DNA from: a virus
Strand: one strand, 5' to 3'
IMG/VR virus record: IMGVR_UViG_3300045988_163958
Coordinates: 1-39,258 of that record
Length of the DNA: 39,258 nucleotides
The translations under genes and the position numbers were made by a program. Under the pieces are notes generated by a model. The model worked only from the letters and a program-made list of their open reading frames with translations. It made no database searches and was not told where the DNA came from. This document shows positions 1 through 39,258 of the stretch, one piece after another. The stretch's first letter is position 1, and each line of letters begins with the position of its first letter.

Positions 1-55
1 AACTAGCATTACTATTCATAGCTACGCAGCTCTTACCTTCTAAAGAACTACCTTG
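1..55. repeat. 55-bp terminal direct repeat. Bases 1-55 are identical to 39204-39258, which is the signature of a circular contig with a k-mer overlap.
   Basis: Exact identity of the first and last 55 nt, read directly. Confidence 0.9.
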
Positions 56-788
56 ATAATCTTGATACAGTTGCAAATTTAAAGATGCCTGAAATGGCTG
101 TATACCAATACTTGATACAGGTAAATTTTCTTTTAATATACGTTTTTCGTTTGACCCAATAATTGTACCAGCTGTTTGGTCTTTAGAAGCACTCTTAAAA
201 TAATAACCTTCTATTTTTTCCCACTCAGTTAGTGGCCAATAAATTTTCGGATTTTCATTTGACATTGTTTCGAATAAAGCACCCACAGGAAACGGACAGT
301 GTGATTCTAACATTATCTTATCCCAACCGCTCCATTTTTGGTCTATATATGTATTTATCCACATAACATTGTCAGTATGGTTCTTAAATATAAAATTTTT
401 ATAATCAGAATTTTCTTGTATACTCGTTACCAATAAATTGAAGCTGTTTGATGCTCCTATTGGCAAACCTACAAATTTATTGGTTACAATTCTACTTGTA
501 TACCAACCATCTTCTAAAGTAGAATCAAGTATATTTGTTATTGTCGTAGTATTCCCTATTTCCTTATACCTAATTCTCCACGAATCAGATATATTCAATT
601 TTTTTAATATTTCTTCGTTTAAATCATCAGCTTTTCCTGGATATGTGCCTTTATCAAGTTTATTGTTATTGGTTACCTTTGCAAAATCATCTACTTTTTG
701 CCAGTTCTCAGCTTGTTCTGTTTGCTCATTATAATAATCATTTTGTTCTGGTTTCCTTAAATTTAAAACCTCTGTAAAAGTTGGCATT
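1..788 (-). CDS. Tail fibre protein, XkdV-like, 5' (N-terminal) portion. The gene starts at 788 and continues across the circular junction to 39068, for about 307 aa in total.
   Basis: RBS AGGAGG lies upstream of ATG at 786-788 on the minus strand. The N-terminus MPTFTEVLNLRKPEQNDYYNEQTEQAENWQKVDD matches the conserved N-terminal motif of PBSX-type tail fibres. The frame is open to the window edge and continues at the other end. Confidence 0.55.
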
Positions 789-790
789 TT

Positions 791-1327
791 CTAACCTCCT
801 ATTATTCCTCTTTCTCTTAGTTCTTTATGTGTATAATTTCTTAATTCTTTATGTCTATAAGGTCTTAGTTCTCCATGTGTTCTATATCTATATTTTATTT
901 CATAGGTTAAATGTGCTGGTTTATTTAATTCAATCATTTCTTTAAAATTATCCAAATTAGGTGGAATACCTATTGCTGAAGTAAATGTTATTATAAAATG
1001 GTAATCGTTGAAATTTTCTGTAATATCTATTTCCCTATTTGTAAATATTTTCGCTTGTTCTTTTAGAAAGCTTGGTGTAAATATTCCTTTAGCCTGAATA
1101 GTATAAATTACTCTTTCTATTCTATCTTGAAGAGTATAATTTTCCATCGGTTTCAATTTCATGAATTTTTCCCATCTACTTATTGTTTCTTCAGTTGAAT
1201 CAACTATAAAGGCATATGTATTATATTTACCTATATCACTTTTACCAATATCTGTCTGTATTTTAATAGAATTAAAAAGATCTTTTATTAAAGAGTTTCT
1301 GGCTATTTTACTTATATAATCAATCAA
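791..1327 (-). CDS. Tail/baseplate protein, XkdU-like (DUF2313-like size and position).
   Basis: 178 aa, immediately downstream of the baseplate J gene with a 4-bp overlap. The position matches PBSX XkdU. Confidence 0.4.
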   Translation of the reverse strand: MIDYISKIARNSLIKDLFNSIKIQTDIGKSDIGKYNTYAFIVDSTEETISRWEKFMKLKPMENYTLQDRIERVIYTIQAKGIFTPSFLKEQAKIFTNREIDITENFNDYHFIITFTSAIGIPPNLDNFKEMIELNKPAHLTYEIKYRYRTHGELRPYRHKELRNYTHKELRERGIIGG

Positions 1328-2418
1328 ATCAACCCTCTCCCTTCAATCAAATTAACATTATTTAAAATAACAATTTTATCTCTTGGAACTTCTATATTTC
1401 CAGTTGTTTCTCCATTTACACTTAAAGAAGTATAGTCAAGTACTCCATCAACGGATAATATTATAGCTCCAATCTTACCTATACTGACTATTGTAGTTTT
1501 TGAATTGGAAGTATACTGAATAGTATTATTTATTATTCCTTTTTTTATATCTGCTATTACATCTTGTTTTATTGTTTCTATATCATAGCCAGATGCTATT
1601 TTGATTGTTGCTACTATATCAAGAACATATTTTGTATAACTTACTACAGTAACATCTGCTCCAATTGGTCTGCCATCTGCTTGTTCTATTCTGTTTTTAA
1701 CAGCTTCAACAAGTTCTTGATTTGCTACATTATAATCATAATCACTTATAATTACCTTTACAGTTCCTCCACCATTCCATACAGGAATAACATCAACTTT
1801 CCCTACTCCCTCAACTTCTTTAGCCCATTGCTTATAGTCATTTTCGTTTCCACTATGTGCTGGTCTCATTATTTTTTCTTCTGCTCTAGCTATTAAAGAT
1901 TCATTACTTTCAATATCAAATCCACCTGTTATTGCTTCTTCATTTGTAACTGTATATATATTGGTATCTGCTATTTCAAAAGCTACTATATCGCCTATTC
2001 CACAGTTTCCAGTAACACCTCCAACTAAAGCTTGTATTCTGGCTTTAGCTTTATCATCACTTCCTATCAATGCTACAGATAAAGTTTCATATTTTATTCC
2101 TGTTCTACTTAATACTATTGTTCCTTTTGGTATTGTAGTCCCTGTTTTTCCTGTTATAGTTATTTCTCCAGAAGCTTTAACTTCGCTTCTTCTTTTAACT
2201 CCAAATATTAAAGCATGTTTATCAACATATTCATTTTCTGTAGCTGTATCTATAAATGTTTGCTTACTCCACCATTCTAAATAATCATATAAGTCTTTTA
2301 TTTCCAATGACGTTGCTGCTGCTATATCATAATCATATGTTCCCTCAATTTTAGATAAGGGATTTTGCATATTTCCAAGTATATTATTCCTTATTCCGAT
2401 TAAAGTTTTAAAGTCCAA
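1324..2418 (-). CDS. Baseplate J-like protein (XkdT-like).
   Basis: 364 aa, placed in the Xkd P-Q-R-S-T-U series. Size and synteny are typical of baseplate J. Confidence 0.55.
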   Translation of the reverse strand: MDFKTLIGIRNNILGNMQNPLSKIEGTYDYDIAAATSLEIKDLYDYLEWWSKQTFIDTATENEYVDKHALIFGVKRRSEVKASGEITITGKTGTTIPKGTIVLSRTGIKYETLSVALIGSDDKAKARIQALVGGVTGNCGIGDIVAFEIADTNIYTVTNEEAITGGFDIESNESLIARAEEKIMRPAHSGNENDYKQWAKEVEGVGKVDVIPVWNGGGTVKVIISDYDYNVANQELVEAVKNRIEQADGRPIGADVTVVSYTKYVLDIVATIKIASGYDIETIKQDVIADIKKGIINNTIQYTSNSKTTIVSIGKIGAIILSVDGVLDYTSLSVNGETTGNIEVPRDKIVILNNVNLIEGRGLI

Positions 2419-2848
2419 TTATATCTACCCCCATATTTTCTATAGTTCCATATACTGTATCTACAGAAAAATAAATATATGGATGCTGCATACCCTCAGG
2501 AGTTTCAATTGTAAAGCTATGTAGCTTTGTTATATATGGATTTACTCCTAAACATTCTCTTATTTCATTTTCAAGAATGGCATCTTTAATAGTTTTATCA
2601 TATATAGTTCCTAGCTGTTCTTTTAGCTCATTTCCGTAGTTTTCAGTATAAGCCTTGTATTTATATCTCTCTGTTTCCAAAACTTTCCATATCCATACCT
2701 TAAGAGCTTCTGTTCCTTCTAAAATTACTATTTCATCATTTTTTATAATAGGTTCTCCAGTTTCAAAGTCAATAGCCATTTCTTTAAATAAAGGCAATTC
2801 ACTTTCTTGTGTTTCTGTTTCATTTAAAAATATTTCAAATCCTGCCAC
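2408..2848 (-). CDS. Baseplate protein, XkdS-like.
   Basis: 146 aa, with synteny upstream of baseplate J. Confidence 0.4.
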   Translation of the reverse strand: MAGFEIFLNETETQESELPLFKEMAIDFETGEPIIKNDEIVILEGTEALKVWIWKVLETERYKYKAYTENYGNELKEQLGTIYDKTIKDAILENEIRECLGVNPYITKLHSFTIETPEGMQHPYIYFSVDTVYGTIENMGVDIIGL

Positions 2849-2849
2849 A

Positions 2850-3356
2850 TTATACCCCCTCTATTGCTCCTGATGGCATTTTAGTTATTTTACTAACCAC
2901 TACCCAATAAACACCTACTATATTTACTAAAACCTCATCACCAGCCTTTAACGTGTCCTCAAACCATATATCACCATGTGTCTTATATGTTCCATTTCCT
3001 TTTAAACTTCCTGCTGTTCCCTCTTCTCCTTTTATACTTGGTATAGCATGTATATGTGGACCTTCACCAGCAGGTGATGTATTTGTAGTGTTGTTAACTT
3101 CCATCTTACTTAAACTTAATTCTATATCGTCTACTGTTCCATCTATTGTATAATCTCTATGGTAATGTGGTAATAAGTAATTACTGCAATATATTTGTTT
3201 AGATGGTATAATCTGCTCTGAAAACTTTAAAGTCAATTCTGGTGGTGCTGTTTCTACTTTTGCAATTACTTGAGTTGGCATAGTTATATTCTGTTCTTTC
3301 ATTATTAATATTAAATCATTAGCCCAATCAGACATACTCTCTCCTTTTATTCCCAT
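2850..3356 (-). CDS. Baseplate/tail protein, XkdR-like.
   Basis: 168 aa, with synteny. Confidence 0.35.
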   Translation of the reverse strand: MGIKGESMSDWANDLILIMKEQNITMPTQVIAKVETAPPELTLKFSEQIIPSKQIYCSNYLLPHYHRDYTIDGTVDDIELSLSKMEVNNTTNTSPAGEGPHIHAIPSIKGEEGTAGSLKGNGTYKTHGDIWFEDTLKAGDEVLVNIVGVYWVVVSKITKMPSGAIEGV

Positions 3357-4357
3357 GGCATTTTCTCAACATCATTTTTTTCCTTTCTCTTTTTCTTTTT
3401 CTTCTCTTTTTGTTCAAGCTCAACTTTATCCATCACATTATCAAATACAAGTTCTAAATTTGTGTAATAATCTCCATCTTGAAAAATATGAGTATCATTT
3501 TTAATTAAAAAGCTTCCTATTAAGCCAGTATTATGTTCTTTTATTGCGACAGAATATCCTGCTATTAAATCAGGATTACCATTTGTAACGACATTAGCAT
3601 AACTCTGTTTACCTTTTAACATATCCCTAGCATTAAATATATTGTTCATATCCTTGGTGTATTCAACAACATCTTGAAATAGCCCATATTTCTTTTTATC
3701 TTCCTCATTGGCTACCTTATCCATTATTTGTTGTTTCTCTTTTTCTGTTTTATAAACTATAATTTGATTTACCATATCTTCTATAGATTCACTATATCTA
3801 GTACTTCTTAAATCATTATAAGAATCGAGTTCTAAATCTTCTAATAATACCCCTTGATCTGCTATTTCTATTTTCCCATTATCACAAAATATCGAATATA
3901 TAGCTTTGTCTTTATTATGTTGTATTGTATAAGCAGCCAAAATTATTTGATATGCCGATTTATCTATAGCTGGAAAAGTGCATTTAACTTTATCTTTTGG
4001 AAGTCTTCCAACTTCAAGTCCTAATTCTCCACATATTTCTTTTACTATTTCTGAGGGAACTCTATTGAAATAATTTTTTACAAAGAAATTTTTATTCAAA
4101 TAAATCGAATTATCATAAGCAATAAAATTTGTATTTTTTCTATCTGTATTTTTTTCTACTGTAAATACTTTCCCTTTAAACAAAGTTTCAGTATTATCTA
4201 ATTTAAATTCAATATTATCTCCAACATTTACATTTATATTTTCAGTTGTTTGAAAATCAACATTTAATTTTCTTGAACTTCCATATATTCCACCACTCCA
4301 TTCAACTTTAGTAAATTTTTTTTTATGTATATTTCCATTTATTTTTATTTCAACCAT
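3347..4357 (-). CDS. Tail protein, XkdQ-like / late control gene D-like, with a poly-Lys C-terminus.
   Basis: 336 aa, after the XkdP-like gene. The C-terminus reads EQKEKKKKKRKEKNDVEK. Confidence 0.45.
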   Translation of the reverse strand: MVEIKINGNIHKKKFTKVEWSGGIYGSSRKLNVDFQTTENINVNVGDNIEFKLDNTETLFKGKVFTVEKNTDRKNTNFIAYDNSIYLNKNFFVKNYFNRVPSEIVKEICGELGLEVGRLPKDKVKCTFPAIDKSAYQIILAAYTIQHNKDKAIYSIFCDNGKIEIADQGVLLEDLELDSYNDLRSTRYSESIEDMVNQIIVYKTEKEKQQIMDKVANEEDKKKYGLFQDVVEYTKDMNNIFNARDMLKGKQSYANVVTNGNPDLIAGYSVAIKEHNTGLIGSFLIKNDTHIFQDGDYYTNLELVFDNVMDKVELEQKEKKKKKRKEKNDVEKMPWE

Positions 4358-4358
4358 A

Positions 4359-4802
4359 TTAACCTCTTTTGTATAAACCAGTTATATTATCAGTAATTTT
4401 CCCTTGATCCCTAATTTCAATCAGTGAAATACTTATATTTATATCTCCTGTTCTTTCTACTACACTATATTGTAATCTTTCTATTTTGCACTTATATGTT
4501 ATTAATAATTCAGGAACTATAAAGGTTAAATCTTTCTTTTCTTTTTTCCATTTTTTTAACAGTTCTACTGCTGCTGTTGGTGGCAACGGATTTTTTAATG
4601 AGAAAAAACGTGATATTATTGATGGAAGAAAGGTACTAAAACTTATTCTGTCAGCTCTTCTTTCACCAAAATTAACCTTTTCTCCAAAATCTATTATATT
4701 TACAGATACTGTATTTTGTTCTGTTGTTATTTCTAAATCAAGTGGTGGTATCACAAATACAAAAGGTATTTTACCATTTAATAATATAAAGTTTGGTTTC
4801 AT
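4359..4802 (-). CDS. Tail protein, XkdP-like position (no LysM seen).
   Basis: 147 aa, immediately downstream of the tape-measure gene. Confidence 0.3.
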   Translation of the reverse strand: MKPNFILLNGKIPFVFVIPPLDLEITTEQNTVSVNIIDFGEKVNFGERRADRISFSTFLPSIISRFFSLKNPLPPTAAVELLKKWKKEKKDLTFIVPELLITYKCKIERLQYSVVERTGDINISISLIEIRDQGKITDNITGLYKRG

Positions 4803-4812
4803 ATATTTTCTC

Positions 4813-6534
4813 CTATTGTTGTGTTAATTTAGCTTCTTCAATTTTTTTTACCATCTCTTCACCTATTTCTTTCACAAGTTCATCCCTATTTATATTTTTA
4901 TCTCCAATTTGAACTGATACCCCTGTTATATTTATATTGGAAGTGCCTTGATTAAAAACATTTGGTTTTTGTACGGTGTTATCCACTCGAACAAATCCAT
5001 TCGGTGTTAAATATCCACCAAATTCTGAAATAGCATTTTGTTTTCTTTGAAATAACCCTTCTCTTATTTGTTTTGGGCTTAAACCTAAATTAATTTCTCT
5101 TTCTCTCGATCTTTCATCTCTCCACTTTATCATTTCTGGTGAATTAATATAAGGTTCTAAAGCACTACCTAATTTATTACCAAGATACACACCTGTACCC
5201 CACCCAAGTGCACCAGCTGTTATATATGGGTGAGCTGCTGCAAATATAGCACCTTTTAAAGCTGCGTAAGTTCCTAATACAATTTTACCTTTTCGATTTA
5301 TTTCATCTAAGAAAGAGTTTATATTTTCGGTAGATAATTTATTTTGTGTTATATCATTCAATATTTTATTAAATTCTGTTAATTTTTCTGTTATAATTGG
5401 GTCAATACCTTTTCCAAGTTGAATTTGAAAACCTTCGATAGCACTTTTTGTTTCTTCTATTTTTTGCCTAGAAGTTGATGACATAGTATTATAAAATTTA
5501 TCTAAAGCTCCAGTAGCATTATATACAGCATTTTCAGCTTTTTTTGTGCTTTCAGTTGAATTGTTCATAATAGAACTCCATATTTTTAAACCTTCTGTTC
5601 CTGCTACGGTAACTATCCAGTTATTTCTTTGGACTTCTGTCATTTTTTCAAGTGCTGGGCGACTTTCATCAATTATTTTTCTCAAACCTTTAAAATTTCC
5701 GTTTTGATCTTTCAGTTCAACATTAGCATATTTTAAAGCTTTTTTCATTTCTGTAGTCGGTTTTGCCAAACGTGCATACATAGCATTTAGTCCAGTACCA
5801 GCTTTCTCTCCTTTTATTCCATTATCTGCAAGTATTCCTAATGATATTGCTACTTCTTCAAAACTTTCACCTAAAGCTCTTGAGGAAGCTCCAACATATT
5901 GAAAAGCATTACCCATCATTCCGACTGTTGTATTTGTATTATTAGCTACATTGGCTAATACATCTGTATACATACCAACATCTTTTACACTTAAACCGAA
6001 AGCACTTAATGAATCTGTTACTATATCTGAGGTTTTAGCCAAATCTTCTCCAGTTGCAACAGATAATTTTAATAATGTAGGAGTAACAGATAAAATTTCA
6101 TTAGTTTTATACCCAGCCATAGCTTGATACATTTGAGCTTCTGCAACTTGCTTTTGAGTAAATCTAGTTGTATTTCCAAGTTGCTCAACTTGTTTATTCA
6201 TTAATGCCTGTTCTTTAGCACTAGCTCCAGTTATAGCTGCATTTTTTGTTAATTGTTCATTCAAATCAACATATTTTAAATAAGATTTTCCAGCAAAAGC
6301 AGCAGCAGCAGCTCCAGCAATTTGCCCATATCTTTCAACGGTCTTAAAATTATTTTTTATACTATCCGATGTAATTCCTAATTGATTACCTATGCCTTTT
6401 AAAGAACCACCAATTACTTTTCCACCATCAGCCACTTGGCTACTAAAGTTCTTAAAACTTTTAGAAGCTGAATTTATTTTAGATGAAAAATTGTCTTTTA
6501 ATTCTAAAGCTGCACTTAATATATAATTACTCAC
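4813..6534 (-). CDS. Tail tape measure protein.
   Basis: 573 aa, Ala/Gly-rich and helical. It lies between the chaperone and the baseplate genes. RBS AGGAG sits at 6543-6547 (minus strand). Confidence 0.65.
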   Translation of the reverse strand: MSNYILSAALELKDNFSSKINSASKSFKNFSSQVADGGKVIGGSLKGIGNQLGITSDSIKNNFKTVERYGQIAGAAAAAFAGKSYLKYVDLNEQLTKNAAITGASAKEQALMNKQVEQLGNTTRFTQKQVAEAQMYQAMAGYKTNEILSVTPTLLKLSVATGEDLAKTSDIVTDSLSAFGLSVKDVGMYTDVLANVANNTNTTVGMMGNAFQYVGASSRALGESFEEVAISLGILADNGIKGEKAGTGLNAMYARLAKPTTEMKKALKYANVELKDQNGNFKGLRKIIDESRPALEKMTEVQRNNWIVTVAGTEGLKIWSSIMNNSTESTKKAENAVYNATGALDKFYNTMSSTSRQKIEETKSAIEGFQIQLGKGIDPIITEKLTEFNKILNDITQNKLSTENINSFLDEINRKGKIVLGTYAALKGAIFAAAHPYITAGALGWGTGVYLGNKLGSALEPYINSPEMIKWRDERSREREINLGLSPKQIREGLFQRKQNAISEFGGYLTPNGFVRVDNTVQKPNVFNQGTSNINITGVSVQIGDKNINRDELVKEIGEEMVKKIEEAKLTQQ

Positions 6535-6567
6535 TGTACCCTCCTTTATTATTTTTCAATAAAAAAA

Positions 6568-6600
6568 TCCCCAGATAATTGAATATCTGAGGATTGGAAT
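6568..6600 (-). terminator. Rho-independent terminator on the minus strand after the secreted-protein gene. It contains the left copy of the 23-bp moron inverted repeat.
   Basis: The minus-strand RNA CCUCAGAUA-UUCAAU-UAUCUGGGG forms a 9-bp stem and is followed by AUUUUUUU. Confidence 0.55.
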
Positions 6601-6613
6601 TAATATTATTTTT

Positions 6614-7114
6614 TTAATAGTACCAGAAATCATCTTCTTTTTCTACTGGTGGTTTTTTAATAGGTTTATCTAAATTGAAATCTTGCCAGTAAGCTTCTTT
6701 ATACATCTTGGTAAATCCTGCGCCTGAAACACTAAACGGAATTCCCTTAAAATTAAATTTAACAATAGAACTATCTCTTAATGACAATATTATTTTTCTG
6801 GCTTCTTGTCCATAAAAAAACATATACTTCCCATTAACAATTTCGCCAGAAACAGTCATTGTCCCATGTACTGATTTCATTTTTATCACTGCTTTTTTTT
6901 CTGAAAAATAATCATTAAAGAAAATAAAACCAGCAACCTTTGCTCCTTCGTTGTTTTTACCTACCATCATTGTTCCATAGCCTTCTTTTATAACTTCCCC
7001 TAGAGCATAATCTTTTGTAGGATCACCAAATTCATCTGATTGCTGAACTTTTTCCCAAGAAAAACTTAAACTAAAAATTAATAAACTAAGCAATAATATT
7101 AATAATTTTTTCAT
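6614..7114 (-). CDS. Secreted protein (signal peptide) of unknown function; moron gene.
   Basis: The N-terminus MKKLLILLLSLLIFSLSFS is a signal peptide. The gene lies inside the IR-bounded cassette. Confidence 0.5.
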   Translation of the reverse strand: MKKLLILLLSLLIFSLSFSWEKVQQSDEFGDPTKDYALGEVIKEGYGTMMVGKNNEGAKVAGFIFFNDYFSEKKAVIKMKSVHGTMTVSGEIVNGKYMFFYGQEARKIILSLRDSSIVKFNFKGIPFSVSGAGFTKMYKEAYWQDFNLDKPIKKPPVEKEDDFWYY

Positions 7115-7223
7115 AAAATACCTCTCTTTTTAATGTAGTCATTATAATTTTACTTCACAATTTTAAAAAGTCAAGTCGTTTTATTAATTGTATTCCACCA
7201 GTAATTCTACTAGGGGAATGATT

Positions 7224-7955
7224 TTATTCTTTAGTTGTAAGTTTTTGTTGACCTAAAATTTTTACTGTATTTTCTAAAACTCTATCTTTATCTAAACCTA
7301 ATTCATTAATTTTATCTAAGTTTTCTTTTTCTATTTCCAGTTCTACGATTACTGGTAATTTCTCTTTTGCAGGGTCATAATCACTAGGAGTTTTAAAATC
7401 CCAGAAATTACTTGTTACCTGTTTTGTTTTTGTTTCTAGTTCTATTTCTGCTTTAGAATATATTTCATTTAATTTCTCAAATAGATATGCTATCTGGTTT
7501 TCTAAATATTCAGCTTGGTCTAATCTGGTTCTTACTCTATTAATTAACCAATCAGGCTTTTTATCAACTTCTATAGGTTTAAAGTTATTTACTCTCTTTC
7601 CAAAGAAAGCATCTGATAAAACATCTTTAGCTTTTAATTGATAGATCATTAATTTTTCTTTTAATTCTCTATCAAATCTAGCTGGATTTATTTTTGCCAG
7701 CCAAATAGGAAGATAATCAAGTTCTATCATTAAAGTTTCTTGTATACCTCCTTTAGTAAAAAGGGGAGTGAATTTTAACCCTCCTTTCAAAAGCTCATCA
7801 TTTTGAACTTTTGCTCTTTGATTCCTTCTTTGTGTTTCATCCATGCCAAGATTATCACACACATTTTTTACACTGATATAAACTTTAGAATCAATAATAG
7901 TGCTAATAATTTTGTTTCCTTGAAAATCCACTTCTTTGATGATTAAATCTTTCAT
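7224..7955 (-). CDS. Bro-N domain protein (antirepressor-like) carried as a moron.
   Basis: LIIKEVDFQGNKIISTIIDSKVYISVKNVCDNLGMDETQRRNQRAKV fits the Bro-N consensus. RBS GGAGG is present. Confidence 0.6.
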   Translation of the reverse strand: MKDLIIKEVDFQGNKIISTIIDSKVYISVKNVCDNLGMDETQRRNQRAKVQNDELLKGGLKFTPLFTKGGIQETLMIELDYLPIWLAKINPARFDRELKEKLMIYQLKAKDVLSDAFFGKRVNNFKPIEVDKKPDWLINRVRTRLDQAEYLENQIAYLFEKLNEIYSKAEIELETKTKQVTSNFWDFKTPSDYDPAKEKLPVIVELEIEKENLDKINELGLDKDRVLENTVKILGQQKLTTKE

Positions 7956-8035
7956 ATAAATACCTCCATTTTTTTATTTAAAAACAGAGTAATATATGAT
8001 ATAATATACTTGCTTGGAGTATGTGATTATATCAT

Positions 8036-8080
8036 ATGCTTACCCCATTTCAGACATTTATTTGAGGTGGGGTATTTTTT
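8036..8080 (+). terminator. Strong plus-strand intrinsic terminator with no plus-strand CDS upstream. It may terminate a short antisense or regulatory transcript.
   Basis: TACCCCATTTCA-(10 nt loop)-TGAGGTGGGGTA forms a 12-bp stem and is followed by TTTTTTATTT. Confidence 0.5.
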
Positions 8081-8412
8081 ATTTACTTTCTTCTTTTTTT
8101 AAATCTTTTTCAATAAGTTCTAAGATATAACTTTTTAATGTTTTACCTTCTTTTGCTAATTTTATTTTTATTTCTCTGTATAAATTTTCATCTACCTTAA
8201 AATTTATTGTTTTTTCCATTCCATCACCTCACTCCAATATTACAACATTGCAACAAATAAAGTCAAGCTTTTTTTTATTTTTTTTGGAGAAAGGGAAGTT
8301 GTGTTTTTTAAATCTTCTATTTAAAGATATTATTCAATTTGTCAATCATACCAGTTTGATTTTATGCCTCCAAAAAGTTATAATAATAATGCAGGGCTCT
8401 TTTGGAGGTTAA

Positions 8413-8724
8413 TTGAAGGTAAAAGTTACTGGATCATTATCATTAGAAAAGAAACTTAAAGAACTAAAAAATATGAAAACCAAAGAGAAAGTTTCTTTTG
8501 ATGAACTTTTTAATGAAAAATTTATGATAAAATATACAAATTTTAATTCTATTAATGAGTTAATGGTTAAATGTAATATATCTACTGAAGATGATTTAAC
8601 TACTAACTTTGATTTACTTGAAAAAGAAATAAAGCATAATACTAAATTCTCTTCATGGGAAGATATGAAGCACACTGCTGCTCAAGAGCACATAAAGAAA
8701 AAATTAGATAAAATATTTAAATAA
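8413..8724 (+). CDS. Hypothetical small charged helical protein (TTG start).
   Basis: RBS GGAGG lies 4 nt upstream. Its promoter is TTGATT-N17-TATAAT at 8355-8377. The gene is flanked by the 9-bp inverted repeat CAGGGCTCT/AGAGCCCTG. Confidence 0.4.
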   Translation: MKVKVTGSLSLEKKLKELKNMKTKEKVSFDELFNEKFMIKYTNFNSINELMVKCNISTEDDLTTNFDLLEKEIKHNTKFSSWEDMKHTAAQEHIKKKLDKIFK

Positions 8725-8893
8725 TTATATAGAGCCCTGTCCTAACATACTCCAATCAATTACTATATTCAAAGCTAATTTTTCTATAATTTTTTTAATC
8801 TCTCTCTGATATTTTCTTATTTTTCTTCTATCTCTTTCTTTTTTCATATTTCACCTCCTATTAAGTACATTAAAATAATAAAGTTACCTTTAT

Positions 8894-8916
8894 TTCCAAT
8901 CCTCAGATATTCAATT
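8894..8916. repeat. Right copy of the 23-bp inverted repeat that bounds the moron cassette. It is the reverse complement of 6578-6600.
   Basis: TTCCAATCCTCAGATATTCAATT versus AATTGAATATCTGAGGATTGGAA: a perfect 23/23 match. Confidence 0.8.
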
Positions 8917-9050
8917 GCCAAGGTTCATTTTTTATTATATTATCATGCCATACATTATCAGAAGATCACTAATTTTAAGTTCTCTAAGTTCTTTTAATGT
9001 ATGGCCTTTATTAAGGTAATGAGCGATTGTGAAAGCTCTCCAATCGCCCT

Positions 9051-9416
9051 TTATGAGTTTTTTATATCATTCTCAACTATTTCTATTGCACCTTCACCAT
9101 AAAAACCAGATTTATTAAGGAGAGCCTTTGCTATTTCTCTTACTTCTCCAATTGTAAATATTTTACCTACTATTTCAACTGGTTCAAATGCTATTCCATT
9201 TAATTTACTATCTTTTAAATTAGGGCTTATACAATTGTCATAAATTAAAAGTTCATCACTTTGTTTCTCTTCCACTGCTGATATAAGTTCTTTAAAACTT
9301 AATGGTTTTAATTCAATCACCTTATCCAGCCTTTTAATTTTAACTTTTATAGTTTTATCTTTAGTATTTTCTTTTGCTATTCCTAAAATATCTTCTATTG
9401 TTAATAGTTCATTCAT
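9051..9416 (-). CDS. Tail assembly chaperone (XkdN-like).
   Basis: 121 aa, directly downstream of the tube gene. Start and stop overlap as ATGA. Confidence 0.4.
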   Translation of the reverse strand: MNELLTIEDILGIAKENTKDKTIKVKIKRLDKVIELKPLSFKELISAVEEKQSDELLIYDNCISPNLKDSKLNGIAFEPVEIVGKIFTIGEVREIAKALLNKSGFYGEGAIEIVENDIKNS

Positions 9417-9856
9417 TATTTAACCTCACTTTCGTATTCGACATCTTCAGGAGTAAATCCGAAAGGCATTTCTTCAGAAATAGCTTCTCCTTTAGTTGCG
9501 TTTATTATATTTAAAGTATTAAACCATACATTATCTATAGATACTCTTTCTTCTTGTCCTCCTACTGCATCAGGGTCAAGTATAGAGAATACTATTTTGC
9601 TTCTTGTATCATTTCCTTTTTTCCAATTTTTTAAAATTTTATTCGCTCTTGAATAAACTTTATTAAGGGTTAATGTTCCTTCTCCAGTAAAGCTTGTTAT
9701 TTTACTATCTACAGACATACCAATTTGTACATCTGCCCTATTAGCTGTAATAGAAGCCGTTACTGCTGAAAACTCAGCTATGAGTTCATTATCAACCCAT
9801 AATTTTCCATACCCTCCTGTAAGTGTTTTATTTCCTATTAGATTTTCGCCTGCCAT
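9416..9856 (-). CDS. Tail tube protein (XkdM-like).
   Basis: 146 aa, after the sheath gene. The N-terminus MAGENLIGNKTLTGGYGKLWVD is typical of myophage tube proteins. Confidence 0.55.
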   Translation of the reverse strand: MAGENLIGNKTLTGGYGKLWVDNELIAEFSAVTASITANRADVQIGMSVDSKITSFTGEGTLTLNKVYSRANKILKNWKKGNDTRSKIVFSILDPDAVGGQEERVSIDNVWFNTLNIINATKGEAISEEMPFGFTPEDVEYESEVK

Positions 9857-9865
9857 CTAAACCTC

Positions 9866-10942
9866 CTACATTGTTATTACCAGATGCAAATCAATCATTG
9901 TATTGGCAAATCTCACATCTCCAGCTAAAAATACTTGATGTCCACTTGGATATCTTAATATTTCTAATTCTGTCAACTCATCTGGATCTTTACCATCTGC
10001 AACTACAACTTGTTTTTGTTTCTCTAGGTCTATTTCTATTCTATTGTCATAATCAGCACTTAATACATTAGGCTGTAGATCTTTAAAGTATATTTTATTT
10101 ACATTAGAACAGAAATTCATCTTATTATCATAATTATTTAGATAAATTCCCATCCAATAGTTTTTAAATGTATCTCTAATATCATCAACAACAATACACA
10201 TACCCTCAACAACTTTTATGAATCTAGTATCAGATTTCCATGTGCTATCAAAAGTAGTTTTACTGTTTACAGCCATGTTTATTCTTACTTTTCCATCATC
10301 ATTATATAGGCTTAACTTTCCTAATGCTGCCTCAACATCTTGAACTTCTTTTAAATCAGTTAAAGTTAAATTATCACCTGATCTATTTAATGGAAGTCCA
10401 GCAAAAACACCAGCGATTCCCATTGTATACTCTTGTGCTGTAAAATCTCCTAAAGTTGATTTATAAGTTCCTTTATTAGCTAATTCAACTATAGACACAT
10501 GGTCTGTATTATTAGCATAAGAACTGACATATTTAACCGTTTTTTTAATTGCTTCAGTTCCAAATACTTGCTTTACCCATGTTACAATAGCAGTATCTTC
10601 TTCATTTGTTGCAGTTGGTGCTGCTAACCAATTCATTTTTCTACTATCCAATTCTTTAAGTATTGCTGATATTTGTTCCTCTGCTCCTTGTACTCTCACT
10701 ACAATCTTTTTAGGACTATATGTTTGCATAGCTAATTTTATTAATTTTATGCTTTTTTCTTCCCATTTGCTTTCATCTAAATCAGCTATAGTGTTTATGG
10801 TTACATATTTTTCAGTTTGTGTTGTATCTTTAATAATTGCATATAATATCCCTAATGCACTTCTTTGGATAACTGTTGTTGCCAAAGTCTTAAAGATAAC
10901 ACTTATATCTGGTGTTGGATTTATTTGTCCTACTCCTGCCAT
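9866..10942 (-). CDS. Tail sheath protein (XkdK-like, short).
   Basis: 358 aa, preceding the tube gene in a contractile-tail module. Confidence 0.5.
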   Translation of the reverse strand: MAGVGQINPTPDISVIFKTLATTVIQRSALGILYAIIKDTTQTEKYVTINTIADLDESKWEEKSIKLIKLAMQTYSPKKIVVRVQGAEEQISAILKELDSRKMNWLAAPTATNEEDTAIVTWVKQVFGTEAIKKTVKYVSSYANNTDHVSIVELANKGTYKSTLGDFTAQEYTMGIAGVFAGLPLNRSGDNLTLTDLKEVQDVEAALGKLSLYNDDGKVRINMAVNSKTTFDSTWKSDTRFIKVVEGMCIVVDDIRDTFKNYWMGIYLNNYDNKMNFCSNVNKIYFKDLQPNVLSADYDNRIEIDLEKQKQVVVADGKDPDELTELEILRYPSGHQVFLAGDVRFANTMIDLHLVITM

Positions 10943-10954
10943 TTATTCCCTCCT

Positions 10955-11407
10955 TTATGACTTGAATGATAAGTTCAAATCTTTAAATTTAACTTCTAAT
11001 TCTTGCATAAGCTCATAATCATATGGTTTTCCATACTGATCAAATAAGCTAATACTAAATTCATAATGCCCTACTGTATCAACTATGTTCATATTAGTAT
11101 CTGACATAGTTAATCTTCTATCTAATACATGCAATATCTTATTTCCTAATATTTCAAAATGATTATCTATATTTTCTAAAGCTTCCCAAGTTTCGGTATT
11201 ATTTCCTTCTTTGCTTTTAGGAAAATACATAATATCATAGTTAAGAGTTTTTAACTCTCTATAATTACTATCCCATTCTTTAGAATAGGTTAATAAATCT
11301 ATGAAATAACATGGTCTGTTTACTTTATTTATATTCTCATATTCAACATCTATTCCTAATTCTGCTACTTTCTTAACAATAGCTTTTCTTATATCAATAA
11401 CTTTCAT
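10955..11407 (-). CDS. Hypothetical neck/tail completion protein.
   Basis: 150 aa, between the head-tail joining genes and the sheath. Confidence 0.3.
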   Translation of the reverse strand: MKVIDIRKAIVKKVAELGIDVEYENINKVNRPCYFIDLLTYSKEWDSNYRELKTLNYDIMYFPKSKEGNNTETWEALENIDNHFEILGNKILHVLDRRLTMSDTNMNIVDTVGHYEFSISLFDQYGKPYDYELMQELEVKFKDLNLSFKS

Positions 11408-11409
11408 AT

Positions 11410-11802
11410 TTACCTCATTAATTTACTCATCATTTTATCAAGGTCTTTATAGAAATTTAATTTTCTATTAAACATAGCCTTATGTAACATTCTTTTTCCT
11501 CTTACAAATCCAACTATCTTTCCACCTCGTTTTAATCTATGTCCATATTCAACATGATTTACATAATCAGTATTGTTATAGACAATTTGAGTAAATGCTT
11601 TTCTTTCTGCTTTTCCTGTTCTATGCCATGCAGCTCTCAATGTTCCTGTATCAACTGGTGTATATTGTTTAACATCTCTTATAACCGCATTAGCTTGCTT
11701 TGATAAAAACTGTCCTGTTTCTTTTGGAAATTCTCTTTTAAGAGTTTCTATTCTTTCAAGCCAGCTATCCATTCCCTTTATTTTCATTTTCAAGCACCTC
11801 AC
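11410..11802 (-). CDS. HK97 gp10-like head-tail joining protein.
   Basis: 130 aa with the motif YGHRLKRGGKIVGFVRGKRML. Confidence 0.45.
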   Translation of the reverse strand: MRCLKMKIKGMDSWLERIETLKREFPKETGQFLSKQANAVIRDVKQYTPVDTGTLRAAWHRTGKAERKAFTQIVYNNTDYVNHVEYGHRLKRGGKIVGFVRGKRMLHKAMFNRKLNFYKDLDKMMSKLMR

Positions 11803-12148
11803 TCAAAAATATCTCTTTATGTGAACCTGGATATAGGAAAGGTTGAGAAGCTCTAAAAGTATAAGTAAAATTATCTCTATAAACTTTTAATTTATCATTC
11901 TGGACTATATCAACATCTGGGGCTATAAATAATTCAAACTCTTGGGTAGAACTGTTTATTTCGCTTATAACAGTTACACTTAATCTTTTTTTGCTTAGTC
12001 TGCAAGGAATAGAAGTATATAAAAGTTTTTCACTTTCTGTATTTCCCCCTTCTGCATCCTTGCCTTTTATAACTCTATATACATCTACAGTATCAGTATA
12101 TAGTTTAGCAAGTGTAGCCGCTCTTTTACTCAATGTTTGTGCTAACAT
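11765..12148 (-). CDS. Head closure / head-tail adaptor protein.
   Basis: 127 aa, placed by synteny. Confidence 0.35.
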   Translation of the reverse strand: MLAQTLSKRAATLAKLYTDTVDVYRVIKGKDAEGGNTESEKLLYTSIPCRLSKKRLSVTVISEINSSTQEFELFIAPDVDIVQNDKLKVYRDNFTYTFRASQPFLYPGSHKEIFLSEVLENENKGNG

Positions 12149-12473
12149 TTACAGTTCCAACCTTTCTAAATCTATTTAATTGTTCTCTCATACTTATAGC
12201 TACCTTATCTTCTTGAGTAGTTCCAGTCGTATATTCTATTTTTGTATCTCCTATAGATGTTGATTTTATTTCTCCAGCTTCTATTTCACTTGTATAACTT
12301 AAAGCCATAGCTTCAGCTAATGGTTCTATAAGTTTTTCTGGAAAATCTTCCCTATTCATATAATTCAAGCTTTTCCTAACTTGAATTTTTATTTCTAGCT
12401 TTGTTTTAGTTTCATCTAAATTAGGAAGAAACGTTTTTATTATTTCGTAAATTTTGTTTATTACATTTTCCAT
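12126..12473 (-). CDS. Head-tail connector (gp6-like) protein.
   Basis: 115 aa, directly after the capsid gene. Confidence 0.35.
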   Translation of the reverse strand: MENVINKIYEIIKTFLPNLDETKTKLEIKIQVRKSLNYMNREDFPEKLIEPLAEAMALSYTSEIEAGEIKSTSIGDTKIEYTTGTTQEDKVAISMREQLNRFRKVGTVNVSTNIE

Positions 12474-12569
12474 TATCTCCTCCTAAGGAGAAAGGGAGAT
12501 TACTCCCCTTCCGTTACTGTTTTAACGCTCCTTTTTCTAGAAGTAGATCTTAAAGTTACAGGAGCTACT

Positions 12570-13397
12570 TCAGGGTCTAGTAATAGCTACAAGTCCAGAT
12601 TTTTTATTATCTAAAATAAAACAATCATAGTAAAATCTACCTAAGAAAAGAGTTCCTGAATAATCTTCTGAATCAGTAACAACTCTATATTCTTGTAATT
12701 TTATTGGTGCTACTGTAGCTGATCTATGAGCGATTAAGCAATCATATTTACCTGCTGTTTCAGATGTTAAGTCATGCATCCAAGCTTTATTTGTCTTTAT
12801 AATAGGGATACCATCAACTTCCCCAACTTGTCCTCTCATTAAAATAGTTCCTTGTGCTAACTCCGAAGCTTTTACGAAGTTAGGATCTAATTTTAATTGA
12901 TTTAGAAATGCTGGTGTCACAAATGCAACCCTTCCAGCTGATGGAATAAAAGCATCATCTAATTTCTCTTGTGCTGCTAAAAAATTTTCATAAGCTTTTC
13001 CTGTTACTCCTGTAACTGCTGTTGATTTGCAAGAATCTAACATTTTTGAAAGTCTATATTCTTCTATTTCAGGTATAACCTTTTCTCTTAGTTGTCTAGC
13101 TAAAACCTCACCTGATTTAATTTTTGTTTCTTCCTCGTCCATTTTATCTAAAAGTATTTTAAAACCTCTATCCTTTGTCATTGTCATCTCTTGAATCACA
13201 TTTTCAATTTGTTGAGCTGCTCCATAACCTGTTTTTCTATTATAATCTTTGTTATCTGCTGTTGTCACAGAAGTTATTTTTATTGTTTGTGCTCCTACAA
13301 AGTCATAATCTTGGTTTACACCTGCATATGTAACTGAACTAGGTGTAAATCTTTCATCTACTTTTTCAGCGAATTTTGCTGTATATGTTATTGCCAT
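12570..13397 (-). CDS. Major capsid protein.
   Basis: 275 aa, after the scaffold gene. Position and size fit a capsid protein. Confidence 0.5.
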   Translation of the reverse strand: MAITYTAKFAEKVDERFTPSSVTYAGVNQDYDFVGAQTIKITSVTTADNKDYNRKTGYGAAQQIENVIQEMTMTKDRGFKILLDKMDEEETKIKSGEVLARQLREKVIPEIEEYRLSKMLDSCKSTAVTGVTGKAYENFLAAQEKLDDAFIPSAGRVAFVTPAFLNQLKLDPNFVKASELAQGTILMRGQVGEVDGIPIIKTNKAWMHDLTSETAGKYDCLIAHRSATVAPIKLQEYRVVTDSEDYSGTLFLGRFYYDCFILDNKKSGLVAITRP

Positions 13398-13407
13398 TTG
13401 TTACCTC

Positions 13408-13899
13408 CTAATAATTATTAAATGCCTTTTCAAATGCTTCTATTTCTTTATCTTTTCCCTCTGGGTTTTTAGACCCACCGTTTAAATCAGTTGGTGTTCC
13501 TGCTCCTTGTGATTTAAAATATTCTCCCATTGCTTCCTGTAGTTCTTTTACACTTTTTTCAATATCTTCTTCTGTTTCTCCTGATACTCTATTTATAAAC
13601 TTATCAGGTAGTTTATATTTAGATAAAACAGATTGCTTTAAACTATTTATTTGAATAGACTTTAAAGCTCCTTCTTTTTCTTCTAATTGCTTTTGATATT
13701 TAGCAAGATCTAGTTTATATTTTTCTTCAGCTGTCATATTAGCTGTTTTTATTCTTTCCTCATAATCTTCAATGGATTCATTGTGCTTTCTTTCAAGCTC
13801 TTTGACTTTAGCCTCCCATTTTTTTTGCTCTCTTGATAATCTATCTGCAATTATTTTATCGATTTCTTCCTGTGTAAAAGTTTTTAAATCTTCTGACAT
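13408..13899 (-). CDS. Scaffolding protein.
   Basis: 163 aa, charged coiled-coil. It lies between the minor head protein and the capsid gene. Confidence 0.5.
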   Translation of the reverse strand: MSEDLKTFTQEEIDKIIADRLSREQKKWEAKVKELERKHNESIEDYEERIKTANMTAEEKYKLDLAKYQKQLEEKEGALKSIQINSLKQSVLSKYKLPDKFINRVSGETEEDIEKSVKELQEAMGEYFKSQGAGTPTDLNGGSKNPEGKDKEIEAFEKAFNNY

Positions 13900-13969
13900 A
13901 TTACCTCCTAGTGTTTTAAGTCTATCTGTAAGACTGATTATTCCATTCTTTATAGTCTTTTATGTTGGA

Positions 13970-14893
13970 CTATTTAATAACAGGTATAGTAGTACTTCTA
14001 CAATTTGGGTGCATTGGTGGATAATTAACTCCTACAGCTGCATCTTTAAGTTTAAAAATTTTACCATTAAGTTCTCTGCATATAGCTGATGTTATATTAT
14101 CTATCTCTGCTAAAAACTCATATTCTTCTATACCATCTTCTTCATATGCTATTTCTGTGGCTTTATTAAGAGCATAATTTAATTCTGTCCTTACAAGCCT
14201 TTGAGTTTCTTTATATCCACTACCCATACGTTCTCTTATTCTTTTATTTAACTCACCAGGATTTATTCCCTGAATAAGAGATTGAGTTATTTCTGATTTT
14301 ATAACCTTACTTAATAAATCTCGGTTACTCCATATTCTTTCAGAAAAGTTTTCTCCACTCCATGGGTACTGTATTGCCCTCTCTATTTGATTAAGAGGTA
14401 AAATTGTATTATTTCCTTTTAGCCCAATATCTGCTTGTATTCCCCTAAAAGTTGTTTCGTATATATCCCTTACATAATTCGTCACCTCCTTTTGTTCTTC
14501 AAATTTCTGTTTATTTATAACTTGGTTAGTTTGTACAATTAAACTTTCAAGTCTGCTAACTCTACTTCTAGTAGCTAATGTTTCAAGCTCTAATTTTATT
14601 TCTTTATATTTTTCAGGATTTACATTTTTGTATTGCTTTAATTCTTTTAAATATCCTTCTATATCTTTTCTCCAAATTTTATATTCATTAGAGTTTAATT
14701 TTTTTTGTGCTTCTGTATAGCTCAATCCAGTTTCAGACATGTATTTTCCAATTAAATTATTTATATCTCCTAATATTTTATCCTGTGCCTTCATGATTTC
14801 AATTTTGAGTGCTTTCTCTGCCTGAATGGTAGTTTTATATACCCTCTTTTCTCTTTCCCTTTGTCTTTTCTCCCAGTAGTTTTTATTTTCCAT
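13970..14893 (-). CDS. Minor head protein of the SPP1 gp7 / Mu F family.
   Basis: 307 aa. The C-terminal motif NYPPMHPNCRST is present, and the gene is directly downstream of the portal gene. Confidence 0.65.
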   Translation of the reverse strand: MENKNYWEKRQREREKRVYKTTIQAEKALKIEIMKAQDKILGDINNLIGKYMSETGLSYTEAQKKLNSNEYKIWRKDIEGYLKELKQYKNVNPEKYKEIKLELETLATRSRVSRLESLIVQTNQVINKQKFEEQKEVTNYVRDIYETTFRGIQADIGLKGNNTILPLNQIERAIQYPWSGENFSERIWSNRDLLSKVIKSEITQSLIQGINPGELNKRIRERMGSGYKETQRLVRTELNYALNKATEIAYEEDGIEEYEFLAEIDNITSAICRELNGKIFKLKDAAVGVNYPPMHPNCRSTTIPVIK

Positions 14894-16223
14894 TTAAATT
14901 ATCAACTGGATTTTTATTTTGGCTATAGAAGTCATCATAACCTTCTGTTTCTTCTTCAGCCTTTTTCTTTTCAATTTCTTTTTTTGCATCTTCTACATTT
15001 GGGAAAAGAGAAATAATTGATTCTGTACTCATTATTCCTGAAAGATTTCTCATAACTTCAGATATCTCTTTGATATTCTTAGGTAGATTTCTAGTAAATA
15101 TTTTCTGTATTTCTATTGGTTTTATATCAGCACCAACATAATCTATTATTAACTGTAATCTTTTGTTAAGCGAATCTTTAAAGTACATTTCCTTTTGACT
15201 TCCTAATTGCTCTAAAGGTAATAGTTTAAATTCAAGAGCTACACCAGAAGTATTCCCAGAAAACTTCTCATCTGTCATATCAGGAGTAAAGCTGAATTTA
15301 TGTATGTCGTTGTTAATTCTATCTTTAACATTTTGTGAATATGTGTCATTAACTTGCTTTATTAACCATTTAGCATCTCCATTATCATTTATCAGCATAA
15401 CTTTATCTTCTTTCATTTGCTTAATATCGTTCTCATCGGTTCCGCCCATATTTGTAAGTACTAAATAAGCGTCTGAAAAGTCGGTTAAATCATCAACTGA
15501 AGTTGAAACAGCTATATTATAAGCATCTATAAGAGTTATTACATTTTCAAAATCTCCTTTTTGATTTTTATTGTTTGAATATTCTATTATTGGAACTTTC
15601 TTAAATCCATGTGGTGTAGGTCCACTTATTGGTGTTTTTGCATTATCTAAATCCTTAGCTGTAAAGTCTGGATCAGTTGCTATATATTGATATGTAGTGA
15701 CATTTAAGCTGTCATACACAGCCAAGGTTACTTGGTATTCTGTAGTTGTTATTTTATTTATTCCAAACCTTATAGCTCCTACTATATTTTTGTCTATTGT
15801 ATTATCTTTTATAACAAATACATCTCTAGGATCTAGGGATTTATGTTTTAGGCTAATAGATTCATCTATATATAACAATTCATATCCTTTTCCAAATATG
15901 CTACAGTTTAAAGCTATTTCATAGTTAGTTTTTTGTTCTTCCTCTGTAGCTAAGTAGTCAACTATTTTCTCATAAGCTGATTGTTTGTCCTCGTCTGAGG
16001 AATAAGATATATTTTTACCTAGAAAATAAGCTGTTGCTATAGTAGAAATATACTCTGGATAGCCAGATGCTATTTTAGTATCGTTTTTATTTGATGTTCT
16101 ATTTGGTTTTTTTAATATAGGCTGGTTATTGTCATAGTAGTCAAACAGCTTCTGTAATCTTGGAAGTTCATTTAATCTATAATCATTAAACCGTTTTATA
16201 TATTCTGATAATCCTAAAACCAT
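14883..16223 (-). CDS. Portal protein.
   Basis: 446 aa, between TerL and the gp7-like gene. Confidence 0.6.
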   Translation of the reverse strand: MVLGLSEYIKRFNDYRLNELPRLQKLFDYYDNNQPILKKPNRTSNKNDTKIASGYPEYISTIATAYFLGKNISYSSDEDKQSAYEKIVDYLATEEEQKTNYEIALNCSIFGKGYELLYIDESISLKHKSLDPRDVFVIKDNTIDKNIVGAIRFGINKITTTEYQVTLAVYDSLNVTTYQYIATDPDFTAKDLDNAKTPISGPTPHGFKKVPIIEYSNNKNQKGDFENVITLIDAYNIAVSTSVDDLTDFSDAYLVLTNMGGTDENDIKQMKEDKVMLINDNGDAKWLIKQVNDTYSQNVKDRINNDIHKFSFTPDMTDEKFSGNTSGVALEFKLLPLEQLGSQKEMYFKDSLNKRLQLIIDYVGADIKPIEIQKIFTRNLPKNIKEISEVMRNLSGIMSTESIISLFPNVEDAKKEIEKKKAEEETEGYDDFYSQNKNPVDNLNGK

Positions 16224-16231
16224 TTCTCCTC

Positions 16232-17569
16232 CTATCTAAAACCTAAAGTCTTTTTATTTATGCTGTTCAATTTGTTTTTAATCATTAATGGTTCTACTGC
16301 ATATCTCCAAGCATCCATAAGGTGATTATAATTATCTATTGGTTTATTTAATGCTTTACCTGTTTTTTTGTCTTCATCCCAAATATAATTTTTTATTTCC
16401 ATAATAAAATTTTTACATTTAGGATGAATATAGACTTTATATCCTTGCAAATACTGAACTCCAAAATTAATGCTATCTCCACCCTTAGCTGATGCTTGTA
16501 TTCTTGGCAACCCATTTCTTTGCATCCAAGCGATTGATTTACTTTCTGCACAATCAGCTATAATTTGGTTTTTGTTATACCCTTTATATTTAATCATTGT
16601 AACTATATCTTCATTAAACATGCCTGTAGCATAATGTTCATCGAATACATATATCTCTTTGCTATTTTCATCTACCAAACAAACTATAAAAGCTGTTGGG
16701 TCATTGCTAAATCCAAAATCTAAACCTGTACAAGTTTTAAATCTATGTGATTTTATAAGTTCAGTTAAATCAAACTCTTTAACTTCCCACCTATAATAAA
16801 CAGTTCCTTCACATATTCCCCAATCTCCATTTCCTTCTACAAAAAATCTTTTTGGATTTTCTTGTTCCATTATTCTAAAAACCTTTTTATCTGCTTCATC
16901 TAAAAATTCATTGGCTCTAAAATTTGTAGTAATTGCCAATATATCTTCTGTATGTTTATGTATTGCTAAACCCTTGCTTAAAAGATTTTCTTTGTCCTCT
17001 ACTCCATCTTTAAAAAAACGTTCATTCATCCAGTGTGTTTCTGCCCAAGGGTTAAAAGTGCAAGTAATTTGCTTAAAAAGATGTTCTGGTACTGCTCCCC
17101 TAATAGATAAATCAATCTTATTAAAATCATCCTCATTTTCTATCTGGTAGGCTTCCTCAAACCAACACCAACAAAGATATCCTGTACTTACTGTTATAGA
17201 GGTTAGCTTTAAGGGATCATCTAATCCTCTAAAAATAATCTTTTGTCCTGTTGGTATGTATGTCATTTCCATTGGGGAAACGGTACATTTCCATAAGTGT
17301 CCCACTTTTAATCTTCTTATTGCTGTTTGTAATTGTGCAAAAGTACTCCCTCTTTGTGTATCAAAGACTTTTCTTACTACAAGCAGATTACTTTCTGGTA
17401 ATTCCATAAGCCTATAAATAAAATTTAAGGCAGTGGTATAGCTTTTTTTACTTCCCCTTCCACCTTTTACTATTCTGTATCTGCCTTTATAGTTCCAAAA
17501 TGTTCTGTATCTTTTTCCTATTACTTCAGGCAAATTAACATCTACATAATTAATCTTCAAGATCGCCAC
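16232..17569 (-). CDS. terL: Terminase large subunit (PBSX/XtmB family).
   Basis: 445 aa. The N-terminal P-loop-like motif is KGGRGSKKSY, and the gene overlaps TerS. Confidence 0.8.
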   Translation of the reverse strand: MAILKINYVDVNLPEVIGKRYRTFWNYKGRYRIVKGGRGSKKSYTTALNFIYRLMELPESNLLVVRKVFDTQRGSTFAQLQTAIRRLKVGHLWKCTVSPMEMTYIPTGQKIIFRGLDDPLKLTSITVSTGYLCWCWFEEAYQIENEDDFNKIDLSIRGAVPEHLFKQITCTFNPWAETHWMNERFFKDGVEDKENLLSKGLAIHKHTEDILAITTNFRANEFLDEADKKVFRIMEQENPKRFFVEGNGDWGICEGTVYYRWEVKEFDLTELIKSHRFKTCTGLDFGFSNDPTAFIVCLVDENSKEIYVFDEHYATGMFNEDIVTMIKYKGYNKNQIIADCAESKSIAWMQRNGLPRIQASAKGGDSINFGVQYLQGYKVYIHPKCKNFIMEIKNYIWDEDKKTGKALNKPIDNYNHLMDAWRYAVEPLMIKNKLNSINKKTLGFR

Positions 17570-18326
17570 TTCCTTTAAACACTGGCGTGTCTATCTTATC
17601 TTTCTCACCTTCAACCTTCTTCCTTTCAATCTCCAGCCTTTGCTTTGCTATGTTTGTGTCTGGGTCTAGACCTGCAAACTTAGTTAACCATGCAAGAGAA
17701 GGACATTTCTCTATTAGTTGTATCTCTGCGCTCTCATAATCATCTTTCTTAGTTATCTTTATTTTTCTAACTAGGCTACCATCTACTTCTGATAAAGGTT
17801 TTAAACTTCCATCTTCATTAAAGTAATCAGTTATATCACTTAGTGCTACCTGAACATGACGATTTATGATCCTCTCTTGTGTTAATAAAAATTCTTGTCT
17901 TTGTTGCTCCTTTAACTTATACAAAAAGTTCTTTACACTAGCCTTTTCTAGCAACTTATAAACATGTGTCTTTCCATAGCTTGGACTATATCCAGCCTTT
18001 ACTGCTGCCTGAAAAGCATTTAAAGATTGCATATAATAATAACAGAAATTCCTCTGTCTATCAGTCAATCCATCTTCTTCATCTACATATTCAAAATCTT
18101 TATCCTCATTAGATATTTTATTCTCTGCACTCTTTTTTAGTGTGTGCATACTTTTGTTTTGTGCGCATACCTTTTCTGCACTCTCTTTTTCTTCTGTATC
18201 CTTTTTCCACTTATATCTAGTTTTCCAAGACTTTACCGTATTGAGAGTTACATTATACTTGGTAGCTATATCTTTATATTTCATTCCTGCTTGATAATCT
18301 TTTTCAGCTAATTCATAATTATTCAT
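17550..18326 (-). CDS. terS: Terminase small subunit with an N-terminal HTH.
   Basis: KYKDIATKYNVTLNTVKSWKTRYKW is an HTH typical of TerS. The gene lies upstream of TerL. Confidence 0.55.
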   Translation of the reverse strand: MNNYELAEKDYQAGMKYKDIATKYNVTLNTVKSWKTRYKWKKDTEEKESAEKVCAQNKSMHTLKKSAENKISNEDKDFEYVDEEDGLTDRQRNFCYYYMQSLNAFQAAVKAGYSPSYGKTHVYKLLEKASVKNFLYKLKEQQRQEFLLTQERIINRHVQVALSDITDYFNEDGSLKPLSEVDGSLVRKIKITKKDDYESAEIQLIEKCPSLAWLTKFAGLDPDTNIAKQRLEIERKKVEGEKDKIDTPVFKGSGDLED

Positions 18327-18453
18327 TTCATTCTCTCAACACCTCCTTGCTTACCTCATCACTACCCTTATCATGTAAGAGTATTAATCAGGTGACTTCC
18401 TCATGGGCCACATACTTGTAGAGGTGTAAGGAAGTCTATATCCTATTATTTAA

Positions 18454-19155
18454 TTAAGCTACTTCTAATAACTTTATGTCATAATTTACTATAGCTATAT
18501 ATTGAGTTCCTAATTCTTTACATTTTTGATATATTTCTTTATAGTAAACTTTTTTCTCCATGTTATCTTTTATAACCTTGCTGAATAAATCTTCTAATTG
18601 CTGTATTGATATAAGCTTTTTAAATTCAATTTTATCTCTTGAATTAGGTTCTACACCTACCAGCTTATTTACCAACTTACTATAAGTCATATAAAGCTTT
18701 CCTGAATTTTGACTTCCTTGTTCTGTTGCATATATTATCAAATCTTGTATAACATCTGTTTCTTTTCTTCTAACTAGCTTTCCTTTCTCTCTAGTTAATA
18801 GCCAGTCTGAATCTTTTTTATTAGATAGTATTTGCTCCATTTCCTCAAATCTGTTGATATATGCCACATTTAAATCAAATGCTTTTTCTACAGAAGAATT
18901 ATAACCACCTATTAATTGGGCTATACCCTTTTTAGTTATTAAATAATTTCTATATACTTGTTTATTTTGTGGATGTGTATATTCACTTGGGATATAGAAG
19001 TCTGCTGAAAGTTTAGCACCCCCAAATCTTTCTACATAATCATCTATTTTAGCCAATAAATTTCTATGTTCTACACCTAATTCTTCAGCTACTCTATTAC
19101 TCGTTGTCACTAAAATTCCGTTTTTATTCTCGATCTTAACTAAAATTTGTTCCAT
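18454..19155 (-). CDS. Phage regulatory protein, Rha/ORF6N-family (antirepressor-like).
   Basis: The N-terminus reads ILVTTSNRVAEELGVEHRNLLAKIDDYVERFG. RBS AAGGAG is present. Confidence 0.45.
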   Translation of the reverse strand: MEQILVKIENKNGILVTTSNRVAEELGVEHRNLLAKIDDYVERFGGAKLSADFYIPSEYTHPQNKQVYRNYLITKKGIAQLIGGYNSSVEKAFDLNVAYINRFEEMEQILSNKKDSDWLLTREKGKLVRRKETDVIQDLIIYATEQGSQNSGKLYMTYSKLVNKLVGVEPNSRDKIEFKKLISIQQLEDLFSKVIKDNMEKKVYYKEIYQKCKELGTQYIAIVNYDIKLLEVA

Positions 19156-19383
19156 TTTCTCATCTCCTTTTTTTATTGAGATGTTGGATAGGCAGTGTAT
19201 ATCCTTACCTATCCATCTTTTATGCAGTTTTTGTTAAAAGTTTGAACTGCTAACAGCGAAAGGTAGTTTGTGTTATCCTAGGCCACTCCTACCAGGTAGA
19301 ATTATTTAAGTTTAAGGACTTCACATATAAAGCTCCTATACCCAGACAGGCGTACTTTACATCTTCACTTATAACCAGTAAAA

Positions 19384-19460
19384 GGGAATAACAGGATTCG
19401 AACCTGTATAATGCTCTCAAGCAATTGTTTTACCTACCTCGTAAGTTAAACTATATTCCC
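19384..19460 (-). tRNA. tRNA-like element. The acceptor stem and T-arm are perfect; the D and anticodon regions are irregular.
   Basis: The minus strand reads GGGAATA...ACAGG-TTCGAAT-CCTGT-TATTCCC. The acceptor stem is 7/7 paired and the T-loop TTCGAAT is consensus. The D and anticodon arms cannot be folded canonically by hand. One option is a TTAC/GTAA stem with loop GAGGTAG. Confidence 0.45.
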
Positions 19461-19756
19461 ATATATCCCCTCGTGTGAGGGAAGGAGGACATTTATATGA
19501 AAAAAATTAGTATGGGGTAGACATCGACCGTGAGGTATACCCTCATTGAAACACATAACTTCAATACTGCTATCTTTAGCCTTTATTATTTCATGTACAG
19601 AGTTATGTGTTTTAATCAAGATAAAATAAAAAAGGTGGACTAAATAAGCCTTAGACTTTTCATCTAAAGATTATTTGATCCACCTTCCTGAGGTCGTAAA
19701 CCAATTATATATTCTATTTTCTATATTATATAATATTATTAGGAATTTTGCAACAG

Positions 19757-19909
19757 TTATAAATCTTCTTTTTTCTGTATAAAAGATTCTGCAATTCTAC
19801 CATTTTTATCCTTTGTTATAACTATCTTGCAACTTTTTAAGTTTAAATCCTGTATAGCTTCTATTGCTCTTTTTTCTTTTTTACCTAATTTAGTTTCTAC
19901 CTTCTCCAT
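19757..19909 (-). CDS. Hypothetical small protein (about 50 aa).
   Basis: RBS AGGGTGGAG is present. The sequence MEKVETKLGKKEKRAIEAIQDLNLKSCKIVITKDKNGRIAESFIQKKEDL is protein-like. Coordinates are accurate to about 1 nt. Confidence 0.25.
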   Translation of the reverse strand: MEKVETKLGKKEKRAIEAIQDLNLKSCKIVITKDKNGRIAESFIQKKEDL

Positions 19910-19918
19910 ACTCCACCC

Positions 19919-20725
19919 CTATGCTATTTTATTTATAAGTTTATTTATAAAATATATTTGCCCTTTTCCTGTAATCTTAGGAGTTTTCTTTATTTCTATT
20001 TCTCCATTGCTATGATTTATTGCAGTTTTCTTTATTTCAAATAAGCCAAGGTCCATAGCTCTTTGAGTTGGTAAATTGTAATCTGCTCCTTCTTTCTTTA
20101 TTAGATATCCTTGTTCTCTTAACCAAGCAAACATTCTTTTTTCTCCTGTGTCATATCCATTCTGTTTTAATGTTTTTGCTAATTCTCTTATTAAAATAGA
20201 ATCCTTAGATGCTGTTACTGCTTCAGCAAACATCACTTTTGGTTTATTCTCTTCAATTTTAATTTCTAATTGCTGTATTCTTTGATTTCTTTTTTCTATT
20301 GTTCTTTGTGCTATCATTAAGGCTTTTGCCATAATATCTTCATCGGTGTCATCTTGATTTTCTACTATATACCCACCGTTTTTTCTGATAGATGGAAGTA
20401 TTTCATCGCATACTAAATCTTGAAATTTTCTAGCTACTTCATTATTGGCTTTCATGCAAAGTTTATAAAATACATTCTCTGGAATAAAATCATTTTCCAC
20501 ACTTGTGTGGTTGACCTTCAAGTCTTTCGACAACTTGTTGTCGAAACCTATTTCTTCAAGATATTTCTTAATTGTAGCCCATCTTATAGATTTATATTCT
20601 TTTCCATTTTTCATTTCCGTCTTTTCAAATCCCAACCCTCTTGCCACATCTTCTAAATTAAGATATGCAGTTCCTTTTTCATCAATATAACCTCTTACAT
20701 TTTTGTTTGTCACCAAATTATTCAT
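19919..20725 (-). CDS. Antirepressor with a Bro-N N-terminal domain and a KilA-C-like C-terminal domain.
   Basis: NVRGYIDEKGTAYLNLEDVARGLGF is a Bro-N motif, and 268 aa is a typical Ant length. Confidence 0.6.
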   Translation of the reverse strand: MNNLVTNKNVRGYIDEKGTAYLNLEDVARGLGFEKTEMKNGKEYKSIRWATIKKYLEEIGFDNKLSKDLKVNHTSVENDFIPENVFYKLCMKANNEVARKFQDLVCDEILPSIRKNGGYIVENQDDTDEDIMAKALMIAQRTIEKRNQRIQQLEIKIEENKPKVMFAEAVTASKDSILIRELAKTLKQNGYDTGEKRMFAWLREQGYLIKKEGADYNLPTQRAMDLGLFEIKKTAINHSNGEIEIKKTPKITGKGQIYFINKLINKIA

Positions 20726-21054
20726 ATTCTACCTCCAACTATCTCTATCACTTCATCTAAGCTTCTTACTACATAGTAATCCGCTCCATGTTCCTTCATT
20801 AATTTTTCCATTTCTTTTTGCTCTTTAGATTGTTTACCTACATTCGTTTTGACTTCTAATCCTATACACTTTCCATCTTTTAGTACTAGAATATCTGGAA
20901 ATCCTTTTTTTGTTCCTTTTGCTAAAGATCTCCACCTTTTACCTACAGGGTCATATATTGCGGTATTGTTTATTCTCTGCATAAATATTTTCCCTTTATT
21001 TTCTAATAACTGTAAATAGTCTATTATACTTGATTGGATTTCACTTTCTTTCAT
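20722..21054 (-). CDS. VRR-NUC domain nuclease.
   Basis: GFPDILVLKDGKCIGLEVK is the PD-(D/E)xK core, within a 110-aa protein. Confidence 0.6.
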   Translation of the reverse strand: MKESEIQSSIIDYLQLLENKGKIFMQRINNTAIYDPVGKRWRSLAKGTKKGFPDILVLKDGKCIGLEVKTNVGKQSKEQKEMEKLMKEHGADYYVVRSLDEVIEIVGGRI

Positions 21055-21214
21055 TTTTACCCCTACTTCTTAATTATCTCTATTTTAACTACGTCTTTGA
21101 ACATATACTTGAAGCTATCAACCATTATGTACAATGAAATTCCTAAGGCACACGCTATAAAAATCATTGCAAGAGTTTTTACTAATATCTCAACCGCTTT
21201 TTTTGGTCTCTTTT

Positions 21215-21406
21215 TCATTCTTCCACCTCTATAAAAACAACATCTTTCTTATCTTTCCTTAGTTGAGCTACGCATAATAGCTCTAAACAACCTATTCCTC
21301 TAAGGCAACAAATAGAACAAGTTCCATCACTTTCTACAGCTACTATATTTTTATCTTTATATTTAAATTTTTCTCCTATTTCTAAATCTATTCTAGGTAG
21401 GTTCAT
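21215..21406 (-). CDS. Hypothetical Cys-rich small protein.
   Basis: 63 aa, containing GTCSICCLRGIGCLELLC. Confidence 0.35.
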   Translation of the reverse strand: MNLPRIDLEIGEKFKYKDKNIVAVESDGTCSICCLRGIGCLELLCVAQLRKDKKDVVFIEVEE

Positions 21407-21473
21407 ATCTCTCTCCTCATCTTTCTTTCTAATGCAGCTAGTGCTATAAAAGCACCAGCCACTATTATTAATG

Positions 21474-21776
21474 CTATTTCCATATCTGCCACCACTTTTT
21501 ATTTTTCAATTCTTCCAGTTCGGATTTTAATTTACTAATTTCAAGTTTTAAGTCATTATTTTCAAATCTCAATCCAGTATTTTTATATAAAAGTTCACTA
21601 TACTTTTTTGATGTTCTTAGCCAATTAGCAGCATATGTATTTTCAGTCTTTTCTATTATTTTTCTAATCTCCTTCAAAACCTCTTCCTTATTCCCTAAGT
21701 TCCTTGAAGGTACTCCCTCTATTCCTGTTTCCTTTTTTAGGAATGTGTAAAACTTTCTCAATTCATCTCTAGTCAT
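21474..21776 (-). CDS. Hypothetical protein (100 aa, coiled-coil C-terminus).
   Basis: RBS GGGAGG is present. The frame is consistent with the rest of the operon. Confidence 0.4.
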   Translation of the reverse strand: MTRDELRKFYTFLKKETGIEGVPSRNLGNKEEVLKEIRKIIEKTENTYAANWLRTSKKYSELLYKNTGLRFENNDLKLEISKLKSELEELKNKKWWQIWK

Positions 21777-21786
21777 TTTATCCTCC

Positions 21787-21960
21787 CTAATTTAAATATC
21801 CACAAATTCTTATTTTTTTATATTTTTCTGGAAAATCTATATTTATATTTTTAAATTTTCTCCTTACTTTTTTCTTTCCATACTTTTTATATTCTTTACC
21901 TTCCAATTTCTCAATTTGCTTCTGGCTTTGCCTGCAATAAGCTACATAGCCTTTTCCCAT
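21787..21960 (-). CDS. Hypothetical small basic protein (57 aa).
   Basis: RBS GGAGG. The sequence MGKGYVAYCRQSQKQIEKLEGKEYKKYGKKKVRRKF is basic. Confidence 0.25.
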   Translation of the reverse strand: MGKGYVAYCRQSQKQIEKLEGKEYKKYGKKKVRRKFKNINIDFPEKYKKIRICGYLN

Positions 21961-21974
21961 CTAGTCCTCCTATA

Positions 21975-22748
21975 CTATAAATTTTCCCAAAAAGATTCTT
22001 TATTCTTACTTTTTTCTTTTCTTTTACTCTCCCAATCAAATTGAAATACTTTTGTCATTTCAACCATTCTATCTACTATTTTGTCACTCTCATTTAAATT
22101 TAAATGCTTTTTCAAATCAGGAAGCTTAAGATTAGTTGTAATCATTATAGGCAAGCTAACTCTATATCTCATATCTATCAAGTTAAAAACTTTCTCCAAT
22201 CCCCAATCAGTTAACTTTTCACTTCCAACATCATCTATAAACAGCAAATCAGCAGTTTTTACAGCATTTAAAAGTTTTTCTTCTTCTGGAAAATTTTCTC
22301 TTATTGCCATAAGGTATCTAGATAGATTAAAACTTAAAACACTATAGCCTTTTTCCATAATTTTGTTAGAAATACAGTTAGCTACATATGTTTTTCCAGT
22401 TCCTGCTCCACCTGCCAACATTAAACCAATATTATATCGTTTAGCTATATGGAAGTTTTCTGCATAACTCTTAAATTTTTTATATATTTCTTCTTCTGCT
22501 TTACTTACTGTTTTAGCATTTTCAAAAGTATCACTTGAATTATTTCTATCTGTAATACTCATATTTTTATATTTTTTTATTCTTCTCTCTATTCTTTCTT
22601 TCTGTTGGCATTCACAAAATACCCCTTTATCAACACCATCTTCATTTCTGTAAAGAAGAACACCACCACATTTTTCACATCTTAATAGAACTTCCATATT
22701 ACCACCAACCTTCTTCAACATTATTTTTTTTAATGTTTTTAGAATCAT
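21975..22748 (-). CDS. DnaC/IstB-like helicase loader ATPase with an N-terminal zinc ribbon.
   Basis: Walker A is GGAGTGKT and Walker B is LLFIDDVG. The N-terminal zinc ribbon is CEKCGG...CECQ. Confidence 0.75.
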   Translation of the reverse strand: MILKTLKKIMLKKVGGNMEVLLRCEKCGGVLLYRNEDGVDKGVFCECQQKERIERRIKKYKNMSITDRNNSSDTFENAKTVSKAEEEIYKKFKSYAENFHIAKRYNIGLMLAGGAGTGKTYVANCISNKIMEKGYSVLSFNLSRYLMAIRENFPEEEKLLNAVKTADLLFIDDVGSEKLTDWGLEKVFNLIDMRYRVSLPIMITTNLKLPDLKKHLNLNESDKIVDRMVEMTKVFQFDWESKRKEKSKNKESFWENL

Positions 22749-23646
22749 TACTCATATATCCATCAGCCATTATTCGATCTATCATACTTCTAACAGAGAA
22801 ATGATTTATATTTGGTTTAGTGTCTAGTTCTCCCAATAAAAACTTAGATTCTTTTATTTTATTTATCAACTCCCTAATGTTTATATCTCTGTATTTACTT
22901 GGTAACATAATATTATCTATTAGCATTTTATTTATTCCTGTAGATTTAACAGCTATATCTTTAAGTTCTTTTAAATCATTTTTAAATTCGATGGATGATG
23001 AGACCATAGGTCGAACCTCTTTTTCTTCTTTTGGTTCATCTAACTTTTTTTCATCCTCTATCTTATTTAGTTTATCTAACTTAGTATCATCATCTTTTTC
23101 TACTGTAGTATTCTTCTGGTAATCTACTGTGTAATCTACTGTTATTGGAAATTCACTTTCTTGATTTCTAGAAGTTAAGTTTCTTGATTTCCCGAAATCA
23201 ACTTTCTTGATTTCTAGAAATTCACTTTCTTGATTTCTAGGAAATTCAGCATCTTCATTTGTAACAGCATTTAATATCTCTTTAACTTTTTCATGGTTTC
23301 TCACATAATATGTTCTTCTTTCCATTCTATCTATATAAGAACAATAAGGTTTCCCTTGAAATTTATCTTCTGCTTCTTTAAATTCTTTTTTAGATTTATA
23401 AACTACTCCTATTTTAGAAAAAGCATTTCTGAATTCTGCTTTACTTATTCCTATTTCTTCTATCCAAGAATCACCTTCTTTATATGATCCGTTATCACAA
23501 GGCTCTAAAAACTTATAGAAATTTTTGTATTTATTTTTATCAAACCAATATTCTAACTGTCTCATTAAAATAGCTGGTGTTATTCCACCAAGTTTTTTAC
23601 CTAATTCTGGATAGTATGGTATGGTATTCAATTTTAAAAAACTCAT
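22699..23646 (-). CDS. Replication initiator / replisome-organiser-like protein with internal iterons.
   Basis: 315 aa, upstream of the DnaC-like gene. Internal peptide repeats RNQESEF correspond to iteron DNA. Confidence 0.5.
   Translation of the reverse strand: MSFLKLNTIPYYPELGKKLGGITPAILMRQLEYWFDKNKYKNFYKFLEPCDNGSYKEGDSWIEEIGISKAEFRNAFSKIGVVYKSKKEFKEAEDKFQGKPYCSYIDRMERRTYYVRNHEKVKEILNAVTNEDAEFPRNQESEFLEIKKVDFGKSRNLTSRNQESEFPITVDYTVDYQKNTTVEKDDDTKLDKLNKIEDEKKLDEPKEEKEVRPMVSSSIEFKNDLKELKDIAVKSTGINKMLIDNIMLPSKYRDINIRELINKIKESKFLLGELDTKPNINHFSVRSMIDRIMADGYMSNDSKNIKKNNVEEGWW
23120..23243. repeat. Origin-like iterons. Four direct repeats of about 23 bp with core CTTTCTTGATTTCTAGAA, plus a TAATCTACTGT doublet.
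   Basis: Tandem repeats read directly at 23151-23243 and 23120-23143, inside the initiator gene. Confidence 0.6.
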
Positions 23647-23878
23647 TTATTCCCTCCTTTTTGAAAGGGTTAATTTGCCAGTTAATCCTTTCTATTTTTA
23701 TTTTGTATCTACCCACCACAAATGAAGATTAACTGGCTTCAAGGTGATGAGTAGATATAAAATAAAAATTATTGTTTTTTTATTTTAAATGGCTATTTTC
23801 TAATTCTATTTTTAAAAAACAGCCATTTTTTTAAAATAGATTCAACTCGTGTGAGCTGCCAGATACTAGGATCACCTC

Positions 23879-23962
23879 CTATTTTGTTCTCTTAGTACAA
23901 GTAAAATATCCAGCTACAAATCCAATTACTAAACCAACAAATATATATCCTGCTGCTGTCAT
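23879..23962 (-). CDS. 27-aa glycine-zipper membrane micropeptide (type I toxin-like candidate).
   Basis: RBS AGGGGG lies 6 nt upstream. The sequence MTAAGYIFVGLVIGFVAGYFTCTKRTK has a GxxxGxxxG TM helix and a basic tail. Confidence 0.3.
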   Translation of the reverse strand: MTAAGYIFVGLVIGFVAGYFTCTKRTK

Positions 23963-24153
23963 TATTTACCCCCTTTTTATTTTTTATTTAAGCTTTACTA
24001 TTTACTTGTAAAACTTATTTAGAAGCCTTTCACTATATTTTGTTCATTCAACTTCTTGAAAGGCTTTAAAATCAATTTTACAATTCCATTCTCTCTCCTA
24101 AAATGTTATAATAATAATGCAACTCATTCTTATAACTAGGAGGTGAATGTTCT

Positions 24154-24294
24154 ATGGCAAATTACACAACTGGTGAAAAACCAGGTAAGGGAACTTACAC
24201 TTGCATAAAATGTGGGCAAAAAGTTAATTTAGATGATTCAACTGATACTTTACCACCATGCCCAAAGTGTAATAATTCATCTTACACTAAGTAA
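24154..24294 (+). CDS. Small zinc-ribbon protein (46 aa).
   Basis: RBS AGGAGGTG. The sequence MANYTTGEKPGKGTYTCIKCGQKVNLDDSTDTLPPCPKCNNSSYTK contains CxxC...CxxC. Confidence 0.45.
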   Translation: MANYTTGEKPGKGTYTCIKCGQKVNLDDSTDTLPPCPKCNNSSYTK

Positions 24295-24300
24295 TTTTTA

Positions 24301-24324
24301 GCCCTGCAATTGCAGGGCTTTTAT
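24301..24324. terminator. Bidirectional intrinsic terminator shared by convergent small genes.
   Basis: AGCCCTGCAATTGCAGGGCT is a perfect hairpin with a T-run after it and an A-run before it. Confidence 0.6.
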
Positions 24325-24325
24325 T

Positions 24326-24466
24326 TTACCCTTTAATTTCTTGCCAAGTATTTTCTTCAATTTTTTTAAATACTCTAACATTTGCGACTTCATGATTTTT
24401 TTGTTCCCATACTGACATCATTTCTGTCCCATCTTCTAATTTATAAAAAGAATAATGTTGTTTCAT
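24326..24466 (-). CDS. Hypothetical small protein (46 aa).
   Basis: RBS AAGGAGGTG. The sequence is MKQHYSFYKLEDGTEMMSVWEQKNHEVANVRVFKKIEENTWQEIKG. Confidence 0.3.
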   Translation of the reverse strand: MKQHYSFYKLEDGTEMMSVWEQKNHEVANVRVFKKIEENTWQEIKG

Positions 24467-24848
24467 TACTACACCTCCTTTATTTCTTTGTTTTATTTAT
24501 CTTAACTTTTGTTTATAAAGTTATAATATTTTTTTATATTTATATTGATTTTAATAATTTTAAATTTTCATTTTTCATATTCCTTTTTACACATTTTTAA
24601 CTTAACTTAATAAAGTGAAATGAAATATTTTATTTTAACTTGCTTTTGTATTTTTTCTGTGCTATTCTACTCTTATCTTGTACTTTTATGTCTATTAACG
24701 TATACCTTTTATGTTATAATAGAACAAAAATACCAGAAATACTTATTGATGAGGTGATTCTATTTTATGTTTTTTTCTTATTTTCGTAAAATTGTAGTAA
24801 CCGGTTTCATAAATCCTTTTATCACTTTTTTATTTAAACTAATCTCTT

Positions 24849-24877
24849 GATTTTTTTATCAAAAAAATTTATAATGT
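24849..24877 (+). promoter_or_regulatory. Consensus sigma70-type promoter TTGATT-N17-TATAAT. The -35 box is embedded in the palindrome TTGATttttttATCAA. It reads antisense toward the repressor genes.
   Basis: Read directly. The spacing is exactly 17. Confidence 0.45.
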
Positions 24878-25017
24878 ATATATCTATTTTTAGTTATAGA
24901 TATAATTTCTAATTCAAGGAAGTGATCTGATGGAAGAAAACAAAATATCAAATGAAACCGAATTAAAGAATATATTTATTTTATTAGAAGAAGCATATTC
25001 TACTTTAAAAAAATAAT

Positions 25018-25230
25018 TTATTTTTTTTCGATTATTATTTTATAACCTGCATTTTCCAATGTTCTACATATTGTATTAAAATGACTGCTTTCTCTATTAG
25101 CTTCAAGTATTAGTAAAAGCTGATTTAATCTTTGCTTTGTTATTTTAGCTTTTCTAGCAAATTCAGTTTTTGTATCATAATTATTTCTAATATCTTTATC
25201 TAAAATATCAAATAATTTTTTTGAGTTCAT
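25018..25230 (-). CDS. XRE-family HTH protein (70 aa from the internal ATG with a strong RBS). It is the first gene of the leftward transcript.
   Basis: RBS AAGGAGGG precedes ATG at 25228-25230. The HTH is TKTEFARKAKITKQRLNQLL. Confidence 0.55.
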   Translation of the reverse strand: MNSKKLFDILDKDIRNNYDTKTEFARKAKITKQRLNQLLLILEANRESSHFNTICRTLENAGYKIIIEKK

Positions 25231-25290
25231 ATTACCCTCCTTTTTAGTGTTCTTTATAGGATACAAAGAAAATAAAAAAAATTTATTCTT

Positions 25291-25329
25291 TATATGTTAT
25301 ATAGTATCATAAAAAGGATACGTTGTCAA
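25291..25329 (-). promoter_or_regulatory. PL-like promoter/operator TTGACA-N17-TACTAT. It is an inverted copy of the element at 25859-25887.
   Basis: The minus strand reads TTGACAacgtatcctttttatgaTACTAT. The spacer is 16/17 identical to the spacer at 25865-25881. Confidence 0.5.
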
Positions 25330-25366
25330 TAAAAAAATAACCACTCATTTTTTAGAGTGGTTTTTT

Positions 25367-25792
25367 CTATAACTTTTCTGTTTTTTCTTTCGCCTGTTCT
25401 AATATATCTTTTATTAATTCAAACTTACCATCTTTTAAACTTAAATATTCCAATCTTTCTATTATATTGAATATTATTATTTTTTGTTGTTCTTTATCCA
25501 TAAGTTTTACTAATTCAAAAAGATCACCTAAAAAATTTTCTTTTTGTTCTTTTGGCATAATATAATCTTTTACATCATCTGGTAATAATTCATCACAATA
25601 TGCCTTCATCAATCTTTTTTTATCTAGTGGGTATGTTTTTAATAATTTTTCAAATAAATTTCTTGATATAGGAGTAACTCCTTTTTCTACTTTATCAATG
25701 TAAGAAAAATTATTATCTATTTTTTCACCCAGCCCTCTTAAACTATCACCGTGCTTAATTCTTATTTCTTTTAAAATTTCTCCAAACTTCAT
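25367..25792 (-). CDS. cI-like XRE-family repressor.
   Basis: The HTH is FGEILKEIRIKHGDSLRGLGEKIDNNFSYIDKVEKG. The gene is divergent from the early operon and lies between the two operator copies. Confidence 0.65.
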   Translation of the reverse strand: MKFGEILKEIRIKHGDSLRGLGEKIDNNFSYIDKVEKGVTPISRNLFEKLLKTYPLDKKRLMKAYCDELLPDDVKDYIMPKEQKENFLGDLFELVKLMDKEQQKIIIFNIIERLEYLSLKDGKFELIKDILEQAKEKTEKL

Positions 25793-25858
25793 TTAACTCC
25801 CCTTCTTTCTTGTATTATATTTATTATACATTTTTTTAAAAAAAAAGTAAAAAAAAAC

Positions 25859-25887
25859 TTTACAACGTATCTTTTTTATGATACACT
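25859..25887 (+). promoter_or_regulatory. PR-like early promoter/operator TTTACA-N17-TACACT.
   Basis: The spacer ACGTATCTTTTTTATGA is shared with the inverted copy at 25291-25329. Confidence 0.5.
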
Positions 25888-25964
25888 ACTTATATACAGA
25901 AAGCAATATTTTTTTAAGTACTATGTATCCTAAAAAACAAACGAAATATCAAAGGAGGGAAAAT

Positions 25965-26192
25965 ATGTGGAAATGTAAAAAGTGTGGTGGAGAGGTAATA
26001 GCAATTGTTGAGTCTGATGATTCGTTTGAATTTTCTCTAGATAAATACGGTAATCCAAATGAATTTCTATCTTATACTACAGAAGATGTTGAGCAAATCG
26101 TAAAACAAAAGATAAATATAGTTGGAATGTATTGTGAAGATTGCGATATTGAAATTGAAGATTTGAAAGAAGAAGCAGTTTGGGAGGACTAG
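25965..26192 (+). CDS. Small zinc-ribbon protein (75 aa), first early gene.
   Basis: RBS AAGGAGGG. It contains CKKCGG...CEDC. An ATG at 25965 is preferred over the upstream ATG at 25878. Confidence 0.45.
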   Translation: MWKCKKCGGEVIAIVESDDSFEFSLDKYGNPNEFLSYTTEDVEQIVKQKINIVGMYCEDCDIEIEDLKEEAVWED

Positions 26193-26193
26193 T

Positions 26194-26391
26194 ATGTGGA
26201 TAACATTTAAAAGTAAGCTAGATGACGAAAAAAATTATGACATAAAAATTAATTTAAATAAGATAGAACATATAATTTTATATGAAGAAAAAATAGAGCT
26301 TTATCCAGCAATGGAAGAAAATTTCTATGTAATAAGTAAAGATTCAAATGAAAACTTTGAAGAAATAAAGAAAAAATTAATGGAGTTATAG
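26194..26391 (+). CDS. Hypothetical protein.
   Basis: RBS GGGAGG. 65 aa. Confidence 0.4.
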   Translation: MWITFKSKLDDEKNYDIKINLNKIEHIILYEEKIELYPAMEENFYVISKDSNENFEEIKKKLMEL

Positions 26392-26401
26392 GAGGTTAGA
26401 A

Positions 26402-26788
26402 ATGAAAGCTTTTAATAGTGGAAACAGAAAAAACAAGCTAATAGTAAGATTTTTAAAAGGTGTAGGAAGCGTATCATTGGCAAGCCCTCTTCTTGATAAA
26501 AACGGAGTAGCTAAAAAGAAAGGTAATGAATTATCGCTGAAACGTCACGGTTTTGGTTGTAGACCTTTAGTTTGGAAAATTGCTGATTTTATAGGTGATA
26601 GAAGTATTATTCTTAACAGTAATATGAAAAGAAAAATATATGGTATTACAAACGCTAAGGAATATTTAAAAGAAGTACAAAGTATGGACTTAGAAAGAAA
26701 AGTTGTTAGTCAATGGCTAAATGATATTGTAAATGGTAACAGTAATAGATATAAAGTTTATTGTTGGCTTTTGAGAAAAAATAAATAA
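26402..26788 (+). CDS. Hypothetical protein.
   Basis: RBS AGGAGG. 128 aa. Confidence 0.45.
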   Translation: MKAFNSGNRKNKLIVRFLKGVGSVSLASPLLDKNGVAKKKGNELSLKRHGFGCRPLVWKIADFIGDRSIILNSNMKRKIYGITNAKEYLKEVQSMDLERKVVSQWLNDIVNGNSNRYKVYCWLLRKNK

Positions 26789-26822
26789 TAAAAATCCCCA
26801 CTCAACCGAAGTTAAATGGGGT

Positions 26823-26871
26823 GAACGATATGCTATATATCGCCGAACAACTTTATTATAGCATATCGTTA
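26823..26871. repeat. Perfect 14-bp inverted repeat AACGATATGCTATA...TATAGCATATCGTT with a 21-nt spacer, preceded by the hairpin CCCCA...TGGGG.
   Basis: Read directly in the intergenic region between early genes. Confidence 0.7.
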
Positions 26872-26902
26872 CTCCAAAATCAAATATAAATGGAGGAACA
26901 AT

Positions 26903-27052
26903 ATGAGAAAGATTAAAAGAAGAAAAAACAAGATTAGAACACATGTAGAAATTAAGAAAGAGAACATTGAAAAAGCAAATGATCTTGGACTAAATATTAA
27001 AACTATTCTTAGAAAACTTTTAAAAGCTGTAAGAGGTGATAAAAATGAATAG
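26903..27052 (+). CDS. Small basic protein (49 aa), possibly DNA-binding.
   Basis: RBS TGGAGG. The sequence begins MRKIKRRKNKIRTHVEIKKENIEKANDLGLNIKTILRKLL. Confidence 0.3.
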   Translation: MRKIKRRKNKIRTHVEIKKENIEKANDLGLNIKTILRKLLKAVRGDKNE

Positions 27053-27236
27053 TGGAGATACAGAACTTAAAATACATTTGATAAAAGAAGGTTTAGAACA
27101 AAATAAAACGTTAAAAGAAATAGAGGAAGATATATTAAATAAAAATTTAGTTTTACATGATTTGGTAGATTTTATGAAAAAACCAAATATAATAGAAAAT
27201 TTTAAACATTTTAGATTTAGGAGGGTTGAAAAATGA
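27045..27236 (+). CDS. Hypothetical protein.
   Basis: RBS GAGGTG before ATG at 27045. The listed start at 27036 lies inside the previous gene. Confidence 0.35.
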   Translation: MNSGDTELKIHLIKEGLEQNKTLKEIEEDILNKNLVLHDLVDFMKKPNIIENFKHFRFRRVEK

Positions 27237-27883
27237 CAAAATTAATTACATTAGAAAAAGAAGGAATGACATCATTGGAGATAGCAGAAATAACTGGAAA
27301 ACAACATGTGCATATTATGAGAGATATTAGGGACGAGATAAACAAACTAGGTGAAAATATAGGACTATCCATTTTTGGATTGTCCTCTTACAAAAATTCT
27401 CAAAACAAAGAACAACCTATGTATAATTGTACTCCTGATGGAGTAATGCAATTAGCTGCCAGGTATGATGCAGTAGTAAGATATAAGTTGATACAAAAGG
27501 TAAAAGAGATTCAAAAAAGTTCACAAAAATTACCACAAACTTATTTAGAAGCTTTAAAAGAGCTAGTAAAGGTAGAGGAAGAAAAACAACAACTTGAGCA
27601 TAGAGTAAACAGCTTAGTACACTCTAAAAAACTTTATACAACAACTGAAATAGCCAAAGAATTAGGTTTTAAAAGTGCTATATCTTTTAATAAAAAATTA
27701 GAAGAAGATAAAATACAGTATAAATGTAATAACACTTGGGTATTATGTTCTAAATATGCTGATAAAGATTATACAAGTATAAAACAAACAGAGTTAGATA
27801 ATGGAACTGTGATATTTGATAGAAAATGGACAGGATTAGGAAGAGATTTCTTATTAGGTAAATATATAGAATGCAATGAATAG
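27233..27883 (+). CDS. Rha-family phage regulatory protein / antirepressor.
   Basis: The N-terminus SLEIAEITGKQHVHIMRDIRDEI plus MQLAARYDAVVRYKL is Rha-like. RBS AGGAGGG. Confidence 0.6.
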   Translation: MTKLITLEKEGMTSLEIAEITGKQHVHIMRDIRDEINKLGENIGLSIFGLSSYKNSQNKEQPMYNCTPDGVMQLAARYDAVVRYKLIQKVKEIQKSSQKLPQTYLEALKELVKVEEEKQQLEHRVNSLVHSKKLYTTTEIAKELGFKSAISFNKKLEEDKIQYKCNNTWVLCSKYADKDYTSIKQTELDNGTVIFDRKWTGLGRDFLLGKYIECNE

Positions 27884-27892
27884 GAGGAGAGC

Positions 27893-28015
27893 ATGAATAA
27901 GATAAAAGACTTTATTATGTTGATAATAGCAACAATAGCAATAGCTTATTCGATTGAGCTAATTTCTATTAGAAGAGAATTAATGTTAGCCTTATTAGAA
28001 TGGCTTAGGAGGTAA
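27893..28015 (+). CDS. Small membrane peptide (40 aa).
   Basis: RBS TAGGAGGAG. The sequence is MNKIKDFIMLIIATIAIAYSIELISIRRELMLALLEWLRR. Confidence 0.3.
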   Translation: MNKIKDFIMLIIATIAIAYSIELISIRRELMLALLEWLRR

Positions 28016-28017
28016 AC

Positions 28018-28098
28018 ATGAAATTTATCTATGATATAGGAGCTGTTATCACAATATTTTTAGTTATATTAATGTTGGTTTGGGAGGCTGCAAGATGA
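28018..28098 (+). CDS. Small membrane peptide (26 aa).
   Basis: RBS TAGGAGGT. The sequence is MKFIYDIGAVITIFLVILMLVWEAAR. Confidence 0.25.
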   Translation: MKFIYDIGAVITIFLVILMLVWEAAR

Positions 28099-28327
28099 AA
28101 TTATTAGACTTTAAAAGAATTATTAAGAAATTAAAAAAACTTGGTTATCCAGTTGATGAAATGACGGCAGAAGATACATGGTTTATGCTAAGAGCTTTTA
28201 GTTAGGAGGTAGATATGAAAAGAGTAGGAAGCTATTATGATCCACCAGAAGATTATGAAATGGAAATAGATACAAGTGAGATTGAAGATTTAGAATGTGG
28301 CTGGTTTTTTAGGGAGGTTGAGAAAGA

Positions 28328-28597
28328 ATGGAAGAACTATTAAATGCTATAAAATATCTACATTTTGCAAAAGAGCAAGGAACAATAACAAGTTACAATG
28401 TTTTCAATGAAGAAGAAATAGAATTTAAATTTAAAGTTAATGGATATGAAGAAGAGGACAGTTGTGGAATAGAAGAATATAAAACTATAGGTGGAAGAAT
28501 AAAAGAAGCTATAGAACAATACTGGGAAGGTGCAGAAGAAGAAGAAAGATACAGAGAACAATGTGAAGCTGATTATATATCTGTATGTTGTGGGTGA
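28328..28597 (+). CDS. Acidic hypothetical protein.
   Basis: RBS GGGAGG. 89 aa, rich in Glu. Confidence 0.4.
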   Translation: MEELLNAIKYLHFAKEQGTITSYNVFNEEEIEFKFKVNGYEEEDSCGIEEYKTIGGRIKEAIEQYWEGAEEEERYREQCEADYISVCCG

Positions 28598-28793
28598 TTA
28601 CATGAAAGATACTGTAAAAGAAATGTTATCTTTATCTGATCTTATAAAAGAATTGAAGAGTAGAGAATTTGACAAAAAATACCCTTTAACATATAAAGAA
28701 GGCTGGTTAAGATTTGAGGAAAGAGTAAAGCAACTAGAAATTGAAATAGAAGCTTTTAGAAAGGAGAATAAAAATGAAACTAATATTTCGTGA
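28530..28793 (+). CDS. Hypothetical protein (the true start is probably the internal ATG near 28602).
   Basis: ORF listed in the track. The C-terminus is a coiled coil, and the gene overlaps the next start. Confidence 0.3.
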   Translation: MQKKKKDTENNVKLIIYLYVVGDYMKDTVKEMLSLSDLIKELKSREFDKKYPLTYKEGWLRFEERVKQLEIEIEAFRKENKNETNIS

Positions 28794-29475
28794 TTTAAAA
28801 CCTAATGAAATAGATGTAAAACCGCAAACAATAAAAGAAAATGGAATTTCATTATTGCTATATAAAAATGCAAGAGTTGATATGGATATACTTGATGAAT
28901 CTGTTGGTTGTACAGGTTGGCAAAGAAAACATAGTCGAGACAATGCAAACTGTATAGTAAGTATTTATGATGAAGATAAAAAAATATGGATAGATAAAGA
29001 AGACACTGGAACAGAAAGCTTTGCTGAAAAAGAGAAAGGTCTAGCAAGTGACAGTTTTAAAAGAGCTTGTGTTAACTGGGGGATAGGAAGAGAACTATAT
29101 ACTTCTCCTTTTATATGGATAAGTGATAAAAATTATATTTATGATACTGGTAAAAAGGATAAATACAACAATCCTATTTATTCTACAAGAGAGAAATTTA
29201 AAGTTTTAGATATAGAAATTACAGATAAAACAATAACTAAACTTACAATTGGAGATAGTAAAAATAATGTAGTTTACACATTTAATAAAAATAATAAAGA
29301 ACAATTTCCAAAATTTAAGTTTGAACGTGATGATGTTATAGAGAAAATTAAGAATAAAATTGGTGATAATATTGAGAAACTTGAAAAAGTATTAAATTCT
29401 TATAAAGTTAAAGGGTTGCAAGATTTAACTGATGAACAATTAGAAGATTGTAGAACTAAATTAAAAATAAAATAG
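28774..29475 (+). CDS. Rad52/Sak-like single-strand annealing protein.
   Basis: ASDSFKRACVNWGIGRELY resembles the Rad52-family KRA..GIGR.LY motif. RBS AGGAGA. Confidence 0.55.
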   Translation: MKLIFRDLKPNEIDVKPQTIKENGISLLLYKNARVDMDILDESVGCTGWQRKHSRDNANCIVSIYDEDKKIWIDKEDTGTESFAEKEKGLASDSFKRACVNWGIGRELYTSPFIWISDKNYIYDTGKKDKYNNPIYSTREKFKVLDIEITDKTITKLTIGDSKNNVVYTFNKNNKEQFPKFKFERDDVIEKIKNKIGDNIEKLEKVLNSYKVKGLQDLTDEQLEDCRTKLKIK

Positions 29476-29484
29476 GAGGATATT

Positions 29485-30171
29485 ATGACAGAATTAGAAT
29501 TAAAAGAAATTTTAGAAAAACATAATAAATGGTTGAATAATAAAGATGGAGGAGAAAAGGCTAATCTAAGTGGGGCTGATCTAAGTGGGGCTAATCTAAG
29601 TGGGGCTGATCTAAGTGGGGCTAATCTAAGTGGGGCTAATCTAAGATGGGCTGATCTAAGTGGGGCTGATCTAAGTGAGGCTAATCTAAGTGAGGCTAAT
29701 CTAAGTGGGGCTGATCTAAGTGGGGCTAATCTAAGACGGGCTAATCTAAGTGGGGCTAATCTAAGATGGGCTGATCTAAGTGAGGCTAATCTAAGTGGGG
29801 CTGATATAAAAATTACACCACTTTACAACGAAGGTACTTGTTTTTATGCTTTGCAATGCCCTGAAGAAGGTAGCTTTATAGGTTTTAAAAAATGTAGGGA
29901 AGATAGAATAGTAAAACTATTAATAACAGATGATGCTTTAAGAAGTTCAGCTACTACAAGAAAATGTAGAGCTAACAAAGTCAAAGTTCTTGAAATATTA
30001 TCTATAGATAAAAAAGAAAGTTTTGAAAGAGCTATAAGTAAACAAGATTCAGATTTTGAATATATAGTTGGGGAAACGATTGAAATAAATGATTTTGATA
30101 AAGATAGATGGAATGAATGTAGTTCTGGAATACATTTCTTTATAACTAGAAAGGAGGCAGAACAATATTAA
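29485..30171 (+). CDS. Pentapeptide-repeat protein.
   Basis: About 16 tandem A(D/N)LSG pentapeptides run from residue 25 to 110. RBS AGGAGG. Confidence 0.8.
29569..29812. repeat. In-frame tandem DNA repeats of 15 bp (GGGGCT[G/A]ATCTAAGT, about 16 copies) encoding the pentapeptide repeats.
   Basis: Read directly. Confidence 0.85.
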
Positions 30172-30189
30172 AGTAAACAGGAGGGAACA

Positions 30190-30936
30190 ATGAATTTAGA
30201 ATTAAAAGAAGAAAATGGGAATATAAATTTATATGTTCCCTCTAATAAATCTTTAAAAGAAATATATGAGTTAATATCAAAACTCAAACAGAGCGAAATA
30301 AATATTATTAAAGTTGATAGACTATCCTTAGACCAGTCAAAATTGATTTGGTGCTTGTGTAGAGAATATGGCGATTTAATAGGATATGAGAGAGAAGAAA
30401 TGAGAGAAGTTTTAGAAAATGAATTTTGCAGCATAAGAGAAATAGAATACTTTTCTATATCTCCTCATAAACCTAGTGCTTGTTCTGTAGAAATAGCCAC
30501 AGAATTTATACAATTCATTATAGAACATTCTATAGAGCAAGGGTATAACTTAATAATACCAGAGGGAAAAGGAGAGAAAAGGACATATAAACATTCTAGG
30601 GATATATGTCCTGATATAAATAAATATGTAATAGCTTGTATAAGAGCCAAAAGGTGTGCAGTATGTGGAAGTTATTATGATGTTACAATCCATCATTATG
30701 ACACTATTGGAGCTACAACTGGCACTTATGAAAAAGATGATGGCTTACAAGGTAGAATGATTAGCCTTTGTAGTGAATGCCATACAAGGGCACATAATAT
30801 GACTAAAAAAGAATTTGAAAATAAATACCATATTTATGGTGTGTGGCTTACACCAACAATAGTAGCAGATATTAAAAAAATTTATCTAGGACATTTTAAG
30901 GCTTTCAGGATAGAGAATTATAAAAAGGGGTGTTAG
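30190..30936 (+). CDS. Protein with a C-terminal HNH-like zinc-finger nuclease motif.
   Basis: CAVCGS...HHYD...CSECHTRAHN has the arrangement CxxC...HH...CxxCH..H. Confidence 0.45.
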   Translation: MNLELKEENGNINLYVPSNKSLKEIYELISKLKQSEINIIKVDRLSLDQSKLIWCLCREYGDLIGYEREEMREVLENEFCSIREIEYFSISPHKPSACSVEIATEFIQFIIEHSIEQGYNLIIPEGKGEKRTYKHSRDICPDINKYVIACIRAKRCAVCGSYYDVTIHHYDTIGATTGTYEKDDGLQGRMISLCSECHTRAHNMTKKEFENKYHIYGVWLTPTIVADIKKIYLGHFKAFRIENYKKGC

Positions 30937-31169
30937 TTGTGAAAGATTGCAATGGAAAAGAAATAAAAGTAGGAGATATTGTTATATGCGACACTAGAGA
31001 TATATTGATTGATATACGTGTGGGAGAAGAATATGAGGTATTAAAAATATATCCTAGATATGAAACTGGCTGGGGTGAAATAGTACCAGAATTCTACAAT
31101 GTAAAAAGGTTATCTGATGGTAAAGAAATGCATAGACGAGCTTGGTACTTTTATAAAAAGGAGGAATAA
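30930..31169 (+). CDS. Hypothetical protein (GTG start; a GTG at 30939 is also possible).
   Basis: ORF from the track. A weak RBS AAGGGG is present. Confidence 0.3.
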   Translation: MLVVKDCNGKEIKVGDIVICDTRDILIDIRVGEEYEVLKIYPRYETGWGEIVPEFYNVKRLSDGKEMHRRAWYFYKKEE

Positions 31170-31244
31170 TGCAAGTAGAAATTTTTAATGGAATAGTTGC
31201 AGATAAACCAGTTAATATTATTGTAGTTTTGGGAGGGATAACTA

Positions 31245-31415
31245 ATGAATAAAGAATTGAAAGATTATACTACTAAAGAACTTACAGAAGAATTAATAAA
31301 AAGAGAAGGAATAATAACAACATATATTGATCCCCATAAACCTTTTGCTGTATATATTGATGGTAAAGTGATACAGCAAACAGGTCCAGCAATTTTAATA
31401 GTAAATAAAGATTAG
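31245..31415 (+). CDS. Hypothetical small protein (56 aa).
   Basis: RBS GGGAGGG. The sequence begins MNKELKDYTTKELTEELIKREGIITTYIDPHKPFAVYIDGKV. Confidence 0.3.
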   Translation: MNKELKDYTTKELTEELIKREGIITTYIDPHKPFAVYIDGKVIQQTGPAILIVNKD

Positions 31416-31423
31416 GAGGAATT

Positions 31424-31594
31424 ATGTGGTATCGTGCTGAAGATGTAGCAAAGCTTTGTGAGTGCTCTAAAAGCAAAGCTTACAATATAATAAATTCTCT
31501 AAATAAATTAAAAAGTAAGGAAGGAATACCAGTAATAGCTGGAAAAGTTAATAAAGATTTCTTCCATGAAAAAATGGGCATTAAAAAAAGTTGA
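31424..31594 (+). CDS. xis: Excisionase-like HTH protein.
   Basis: RBS AGGAGG. The HTH is AEDVAKLCECSKSKAYNIINSL. The gene is immediately upstream of int. Confidence 0.5.
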   Translation: MWYRAEDVAKLCECSKSKAYNIINSLNKLKSKEGIPVIAGKVNKDFFHEKMGIKKS

Positions 31595-31605
31595 TTAAAA
31601 ATATA

Positions 31606-31645
31606 AAAGAGGGTAAGATTAAAAAGATCGCCCTCTTTTTTAAGG
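31606..31645 (+). terminator. Hairpin with a T-run between xis and int (attenuator or terminator).
   Basis: AAGAGGG-(17 nt)-CCCTCTT is followed by TTTTTAAGG. Confidence 0.4.
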
Positions 31646-31653
31646 AGGATTTT

Positions 31654-32667
31654 ATGAAAAATGAGAACGGCAGTGGAAGTGTATATAAGTTAAAAGGTAA
31701 AAGGAGGAAACCATGGATAGTGAGAATTACAACTGGCTATAGTTTGGAAGGTAAGCAATTAAGAAAAACTATAGGAACATATAAGACTAAAAGAGAAGGG
31801 CAGGAAGCTTTATTATCTTATTTAAAAACCCCTGACCTTTTTTCAAATAAGACATTTGAAGAAGTTAAAAATATGTGGTGGGAGAGTTACAAAAAAAAGA
31901 ATGAAAAAGAAACAACACTTATAACTTTAAAAAATAGAGTTAAAATATTGGAACCACTTTTTAAAAAAGAAATAGCTGCTATAAAACTTTTTGAATTGCA
32001 AGAAGTATTCGACAATATAAAATTTTCTTGGAATTTTAAAAATGGAGTAAAAAGTGCGTTAAATATGATATTTGATTTTGCTTTAAAAAATGACTTAATA
32101 AGTACAAATAAAGTAAAATTTATTGAATTAGGAAAAAAAGATAGTGTAGTAGAAAGAAAAATATTTACAAAAGAAGAAATAGAAATTTTGTGGGATAACA
32201 CAGATAAAATTTTTTCTTGCTTTGTTCTAATTCTTATTTATACTGGTATGAGGATAGGTGAACTTTTAAATTTAAAAATATCTGATATAAATATAGAAAA
32301 TAAAACTATACAAATAAGAGAAAGTAAAACAGAAAACGGAATAAGAACTATTCCTATAAATTCTAAAATTTTCCCATTAATAACTAAAAATATGAGTATT
32401 TACCAAGAATATTTTTTAGAAAGAGATAAAGAACCTTTAAATTATAAAATGTTTCTACATTCTTTTAAACTATTATTAAAAGAATTAAAAATACAAAGGC
32501 ACACTATCCATGATACAAGACACACATTCGCAACTTTGTTAAATAATTCTAATGCAAACTCAACTTCTATTGTAAAATTAATAGGACACAGTAGCTTTTC
32601 CACAACAGAAAATACTTATACCCACAAAGATACAGAGGAACTAAGAAAAGCTATAGAGAGTATATAA
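31654..32667 (+). CDS. int: Tyrosine integrase.
   Basis: The C-terminal catalytic motifs are HDTRHTFAT and GHSSFSTTENTYTH. RBS AAGGAGG precedes ATG at 31654, which is preferred over the TTG at 31591. Confidence 0.85.
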   Translation: MKNENGSGSVYKLKGKRRKPWIVRITTGYSLEGKQLRKTIGTYKTKREGQEALLSYLKTPDLFSNKTFEEVKNMWWESYKKKNEKETTLITLKNRVKILEPLFKKEIAAIKLFELQEVFDNIKFSWNFKNGVKSALNMIFDFALKNDLISTNKVKFIELGKKDSVVERKIFTKEEIEILWDNTDKIFSCFVLILIYTGMRIGELLNLKISDINIENKTIQIRESKTENGIRTIPINSKIFPLITKNMSIYQEYFLERDKEPLNYKMFLHSFKLLLKELKIQRHTIHDTRHTFATLLNNSNANSTSIVKLIGHSSFSTTENTYTHKDTEELRKAIESI

Positions 32668-33205
32668 ATTTGTTAGCTATTTGTTGGCTAAAAGAAAAAA
32701 ATAGAAGAAAAAATATGGAATATATAAAATATAAAAATATAAAAATATAAATTTCTCAAGAACTTAGAAAAATAGCTGATTTAATAAAATCATATAAAAG
32801 ATATTTTAGATTCATCTATATATTAATAAAAATAAGATTTTAAGATATTATACAAACGTAAAAATATTAATTTGATAGCTACCTGTTAGCTATGTCAAAA
32901 AAGATGGGCGATCACCTTTTTATGTTAGTATAATTTTTTAAATAAAAATGATATAATATAAAAAAAAGTGGGTGATTATATGAAAAATAAAAAAGAAATT
33001 CCAGAAGAAATTAGGATTCAAATAGAAAAGGATTTTATAAAGTTTATGAATAGTCCTGAGAAAAAAAGATTGATAAAAAATTAAAACATATAAAACTTGA
33101 TAGCCAACATGAAAAATTTTTAAAAGATTTATTTTTTGAATTAGACTTAACTATAATGGAAATTCAAAAATCAAATTTATAGCAGAATAATTAAAAAAGG
33201 TGAAA
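32668..33205. other. AT-rich non-coding region downstream of int, a candidate attP. It holds TTGATAGC / GTTAGCTAT arm-type repeats and an AAATATAA microsatellite.
   Basis: Repeats occur at 32672-32695, 32872-32900 and 33096-33115. The tandem ATAAAAAT repeat is at 32728-32760. Confidence 0.3.
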
Positions 33206-33430
33206 TTAATCACCTTTTAAAATTTTTTCTCTTTCTTCTATTAAAGATTTAAATATCTCTAAATCTTCTAAAGAAGAATGATTTTTAATAAAGTTTTTAC
33301 CAGCACTTTTCATGCTTAGGATTTTTTTCCTTTCTTTTGCACCTGGATTTGCTTCCAGATATCTTTTATTTGCCTCTACTTGTTGTTCATTAGAAGCATA
33401 ACCTCTCCTCTTTCCCATTATGCAATCCAT
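33206..33430 (-). CDS. Hypothetical basic helical protein (74 aa).
   Basis: Second gene of the operon driven by the promoter at 33685-33713. The start overlaps the upstream stop. Confidence 0.4.
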   Translation of the reverse strand: MDCIMGKRRGYASNEQQVEANKRYLEANPGAKERKKILSMKSAGKNFIKNHSSLEDLEIFKSLIEEREKILKGD

Positions 33431-33651
33431 ACATCTTCTATAATGTTATCTTCTACTTTAAATAAAAATTGTGTAGAATTAGGAGTGTTAATATAAGCTA
33501 TGTAATCATAGCCATTATTATTGCTTTCATTTACAATTACTTCATTCACTCCTTCTTCTTCAAAATCTTCAAATGCACAAACTACTTCATTGTAATCAAA
33601 TTCTGCTCCTATAAGGTTGTGTAAATTTCCTAAAACATCATATTTTGTCAT
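33418..33651 (-). CDS. Small acidic protein (77 aa).
   Basis: RBS GGAGG. The sequence MTKYDVLGNLHNLIGAEFDYNEVVCAFEDFEEEGVNEV is strongly acidic. Confidence 0.45.
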   Translation of the reverse strand: MTKYDVLGNLHNLIGAEFDYNEVVCAFEDFEEEGVNEVIVNESNNNGYDYIAYINTPNSTQFLFKVEDNIIEDVWIA

Positions 33652-33684
33652 ATTAAAACCTCCATTTGTTTTTTCTAATAATTT

Positions 33685-33713
33685 ATTTTAACATAATCTC
33701 AAGATTATGTCAA
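33685..33713 (-). promoter_or_regulatory. Promoter TTGACA-N17-TAAAAT with the near-palindromic operator ATAATCTCAAGATTAT in the spacer.
   Basis: Read on the minus strand. It is a near copy of the element at 34071-34099. Confidence 0.5.
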
Positions 33714-33721
33714 TGTTTTTT

Positions 33722-34039
33722 TTAAAATCCTAAAGCTTCTTCCACTTTATATCTAAGTGGAGATTGTCCGTATGCTCTTTTTGCTAATAAATCTACATAA
33801 AATTTTTTAGTTTGGTTTTTAAAATATAGATTTACATATATTCTTTTTTCTCCATATTTTTCCCAATTGTTAGCAGTATAATTCACACCTGCTTCATCTA
33901 AAACAGATTTAACTATATTTAGAGGATTTTTCTTTTCTTCCCAAGCTTGTTTTAAGCCTATAGATAATCTAACTGAATAATTTCCTTCCAAAGTTTTTGC
34001 TATTTGGTGTCCTCTTTTCATTAAATCTCTTTTAGTCAT
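33722..34039 (-). CDS. Hypothetical protein (105 aa).
   Basis: RBS GAGGAGG. It has its own operator-bearing promoter. Confidence 0.45.
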   Translation of the reverse strand: MTKRDLMKRGHQIAKTLEGNYSVRLSIGLKQAWEEKKNPLNIVKSVLDEAGVNYTANNWEKYGEKRIYVNLYFKNQTKKFYVDLLAKRAYGQSPLRYKVEEALGF

Positions 34040-34070
34040 TTTTTATTCCTCCTCTATATTTTATATTTAT

Positions 34071-34099
34071 AATATATCATAATCTTAAGATTATGTCAA
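34071..34099 (-). promoter_or_regulatory. Promoter TTGACA-N17-TATATT with the perfect 16-bp palindromic operator ATAATCTTAAGATTAT in the spacer.
   Basis: Read on the minus strand. Confidence 0.5.
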
Positions 34100-34133
34100 C
34101 AACTTTTTTAAAATATTTTTAAAATAAAAAAAA

Positions 34134-34149
34134 CAGGGATTTCTCCCTG
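34134..34149 (-). terminator. Intrinsic terminator after the His-rich gene.
   Basis: CAGGGATTTCTCCCTG is a perfect hairpin. The minus strand reads T8 after it. Confidence 0.6.
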
Positions 34150-34152
34150 CTC

Positions 34153-34503
34153 TTACATCTTAAATTTACTAATTTTCTGCGATAACTCATGGGCTTCTTC
34201 GATTAAATCTTCATAGAAGCATTTCCATAATTCAGCCATACTATGGTGTTTATGTTCTTCATGCTCATGGTGTTTTTCTGTGTCATAACTTCTTGTTTTA
34301 CTCTCATGTTCTCTCATCATGTTTTGTATCTTCTCATCATCTTTTTGGAACATATCAAGTCTTGTTCTTGCTCTTGTTAAATACCAAGATGCCATATCCA
34401 TATTTTCAGCTTCCTTTTCTTCTTTTGCATACTCATATGCCATTTCAGCATCATTATAGTCATCTTTAAGCATATCTATCATTCTTTCCAATCTTTCTTT
34501 CAT
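34153..34503 (-). CDS. His-rich acidic helical protein (116 aa).
   Basis: RBS AAGGAGAGG. It contains EKHHEHEEHKHH. Confidence 0.45.
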   Translation of the reverse strand: MKERLERMIDMLKDDYNDAEMAYEYAKEEKEAENMDMASWYLTRARTRLDMFQKDDEKIQNMMREHESKTRSYDTEKHHEHEEHKHHSMAELWKCFYEDLIEEAHELSQKISKFKM

Positions 34504-34943
34504 TATTTAGTCACCTCTCCTTTTTTTATACTTGTTTCTACAGCCATTGTTTCTGTAGGTGTAGTTGGAGTATACACAGGAAATACAAAGCTCGTACAAG
34601 GCAAATTACAAGTTCCTACATAGTTTAAAGAAGGAACATCTGTTTTAAATCTTGTTGGATATATTCTCCTATTTCTTATCTGATCGCTATAAACTAAATT
34701 TCCACATTTATTAATTAGTGGGACTTGTGTTGTAGAACTTCCTATAGTTATTACTACTGGAATAGGTGTTGCAGAACTTGGAAGAGTAGTGGCTATTAAT
34801 AAACATACATTTTCATTGTTGTTAAAAGATTGGCTAGGCTGTACATTTAATACAAGTTTTCCTCCTGTTATTGTTGCTGTTGTTACAGTTATTAAATGTC
34901 TGCATCTATTACATCTGCAACTAGCATTTAAATTGCAATTCAT
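34503..34943 (-). CDS. Cys/Thr-rich protein (146 aa).
   Basis: RBS AAGGGGG. The N-terminus is MNCNLNASCRCNRCRH, followed by Thr/Pro-rich tracts. Confidence 0.45.
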   Translation of the reverse strand: MNCNLNASCRCNRCRHLITVTTATITGGKLVLNVQPSQSFNNNENVCLLIATTLPSSATPIPVVITIGSSTTQVPLINKCGNLVYSDQIRNRRIYPTRFKTDVPSLNYVGTCNLPCTSFVFPVYTPTTPTETMAVETSIKKGEVTK

Positions 34944-34968
34944 ATTTTTTACCCCCTTTAATTAAAAA

Positions 34969-34986
34969 GGTGGGAATTATCCCACC
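34969..34986 (-). terminator. Intrinsic terminator after the Gly-rich gene.
   Basis: GGTGGGAATTATCCCACC has a 7-bp perfect stem. The minus strand reads a T-run after it. Confidence 0.55.
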
Positions 34987-35020
34987 CTTAAAGTCACGAC
35001 AATTAGTCGGAATAATTCAA

Positions 35021-35713
35021 CTAGATATTTCCACATCCATTAAATCCACCGCATCCATTACCAAATACTGGTGTTCCCCATGGGTTACAGCTTTGGTATG
35101 CTGGCACTGGTGTAGGTCTAATAGCATTTATAATGTTATTAGATTGTGCTTGTAGAGTTGCAGAAAGTGTTAAATCTTGGTTTCTGTCTCTAAGTTCCTG
35201 AATAGTATTAGCTGTCATCATATCCACGATTCTTTGTGTATTTGCATTTCCAGCAGCTATTAAATCTCTAGTGTTCATGTTAGCATTTGTGATTATATCA
35301 CAGGTGTTCTTAGCATTTTCATATCTAACAGAATCTATATTTCTGTTAGTAGTGCAGCAGCAGCTATCTAGGTTTGAATTTAGATTAGCAAATCCTAAAC
35401 CTATTAGTTCTCTTGTTTGCCCATTTTGTTGAGCCATTGCATAAGTAGAATCACAGATTCCGTTTGCTAGTCCATTTATTCCAGATTCTATAGCTCTATG
35501 TCCATTTTTAAGGTCCTGTAAAGCGAATTGATCTGCCATTAGTTCTCCACCTGCAAATCCTCCAGCTCCGAAGCCATTACGCCCCCAACCAAACATCATA
35601 GCAATGATTAGGAATACTATCCAACCTCCACCTGCTCCAAAACCGAAACCGTCTCCGCCAGCCATTCCAGTTGGCATCACAGGCATTACGCCTTCTGTGC
35701 TAAATCCTGCCAT
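35021..35713 (-). CDS. Gly-rich membrane protein (230 aa) with a Cys/Gly-rich C-terminus.
   Basis: Strong RBS TAGGAGG. The N-terminus GDGFGFGAGGGWIVFLIIAMMFGWGRNGFGAGGFAGG is a TM helix flanked by Gly repeats. The C-terminus is NGCGGFNGCGNI. Confidence 0.5.
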   Translation of the reverse strand: MAGFSTEGVMPVMPTGMAGGDGFGFGAGGGWIVFLIIAMMFGWGRNGFGAGGFAGGELMADQFALQDLKNGHRAIESGINGLANGICDSTYAMAQQNGQTRELIGLGFANLNSNLDSCCCTTNRNIDSVRYENAKNTCDIITNANMNTRDLIAAGNANTQRIVDMMTANTIQELRDRNQDLTLSATLQAQSNNIINAIRPTPVPAYQSCNPWGTPVFGNGCGGFNGCGNI

Positions 35714-35765
35714 AGTTTATACCTCCTATTGTTTTTTTATTTGTAAAACACCCCCGTGTTATTAC

Positions 35766-36017
35766 CTAGTAATTAAATTTTCTTCCTCCGCCTTGAACTG
35801 TTGGCGTTGCTCCTGATCCTACTGGACTACTTGGCTGTATGCTATTAGGGTCTATTCCCCTTTGCTGTAAAATGTTGTTTCTCTGCTCTGGCGTCATTTG
35901 CTGCACCTTTTGCATCATTTCCTGTTGCTGCTGCGGTGTCATTTGCTGCCATTGTTGCATCATCTGTGCTGCTTGTGGCCCTAATGCTTTTTGTAACATC
36001 ATCATCATTGGATTCAT
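35766..36017 (-). CDS. Met/Gln-rich low-complexity protein (83 aa).
   Basis: Strong RBS AAGGAGGT. The sequence begins MNPMMMMLQKALGPQAAQMMQQWQQMTPQQQQEMMQKVQQ. The hairpin AACAC-CCCC-GTGTT follows the gene. Confidence 0.45.
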   Translation of the reverse strand: MNPMMMMLQKALGPQAAQMMQQWQQMTPQQQQEMMQKVQQMTPEQRNNILQQRGIDPNSIQPSSPVGSGATPTVQGGGRKFNY

Positions 36018-36495
36018 AGCCTACCTCCTTAAATCCTTTGCTTTTTAATAGTTCATACATTTTCTTATCAATAATTTTCCAACTTCCATCTTCCGTTATA
36101 ACTTCTCTAGTTATAAGAGATAAAATAGTGTTTTGGTTAGTTGTTACTACCTGGTCTAAATGTCCGCCCTTTCTCTCTTCGTTATACATAATAAATGCTG
36201 TTGCCGAAAATTCAGGTTGCTTATATACAGGTGTAAAAATCACTTGCTGTGGAATATCTTCTCCCCATTCTATACTTCCATACTTTCCATTCTCTGGAAT
36301 TATAAAGGTATCCTTTCCACACTTACTACATTTAAAATGAAAGCCTATAGGAATTTTAGGTTTCCATTCATAACTATAACCATTTAAAATTGGATTCTGC
36401 TTGTTTTGTGGGTTCATATAGTCCACAGAATTAAAAATCATTTCGTTAATGTTATCATTTCCACAATGTGGACAAGCCATTTTTTCAATATTCAT
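35845..36495 (-). CDS. Zinc-ribbon-containing protein (216 aa as an open frame). Its last 57 codons overlap the Met/Gln-rich gene out of frame.
   Basis: RBS GAGGTGAG. The zinc-ribbon motifs are CPHCG...CSKCG. The C-terminal tail is low complexity. Confidence 0.45.
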   Translation of the reverse strand: MNIEKMACPHCGNDNINEMIFNSVDYMNPQNKQNPILNGYSYEWKPKIPIGFHFKCSKCGKDTFIIPENGKYGSIEWGEDIPQQVIFTPVYKQPEFSATAFIMYNEERKGGHLDQVVTTNQNTILSLITREVITEDGSWKIIDKKMYELLKSKGFKEVGYESNDDDVTKSIRATSSTDDATMAANDTAAATGNDAKGAANDARAEKQHFTAKGNRP

Positions 36496-36822
36496 TTTTT
36501 CTCACCTCAAAGATTTATTTCTGCCATTTTTTCACCTTTGACTTTGATAACTATATTTTATCTTTTATAGCAAAATAAATCTAAAAATATACCTAGATAA
36601 TACCTTATAATATATTTATTTGGTTGTAAAAAATCAACTTTTTATTGACAGAGTAATATAAATGTGTTACCATTAATTAGAAGCACAAACCCATTGGGTT
36701 ACGTTTAATAAGGTTTTAAAAGCTCTGATGATATAAGCACTCACTTGTTGGGTGCTTGTTTCATATATATCAAGAGGTCAGAGCCTTGGTATATAGCAGA
36801 CCTTATTAAATGGAGGTGCTGA

Positions 36823-36906
36823 ATGGATTTTCTAAGAGAATTAGCCTTGCAGGTGCTTGCCGGTATACTAGCTAGTATCATCTGCAAATGGTTAGATAGG
36901 AAATAG
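36823..36906 (+). CDS. 27-aa Ldr/Fst-family type I toxin-like peptide.
   Basis: RBS GGAGGTG. The sequence is MDFLRELALQVLAGILASIICKWLDRK. The tract AGILAS-I...W..RK recalls E. coli LdrD, recalled from memory as ...APVIAGILASMIVNWLNKRK. A 140-nt GC-rich leader precedes the gene and a terminator follows it. Confidence 0.45.
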   Translation: MDFLRELALQVLAGILASIICKWLDRK

Positions 36907-36920
36907 CATCACACCTCGCC

Positions 36921-36946
36921 CAATGGGGCTTTTTTATTTTATAGGT
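36921..36946 (+). terminator. Intrinsic terminator after the toxin-like ORF.
   Basis: GCCC-AATG-GGGC is followed by TTTTTTATTTT. Confidence 0.45.
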
Positions 36947-36950
36947 ATCA

Positions 36951-36975
36951 AAAAAGAGGGATTTAATCCCTCTTT
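36951..36975 (-). terminator. Intrinsic terminator after the RHH gene.
   Basis: AAAAGAGGGATTTAATCCCTCTTTT has a 10-bp stem. The minus strand reads T6 after it. Confidence 0.55.
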
Positions 36976-36976
36976 T

Positions 36977-37201
36977 CTATTTTTCTATGCTTTTTGATAT
37001 AGAGTTTAAAACTTCTACTGCCTGTTCTAATACTCCTTTTTTCCCATTTTTATATTCATCTAAATATCTTCTTAATGCTTCGTTTATTATATAAGTTTGT
37101 GTTAATCCAAAGCTTTCTGAAGTATCTTTTAATCTTTCTAATTCTTCGGCTATTTCTTTGGTAGTATTGAAGCTAATTTTTATATATTCTTTTTGTTTCA
37201 T
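36977..37201 (-). CDS. Ribbon-helix-helix (CopG/Arc-like) DNA-binding protein.
   Basis: The beta strand is KISFNTT and the helices are KEIAEELERL and TQTYIINEALRRYL. Confidence 0.5.
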   Translation of the reverse strand: MKQKEYIKISFNTTKEIAEELERLKDTSESFGLTQTYIINEALRRYLDEYKNGKKGVLEQAVEVLNSISKSIEK

Positions 37202-37218
37202 CAGCTCCCTCCTGGAGT

Positions 37219-37518
37219 TTATTTATTTTCTATTATTTTATCTAGCTTTGTTTCTATTCTATCCAGTTTTTTTGCTTGTTCTTCTGTTATTCTGTTAAAC
37301 TCTATTCTTGTAACATAGTAATTACTTAAATTTTCTCTACTTTTTTCTAATTTATCTATCACTTCCCTATGATTTACTATCTTTAATTTTATTATTTCTA
37401 TTTCTGTATTTACTATCTTTTGTTCCTTTCCTAATCCTATTATATAGGACCAAGTAAAACCTAGAGTTAAACTCAAAATAATAGATATCATATTTTCTTT
37501 TATTTTCTTCAAAGTCAT
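37219..37518 (-). CDS. Membrane protein with an N-terminal TM helix and a coiled coil (i-spanin-like or holin-like).
   Basis: The TM segment is ISIILSLTLGFTWSYIIGLG. A charged coiled coil follows. The gene sits in the lysis cassette. Confidence 0.4.
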   Translation of the reverse strand: MTLKKIKENMISIILSLTLGFTWSYIIGLGKEQKIVNTEIEIIKLKIVNHREVIDKLEKSRENLSNYYVTRIEFNRITEEQAKKLDRIETKLDKIIENK

Positions 37519-37563
37519 TCGGTCTCCTTACTGGGAATGGCAGTATCCCAGATTGTTGTTATA

Positions 37564-38052
37564 TTATAGTTTTATTCCTGCTTTTATTCCTCCAACTATA
37601 TTATTGTTACCTTTTAAATCTGTTCTTCCTTCTAAGTATCCTTCTACATATCCCTTACTATTTATATCTTGCTCCATTTTCTTTGTAACTCTTAATACAT
37701 CTTGTTGTGCTCCGTTAGTAACTGTTTCAAGAACTTTATTTACAACTGTTAGCTGTTTTTCTTTGCTGCTTTTAAATGTTTCTTGTAGCCCTTCTAGGAC
37801 ATCTTCAATTAAATTTATAATAAAAATTTCTGATATCAGCCAAGAAATATACCATGGAATATTCTTTTTTAATTCTCTTATAGCAAATTGTAATTTTTCT
37901 TTACCTTGTCCAGAGATAAAGTTCTCTTCTGCTTGTACTACAATATAATAAGCTGCTGTTCTAAGCGTTTCTTTTTTGTATTTATAAAGTAAAATAGTAA
38001 TTATTATAATGGCTAAAATTGCAATAAAAACAAATATAGTTTCTCTGTTCAT
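37564..38052 (-). CDS. Putative holin / lysis membrane protein (two hydrophobic segments).
   Basis: The hydrophobic segments are FVFIAILAIIIITILLY and WYISWLISEIFIINLI. The gene is directly downstream of the lysozyme. Confidence 0.4.
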   Translation of the reverse strand: MNRETIFVFIAILAIIIITILLYKYKKETLRTAAYYIVVQAEENFISGQGKEKLQFAIRELKKNIPWYISWLISEIFIINLIEDVLEGLQETFKSSKEKQLTVVNKVLETVTNGAQQDVLRVTKKMEQDINSKGYVEGYLEGRTDLKGNNNIVGGIKAGIKL

Positions 38053-38490
38053 TTAACACTCTCCCTTATAAAGTTCAATTTCTCTTTCTCTTCTTGCTTT
38101 TAAAACTGTTAGTATTTTCCCACCACCTCTATTCCATCTTCTAAACTGTTCTTCTATTTCTCCTATAGGAGCAGAAACATTTATTTTTTTTAATAGAGTA
38201 CTTGTTTCAAATGCTTTAGTTCCTACATTAAAAGCAAAACTAACAAGTGCATCATATTCATTTTGTGTTAGATTTACTTTTACACTTCTATTAACAGAAT
38301 TTTCAAATCTTATAAGATCATTTTTTAAAAATTCTCTCGATTGTTCTTTAGTTATTTTCATTCTAGGCTTAACATCTTTTCCTGTATGTCCTACTCCTAT
38401 TGTTAAAACTCCAGCAGGACATATATATGTTGTCAAAACTTCCCCTTCTTCCTTTATAATAAATTCAATCCCTTTTTCACTTATTTTCAT
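38053..38490 (-). CDS. GH24-family phage lysozyme (endolysin) with no cell-wall-binding domain.
   Basis: GH24 motifs are present: EGEVLTTYICPAGVLTIGVGHTG and NEYDALVSFAFNVG. Confidence 0.8.
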   Translation of the reverse strand: MKISEKGIEFIIKEEGEVLTTYICPAGVLTIGVGHTGKDVKPRMKITKEQSREFLKNDLIRFENSVNRSVKVNLTQNEYDALVSFAFNVGTKAFETSTLLKKINVSAPIGEIEEQFRRWNRGGGKILTVLKARREREIELYKGEC

Positions 38491-38535
38491 TTATTATCTC
38501 CTTTAAAAATTATTTTTACAGCTGAATAATTTTGA

Positions 38536-39054
38536 TTATAACAGCTCTATTTTTTCTTGTAGATTATTTATATCACCTTCTAAAACTGTAATTTTTTCTA
38601 TTATTATTTTTATTTCATCTTCAGAAGAAAATTTACTTACTTCAAGTATTTTTTTTTCTTCTTCCAGCTTTTCATATTCAAGTATTTTATTTTTTCTTTC
38701 TTCTATTAATTCTTCTCTTGTAGCTCCTTCTTCCCAATAATTATTTTTCCAAATTGGTTTTATTATCATGTTTGGTATTTCTATTTTTTTAATTTTACCT
38801 TCTTCAAAAATTTCTCCTGCCATTAATTCTCTATAACCTCTTATATATTTTTCTTCTTCTGTTGCTATTCTTGCTGTATCCTTTTCTTTTACATATTCCA
38901 TATAATAACTTGGTTCTCCGAGAAAAGCTATACAATCAGGATTATTTTTTTTATACATTTCTATTTCTTCTTCATTTTCAGTGTTTATAGTCATTCTTAT
39001 AACAGCTATACCATTTTTTATAAGTTCTTCTTTTAATAACAAATTAATCGTCAT
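38536..39054 (-). CDS. Hypothetical protein downstream of the tail fibre (fibre assembly or XkdW-like position).
   Basis: RBS AAAGGAGG. 172 aa. Confidence 0.3.
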   Translation of the reverse strand: MTINLLLKEELIKNGIAVIRMTINTENEEEIEMYKKNNPDCIAFLGEPSYYMEYVKEKDTARIATEEEKYIRGYRELMAGEIFEEGKIKKIEIPNMIIKPIWKNNYWEEGATREELIEERKNKILEYEKLEEEKKILEVSKFSSEDEIKIIIEKITVLEGDINNLQEKIELL

Positions 39055-39067
39055 TTTTCCTCCTTTT

Positions 39068-39258
39068 TATCTAATTCTTTTCCACTTGTTAACTAAAATA
39101 GCCAATGGTTCTATATTTAAAGCCACTCCATCTCCTAGCGGATATGTTACTGGACTTACTTGTATAGAACTTCCTTTTATGGCATAATTAGACCAACCGG
39201 CTGAACTAGCATTACTATTCATAGCTACGCAGCTCTTACCTTCTAAAGAACTACCTTG
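39068..39258 (-). CDS. Tail fibre protein, 3' (C-terminal) portion of the junction-spanning gene. The stop is at 39068-39070.
   Basis: The frame continues from 1-788 through the 55-bp overlap. The C-terminus reads ...VALNIEPLAILVNKWKRIR. Confidence 0.5.

Follow-up and report, generated by a model that had tools for sequence, protein, structure and literature searches.

A gut prophage, whose host is probably Fusobacterium, keeps a permanent bay for accessory genes in its tail operon, namely the interval from the tail assembly chaperone gene to the tape measure gene. The alignments of related loci show that the complementarity of the two arms bounding this bay has been maintained by mirrored changes in two phage lineages. 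We propose, at a probability of roughly 0.4, that the upstream arm acts as a kilobase-range antiterminator, which would mask the exit terminator of the bay only in transcripts that entered from upstream of it. The analysis was performed on the window, that is, the whole stretch of 39,258 nucleotides of IMG/VR record IMGVR_UViG_3300045988_163958.

The cargo bay and its genes

The last backbone gene before the bay encodes an XkdN-like tail assembly chaperone (9051..9416, minus strand; PHROG 4976, E 6.6e-21; Pfam Phage_TAC_5). In translation, a slippery site, A AAA AAC (9057-9063), leads into a -1 frame chaperone extension of 41 codons with its stop at 8935-8937 (8935..9063, minus strand), which is kept as coding sequence in the relatives. 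The first backbone gene past the bay encodes the tape measure protein (4813..6534, minus strand; Pfam PhageMin_Tail, E 9e-54). No promoter-like site was found between the exit terminator and the tape measure start codon, indicating that the tape measure gene depends on read-through.

Each of about 65 related loci carried a different cargo at this junction, amounting to 0.5-4.8 kb and 1-8 genes, and the smallest bay seen was 495 nt with one ORF (L024). The sequence-only reading had recognised accessory cargo within the tail module, between chaperone and tape measure, and the content indeed differs in every relative. It had also regarded the repeat as the ends of an inserted cassette and proposed an alignment check for an empty site. 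No empty site was found among the ~65 related loci, and the arms stay put whatever cargo lies between them (L024 and L025 are without the upstream complement), so the repeat does not mark the ends of a cassette. The pattern that this reading had named as evidence against itself, the same genes without the repeat, did not occur; in the relatives the repeat is the same and the genes differ. As in a moron, the bay is extra DNA between genes that are adjacent in related phages, with a composition unlike that of its flanks, the difference in GC being modest (0.245-0.265 at 7001-9000 versus 0.30-0.32 in the flanking tail genes). Its terminator is clear. Close relatives were not found among isolated phages, the best being C. 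difficile myophages with ~33% sheath identity. The species-representative genomes scanned gave no useful match, and searches with an 18-mer of the frameshift extension and a 14-mer of the entrance block returned mostly chance matches.

In this window, the first cargo ORF (8725..8847, minus strand) encodes a basic protein of 40 aa behind a conserved leader and ribosome-binding site, and no promoter-like site was found for it. A 103-aa gene (8413-8724, plus strand; C-terminal part of PHROG 2211, E 2.5e-13), preceded by the promoter-like site TTGATT-17-TATAAT (8356-8384, plus strand), runs divergently from a pair consisting of a ribbon-helix-helix (RHH) gene and an antirepressor gene (ant); its product matched no RHH or repressor family. 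The 46-aa RHH (Arc/Omega-like) gene (8079..8219, minus strand) has a promoter-like site upstream (8266-8237, minus strand) and matched Pfam Omega_Repress at E 8.6e-4, which is below the Pfam cut-off, PHROG 37719 at E 2.5e-12, and the Arc-like PHROG 582 at E 7e-3. The antirepressor that follows directly (7224..7955, minus strand; PHROG 524) had been called a Bro-N protein, a name that has to be withdrawn, as its domain is P22_AR_N (Pfam E 3e-28). The last cargo unit (6614..7174, minus strand) comprises the promoter-like site TTGACT-16-TAAAAT (7174-7147) and the gene (6614-7114) of a 166-aa protein with an N-terminal signal-like segment. One named homologue of this protein comes from a Fusobacterium ulcerans MAG, and its AF2 model (pLDDT 72) gave only a weak IalB-like fold match. 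The secreted protein, the plus-strand gene with its promoter-like site and the 40-aa ORF had been listed correctly, and the RHH gene at 8079-8219 had been overlooked. Promoter-like sites precede the secreted-protein, RHH, ant and plus-strand genes, at a frequency not above that in shuffles. Rfam, PADLOC and NCBIfam searches of the cargo gave no matches.

The nested palindrome and the plus-strand terminator reported upstream of the antirepressor gene proved real. The palindrome (7994-8037, plus strand) holds two face-to-face TGnTATAAT promoters, the terminator (8041-8074, plus strand) ends in a U-tract, and the plus strand at 7990-8095 folds at -34.9 kcal/mol (z -7.1). From the TGnTATAAT promoter and the terminator, a candidate antisense RNA of ~70 nt is predicted at about 8012-8084; it has no Rfam match, and the palindrome-terminator unit is conserved in five copies, including those in L008 (two), L014 and L039. 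The suggested sar-like control was supported in part. An Arc-type RHH gene directly upstream of ant resembles P22 immI, with the RHH match below the Pfam cut-off, and the RNA unit is conserved. The P22 sar RNA covers the ant ribosome-binding site. The predicted RNA is not complementary to this site, since the ant Shine-Dalgarno sequence, at about 7960-7968, falls outside it.

The bounding arms and their covariation

The sequence AATTGAATATCTGAGGATTGGAA at 6577-6599 (plus strand) has its exact reverse complement at 8894-8916. The perfect pairing spans exactly 23 bp, the flanking base on either side being unpaired, and an inward extension that allows mismatches reaches 42 nt at 81%. The perfect 23-bp inverted repeat that had been described is thus real and not due to chance, except that its left arm had been placed one base too high, at 6578-6600. 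No other perfect inverted repeat in the window is as long, the chance of a 23-bp repeat being ~3e-4 by our own estimate. At up to 3 mismatches, the window holds no copy of the 23-mer but the two arms, and 100 shuffles gave 0 matches. All seven IMG/VR matches of the 23-mer (7/7) sit at the chaperone/tape-measure junction, so the repeat is no common motif found elsewhere. Both arms lie in untranslated gaps, and across the loci they are about 1.4-4.8 kb apart, with exchangeable genes between them.

The downstream arm belongs, as previously noted, to a terminator that immediately precedes the tape measure gene. Together they form the exit block (6556..6599, minus strand), with the stem-loop of the strong intrinsic terminator at 6595-6566 and its U-tract at about 6567-6561 (minus strand); the arm spans 4 nt of 5' flank, the 12-nt 5' stem, the 6-nt loop and 1 nt of the 3' stem. 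The upstream arm (8894..8916, minus strand), the proposed antiterminator strand, is the exact complement of the terminator 5' flank, 5' stem and loop. It lies just past the chaperone frameshift extension, in the same mRNA as the exit terminator, within a 46-nt non-coding entrance block (8888..8933, minus strand) composed of an A-run, UGAACCUUGGC, the 23-nt arm and AUAAAG.

Among the 42 type-1 loci (type 1 being the type of the window), the entrance block was variable only in L014 and L060. Just inside it conservation collapses, with 92% variable columns. The entrance arm is less variable than the terminator arm. Outside the arm, the entrance block is a decayed inverted copy of the terminator 3' stem (CCUUGG for CCCCAG), and the entrance arm is thereby left with little structure of its own, which is what a free antiterminator strand would require.

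Other roles of the entrance block found no support. As an opposite-strand terminator, its plus strand folds at only -5.6 kcal/mol (z -0.9). As a promoter, it is without an acceptable -10 box in type 1, and TTGGCA-16-TAAAAT is seen in type 2 alone. A boxA-like TTTAACA-like stretch after the block is not conserved. No Rfam family was found in 6400-9200 at E up to 1, and the block folds weakly and belongs to no described family of processive antitermination RNAs (put, EAR, nut/boxA).

The predicted energies favour the pairing of the arms. The terminator hairpin folds at -16.2 kcal/mol, compared to -35 kcal/mol for the duplex of the 23-bp arms, and in context the two regions folded at -27.0 kcal/mol apart and at -57.0 kcal/mol together. 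Over 20 haplotypes, the energy gain was -17 to -36 kcal/mol for cognate pairs and -9 to -16 kcal/mol for non-cognate pairs. In addition, the exit pairs better with the entrance arm than with any other segment upstream, both in the window (z -8.5) and in L062 (z -8.0).

The layout recurs in a second phage lineage (type 2), although its chaperone is unrelated and its tape measure protein shares only ~27% identity, over part of the length. The arm pair of this lineage is AATTGAATACTGAGGGATAAAA / TTTTATCCCTCAGTATTCAATT. Compared to the type of the window, type 2 differs by one deletion, one insertion and a changed end segment, each mirrored in both arms, and the inserted C is matched in the terminator 3' stem too. 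In L014, one G-C pair is replaced by A-U, with L009 holding the G-U intermediate. Over 12 haplotypes, 98.9% of the helix cells were paired and 10 of the 23 pairs had changed on both sides, whereas a sliding partner control gave 31-51% paired cells and 0-1 double-changed pairs. These values come from essentially two lineages and L014. No mismatch was seen where the helix involves the 5' stem. The competing terminator hairpin also covaries (96.2% paired). These results indicate that the terminator 5' stem takes part in two helices that exclude each other and that covariation supports both, as in an attenuator. The adjacent antiterminator in a leader and the sensor of an attenuator were not seen, the arms being kilobases apart. 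A bias towards G-U pairs was considered as proof of a role at the RNA level and was dropped: single-arm changes, read in mRNA sense, were 5:1 in favour of G-U-compatible ones at first and 5 compatible versus 2 incompatible with more loci, which is not significant.

Proposed antitermination and competing explanations

On the proposed antitermination, a late-operon transcript entering the bay would carry the entrance strand, and the exit sequence, emerging kilobases later (about 2-5 kb), would pair with it. The 23-bp helix could extend to ~40 bp, including the U-tract. With the terminator hairpin blocked in this way, RNA polymerase would run on and transcribe the tape measure and baseplate genes. 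A transcript from a cargo promoter (of ant, the secreted protein and so on) would stop at the exit because it is without the entrance strand, and cargo expression in the lysogen would thus be kept out of the tail and lysis genes.

Several observations count against antitermination. Pairing over 2-5 kb would have to outpace the local hairpin kinetically, and for the entrance arm no more than an average to good accessibility is predicted. Nor does the entrance block exceed the adjacent coding sequence in conservation (15% vs 21% variable columns). A complement search of L024 and L025 found a strong terminator at the same place with no upstream complement, indicating that some read-through there must occur without arm pairing. 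Furthermore, L005, L011/13/21, L016, L036/37 and L056 hold a strong sense-strand terminator inside the bay, GGAGAAGGGGAAUAAAUCCCCUUCC followed by U6, for which no upstream complement was found. L066 shows the exit arm alone because its contig starts inside the cargo.

We doubt that the entrance arm is what is left, without a function, of a terminator copy that arose by inverted duplication, with arms that look conserved because cargo is repeatedly swapped through these flanks by homologous recombination. The entrance block does resemble a decayed inverted terminator module (A-run for U-run, CCUUGG for CCCCAG), conservation is lost sharply at its inner edge, as expected of recombination flanks, and L024 and L025 manage without it. 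The variation within each type is also small, so that recency explains part of the identity of the arms. However, the mirrored indels and substitutions between the two lineages cannot arise neutrally, and the entrance arm varies less than the terminator arm. The complementarity over 22-23 nt has remained perfect since the two lineages parted, by which time the outer part had already decayed. It is unlikely that the same long-range helix serves processing or stability instead, with a stem of 23-40 bp that would loop out the cargo and be cut by RNase III, separating the chaperone and tape measure messages from the cargo RNA and from antisense transcripts of opposite-strand cargo genes. The covariation supports pairing as such, a perfect helix of 23 bp that can grow to ~40 bp suits RNase III well as a substrate, genes on the opposite strand are present in the bays, and late transcripts seem to tolerate other terminators; the processing stems of rRNA are a precedent (PMC8632103). 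Processing gives no reason, however, for a complement that ends at the boundary of the terminator loop and 3' stem, nor for the loss of Watson-Crick complementarity to this 3' stem, and the polymerase would still have to pass the terminator.

Mirrored changes alone would fit two DNA sites bound by one protein as well, since two such sites would change together. The arms might then be inverted binding or crossover sites for one phage protein, which could regulate by looping or act as a recombinase in the exchange or inversion of the bay. In Gin/Hin/Cin segments and in recombinase-mediated cassette exchange, inverted identical sites flank a variable segment, and the bay recalls this arrangement. 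Such a role at the DNA level is improbable, as it does not explain why an arm coincides exactly with the terminator's 5' half or why the entrance block has a single-stranded design, and the junctions between conserved and variable sequence fall at differing distances from the arm. An invertible segment of the Gin/Hin/Cin or shufflon kind was rejected: the window holds no invertase, only a tyrosine integrase ~23 kb away, and whole-bay inversion was seen in 0 of ~65 loci. Most homologous cargo genes keep their strand, and a DUF2513 gene alone is flipped, on its own. The reading of the arms as terminal inverted repeats of a transposon-like cassette inserted in the tail module, for which the perfect 23-bp inverted repeat around AT-richer cargo had spoken, is extremely improbable. 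None of the cargo sets includes a transposase, the flanks ...CCCAGAT and GCCAAGG... show no target-site duplication, and homology between the lineages extends past both arms. The 23-mer occurs in IMG/VR at this junction only, with no copy at another kind of site, and a transposon, IS or MITE was rejected on this fixed site as well.

Significance and comparison with known systems

Morons bring their own terminators into phage late operons, and the Q-modified polymerase of lambdoid phages ignores them. To our knowledge, how late operons stay continuous in other temperate phages is a question that has largely not been asked. If origin-selective antitermination holds, it would answer this question for one group of gut phages, with a cis-encoded, protein-free way to carry morons in a late operon without a lambda-type Q antiterminator, and one intrinsic terminator would insulate a swappable bay from the essential tail genes downstream. 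The arm pair could also serve as a compact insulator for engineered operons. Whatever the mechanism, covarying kilobase-range complementarity in an mRNA is unusual and easily tested, and the bay is a hot spot for the exchange of antirepressors, regulators and secreted proteins among gut prophages.

The gene 15 moron of HK97 is said to have been treated by Juhala et al. in 2000 and Cumby et al. in 2012. It is one small gene, expressed for the benefit of the lysogen (PMC3594210), whereas the bay always has cargo, of 1-8 genes, and a conserved complement of its own terminator at its boundary; in addition, lambdoid late transcription is made terminator-resistant by Q. In the P22-like phages, the 'ant moron' or immI (mnt, arc, ant, sar, sieA) is a hypervariable bay in the late operon, often with an antirepressor and an Arc-type repressor, and is thought to affect read-through from the late promoter into the next late gene (PMC2629481). 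The present bay is alike in being a hypervariable late-operon bay with these two genes. Conversely, it is found in a myovirus and at another junction, no Mnt homologue was recognised, its candidate antisense RNA misses the ant ribosome-binding site, and P22 is without a described bounding inverted repeat.

The RNase III stems of the 16S and 23S rRNA precursors are formed co-transcriptionally by strands 1.5-3 kb apart that enclose the intervening RNA, and they are processing sites, aided by the Nus/SuhB antitermination complex (PMC8632103). In contrast, one strand of the present helix is half a terminator, and no conserved boxA-like element accompanies it. In lambda sib retroregulation, the fate of an RNA is set by which promoter made it. 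Promoter-dependent structures of mRNA isoforms are also found in the sigma-B regulon of B. subtilis (PMC8208050). Both resemble the present proposal in that only one isoform holds the pairing partner, but they control translation or decay, not termination kilobases away.

Finally, terminator/antiterminator attenuators and riboswitch platforms share with the bay the exclusive, covarying helices built on one terminator 5' stem. In the known attenuators, no more than tens of bases separate the antiterminator from the terminator, and the choice falls to a ribosome, protein, tRNA or ligand. In the bay, the putative antiterminator strand lies about 1.4-4.8 kb upstream, and the proposed switch is the start of the transcript. 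If the proposal is correct, the terminator/antiterminator principle would be stretched from tens of bases to kilobases, and the regulatory input would be the origin of the transcript rather than a ligand or a protein.

The repeat and the bay it bounds

The 23-mer AATTGAATATCTGAGGATTGGAA occupies 6577-6599 and recurs as an exact reverse complement at 8894-8916. The sequence-only reading, which had proposed a moron cassette bounded by these arms, was correct about the perfect 23-bp repeat, and its left coordinates (6578-6600) were one base too high. The pair is the longest perfect inverted repeat of the whole 39 kb. No further copy of the 23-mer with up to 3 mismatches was present in the window, nor in 100 shuffles, and an IMG/VR search found no occurrence outside the junction between the chaperone and tape measure genes.

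The backbone genes in this region all lie on the minus strand: the sheath (9866-10942), the tube (9416-9856), the XkdN-like tail assembly chaperone (9051-9416), and the tape measure protein (4813-6534). The chaperone gene ends in a slippery site (A AAA AAC) and, by translation, a 41-codon extension in the -1 frame that stops at 8935-8937; therefore, the bay, the slot holding the accessory genes (cargo), starts only past the frameshift partner. The cargo comprises a 40-aa basic ORF, the first in mRNA order (8847-8725, minus), a divergent 103-aa gene with a promoter-like site (8356-8724, plus), a 46-aa ribbon-helix-helix (RHH) gene that the sequence-only reading had not listed (8219-8079, minus), the antirepressor gene ant, whose domain is P22_AR_N and not Bro-N as proposed (7955-7224, minus), and a gene for a 166-aa protein with an N-terminal signal-like segment (7174-6614, CDS 6614-7114, minus), preceded by TTGACT-16-TAAAAT. 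Homologues of the 166-aa protein (47-96% identity) include one in a Fusobacterium ulcerans MAG; its AF2 model (pLDDT 72) weakly matched only Bartonella IalB (E 5e-3, TM 0.40), and phmmer gave a weak match to Serratia Rap2a (E 0.09).

The phage is temperate, encoding a tyrosine integrase, an HTH repressor, and Rha- and KilAC-type antirepressors, and no close relative was found among isolated phages. Besides the P22_AR_N protein of the bay, there are three antirepressor-type proteins, with Rha (18454-19155), Bro-N+KilAC (19919-20725), and Rha+KilAC (27233-27883) domains. Rfam called a tRNA (19383-19460, minus; 41.8 bits, E 1e-5) in the 760-nt gap from the Rha gene to the Bro-N/KilAC gene, whereas ARAGORN found no tRNA in the window.

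Approximately 65 related loci (L numbers below) were gathered from IMG/VR, JGI/ENA metagenomes, and Logan assemblies; where the record name of a contig gave its source, this was a human gut metagenome. All of these loci carry cargo of 0.5-4.8 kb between the chaperone and tape measure genes. The sets vary (P22_AR_N or Rha antirepressors, KilA-N, HTH pairs, DUF1883, DUF2513, SAP-domain proteins, and secreted proteins) and form a mosaic, with sub-modules common to several loci. The empty site to which the cassette proposal had looked, with the interval between the arms absent, occurred in none of them. HK97 gene 15, the first moron ever described, sits at the same junction (PMC3594210), and the bay behaves like the 'ant moron' of P22-like phages (PMC2629481). 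Therefore, the part of the proposal that placed a moron region within the tail module, with which the variable cargo also agrees, is right, and such a region is an already known kind of thing.

The repeat is part of the backbone, not of the cargo. In every locus of the window's lineage (type 1), the entrance arm, next to the chaperone, lies within a 46-nt non-coding block (8888-8933, minus) composed of AAAAAATGAACCTTGGC, the arm, and ATAAAG, which varies only in L014 and L060 among 42 loci. The block is about as conserved as the adjoining coding sequence, not more so, and conservation drops immediately past it (92% variable columns). The exit arm is constant just 5' of the tape measure ribosome-binding site (0-2 changes in type-1 loci). 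No whole-bay inversion was seen in the related loci, and the window encodes no invertase. Only the DUF2513 gene beside the entrance arm differs in strand between type-1 and type-2 bays (~69% identity; L060 6549-6920 versus L189, L191, L197, and L198), which is a single-gene flip and not a bay inversion, the neighbouring modules being collinear.

The exit terminator and its covarying complement

The minus strand carries a canonical intrinsic terminator at the exit (AAUCCUCAGAUA UUCAAU UAUCUGGGGAUU then U7; -16.2 kcal/mol), which supports the proposal that the left repeat copy is part of a terminator next to the tape measure gene; the stretch from there to the tape measure start codon contains no promoter-like site. 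The exit arm takes in 4 nt of 5' flank, all 12 nt of the 5' stem, the 6 nt of the loop, and one base, the first, of the 3' stem; the entrance arm, as carried by the same mRNA, is perfectly complementary to this whole stretch. The 23-bp arm duplex amounts to -35 kcal/mol. The predicted folding of the entrance and exit regions in context gave -27.0 apart versus -57.0 together. The ~40 intermolecular pairs extend to the 3' stem, where CCUUGG meets CUGGGG through G-U pairs, and to the U-tract, which pairs with the A-run. When all windows in the 6 kb upstream were scanned, the best partner of the exit was the entrance arm, by a wide margin (z -8.5). The entrance arm alone folds weakly, and its predicted accessibility is no more than average to good; as an opposite-strand terminator it was ruled out (-5.6 kcal/mol, z -0.9).

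The second myophage lineage, type 2 (L062, L068, L008, L056, and L188-L206), has the same layout, namely the frameshift-extension stop, A-run, arm, 1.9-4.8 kb of cargo, terminator, and tape measure gene. No similarity was detectable between its chaperone and that of the window, and its tape measure protein shares ~27% identity over part of the length only. Its arm pair (AATTGAATACTGAGGGATAAAA / TTTTATCCCTCAGTATTCAATT) differs from type 1 by one deleted base, one inserted base, and a changed end segment, each mirrored in the opposite arm, and the inserted C is also answered by an extra G in the terminator 3' stem. Among 12 distinct haplotypes, 98.9% of arm-helix cells were standard pairs and both sides had changed in 10 of the 23 pairs, whereas sliding the partner by 1-3 columns left 31-51% paired and 0-1 double-changed pairs. 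The terminator hairpin was 96.2% paired (double changes in 3 of 12 pairs). One arm pair is changed from G-C to A-U in L014, with a G-U intermediate in L009. Duplex energies were -17 to -36 kcal/mol for cognate and -9 to -16 for cross-type pairs. Few independent lineages stand behind the covariation, and single-arm changes in the mRNA sense were G-U-compatible or incompatible at 5 to 2, which is not significant. Outside the arm, the entrance block repeats the 3' stem in inverted and decayed form, and the decay is common to both types; the block is therefore older than their split, after which strict complementarity was kept only in the 22-23 nt.

In all type-2 loci (in L062 at 1926-1965), the entrance block matches a good sigma-70-type promoter, TTGGCA-16-TAAAAT, in which the arm forms the spacer; a transcript initiated there would begin just past the arm. 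L024 and L025, more distant relatives, have TTGACT-17-TATAGT at this place, and the type-1 block has no acceptable -10 box. L056 (5926-9189) has a type-2 bay holding a type-1 chaperone gene (its C-terminal 84%), the frameshift extension, and the type-1 entrance block, giving two entrance blocks in tandem and a single exit. It is a type-2 phage that acquired this type-1 piece and retains its own cognate entrance arm upstream. In L008 (IMG/VR contig 3300045988_169646, 3823-10523), a complete type-2 bay is followed by a truncated type-2 tape measure gene fused to a type-1 sheath gene at residue 122, and then by the type-1 tube, chaperone, and entrance block; this junction reflects either chimeric assembly or natural recombination.

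A palindrome and a candidate antisense RNA

The palindrome at 7994-8037 has 12-bp arms, each with TGATATAAT, and contains two face-to-face extended -10 promoters (TGnTATAAT) with overlapping predicted start sites (~8012, plus; ~8019, minus). It is likely an operator to which the RHH protein binds. Transcription from the plus-strand promoter to a terminator at 8041-8074 would yield a ~70-nt RNA, and this strand folds strongly across both elements (7990-8095; -34.9 kcal/mol, z -7.1). The palindrome-terminator unit (7994-8084) occurs in five copies over four loci, near-unchanged in L008 (twice), L014, and L039, the last in a different context. The predicted RNA matched no Rfam family. Opposite it lie the end of the RHH gene and the start of the intercistronic region; it is a reasonable candidate antisense RNA. 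The proposed sar-like control of ant is supported by the conserved promoter-terminator unit and its predicted ~70-nt product, and fails at the ant ribosome-binding site, which the RNA does not cover. The region resembles P22 immI through its RHH-ant pair but differs in this RNA, which, as far as testable here, is not the equivalent of sar.

Readings of the paired arms

We tentatively read the pattern, at a probability of roughly 0.4, as a terminator and an antiterminator: mutually exclusive, co-varying helices with a common 5' stem. The unusual feature is that the antiterminator stands kilobases upstream, beyond exchangeable genes. The simplest function of the arms would be selection of transcripts by origin. 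Late transcripts entering the bay would bring the masking strand and continue into the tape measure and baseplate genes; those begun at cargo promoters, without the masking strand, would terminate at the exit.

The estimate is held at this level because of several caveats. L024 and L025, whose bays hold just one cargo gene and whose leaders have a clear promoter, carry a strong terminator at the exit position with no complement upstream. A strong internal sense-strand terminator (GGAGAAGGGGAATAAATCCCCTTCC then T6) follows two leading cargo genes in L011 (11034-11072), one with an HExxH motif (checked in L011 only), and recurs in L005, L016, L036/37, and L056; no upstream complement of it was found. 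Therefore, late polymerase must pass some terminators by other means or through leakiness. The late operon of L024 also has two similar terminators (AAGCACTTAG...CTAAGTGCTTTTTT type; 1876-1909 and 7727-7765) in the same orientation, 5.85 kb apart, which late transcription there must get past. The few lineages, the 5 to 2 ratio, the conservation level, the accessibility, and a possible DNA site also weigh on the estimate.

It is unlikely, if still conceivable, that the entrance arm is a functionless relic, and we think it doubtful that the same helix serves processing or stability instead. A paired DNA site is improbable: two sites bound by one protein would likewise show mirrored changes, but this leaves unexplained both the overlap with the 5' half of the terminator and the single-stranded design of the entrance block. 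A transposon is hardly credible, given that the bay has neither transposase nor target duplication and that the 23-mer is found at no other place in IMG/VR.

A literature search returned no description of a bounding complement of the kind that the antiterminator reading invokes. Its components have precedents: co-transcriptional helices at kilobase range exist in rRNA precursors (PMC8632103), and promoter-dependent isoform structure of RNA is known (PMC8208050). In P22-like phages, the ant moron is itself thought to influence the read-through of late transcripts to the next late gene (PMC2629481).

What the first reader, a model, noticed from the sequence alone, without database searches (positions are those of the whole stretch)
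33206..36495. Accessory island of compositionally extreme proteins between the lysis cassette and int, each expressed from its own unit.
Eight minus-strand genes encode unusual products: a zinc-ribbon protein, a Met/Gln-rich 83-aa protein (MMMM, QQQQ), a 230-aa Gly-repeat TM protein with a CCC and GCGGFNGCG tail, a Cys/Thr-rich protein (N-terminus CRCNRCR), a His-rich protein (HHEHEEHKHH), and three small proteins. Almost every gene has a strong RBS. Most are separated by perfect intrinsic terminators (34134-34149, 34969-34986, 35747-35760) or by consensus promoters. That pattern suggests individually and probably highly expressed cargo, likely produced in the lysogen, rather than phage housekeeping genes. 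None resembles a standard phage function I can name. The Met/His/Cys-rich set could be metal-binding or surface, matrix or bacteriocin-like cargo.
Basis: partly seen in the sequence, partly recalled or inferred. Interest (0 to 1): 0.75.

Follow-up and report, generated by a model that had tools for sequence, protein, structure and literature searches.

The report
Conserved phage operon, function unknown
Five of the eight odd-looking genes are not separate cargo but one conserved operon, found next to the lysis genes in hundreds of gut phage genomes from very different host groups, that encodes a cysteine-rich protein with a membrane-anchor-like segment and a small partner shaped like the tip of a phage fibre, and nobody appears to have described what it does.

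Summary
The eight minus-strand ORFs and their unusual compositions are real. The window is a temperate Mu-like-baseplate myovirus of Fusobacterium varium/ulcerans.

The "island" has two parts.

(1) P8, P7, P6, P5 and P4 (36495-34153) form one transcription unit. It has one promoter, overlapping or coupled genes, an internal hairpin and a strong final terminator.
- Gene order is conserved. In 113 distinct related loci, P6 is followed by either a P5-type protein (47 loci) or a BclA/C1q-like protein (59 loci), never both. It is preceded by a Met/Gln-rich P7-type gene in 77 loci.
- A terminator-like hairpin after P6 is present in 67 of 110 loci.
- The module usually lies just after the lysis cassette. 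An oppositely oriented integrase gene follows it in 28 of 147 loci.
- P6 (CCC in 144 of 147 homologues) and P5 (more than 6,000 relatives) have no Pfam family and no informative name.
- The P5 model is a beta-sandwich closest to tail-fibre knob domains.

(2) P3 and P2-P1 are small genes behind two identical promoter-operator units. P3 is missing from a 95%-identical relative.

Function is unresolved. My best guess is a complex anchored by P6 with an exchangeable knob partner. Independent metal-binding or bacteriocin cargo is not supported.

Side finding: an Ldr-like type I toxin locus at 36645-36940 (+).

The parts
36609..36637 (-). Putative sigma-70-type promoter of the five-gene module (TTGATT-17-TATATT). 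It lies 110 nt upstream of P8, downstream of the terminator of the preceding operon.
   Evidence: 9/12 match. It lies inside the block that is 95% conserved with L008 (36679-34061). No better promoter lies between here and 34150. This is a consensus match only and has not been tested.
35845..36495 (-). P8, a zinc-ribbon protein. The conserved core is about 160 aa (36001-36495). The C-terminal ~50 aa are an unconserved out-of-frame read-through over P7.
   Evidence: C8, C11, C56 and C59 are invariant. The family has only 11 representatives among 1.8 billion proteins. It is not homologous to the Gln-rich 'A' protein that fills this slot in 102 of 113 loci.
35766..36017 (-). P7, an 83-aa Met/Gln-rich protein with NPxxM-type repeats, a conserved GID motif and a C-terminal (K/R)FNY. 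It has a strong RBS (AAGGAGG).
   Evidence: It matches the HMM of the 74-aa 'B' family at E 4e-4 and aligns with that family. The family sits immediately upstream of P6 in 77 of 113 loci.
35743..35765 (-). Weak hairpin between P7 and P6 (5-bp stem, -7.1 kcal/mol, no clear U tract).
   Evidence: Terminator-like hairpins at this junction occur in only 3 of 60 related loci, so it is probably not a functional terminator.
35021..35713 (-). P6, the hallmark protein (230 aa). In order it has a short acidic N-tail with the conserved motif MPVxP, a Gly-rich region, a short hydrophobic segment (W31-G44), a helical region with invariant CCC (118-120) plus C87 and C138, a Pro-rich stretch, and a C-terminal C(S/N)P(Y/W)...GCG(C) tail.
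   Evidence: It matches phrog_16490 (unknown function) at 2.4e-22. It has 916 homologues, more than 510 loci in IMG/VR, 73 loci in GTDB genomes, no Pfam family and no PDB relative. The AlphaFold2 model has low confidence (pLDDT 47) and is mostly helical.
34962..34988 (-). GC-rich hairpin (GGGUGGGA-UAAU-UCCCACC) plus UUUUU between P6 and P5. It is a conserved intra-operon terminator or attenuator, or possibly an mRNA-stabilising 3' structure.
   Evidence: -13.7 to -16.6 kcal/mol, z -2.9. An equivalent hairpin plus U tract, with a different sequence, is present after P6 in 67 of 110 related loci, against 3 of 60 at the preceding junction.
34503..34943 (-). P5, a 146-aa Cys/Thr-rich beta-sandwich protein with an N-terminal Cys cluster (family consensus CxxxCxxC). 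It is a stand-alone, fibre-knob-like partner of P6.
34153..34503 (-). P4, a 116-aa helical protein rich in Glu, Met and His (HHEHEEHKHH). Its start overlaps the P5 stop (TAATG). It is the last gene of the module.
   Evidence: Homologues occupy the same position in L004-L006 (31.6% identity, 2e-10). It is not related to the ferritin-like protein that fills this slot elsewhere.
34129..34154 (-). Strong intrinsic terminator that ends the module.
   Evidence: 11-bp stem, -15.3 kcal/mol, z -4.8, followed by U8.
34071..34099 (-). Promoter-operator unit 1: TTGACA-17-TATATT with TG, containing the 16-bp palindrome ATAATCTTAAGATTAT. It drives P3.
   Evidence: the 22-nt sequence occurs twice, 0 expected by chance.
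33722..34039 (-). P3, a 105-aa protein and a variable cassette lying between the two promoter-operator repeats.
   Evidence: It is absent from the 95-98% identical relative L008, whose alignment joins exactly at the repeats. It matches phrog_12732 at 4e-6. Its AcrIIA3_fam match is weak (21.7 bits against a cut-off of 70).
33685..33713 (-). Promoter-operator unit 2: TTGACA-17-TAAAAT with TG and the palindrome ATAATCTTGAGATTAT. It drives P2-P1.
33206..33651 (-). P2 (77 aa, 33418-33651) and P1 (70-74 aa). The P1 start is probably coupled to the P2 stop at 33418. The pair ends at a bidirectional terminator at 33195-33218.
   Evidence: P1 matches phrog_2277 (unknown function) at 5.7e-14. Both genes are conserved in L008 at 98%.

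Best explanation
Shown.
- Genes P8-P7-P6-P5-P4 (36495-34153, minus strand) form one self-contained operon of a Fusobacterium myovirus.
- The operon is a local variant of a widespread, undescribed phage gene module.
- The module core is a small Met/Gln-rich protein (P7 type), then the CCC protein P6, then a terminator-like hairpin, then one of two mutually exclusive small beta-sandwich proteins. These are the P5 type, which resembles fibre knobs, or a BclA/C1q-like type.
- The first and last slots are variable. Here they hold the zinc-ribbon P8 and the His-rich P4. Elsewhere they hold a Gln-rich coiled-coil protein and a ferritin-like, DUF7841 or hydrophobic-segment/coiled-coil protein.
- A small sigma-70 region-4 regulator often lies upstream.

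Inferred.
- P6 is anchored in the cytoplasmic membrane by its short hydrophobic segment.
- P6 presents a helical, Cys-rich region that recruits the knob-like partner through cysteine chemistry, either disulfide bonds or a shared metal site.
- The Met/Gln-rich P7 may act as a holdase for the hydrophobic, Gly-rich end of P6.
- The hairpin after P6 sets a high P6-to-partner expression ratio.
- None of the partners has a signal peptide, so the complex would be built on the cytoplasmic side and exposed only at lysis.

Guessed function (about 0.25). The module is an envelope- or membrane-directed accessory device with an exchangeable binding head. It could exclude superinfecting phage, mask receptors on debris, or act on the membrane at lysis. 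It is probably not a virion building block or a lysogen metal-binding cargo.

P3 and P2-P1 are separate small moron-type genes under a shared palindromic operator.
For: Synteny.
- All five genes are found in order in L004-L006 and L161 (P8 62.5%, P7 50%, P6 67%, P5 53%, P4 32% identity). Four of them are found in L007 and L009.
- Census of 113 distinct loci: 'A' 102, P7 type 77, BclA-like 59 or P5 type 47 (106 in total, never both), sigma region 4 in 59, a last-slot family in 82. All lie on the same strand.
- The knob type switches at least 20 times on the P6 tree, so the two types are interchangeable.
- The hairpin after P6 is conserved in structure but not in sequence (67 of 110 loci against 3 of 60).

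Single transcription unit in the window. There is one promoter-like site upstream and none inside. P8/P7 and P5/P4 overlap. There is one strong terminator at the end.

Context in related loci. An amidase and tail genes lie upstream. An integrase or helicase gene on the opposite strand lies downstream. In crAss-like cr53_1 the module directly follows holin and LysB-like genes.

Folds. The P5 model resembles fibre knobs. The alternative partner matches the BclA C-terminal domain (Pfam 3e-9; PDB 3twi, 1wck and 9h38 at 5e-6 to 5e-5).

Cysteines. CCC is present in 144 of 147 P6 homologues. The C-terminal GCGC-type tail is conserved whichever partner is present. The partners are Cys-rich, with medians of 8 (P5 type) and 3 (BclA-like).

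No signal peptides are visible in P8, P7, P5 or P4 by direct reading.

P3 as a cassette.
Against: - No experiment or characterised homologue exists, so the function is a guess.
- The P6 model is unreliable (pLDDT 47).
- The P6 hydrophobic core is only 11-14 residues long. Its flanking charges do not fix a topology, so membrane anchoring itself is an inference.
- No partner-specific signature was found in P6. This gives no positive support for direct P6-knob contact.
- The P7-holdase idea rests on composition and on two faint STI1-HOP_DP matches (E 0.03).
- Conservation in phages with no integrase gene near the module fits a lytic-cycle role. It does not distinguish exclusion, lysis or virion roles.
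- The position after the lysis genes is also where unrelated morons accumulate.
Confidence: 0.45

Rival explanations
1. Virion accessory fibre or decoration. P6 would be a helical shaft, P5 or the C1q-like protein would be its distal knob, and P8 and P7 would be assembly factors. All would be made late, assembled in the cytoplasm and carried on the particle.
For: - The P5 fold is closest to tail-fibre distal domains.
- BclA/C1q-like knobs tip collagen-like fibres.
- The module is co-oriented with the tail genes and follows them.
- Frequent swapping of the knob type resembles the mosaicism of receptor-binding proteins.
- No signal peptides are present.
- A hairpin after an abundant structural gene is common in late operons (established knowledge).
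Against: - In the window the module is separated from the tail genes by the lysis cassette, a ribbon-helix-helix gene, a terminator and a toxin locus. It has its own promoter.
- In C. perfringens phage XP41-N3 it lies among early-type genes, between an antirepressor gene and Gam/Erf.
- The same module occurs in myo-, sipho-, podo- and crAss-like genomes. That would need a universal docking site.
- Fibre shafts do not usually carry a hydrophobic, Gly-rich segment or many cysteines.
Confidence: 0.2
2. Metal or redox-handling cargo. The zinc ribbon, Met-rich, Cys-rich and His-rich proteins, with a ferritin-like protein in relatives, would bind or move Cu, Fe or Zn. This would benefit the anaerobic host or the phage.
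For: - The P8 zinc ribbon has four invariant Cys.
- P7 is Met-rich. The MPVxP motif in the P6 N-tail is conserved. P4 has the HHEHEEHKHH tract.
- P6 has the CCC motif and a GCGC-type tail. The P5 family has an N-terminal CxxxCxxC.
- The last slot holds a ferritin-like protein in 40 of 113 loci (PDB ferritins at 2.7e-6).
- The matching phage records with a stated source or host are faecal samples or gut bacteria. Most of the genome hits are gut or faecal MAGs.
Against: - None of these proteins belongs to a known metal-transport or storage family.
- The canonical ExxH of ferritin is not clearly kept in the ferritin-like relatives.
- P4 is unrelated to them.
- The zinc-ribbon and His-rich proteins occupy the variable slots, and P8 is rare (11 representatives). 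The most 'metallic' features are therefore not the conserved core.
- Knob-like beta-sandwich partners have no obvious role in metal handling.
Confidence: 0.12
3. Lysis accessory acting on membranes. The Gly/Phe-rich hydrophobic N-terminal segment of P6 followed by long helices would work like a fusion peptide plus coiled coil. It would be a spanin-like or membrane-disrupting factor that completes or times lysis.
For: - The module lies next to lysis genes in very different phages. It follows the lysozyme operon here, holin and LysB-like genes in crAss-like cr53_1, and an amidase in many loci.
- P6 has an N-terminal hydrophobic segment followed by helices.
- Depositors annotated crAss homologues as 'spike protein/glycoprotein'.
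- One last-slot family has a hydrophobic segment plus a coiled coil.
Against: - Candidate lysis partners already lie upstream in the window, including a hydrophobic-segment/coiled-coil protein with a weak Rz-like match.
- cr53_1 already has a LysB-like gene.
- The module is present in phages of monoderm C. perfringens. Contigs binned with Mycoplasmatota also carry it. Neither host type has an outer membrane to fuse.
- No partner has a lipobox.
- Five genes with knob-like and ferritin-like components are unlike any known lysis cassette.
Confidence: 0.1
4. Independent lysogenic-conversion genes. Each gene would be its own highly expressed unit, made in the lysogen, and unrelated to the others.
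For: - The block occupies the moron slot between lysis and int.
- RBSs are strong.
- Three good hairpin terminators and two consensus promoters are present.
- G+C is atypical.
- P3 is truly variable.
Against: - The order of five genes is conserved across prophages and phages of several phyla.
- No promoter lies inside P8-P4, and two junctions are coupled.
- The hairpin between P6 and P5 is itself a conserved module feature.
- The module occurs in phage genomes where it is not next to an integrase gene.
Confidence: 0.05
5. A phage-borne defence or anti-defence system with a membrane-bound effector or sensor (P6) and a variable target-recognition subunit (P5 or the C1q-like protein).
For: - It is a compact autonomous operon in a known hotspot for such systems.
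- It often has its own regulator.
- It has an exchangeable recognition-type subunit.
- It has one protein with a membrane-anchor-like segment.
- It is present in both temperate and apparently virulent phages.
Against: - No PADLOC model matches any protein.
- No enzymatic or nucleotide-binding domains are present.
- Sequence conservation of P6 is very high (motif CCCETNRNIDxVRYENAKNTCDI). This is unusual for components in an arms race.
Confidence: 0.08

Closest known systems
BclA C-terminal domain / C1q-like knobs of exosporium and endospore-appendage tip fibrils (PF18573; PDB 1WCK, 3TWI, 9H38; PMC12357932)
   Same: In 59 of 113 related loci the gene after P6 is a stand-alone protein matching this domain. 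Like ENA and exosporium components, the module proteins lack signal peptides. Cys motifs recur: CC in the knob and CCC in P6. The ENA paper reports CC motifs in the protomers of S- and L-type appendages and in the N-terminal connector of L-BclA.
Distal knob domains of phage tail fibres (e.g. Pseudomonas phage Pa193 gp47, PDB 9B45; T7-type and collagen-like fibre proteins in BFVD)
   Different: P5 is a free-standing 146-aa protein with an N-terminal Cys cluster, not the C-terminus of a long fibre. The similarity is moderate and there is no sequence signal. In the window the gene lies outside the tail module.
Morons / lysogenic-conversion cassettes between the lysis genes and the attachment site of temperate phages
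   Same: Position, own promoter and terminator, and atypical G+C. P3 and P2-P1 fit this class well.
   Different: P8-P4 is a five-gene operon with conserved order that is also found where no integrase gene lies nearby. It is much more widely conserved than the neighbouring lysis genes: 95% against 84% identity to L008.
Two-component spanins (Rz/Rz1) and membrane-anchored superinfection-exclusion proteins (knowledge-based comparison)
   Same: An N-terminal hydrophobic anchor followed by a helical domain with conserved cysteines, encoded next to the lysis genes.
   Different: No outer-membrane lipoprotein partner is present. The module occurs in phages of monoderm hosts. It has five genes. No sequence similarity was found.
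Ldr/Fst-type type I toxin-antitoxin loci (side finding only, 36645-36940 +)
   Same: A 27-aa hydrophobic peptide with a basic C-terminus matches Pfam Ldr_toxin at E 6e-6. It lies within a 260-nt highly structured mRNA that has its own promoter and terminator.
   Different: The score is 26.6 bits against a cut-off of 27. No antitoxin RNA was identified. The locus is absent from the close relative L008.

Membership tests
BclA_C / C1q-like knob (PF18573), tested for P5 | Sequence match to the family profile | tested here: not met
   P5 has no Pfam hit at E<=1. hhalign of the P5 family against the BclA-like 'D' family gives probability 1.5%. A PDB profile search with the P5 family returns only a LIM protein at E 0.087.
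BclA_C / C1q-like knob (PF18573), tested for P5 | TNF/C1q-type jelly-roll fold | tested here: not met
BclA_C / C1q-like knob, tested for the alternative partner in related loci | Sequence match to the family profile and to solved BclA structures | tested here: met
   The family consensus scores 37.1 bits (cut-off 38), E 3e-9. The family profile hits 3twi, 2z5w, 2r6q, 1wck and 9h38 at 5e-6 to 9e-5.
Phage tail-fibre distal knob | Fold similarity to solved or predicted fibre tips | tested here: inconclusive
Phage tail-fibre distal knob | C-terminal domain of a long fibre protein encoded in the tail module | tested here: not met
   P5 is a separate 146-aa ORF. It is separated from the tail genes by the lysis cassette, a ribbon-helix-helix gene and a toxin locus.
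Two-component spanin (Rz/Rz1) | i-spanin with an N-terminal transmembrane segment and a periplasmic coiled coil | tested here: inconclusive
   P6 has an 11-14-residue hydrophobic core followed by predicted helices. The model has low confidence and the topology is undetermined.
Two-component spanin (Rz/Rz1) | Adjacent or embedded outer-membrane lipoprotein partner with a lipobox | tested here: not met
   No lipobox or signal peptide is visible in P8, P7, P5 or P4 by direct reading.
Two-component spanin (Rz/Rz1) | Restricted to phages of diderm hosts | tested here: not met
   P6 and P5 homologues occur in Clostridium perfringens phages CPD1, XP41-N3, PMQ04 and others.
Moron / lysogenic-conversion cassette | Lies between the late/lysis genes and int, with its own promoter and terminator | tested here: met
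   This holds for the operon as a whole and for P3 and P2-P1, but not for each gene separately.
Moron / lysogenic-conversion cassette | Variable presence among closely related phages | tested here: inconclusive
   Met for P3, which is absent from L008. Not met for P8-P4, which are 95% conserved in L008 and syntenic in distant phages.
Moron / lysogenic-conversion cassette | Expressed from the repressed prophage | not testable with these tools
   This needs RNA-seq of a Fusobacterium varium or F. ulcerans lysogen.
Zinc ribbon (P8) | Two CxxC pairs conserved across homologues | tested here: met
   C8, C11, C56 and C59 are invariant in 13 sequences. Pfam zinc-ribbon models score below their cut-offs.
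Ferritin-like four-helix bundle (P4) | Profile similarity to the ferritin-like protein that fills the same slot elsewhere | tested here: not met
   hhalign probability 0.2%. The last-slot family E195 itself matches ferritins at 2.7e-6.
Endospore appendage (ENA) subunits | Sequence or fold similarity to solved ENA subunit structures | tested here: not met
Anti-CRISPR AcrIIA3 (P3) | NCBIfam NF033948 score above its cut-off | tested here: not met
   21.7 bits against a cut-off of 70, E 1.6e-4.
Known anti-phage defence systems | Match to any PADLOC model | tested here: not met
   No match better than E 0.017 for any of the eight proteins.
Type I toxin Ldr/Fst (side finding) | Small hydrophobic peptide matching PF13940, carried in a structured mRNA | tested here: inconclusive
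   26.6 bits against a cut-off of 27, E 6e-6. The RNA fold has z -7.5. No antitoxin RNA was found.

The most novel reading that the evidence does not exclude
The P7-P6-knob operon may be a previously undescribed phage system, found so far mainly in gut and faecal phage sequences across several host phyla. In this reading a protein with an invariant triple cysteine and a membrane-anchor-like segment is loaded in the cytoplasm with one of two interchangeable knob-type heads, fibre-tip-like or C1q-like. Loading would use cysteine-mediated cross-links or a shared metal site. The complex would act as a new kind of envelope-directed device, for exclusion, receptor masking or a lysis-released appendage. 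Both hallmark families, P6 and the P5 family of more than 6,000 members, would then be founding members of new protein families.
Probability: 0.3. Interest if true: 0.8.

Novelty: categorically new. Interest (0 to 1): 0.66.

Why it matters
If the module is a functional system, it is one of the more common conserved multi-gene units in gut phage genomes that still has no name.
- More than 510 loci were found in one viral collection.
- Relatives occur in prophage-like contigs assigned to Firmicutes, Bacteroidota, Fusobacteriota, Spirochaetota, Fibrobacterota and Melainabacteria.
- Its two hallmark proteins have no Pfam family.

The layout suggests a modular recognition device that phages keep and shuffle: a conserved anchor protein, an interchangeable knob, a conserved internal attenuator and often a dedicated regulator. 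Working out what it binds could bear on superinfection exclusion, lysis or particle stability in gut phages, including crAss-like phages.

For annotation, this work turns eight "hypothetical proteins" into a recognisable operon plus a separate set of small moron-type genes. It also flags a probable type I toxin locus beside it.

Tried and rejected
- Family searches. Pfam, NCBIfam, PHROGs and PADLOC scans of all eight proteins gave no named function. There were only unknown-function PHROGs for P1, P3 and P6, and sub-threshold zinc-ribbon and AcrIIA3 hits.
- DNA search. The island against GenBank phages gave only a 70-nt match inside P6.
- P6 structure. The prediction was too poor to use (pLDDT 47), so no fold search was run on it. 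The afdb50 library was unavailable.
- P5 homologous to the BclA-like partner: rejected.
- P8 homologous to the usual first-slot protein 'A': rejected.
- P4 homologous to the ferritin-like last-slot protein: rejected.
- P7 as an STI1-type domain: only two faint matches, and the best PDB hit is a protein named 'Gogy', uninformative about function.
- Programmed frameshift joining P8 to P7: rejected. P7 has its own strong RBS and a conserved C-terminus, the P8 tail is unconserved, and in L009 P8 simply stops at the P7 start.
- Partner-specific residues in P6 as evidence of contact: none found.
- Rfam. There was no family at gathering score other than one tRNA. Sub-threshold hits in 36450-37000 look like terminator matches.
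- Literature. Searches for DUF7841, for BclA with phage, for ferritin-like with prophage, and for Fusobacterium varium prophage found nothing about this module.
- P8 in GenBank phages: no match.

Full report
**What the window is.** The window has about 29% G+C. It encodes a tape-measure protein, Baseplate_J and a Mu gp48-like protein. It also encodes a GH24 phage lysozyme (PF00959, 7e-43) and a tyrosine integrase (PF00589, 1e-31). The exact P6 and lysozyme sequences fall in 90%-identity clusters with proteins named from Fusobacterium varium and F. ulcerans. These lie on chromosomes of 3.5-3.8 Mb and on a 39,330-bp viral contig. The window is therefore a temperate myovirus of Fusobacterium, a diderm gut anaerobe. 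Read on the minus strand, the region runs as follows: lysozyme (38490-38053), two proteins with hydrophobic segments, a ribbon-helix-helix protein (37201-36977), a 480-nt gap, the eight genes of the finding (36495-33206), an AT-rich gap, and then int on the other strand (31654-32667).

**Checking the observation.** Four corrections apply.
- The 216-aa P8 ORF overlaps P7 by 173 nt. Aligned with relatives, the P8 core ends near residue 160. Its tail is an unconserved reading of the Met/Gln-rich gene in another frame. P7 keeps a conserved C-terminal (K/R)FNY, and in L009 P8 stops at the P7 ATG.
- Two of the three named hairpins are good and one is weak.
- Promoter-like sites are no more frequent than in shuffled sequence. 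The two 11/12 sites upstream of P3 and P2 share an identical 22-nt sequence containing a 16-bp palindrome, which is not expected by chance.
- P5/P4 and P2/P1 overlap stop-to-start.

**The island has two parts.** A relative from IMG/VR, L008, aligns to 36679-34061 at 95% and to 33728-33192 at 98%. It lacks P3, and its alignment joins exactly at the duplicated promoter-operator. The lysis region of the same relative is only 84% identical. P3 is therefore a variable cassette. P2-P1 are small genes behind the same operator. P8-P4 is a block that is better conserved than its surroundings.

**P8-P4 is a conserved operon.**
- P6 has 916 detectable homologues. It also matches 44 GenBank phage records, including C. 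perfringens phages and crAss-like phages.
- The gene after the P6 homologue in C. perfringens phages is a P5 homologue.
- Related prophages L004-L006 and L161 carry all five genes in order. They sit next to host genes that include a FadL-type outer-membrane protein. L007, a podovirus-like contig, and L009 carry four of the five.
- I clustered the neighbours of 147 distinct P6 genes and then searched with family HMMs. Among the 113 loci with enough flanking sequence:
  - a ~155-aa Gln-rich, coiled-coil protein 'A' lies at -2 in 102 loci;
  - a ~74-aa Met/Gln-rich protein 'B' lies at -1 in 77 loci, and P7 matches its HMM at 4e-4 and aligns with it;
  - at +1 there is either a BclA_C-like protein 'D' (59 loci) or a P5-type protein (47 loci), never both;
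  - a sigma-70 region-4 protein lies at -3 in 59 loci;
  - at +2 or +3 there is a ferritin-like protein (40 loci), a DUF7841 protein (33 loci) or a small protein with a hydrophobic segment and a coiled coil (34 loci).
- All of these genes are on the same strand as P6.
- In the window's variant the zinc-ribbon P8 replaces 'A'. P8 is not homologous to 'A' and has only 11 representatives among 1.8 billion proteins. The His-rich P4 fills the last slot.

**A conserved internal hairpin.** A GC-rich hairpin followed by a U tract lies between P6 and the knob gene in 67 of 110 loci. Its sequence differs from lineage to lineage. At the junction before P6 such a hairpin occurs in only 3 of 60 loci. Because the module has a single upstream promoter-like site and coupled genes, I read the hairpin as an attenuator or mRNA-end stabiliser that favours P6 over the downstream genes. 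I do not read it as a boundary between separate units.

**Genomic context elsewhere.**
- Upstream of the module are Dit, minor-tail and tail-fibre genes and an amidase endolysin.
- Downstream are a tyrosine integrase (21 loci) or serine integrase (7 loci) on the opposite strand, or replication genes.
- In crAss-like cr53_1 the module directly follows holin and LysB-like genes.
- In C. perfringens phage XP41-N3 it lies 3.5 kb after the amidase and holin genes, between an antirepressor gene and Gam/Erf.

The window's position between the lysis genes and int is therefore the common one. The module is not confined to loci with an adjacent integrase gene.

**The proteins.**
- P6 has an acidic N-tail with the conserved motif MPVxP. 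A Gly-rich region then flanks a hydrophobic core of only 11-14 residues. A helical region follows, carrying the near-invariant motif CCCETNRNIDxVRYENAKNTCDI...NTQRI.D..TQN.IQ.LRD. The protein ends in a Pro-rich stretch and a C(S/N)PY...GCGC tail. It has no Pfam family and no PDB relative. Its model is poor.
- The alternative partner 'D' matches the BclA C-terminal domain in Pfam and in the PDB. This includes 9H38, the tip domain of F-type endospore appendages.
- On a neighbour-joining tree of P6 the partner type changes at least 20 times. The two knob types therefore behave as interchangeable cassettes.
- No P6 column tracks partner type.
- The ferritin-like identity of one last-slot family is supported by PDB ferritins at 2.7e-6. 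P4 is unrelated to it.

**Interpretation.**
- Shown: the operon structure, its wide conservation, the exchangeable knob slot, the conserved hairpin and the cysteine signatures.
- Inferred: P6 is membrane-anchored. It recruits the knob through cysteine chemistry. P7 shields the hydrophobic end of P6. The complex is assembled on the cytoplasmic side, because no partner has a signal peptide.
- The biological role is a guess. I favour an envelope- or membrane-directed accessory function with a swappable binding head. I put a virion-fibre role next. Metal handling, a lysis accessory and defence or anti-defence follow as weaker rivals.
It does fit P3 and P2-P1.

**Comparison with known systems.** Nothing in Pfam, NCBIfam, PHROGs (beyond "unknown function"), PADLOC, the PDB or the searchable literature describes this module. 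It resembles BclA/C1q knobs, tail-fibre tips, spanins and morons in single features. It fails defining features of each of them (see the membership table).

**Side findings.**
- On the plus strand at 36645-36940 there is a promoter (TTGACA-17-TACCAT). It is followed by a 260-nt RNA that folds far better than shuffled sequence (-98.2 kcal/mol, z -7.5). A Shine-Dalgarno sequence precedes a 27-aa ORF, MDFLRELALQVLAGILASIICKWLDRK (36823-36906). The ORF matches Pfam Ldr_toxin at 6e-6, just under the cut-off. A terminator follows.
- This looks like a type I toxin locus. It is replaced by different sequence in L008.

Noticed in passing
window 36645-36940 (+): Probable type I toxin locus. Promoter TTGACA-17-TACCAT (36645-36673). 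A 260-nt RNA with MFE -98.2 kcal/mol, z -7.5. SD GGAGGTG followed by a 27-aa hydrophobic ORF at 36823-36906 (MDFLRELALQVLAGILASIICKWLDRK) that matches Pfam Ldr_toxin at E 6e-6 (26.6 bits, cut-off 27). Terminator at 36914-36940. No antitoxin RNA was identified. The region is not conserved in the 95%-identical relative L008.
   Followed up: partly
window 34078-34099 and 33692-33713 (-): Two copies of an identical 22-nt promoter-operator (TTGACATAATCTT[A/G]AGATTATG) containing a 16-bp palindrome. They flank P3, and relative L008 has one copy and no P3. The repeats look like the recombination points of a gene cassette under a common repressor. The repressor was not identified.
   Followed up: partly
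window 33722-34039 (-): P3 has a weak, sub-threshold similarity to the anti-CRISPR family AcrIIA3 (NF033948, E 1.6e-4, 21.7 bits against 70) that covers most of the model. Its only phage hits are hypothetical proteins of Aeribacillus and Parageobacillus phages.
   Followed up: partly
window 35845-36017 (-): The P8 reading frame stays open for 173 nt across the Met/Gln-rich P7 gene in another frame, giving P8 a low-complexity tail rich in Asp, Ala, Thr and Asn. The same overlap occurs in L004 (170 nt) and L007 (155 nt) but not in L009. It probably reflects a lack of stop codons in that frame of ATG/CAA-rich sequence.
   Followed up: yes
related loci, e.g. L162 11362-11961, L074 7344-7949: In 40 of 113 related loci the last slot of the module encodes a ~195-aa protein whose profile matches ferritins (5ls9 at 2.7e-6; 3kx9, 1s3q). 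The canonical ExxH is not clearly retained.
   Followed up: partly
BFVD entry A0A8S5LXP6 (CrAss-like virus sp. ctRQZ5, 294 aa): This protein, annotated as DUF7841-containing, also has a P5-like domain (TM 0.53 to the P5 model). It fuses the knob slot and one of the last-slot families into one polypeptide, which hints that the two act together.
   Followed up: no
window 36977-37201 (-): A small ribbon-helix-helix protein (phrog_3180 Arc-like repressor at 1.5e-5; weak RelB-like antitoxin match) ends the lysis operon just upstream of the toxin locus and the module. It could be a regulator of the downstream units.
   Followed up: no
L004 2530-3474, L161 4832-5776: In the related Fusobacterium-type prophages a 314-aa tyrosine recombinase sits directly after the tail-fibre-like genes (Baseplate_J, Gp10_C), well inside the prophage. 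It may be a tail-fibre invertase rather than the integrase.
   Followed up: no
window 19383-19460 (-): A tRNA gene inside the phage genome (Rfam RF00005, 41.8 bits).
   Followed up: no
window 35001-36000: G+C is 40% here against about 29% for the window. This coincides with the Gly/Ala/Gln-rich P6 and P7 genes. It could reflect amino-acid composition or foreign origin.
   Followed up: no

Follow-up and report, generated by a model that had tools for sequence, protein, structure and literature searches.

Near the integrase end of the phage genome described here, two promoters each hold a palindrome between their -35 and -10 hexamers. Which protein reads this palindrome, and what kind of genes does it control? 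The stretch of DNA that we analysed (hereafter "the window") comprises positions 1 to 39,258, 39,258 nucleotides in all, of IMG/VR virus record IMGVR_UViG_3300045988_163958. It is the genome of a temperate siphophage that encodes a large terminase, an SPP1-type portal, a tape-measure protein and an HTH regulator. According to the window's annotation, a phage lysozyme gene lies at 38053-38490 and a tyrosine integrase gene at 31591-32667. The operon of interest sits between them; past the lysis genes it is the final transcription unit, and it points toward the integrase. Prophage relatives reach the host junction soon after the operon's terminator, and one such contig (L003) continues into host genes. 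The window's integrase is similar to that of Fusobacterium phage Funu2, and an integrase fragment of this phage was the sole match when deposited phages were searched for DNA similarity to the locus. All three small proteins of the operon have close homologues annotated as Fusobacterium varium. The host of the phage is probably F. varium.

Both promoters, P1 and P2, were re-read on the minus strand and proved to have exactly the sequences and coordinates that an earlier note on this DNA had claimed for them, with the palindrome in the 17-nt spacer of each (Table 1). In both, a TG stands one base ahead of the -10 hexamer. P1 and P2 are the top two sites in a consensus scan of positions 32600-37600. 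The same region holds 22 promoter-like sites, versus 26 in shuffled sequences; thus, the two promoters themselves are exceptional, but the number of sites is not. They resemble one another over the -35 hexamer and the operator alone (22 nt with 1 mismatch), and their flanks diverge. This limited likeness suggests that the -35 hexamer and operator form a functional unit, rather than the remnant of a larger recent duplication. The palindrome had been described as 16 bp long. It is indeed present at both promoters, but its true length is 18 bp (CATAATCTTAAGATTATG): it is perfect in P1 and has one central mismatch in P2, and its general form is CATAATCT-NN-AGATTATG. On the left it begins within the -35 hexamer, of which it includes the CA, and on the right it closes with the extended -10 TG.

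Table 1. Features of the operon, in the order of transcription (positions are those of the window).
Feature	Position	Strand	Description
Terminator-like hairpin	34154..34129	-	11-pair stem followed by a T run; ends the preceding operon (116-aa gene)
Promoter P1	34099..34071	-	TTGACA-taatcttaagattatga-TATATT; 17-nt spacer; extended -10 TG; 11/12 match to the sigma-70 consensus
Operator O1	34078-34095	.	Perfect 18-bp palindrome CATAATCT-TA-AGATTATG in the P1 spacer
Cargo gene 1	33722-34039	-	105-aa basic protein, pI 9.75; lies within a 386-bp promoter-plus-gene cassette
Promoter P2	33713..33685	-	TTGACA-taatcttgagattatgt-TAAAAT; 17-nt spacer; extended -10 TG; 11/12 match to the sigma-70 consensus
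Operator O2	33692-33709	.	CATAATCT-TG-AGATTATG on the minus strand, in P2; arms as in O1, central dinucleotide different
Cargo gene 2	33418-33651	-	77-aa strongly acidic protein, pI 4.05, net charge -14
aca13-family gene	33206-33418	-	70 aa from an internal ATG; predicted autorepressor at O1 and O2
Terminator-like hairpin	33218..33195	-	Ends the operon

The genes themselves lie as the earlier note described them, including the open reading frame at 33206-33430 that closes the operon. The strongly acidic nature of the 77-aa protein is borne out by its composition, and we add the correction that the 105-aa protein is basic, not acidic. The closing open reading frame had been read as a basic, helical protein of 74 aa. 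Its basic character and predicted all-helical structure stand, but its homologues start at the internal ATG at 33418, and the real product is most likely 70 aa long. This start overlaps the stop codon of the 77-aa gene in the sequence TAATG. Upstream, the first hairpin of Table 1 shields P1 from transcription that originates in the preceding operon; this hairpin is kept in four related contigs (L001, L004, L006 and L034). A search of the locus against Rfam yielded no known RNA element.

The palindrome is peculiar to this locus. Its 16-mer core ATAATCTYRAGATTAT has exactly 2 occurrences in the 39-kb window, and the one further match at 3 mismatches or fewer (at 19659) is at chance level. Two perfect palindromes of at least 18 bp were observed in the window, versus a mean of 0.43 in Markov simulations. 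P1 and P2 are the sole sites in the phage, and no operator box lies near its immunity region. Further, a search of the GTDB representative genomes of all Fusobacterium species found no exact copy of the box with its -35 hexamer, a result that speaks against the possibility, raised in the earlier note, of a host global-regulator box. Elsewhere in the genome collection, the exact box has three matches, none in Fusobacterium and all without aca13. By our estimate, a 20-base AT-rich pattern should be met about once by chance in the low-GC share of that collection, and three matches are, on this estimate, approximately a chance number. Most matches from exact operator scans of metagenomes are unrelated elements, and a search with the palindrome alone gave two more viral matches, which look fortuitous. 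The 22-nt string of -35 hexamer plus palindrome does recur in well-formed promoters of several unrelated contigs, namely L019 (a Clostridia MAG), L022, L025, L030 and L031 (47% GC) and L027; the stretches retrieved for these contigs contain no Aca13 homologue. A set of serine-recombinase elements has a longer palindrome of 26 bp, which is of another kind.

The most informative gene of the operon is the last. The 70-aa protein matches phrog_2277 (annotated "unknown function") with an E-value of 6e-14. A scan with this single protein found the sister contig alone, whereas a search among 1.84 billion representative proteins returned 64 related clusters, and tblastn relatives occur in 42 phage records (21 from Streptococcus, 15 from Listeria, 4 from Clostridium and 2 from Fusobacterium). 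A 42-member profile (A1) searched against the PDB matched one solved structure, chain 8YE6_B ("A32"), over residues 85-141 with an E-value of 9.3e-12. Chain B of 8YE6 is AcrIIA32, and its C-terminal domain is Aca13 (PMC12282945). Direct comparison with AcrIIA32 of S. uberis phage 700P1 gave a consistent picture: BLASTP reports 37% identity over 49 aa (E 3e-7), and hhalign with the 70-aa family gives a probability of 97% (E 8e-11). A single-sequence AF2 model of the protein has three helices (residues 10-23, 25-46 and 50-67; pLDDT 74). A fold search of the PDB with this model returned no match, and Pfam contains no HTH or RHH family that the protein matches. From its sequence, we conclude that the 70-aa protein is a member of the Aca13 family.

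Aca13 is itself a helical, non-HTH repressor. In EMSA and reporter experiments, its target is an inverted repeat that lies between the -35 and -10 hexamers of acr promoters, and in its native locus it controls the AcrIIA3 promoter upstream as well as the AcrIIA27 promoter downstream (PMC12282945). It was omitted from the largest survey of Aca proteins because it has no HTH. The earlier note's comparison of the locus to acr-aca operons is thereby vindicated, in that the small, basic, helical protein at the operon's end is a sequence homologue of a known repressor that acts at promoter repeats. The RHH protein encoded at 36977-37201, which that note had put forward as a candidate binder of the palindrome, is not needed as such, given this homologue. 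Replacement by alanine of K92, W99, R107 or S111 abolishes repression by Aca13 (PMC12282945). In our reading of the alignment, the corresponding residues of the window protein are Q13, Y20, K31 and S35, i.e. one identical, two conservative and one changed; glutamine at the position equivalent to K92 is nearly invariant across the wider family. We infer that the 70-aa protein binds the 18-bp palindrome CATAATCT-NN-AGATTATG as a dimer.

Relatives of the locus in Fusobacterium-type DNA show a constant regulator and changing cargo. The operator occurs in seven independent contigs of this type: the window, L001, L003, L004, L006, L024 and L034. L006 shares the window's arrangement (P1 followed by the 105-aa gene, then P2 followed by the 77-aa gene and aca13), and L001 and L024 have only P2, the 77-aa gene and aca13. 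In L003, P1 precedes a gene for a 65-aa acidic protein and then aca13; L004 is arranged likewise, but a stop codon interrupts its 65-aa gene. L034 has P1, a 74-aa member of the 65-aa family, a hairpin and aca13. Thus, aca13 is the last gene in all seven contigs, and the cargo comprises the 105-aa and 77-aa genes, the 77-aa gene alone, or a gene for a 65/74-aa acidic protein. The P1 promoter and its 5'UTR are identical in L003, L004, L006 and L034, and P2 is conserved in L001, L024 and L006. Both 8-nt arms of the operator are unchanged in all nine copies from the seven contigs, with TA, TG or AC at the center; this is what one would predict of a dimer that recognizes one arm with each of its monomers. 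Between the window and its sister phage L001, a clean 386-bp indel coincides at each end with a promoter/operator copy; the 105-aa gene and its promoter are therefore a cassette that is gained or lost by recombination between operators.

Taken together, these observations make it quite probable, in our judgment, that the locus is an Aca13-type self-repressing accessory operon, organized like acr-aca operons and located, in a temperate Fusobacterium siphophage, at the end of the genome that runs from the lysin to the attachment site. On entry into a cell free of repressor, P1 and P2 would be expected to fire at full strength, given their near-consensus sequences and extended -10 elements. P1 would transcribe the 105-aa gene and then probably read on through P2, because only 8 nt and no terminator separate the stop codon of that gene from the -35 hexamer of P2. 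P2 would transcribe the 77-aa gene together with the 70-aa gene, the translation of which is presumably coupled to that of its neighbor by the TAATG overlap. By analogy to the experiments on Streptococcus Aca13, the 70-aa protein would accumulate, dimerize and occupy the 18-bp palindrome. Since the palindrome runs from the last two bases of the -35 hexamer through the extended -10 TG, bound repressor would exclude RNA polymerase from both promoters. Cargo would be expected to be made in an early burst and then at a capped level, with low steady-state expression in lysogens.

The identity of the cargo is a separate matter. The earlier note looked to anti-defence databases and to structure prediction for the 77-aa and 105-aa proteins. 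Neither avenue produced an assignment: no cargo protein has an above-threshold match in PADLOC, Pfam, PHROGs or NCBIfam, and the AF2 model of the 105-aa protein is poor (pLDDT 61), with nothing found at E <= 1e-3 in a Foldseek search of BFVD. The 77-aa family has no Pfam, PHROG, PADLOC or PDB relative, and profile searches of the PDB with the 105-aa and 77-aa families and the fusion family described below were all negative. None of the cargo proteins reaches the threshold of an Acr model; there is thus no validated anti-CRISPR gene beside aca13, which weakens the term "anti-CRISPR-associated" in its strict sense but leaves the assignment of the regulator to its family unaffected.

We considered the notion that the 105-aa protein is AcrIIA3 and rejected it as unproven. 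It matches NF033948 (AcrIIA3_fam) with 21.7 bits (E 1.6e-4) versus a cut-off of 70, and six of six members of its family match this model below the threshold; the true AcrIIA3 of phage 700P1 scores 177.7 bits. Comparison of the two proteins gave a BLASTP E-value of 0.05 and an hhalign probability of 2%, and they are oppositely charged (pI 9.75 for the 105-aa protein vs 4.87 for AcrIIA3). A precomputed assignment of homologues to PF07410 ("Phage_Gp111") did not recur on repetition: neither P0005 nor P0002 matched PF07410. The true AcrIIA3 matched no Pfam family.

As to possible targets, the CRISPR-Cas systems of eight surveyed Fusobacterium strains are mostly of class 1, including a type I locus in F. 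varium 27725; type II-A CRISPR was present in one of the eight, an F. necrophorum strain, and not in F. varium 27725. The dominance of class 1 systems in the genus makes Cas9 an unlikely target of the cargo. Type II-A CRISPR is the target of the Streptococcus Acrs that are linked to Aca13.

The cargo families also occur with other regulators. The 77-aa family (18 clusters; 52 viral contigs of 5-173 kb) is widespread in Fusobacterium-type phages and mobile elements and is frequent among large phages that lack aca13 and are probably lytic. No aca13 lies within 2 kb of it in 51 of these 52 contigs, and the family is therefore not tied to Aca13. One member, P0080, has an RHH_1 domain fused to the N-terminus of its 77-aa domain (Pfam E 1.3e-6, above the cut-off), and further copies have N-terminal extensions. 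In L017, a member is found in an operon with two promoter spacers that each hold a different motif, TTAAGCACTAAT; a 65-aa protein of this contig resembles an RHH protein by eye, a resemblance that Pfam did not confirm. One context of the cargo families, L014, is an island of acidic small proteins beside an LPD29 polyvalent-protein domain and a recombinase.

A further regulator may be represented in contigs L035-L039. Here, the 105-aa homologues P0005 and P0006 are followed by a fusion protein of 133-143 aa, the C-terminal half of which belongs to the 65-aa cargo family (67% identity, E 1e-32). Its N-terminal ~58 residues have a weak BLASTP match (E 0.005) to a B. subtilis AbrB sequence; we take this as a lead that the domain may be AbrB-like. 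The 5'UTR in these contigs is like that of P1, but the promoter spacer has ACGAGGCG in the palindrome's place, and a second copy of ACGAGGCG is present in the UTR. The operator hence changes with the DNA-binding module, which supports the Aca13 homologue as the protein that binds the palindrome in the window. The cargo fusions match a described pattern of Acr-regulator fusions (PMC13551039).

The cargo genes are exchangeable cassettes that, we think, most likely encode anti-defence proteins. A more specific proposal, to which we give somewhat less than even credence, is that the three cargo families are unrecognized anti-defence proteins with targets other than Cas9 (e.g. type I-B/III CRISPR-Cas or restriction-modification). 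They would be carried as plug-in cassettes on at least three swappable autorepressors (Aca13, RHH and a possible AbrB-like protein) with operators of their own, and the Aca13 family (PHROG 2277) would be a cross-phylum marker.

Other explanations must be weighed against these. An Aca13-family repressor could control a generic prophage "moron" operon, with cargo that serves superinfection exclusion, host physiology or lysis timing instead of anti-defence. The frequency of the 77-aa family in large phages without aca13 would suit such an operon, as would the failure of the cargo to match PADLOC or to exceed the threshold of an Acr model; in addition, the open reading frames under the Aca13-type promoters of Listeria phage B025 and prophage Javan210 encode hydrophobic peptides of 33-54 aa. 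On the other hand, every tested cargo of this regulator family is a validated Acr (AcrIIA3, A27, A32 and A35; PMC12282945). Moreover, two of the three cargo families in Fusobacterium are small and very acidic, the cargo recurs beside or fused to varied DNA-binding modules in the manner of Acr-regulator fusions, and one of its contexts is the island of acidic small proteins in L014, next to an LPD29 domain and a recombinase. We therefore regard a generic moron operon as unlikely. Another regulator could instead be the one that reads the palindrome, be it the RHH protein, the CI-like HTH protein (25367-25792) or a host factor, with the Aca13 homologue acting in some other way. Because the 22-nt string is found at the promoters of L019, L022, L025, L030, L031 and L027 with no Aca13 homologue detectable nearby, we keep a small probability for this explanation. 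It is a very improbable one: the box is present in the phage at P1 and P2 alone and not by the immunity region, it is absent from the representative genomes of the Fusobacterium species, the palindrome of the serine-recombinase elements is longer and of a different kind, and the operator switches when the regulator module does.

The earlier note had held that the locus could equally be a toxin-antitoxin module. In a type II system, the acidic 77-aa protein would be the antitoxin and the basic protein, read as 74 aa, the toxin, and their complex would regulate its own synthesis via the palindrome. The pairing of small acidic and basic proteins, the TAATG overlap and the palindromic operator in the promoter would all fit such a system, and one 77-aa homologue has an N-terminal RHH domain, as do many antitoxins. 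Yet the supposed toxin is homologous to the DNA-binding domain of a characterized repressor, and sibling loci keep the 70-aa gene while exchanging the 77-aa gene for an unrelated 65/74-aa gene; in L004, this partner gene is broken by a stop codon. Neither change is compatible with a toxin that has a cognate antitoxin. Further, no toxin-antitoxin or PADLOC model is matched, and the 77-aa family mostly lacks the 70-aa partner. Given the conflict with both the Aca13 homology and the free exchange of the upstream gene, we consider a toxin-antitoxin module exceedingly improbable and favor the self-repressing accessory operon.

An Aca13-type locus outside the Bacillota is first noted in this analysis, and it brings with it a new operator and three cargo families. 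Aca13 has hitherto been studied in Streptococcus only; the locus extends both the family and the design in which the operator lies in the promoter spacer to another phylum. It also offers a defined 18-bp operator and three cargo families for guilt by association, the route that yielded AcrIIA35, which was found through a search with Aca13 and the repeat sequence (PMC12282945). A literature search found no study that characterizes an anti-CRISPR from a Fusobacterium phage. According to a preprint, most Fusobacterium strains are genetically intractable; inhibitors of Fusobacterium defence systems might thus have practical as well as biological use. The swapping of regulator and operator around the same cargo provides a clear natural example of modular Acr-regulator evolution. 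Should the proposal of plug-in cassettes be true, the Aca13 family would mark loci of this kind in Streptococcus, Listeria, Clostridium and Fusobacterium phages.

How, then, does the locus compare with known systems? The Listeria acr locus governed by AcrIIA1 (an HTH autorepressor) and the operons of Aca14 (an RHH protein) share with it a strong early promoter, a palindromic operator and a repressor encoded in the operon (PMC13551039). In those systems, the regulator is sometimes fused to cargo, and one regulator acts on neighboring promoters (PMC13551039). The regulators have HTH or RHH folds, whereas that of the window has the helical fold of Aca13 and is unrelated to them in sequence.

Closer parallels are found within the Aca13 family. 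In Listeria phages B025 and LP-HM00113468, an 18-bp palindrome (TATAATACATGTATTATA) is located at a promoter ~350 nt upstream of an Aca13 homologue (HMM E 5e-19 and 7e-17, respectively), which is encoded between the endolysin and attP/integrase. Stand-alone Aca13 homologues are known from Streptococcus prophages, with promoters s11-s18 (PMC12282945). The S. equinus prophage Javan210 has such a homologue, which, like the window's, is 70 aa long and encoded by the last gene after the lysin; the two are 48% identical. Its promoter, TTGACA-TAGTATTAATACTATGA-TATAAT, holds an 18-bp palindrome in a register identical to that of the window, and its operator reads CATAGTAT-TA-ATACTATG. The 17-nt spacer, the outer CATA/TATG and the central TTAA (CATA....TTAA....TATG) are shared with the window, but within each arm the inner four bases are different (GTAT vs ATCT), as are the cargo open reading frames. 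The tiny hydrophobic peptides encoded between the operator promoter and the Aca13 homologue in B025 and Javan210 are not Acr-like, and the Aca13 family may therefore control accessory genes beyond Acrs.

The best-characterized relative is the acr-aca13 locus of S. uberis, in which AcrIIA3 is followed by AcrIIA32, with Aca13 as its C-terminal domain, and then by AcrIIA27 (Song et al., NAR 2022 and 2025; PMC8934645 and PMC12282945). In S. uberis phage 700P1, the promoter TTGACT-ttttaacGTACATGTAC-TATAAT is present in two identical copies, in the same two-promoter operator layout as the window. Copy 1 precedes AcrIIA3 (NCBIfam E 7e-53) and AcrIIA32; copy 2 precedes an 80-aa third gene that is, by its position, the AcrIIA27 of PMC12282945. 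The window protein is only ~37% identical to Aca13, and its operator, CATAATCT-NN-AGATTATG, differs in sequence from the S. uberis inverted repeat, GTACATGTAC. The two loci differ also in that Aca13 is a stand-alone protein of 70 aa in the window but is fused to an Acr domain in S. uberis, in the host phylum (Fusobacteriota vs Bacillota) and in the cargo, which includes validated Acrs in S. uberis alone. What they have in common is a homologous regulator domain, two near-identical strong promoters with inverted repeats in their spacers, exchangeable small cargo and a position after the lysin at the prophage end; this lysin-to-integrase placement is the same in the Aca13-type loci of Streptococcus, Listeria and the window.

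In L004, a Fusobacterium-type locus with the same operator as the window, the gene for the 65-aa acidic cargo protein is interrupted by a premature stop, yet the promoter, the operator and aca13 are all intact. Evidently, the cargo is able to decay while the regulator is kept. Cargo families also stand with other promoter-spacer motifs. On the contigs L035-L039, the protein encoded 3' of the 105-aa homologue is a fusion of an N-terminal domain, possibly AbrB-like, to the 65-aa acidic cargo family. At these loci, ACGAGGCG takes the place of the palindrome between -35 and -10, and a second copy of ACGAGGCG lies within the 5'UTR, the rest of which is P1-like.

The 77-aa family is found in a mobile-element island on contig L017. 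Here, TTAAGCACTAAT occupies the spacers of two promoters, with more copies upstream; the genes driven are that for a 65-aa basic protein and an operon encoding 107-aa and 78-aa proteins. By eye the 65-aa protein is RHH-like, an assignment that Pfam did not confirm. Divergent from the operator-bearing promoters of the 77-aa-family gene is a 219-aa ORF whose Pfam match to Cas8c/Csd1 is confined to the N-terminal ~200 positions. Such a truncated Cas8c, borne on a mobile element, is a possible anti-CRISPR of the decoy type.

The operator was also found apart from the predicted autorepressor. The L019 promoter is identical to P2 in operator and register and drives a gene whose product, 316 aa or longer, contains the motif DTHGHTxYSDG; this 3.3-kb contig has no Aca13 homologue. 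Small elements on L002/L023 (a giant-virus MAG contig), L021, L026, L028 and L029 have serine-recombinase genes that are preceded by a palindrome of 26 bp, longer than the operator, TTGACATAATCT..AGATTATGTCAA, or by the promoter-like half of it. L029 has two copies of the palindrome or half 4637 bp apart, which suggests that this element is circular. These serine-recombinase elements appear to be unrelated to Aca13.

Features located in the window and on compared contigs (L-numbers)
Location	Strand	Feature	Remarks
Window 19383-19460	-	tRNA match	Rfam, 41.8 bits, E 1e-5
Window 34100-34125	-	A-rich stretch ATTTTAAAAAAGTTG	Just 5' of -35 hexamer; also L003, L006, L012:~195-215
Window 36495-36977		~480 bp, no ORF of at least 60 aa	Between RHH gene (36977-37201) and zinc-ribbon 216-aa gene
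L004:1053-1065		Premature stop (ATGACTAAATAA)	65-aa cargo gene
L008:2989-3399		136-aa protein	Fusobacterium phage phiBB; N-terminal Aca13 domain
L010:2989-3198	+	69-aa Aca13-family ORF, unannotated	Listeria phage B025, DQ003639, at ~22.9 kb; HMM E 5e-19
L017:664-1323	-	219-aa ORF	logan SRR27700152_17013; Cas8c/Csd1 PF09709, E 2e-20
L017:~2330-2620		Two promoters	TTGACT-17-TATAAT and TTGACA-17-TACAGT; TTAAGCACTAAT in both
L019:2353-3352		Perfect promoter TTGACATAATCTTCAGATTATGTTATAAT and driven gene	Uncultured Clostridia MAG
L035:2395-3232		105-aa homologue, then fusion protein	Likewise L036-L039

Within the window, the A-rich stretch upstream of P1 is common to the Fusobacterium P1 promoters and the s1 promoter of S. 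uberis phage 700P1; it may be a UP-like element, or it may be a chance match in AT-rich DNA. In the stretch adjoining the RHH gene, the promoter-like sites 36645 (+) and 36637 (-) are divergent, and the equivalent slot in F. varium (L006) is filled, on the other strand, by a PemK toxin and a SocA_Panacea gene. At the position of the Rfam tRNA match, ARAGORN, unlike Rfam, calls no tRNA.

Aca13-family members were found elsewhere. The 69-aa ORF of B025 lies between ply and attP, antisense to the annotated gp29/gp30, with the palindrome TATAATACATGTATTATA in its promoter; the annotation around those genes may be on the wrong strand. In the phiBB protein, the Aca13 domain is followed by an acidic C-terminal extension of ~70 aa, and several database representatives (134-236 aa) also have this layout of N-terminal Aca13 and C-terminal extension. 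Compared with AcrIIA32, the domain order of the phiBB protein is reversed.

Follow-up and report, generated by a model that had tools for sequence, protein, structure and literature searches.

To our knowledge, almost every type I toxin studied so far has an RNA antitoxin. Some toxin mRNAs are also held silent by folding back on themselves. The hok and aapA1 mRNAs are silenced by their own fold and released by loss of the 3' end (PMC4147584, PMC5416894). Ldr and Fst belong to one superfamily, whose homologues were recorded only in Enterobacteria and Firmicutes in a 2010 survey (PMC2887945). Published surveys place type I systems in Proteobacteria, Firmicutes and Tenericutes (PMC12390103; PMC2887945), and our literature search found no paper describing type I systems in Fusobacterium or discussing Fusobacterium Ldr peptides.

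Here we analyse a locus within a viral DNA of 39,258 nucleotides (record IMGVR_UViG_3300045988_163958; the whole stretch is called the window), for which an original prediction, made by eye from the letters, had suggested a type I toxin behind a structured leader. We consider it likely that the locus is an accessory 'moron' of a temperate phage, probably of Fusobacterium, encoding an Ldr-homologous 27-aa membrane peptide whose mRNA is silenced by its own fold. The Ldr-family label for Fusobacterium peptides is already in database annotation, so the toxin family itself is already named; what is new is the regulatory layout together with the absence of a par-type partner in the lineage of this cassette.

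A small Ldr-type gene with its own promoter and terminator

The best promoter match in the region lies on the plus strand and consists of a TTGACA -35 box at 36645-36650, a 17-nt spacer and an extended -10 element, TGtTACCAT, at 36665-36673. The -35 box had been recognized in the original prediction, although at 36646. In all homologues with upstream sequence, a promoter of the form TTGACA/TTTACA-17-TGnTAnnAT occupies the same alignment column and scores 11-14 of 14. Transcription is predicted to start at 36680/36681, 7-8 nt downstream of the -10 box. Consistent with this position, homology between cassettes starts at 36672-36682, and the sequence shared with PemK-carrying phages (see below) spans the promoter and stops at 36679, at the predicted start. 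A leader of 143 nt separates the start from the ATG, and a GGAGG Shine-Dalgarno sequence (SD; 36812-36816) lies 6 nt upstream of the ATG. The predicted transcription unit covers ~260 nt, from 36680 to about 36940, and is 39.8% G+C compared with 29.1% across the window, in keeping with the GC-enriched leader of roughly 140 nt described originally. An intrinsic terminator, also anticipated, was located by a terminator scan at 36918-36929 (GCCCAATGGGGC); its stem is short (4-5 bp) and is followed by a T run to 36942, and homology ends at 36935-36944. We refer to the terminator and T run (36918-36942) as the 3' box. Together, these scans and alignments show that the gene has its own strong predicted promoter and terminator.

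The open reading frame at 36823-36906 (+) encodes a 27-aa product, MDFLRELALQVLAGILASIICKWLDRK. It is kept in 11 distinct homologues with coding-like variation: variable sites number 5, 4 and 11 at codon positions 1, 2 and 3, and the replacements are all conservative, indicating selection on the ORF as a coding sequence. The proposed layout of a hydrophobic helix followed by W and a basic tail is visible in the sequence: L7-I20 form the hydrophobic stretch, ending C21-K22-W23, and W23 is followed by the tail L24-D25-R26-K27. Within the ORF, a palindrome at 36866-36877 (+; TACTAGCTAGTA) is invariant in 11/11 homologues, including three synonymous sites, and forms an ORF-internal hairpin in the consensus fold. 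The palindrome could alternatively be a protein-binding or dimerisation site.

Formal searches upheld the resemblance to Ldr that the original prediction had pointed out. A Pfam search with the peptide returned a single match, Ldr_toxin (PF13940; E 6.2e-6), whose score of 26.6 bits is 0.4 bits below the curated cutoff of 27.0. BLASTP against E. coli LdrD, taken as the translation of the fetched ldr locus, gave an ungapped alignment to LdrD residues 8-34 with 14/27 identities (52%) and 20/27 positives (E 6e-10). A profile built from 30 relatives found LdrD (PDB 5lbj) as its top solved-structure match, at a marginal E of 0.064, and 7/30 members of the wider peptide family match the Ldr_toxin Pfam profile. 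Two database proteins from Fusobacterium ulcerans and F. varium (WP_106878531.1, WP_117511529.1) are 85-89% identical to the peptide and carry the NCBI name Ldr family toxin; one name among these close relatives reads "small toxic polypeptide LdrD [Fusobacterium ulcerans]". The exact 27-aa peptide is absent from the protein collection searched, and it matches nothing in NCBIfam or PHROGs. Searching plasmids by tblastn recovered Enterococcus plasmids, E. coli/Klebsiella ldr loci and little besides; on the Enterococcus plasmid pE035 the match is an unannotated ICKWLD peptide. The likeness to Fst that had been suggested alongside Ldr did not hold up. The Fst_toxin Pfam profile gave no match to the peptide at E <=10, and hhalign of the family profile against an Fst sequence gave a weak match (probability 33%), so the peptide is Ldr-like rather than Fst-like. 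By homology and by its pattern of variation, the ORF is thus shown to encode a putative Ldr homologue conserved as coding sequence.

The cassette recurs as a unit in unrelated contexts

A metagenome scan together with one viral contig (L043) yielded 15 whole-unit homologues at 75-86% nucleotide identity. Similarity runs in every case from about 36672-36682 to about 36935-36944, and the flanks are unrelated. The neighbours are phage genes in some cases and chromosomal genes, among them a PTS operon, in others, and some chromosomal sites have no phage genes nearby. These alignments show a cassette that evidently moves between genomes as one unit. Among viral contigs, the 3'-UTR pattern found L043 only and the strict peptide pattern AGILASIICKW found nothing; INPHARED phages gave no DNA match to the cassette. 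A leader-hairpin pattern added a single locus, L046, which we rejected as an unrelated terminator. Decayed copies were also encountered. One (L060, 7281-7525, minus strand) has lost its start codon to an 11-nt deletion, and in two others (L068, L077) the C-terminal IICKWLDRK stretch alone remains.

The peptide also belongs to a wider group. A degenerate pattern (SD-ATG-...ICKWLD) retrieved 42 viral contigs; gene calling on 35 of these gave a 27-32 aa peptide with ICKWLD at its C-terminus, and further members occur in Longibaculum, Streptococcus, Ruminococcus, Phascolarctobacterium and other genomes. The C-terminal ICKWLD is common to peptides at 36 Firmicutes phage, plasmid and genome loci. 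In these Firmicutes relatives the leader is 35-58 nt long, the terminator is bidirectional and a convergent promoter lies 74-169 nt past the stop codon, the classic par arrangement. As a separate observation, the viral contigs L004-L044 and genomes L048-L057, from gut Firmicutes and their phages, hold a large and apparently mostly unannotated family of 26-32 aa peptides ending in (Y/I)ICKWLD, encoded at loci of textbook par type. The convergent RNA in L004, for example, has complementarity to the region around the start codon.

The mRNA fold hides the Shine-Dalgarno sequence in silico

The RNA spanning 36680-36940 is predicted to fold at -98.2 kcal/mol (z = -7.5; 0/200 shuffles were equally stable), and minimum free energy (MFE) folding of each sequence on its own gave one architecture in 12/12 sequences. 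A closing helix, H1, pairs 36702-36716 (inverted repeat I7) with 36798-36812, encloses two hairpins, SL2 (36728-36764) and SL3 (36766-36793), and reaches as far as the first G of the SD. H1 is 10-17 bp long in 12/12 sequences and exists in seven distinct sequence versions. When its strands were swapped between lineages, mean pairing energy was -6.3 kcal/mol, against -16.7 kcal/mol for cognate strands, and the cognate partner was best in 9/10 rows. In the consensus structure, sliding the partners lowers the share of paired alignment cells from 95.3% to 36-45%. Both sides have changed in 11 pairs, and 0/500 shuffles match the observed covariation. SL2 (core 36735-36757) is terminator-like with a U-rich 3' side and carries compensatory AU/UA changes, and SL3 has both-side changes in 5/9 pairs. 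Comparison across homologues therefore shows that H1, SL2 and SL3 form a conserved, covarying predicted three-way junction ending at the SD. The long structured leader of the original prediction is borne out by the fold (z = -7.5) and by covariation of its three helices. Of the two leader hairpins named there, AAGCAC...GTGCTT (36735-36757) is real in this sense and covaries, and AGGTC...GACCT is not kept in homologues: AGGTC sits in the SL3 loop, GACCT lies in the closing helix, and the pairing between them is lost.

We found the main candidate for occluding the SD at the other end of the transcript. A 3'-UTR anti-SD at 36910-36917 (CACACCTC) pairs with GAGGUG..UG at 36813-36821, a helix present in the consensus and in 12/12 MFE folds. 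CACCUC (36912-36917) is a near-invariant non-coding sequence in an RNA where 62% of leader columns vary. Since the SD:anti-SD helix is almost invariant, conservation supports the pairing and covariation cannot. In silico, the probability that the SD of the window RNA is unpaired is 0.00 at full length and 0.59 without the 3' UTR; across RNAs, the corresponding ranges are 0.00-0.26 and 0.25-0.64. A second helix appears in the MFE fold of the 3'-truncated RNA, where the 5'-terminal AGCAC (36682-36686) pairs with GUGCU (36816-36820), between the SD and the AUG. This helix is paired in 94.7% of cells and includes 2 compensatory pairs, and 7-9/500 shuffles are as good. The AGCAC of the hairpin at 36735 had been put forward as anti-SD; type-B homologues have AGCTC there, and we discarded it as the main anti-SD in favour of the 3'-UTR element, with the 5'-terminal AGCAC as a second clamp.

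The two ends of the RNA may also meet. A 5' stem-loop at 36688-36700 (AACCCATTGGGTT; the 5' box) forms a local hairpin in the consensus fold and is also complementary to the 3' box. Pairing between the boxes occurs in 12/12 MFE folds and in 84% of cells, with 219/500 shuffles as good, and each box is also able to fold as a local hairpin. Covariation was sought on the alignment and none was found, with strand swaps giving -16.1 versus -14.6 kcal/mol, so we take the end-to-end pairing as a prediction only.

The same regulatory sequence surrounds other peptides. On a Fusobacterium varium plasmid (L083), the leader, SD context, 3' UTR and terminator enclose a different peptide, MYIYVNTLSIHGGIAIAFFIIAWWWYKNK (1608-1697, +). 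A phage contig (L093, reverse complement, 244-339) encodes MINIGTINININGGIAIAFFTLFISYYLIIK, followed by the same anti-SD and terminator. Both peptides are hydrophobic and contain GGIAIAFF, the same SD:3'-UTR pairing is predicted for both, and the three-way-junction leader is present on the plasmid copy as well. Convergent to the plasmid cassette lies an ORF of 35 aa (1740-1847, minus strand; MRFITIFFIFIVVLAVIDTVRRIKIAQIKRDRKRK), hydrophobic with a basic tail and a good SD, which may be a small toxin.

Searching for an antitoxin

By eye, no antisense RNA had been evident at the locus, and this still stands after systematic promoter, terminator and Rfam scans. Across the cassette homologues, leader included, no minus-strand promoter reached at least 9 of 14 at a conserved position. 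The same scan detected the convergent promoter in 18/20 par-type relatives and in 7/9 further loci. It finds nothing on either strand of the E. coli ldr locus and is therefore no control for an Rdl-type gene; consensus promoter scans leave weak promoters possible, and the missing antitoxin may reflect that limit. No minus-strand terminator was found in the cassette region, and no convergent promoter was found downstream of the ORF, where the flank past the T run is unconserved. Rfam antitoxin families, including rdlD, did not match in the cassette, and the E. coli rdlD control scored 83.7 bits. Sub-threshold Rfam matches to sraA, rimP and L20 were set aside as driven by terminators. The cassette contains no par-type direct repeats; its sole direct repeat (TGGAGGTGCT/TGCAGGTGCT, at 36811 and 36848) lies inside the mRNA, is window-specific and has not been kept by homologues. 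These comparisons show that a par-type antitoxin gene is, as far as can be read from the DNA, absent in the cassette lineage.

Other kinds of partner were considered and rejected. A coupled leader ORF of the mok/ldrX type would have to be the TTG ORF at 36745-36822, which abuts the ATG and is without an SD, and whose frame, length and start are unconserved. For a nearby trans-encoded antitoxin, we found no complementary or repeated segment of at least 14 nt in the 39-kb window, and the single 13-mer is at chance level; the flanks of 11 homologous loci gave one overlapping A+T-rich complementary match, 13 nt in all, in L066. The neighbouring RHH gene is excluded as a partner antitoxin because it is present unchanged whether the slot beside it is empty or holds PemK or the Ldr cassette.

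The serious alternative to the self-locking model is a conventional type I pair in which a minus-strand antisense RNA of the Rdl/Sok kind is the real antitoxin and the fold only delays translation. We regard this as possible, though doubtful. Type I toxins normally have such a partner, and in E. coli the rdlD antisense lies in the ldrD 5' UTR, 49-114 nt upstream of the start codon (PMC4147584). Because the cassette is self-contained in unrelated contexts, any antitoxin RNA must lie inside it, and would have to be transcribed from a non-canonical promoter. Two candidates exist. A -10-like GATAAT on the minus strand (36877-36882) is found in 10/11 homologues, and the ORF DNA around it is invariant at three synonymous sites; in the L066 and L079 group, TGtTAAAAT occurs on the minus strand within H1. 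Against this, the GATAAT candidate lacks a -35 box and a TG and is weaker in the window, where it reads GATGAT, and no conserved minus-strand promoter reaches the threshold in homologues whose sense promoter scores 11-14. The success of the scan in par-type relatives, together with the absence of a minus-strand terminator or Rfam antitoxin match, also argues against an antisense partner.

The cassette occupies a cargo slot in a temperate phage

The window is a temperate phage genome with an integrase (31591-32667), an HTH repressor, Rha/ANT, terminase, a portal protein, a holin-like gene (37564-38052) and an endolysin (38053-38490). It also has an Arc-like RHH gene and a small gene matching phage family phrog_462, labelled "lipoprotein". 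We assign the phage probably to Fusobacterium because of the match to the F. varium plasmid, the other cassette matches, low G+C content and NCBI names; the basis is thus base composition, plasmid match and database names, not an integration site. Two further features of the genome were recorded in passing. A tRNA gene at 19383-19460 (minus strand; Rfam tRNA, 41.8 bits) shows, when aligned, an insertion of unusual length in the D-arm region. An 83-aa Gln/Met-rich ORF at 35766-36017 (minus strand; MNPMMMMLQKALGPQAAQMMQQWQQ...) overlaps the 3' end of a 216-aa zinc-ribbon gene in another frame and is not among the genes called on sister contigs.

The cassette and the RHH gene are encoded on opposite strands, and the cassette sits immediately past the RHH terminator. 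That terminator (36952-36976) does belong to the RHH gene, as had been stated, but begins about 10 nt past the T run rather than 5 nt away. Phages encoding an identical RHH protein (L045, L084-L093) differ at this slot. Three of these (L085, L088, L090) have an empty slot: they match 36560-36613 and 36935-37000, with ~27 nt between, and lack 36614-36934 (+), which defines the whole cassette as an insertion relative to these sister phages. The slot holds the same Ldr cassette in L086, L087 and L091, PemK in L045 and L089, PemK with a SocA_Panacea protein in L084, and DUF4429 and other genes in L092 and L093. The PemK gene of L045 (reverse complement, 2447-2565) shares its promoter with the Ldr cassette and has a leader of ~110 nt, with a hairpin and T run (GCACATCAGAAATGATGTGC TTAATTTTTT) directly before its SD. 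No antitoxin gene is called beside PemK in L045 or L089.

The position of the cassette invites a different reading, in which the peptide is a membrane protein that serves the phage itself, for instance in lysis timing or superinfection exclusion, and not the toxin of a toxin-antitoxin module. It adjoins the endolysin and holin-like genes, two family members weakly match a holin Pfam family, and phage release has been connected with a hok/sok locus on a prophage (PMC8621323). We think this improbable. The gene has its own promoter, lies between terminators and runs opposite to the lysis operon; sister phages that have the same lysis genes lack it, PemK toxins can take its place, and it also stands alone in chromosomal sites without phage genes.

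Less probable still, and to our minds quite unlikely, is that the toxin is switched on by its leader, acting either as a riboswitch that senses a ligand or signal or as a transcription attenuator. A closing helix with two hairpins abutting the SD has an aptamer-like topology, and the U-rich tract after SL2, which is a six-U run in type-B homologues, makes early termination possible. However, the helices covary and the loops and junctions differ between type A and type B leaders, whereas known aptamers show the opposite pattern. The cassette also matches no Rfam family, and L093 has the same 3' module behind a short, different leader. Finally, the very strong structure of the RNA, the missing exact peptide and the frequency of short ORFs in A+T-rich DNA might suggest a structured non-coding RNA with an untranslated ORF, but this is very hard to reconcile with third-position variation and conservative replacements only, GGAGG 6 nt upstream of the ATG, a significant Ldr profile match and a large family of 26-32 aa peptides sharing the ICKWLD motif across phyla.

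A proposed mechanism and its significance

The best-supported reading is that the cassette is mobile and self-contained and serves to express an Ldr-family membrane toxin, with silencing in cis by the mRNA fold as the putative mechanism. Beyond structure and homology, we infer the steps as follows. Pairing of the SD with the 3' UTR would keep the full-length mRNA of ~260 nt from being translated. The 5'-terminal AGCAC, paired with the GUGCU between SD and AUG, may act as a second clamp, and the 5' end may dock on the terminator. Once RNA decay or processing had removed the 3' end, the SD would be free, so that the peptide would be made and the membrane damaged. Cells that lose control of the transcript would be killed or arrested, which could serve prophage retention or defence against other phages. 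The interchange with PemK in one slot points to such a role.

More tentatively, and with somewhat less confidence than we give the antisense alternative, the locus might be a one-gene toxin module without a separate antitoxin, its antidote residing in cis: the anti-SD of the 3' UTR, the clamp at the 5' end and the leader with its three-way junction. Such a module would be armed only once RNA decay or processing takes away the 3' end, for example during infection by another phage or after prophage loss. Its regulatory sequence would be a modular chassis that serves both the Ldr type and the GGIAIAFF type, and so at least two unrelated peptides, and would swap with PemK/Panacea modules in one phage slot. 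If true, this would make it the first type I system on record for Fusobacteriota. Fusobacterium is a medically relevant genus, as yet unexplored for systems of this kind. A single toxin family appears to rely on two control layouts, a convergent antisense RNA in Firmicutes and a self-locking mRNA in the cassette lineage, and the cassette provides a natural setting for testing whether an antitoxin RNA is dispensable for restraining a type I toxin.

Comparison with known systems

The closest described system by sequence is Ldr/Rdl of E. coli (PF13940; rdlD, RF01813). The phage peptide shares 52% identity with LdrD over its full 27 aa, including the AGILAS core, the W and the basic tail, and the toxin mRNA likewise has a long 5' UTR (143 nt here, predicted from a conserved promoter). 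It differs in length, with 27 aa against 35 in LdrD, the N-terminal 7 residues of LdrD being missing. The cassette also yields no rdlD-like antisense gene, whereas rdlD is readily detected in the E. coli control, and it is without a conserved upstream ORF like the proposed ldrX. Moreover, the cassette is phage-borne, in a host that is probably a member of Fusobacteriota.

With Fst/par (RNA I-RNA II of Enterococcus pAD1) and the ICKWLD peptides of Firmicutes, the cassette has in common the predicted occlusion of the translation start region by RNA pairing and, with the Firmicutes peptides, the C-terminal ICKWLD. The layouts diverge. Where the par-type relatives combine a short 5' UTR, a bidirectional terminator and a convergent promoter past the stop codon, the cassette has a long leader and a one-way terminator, with no convergent promoter, conserved downstream flank or par-type direct repeats, and its peptide has no Fst_toxin Pfam match.

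In predicted logic, the cassette resembles hok/Sok of plasmid R1 and aapA1/IsoA1 of Helicobacter pylori, in which pairing with the 3' end hides the SD and trimming opens it. The peptides are unrelated, and in the cassette the SD pairs directly with a 3'-UTR anti-SD. It is also without a mok-like leader ORF or an identified Sok- or IsoA1-like antisense RNA, and its 3' processing is predicted. The prophage type I systems hokW/sokW in Sp5 (PMC8621323) and those of Clostridioides difficile (PMC6563280) differ from the cassette in toxin family and in having antisense RNAs that have been mapped, but they too provide a small hydrophobic toxin as an accessory gene of a temperate phage, near the lysis or lysogeny region.
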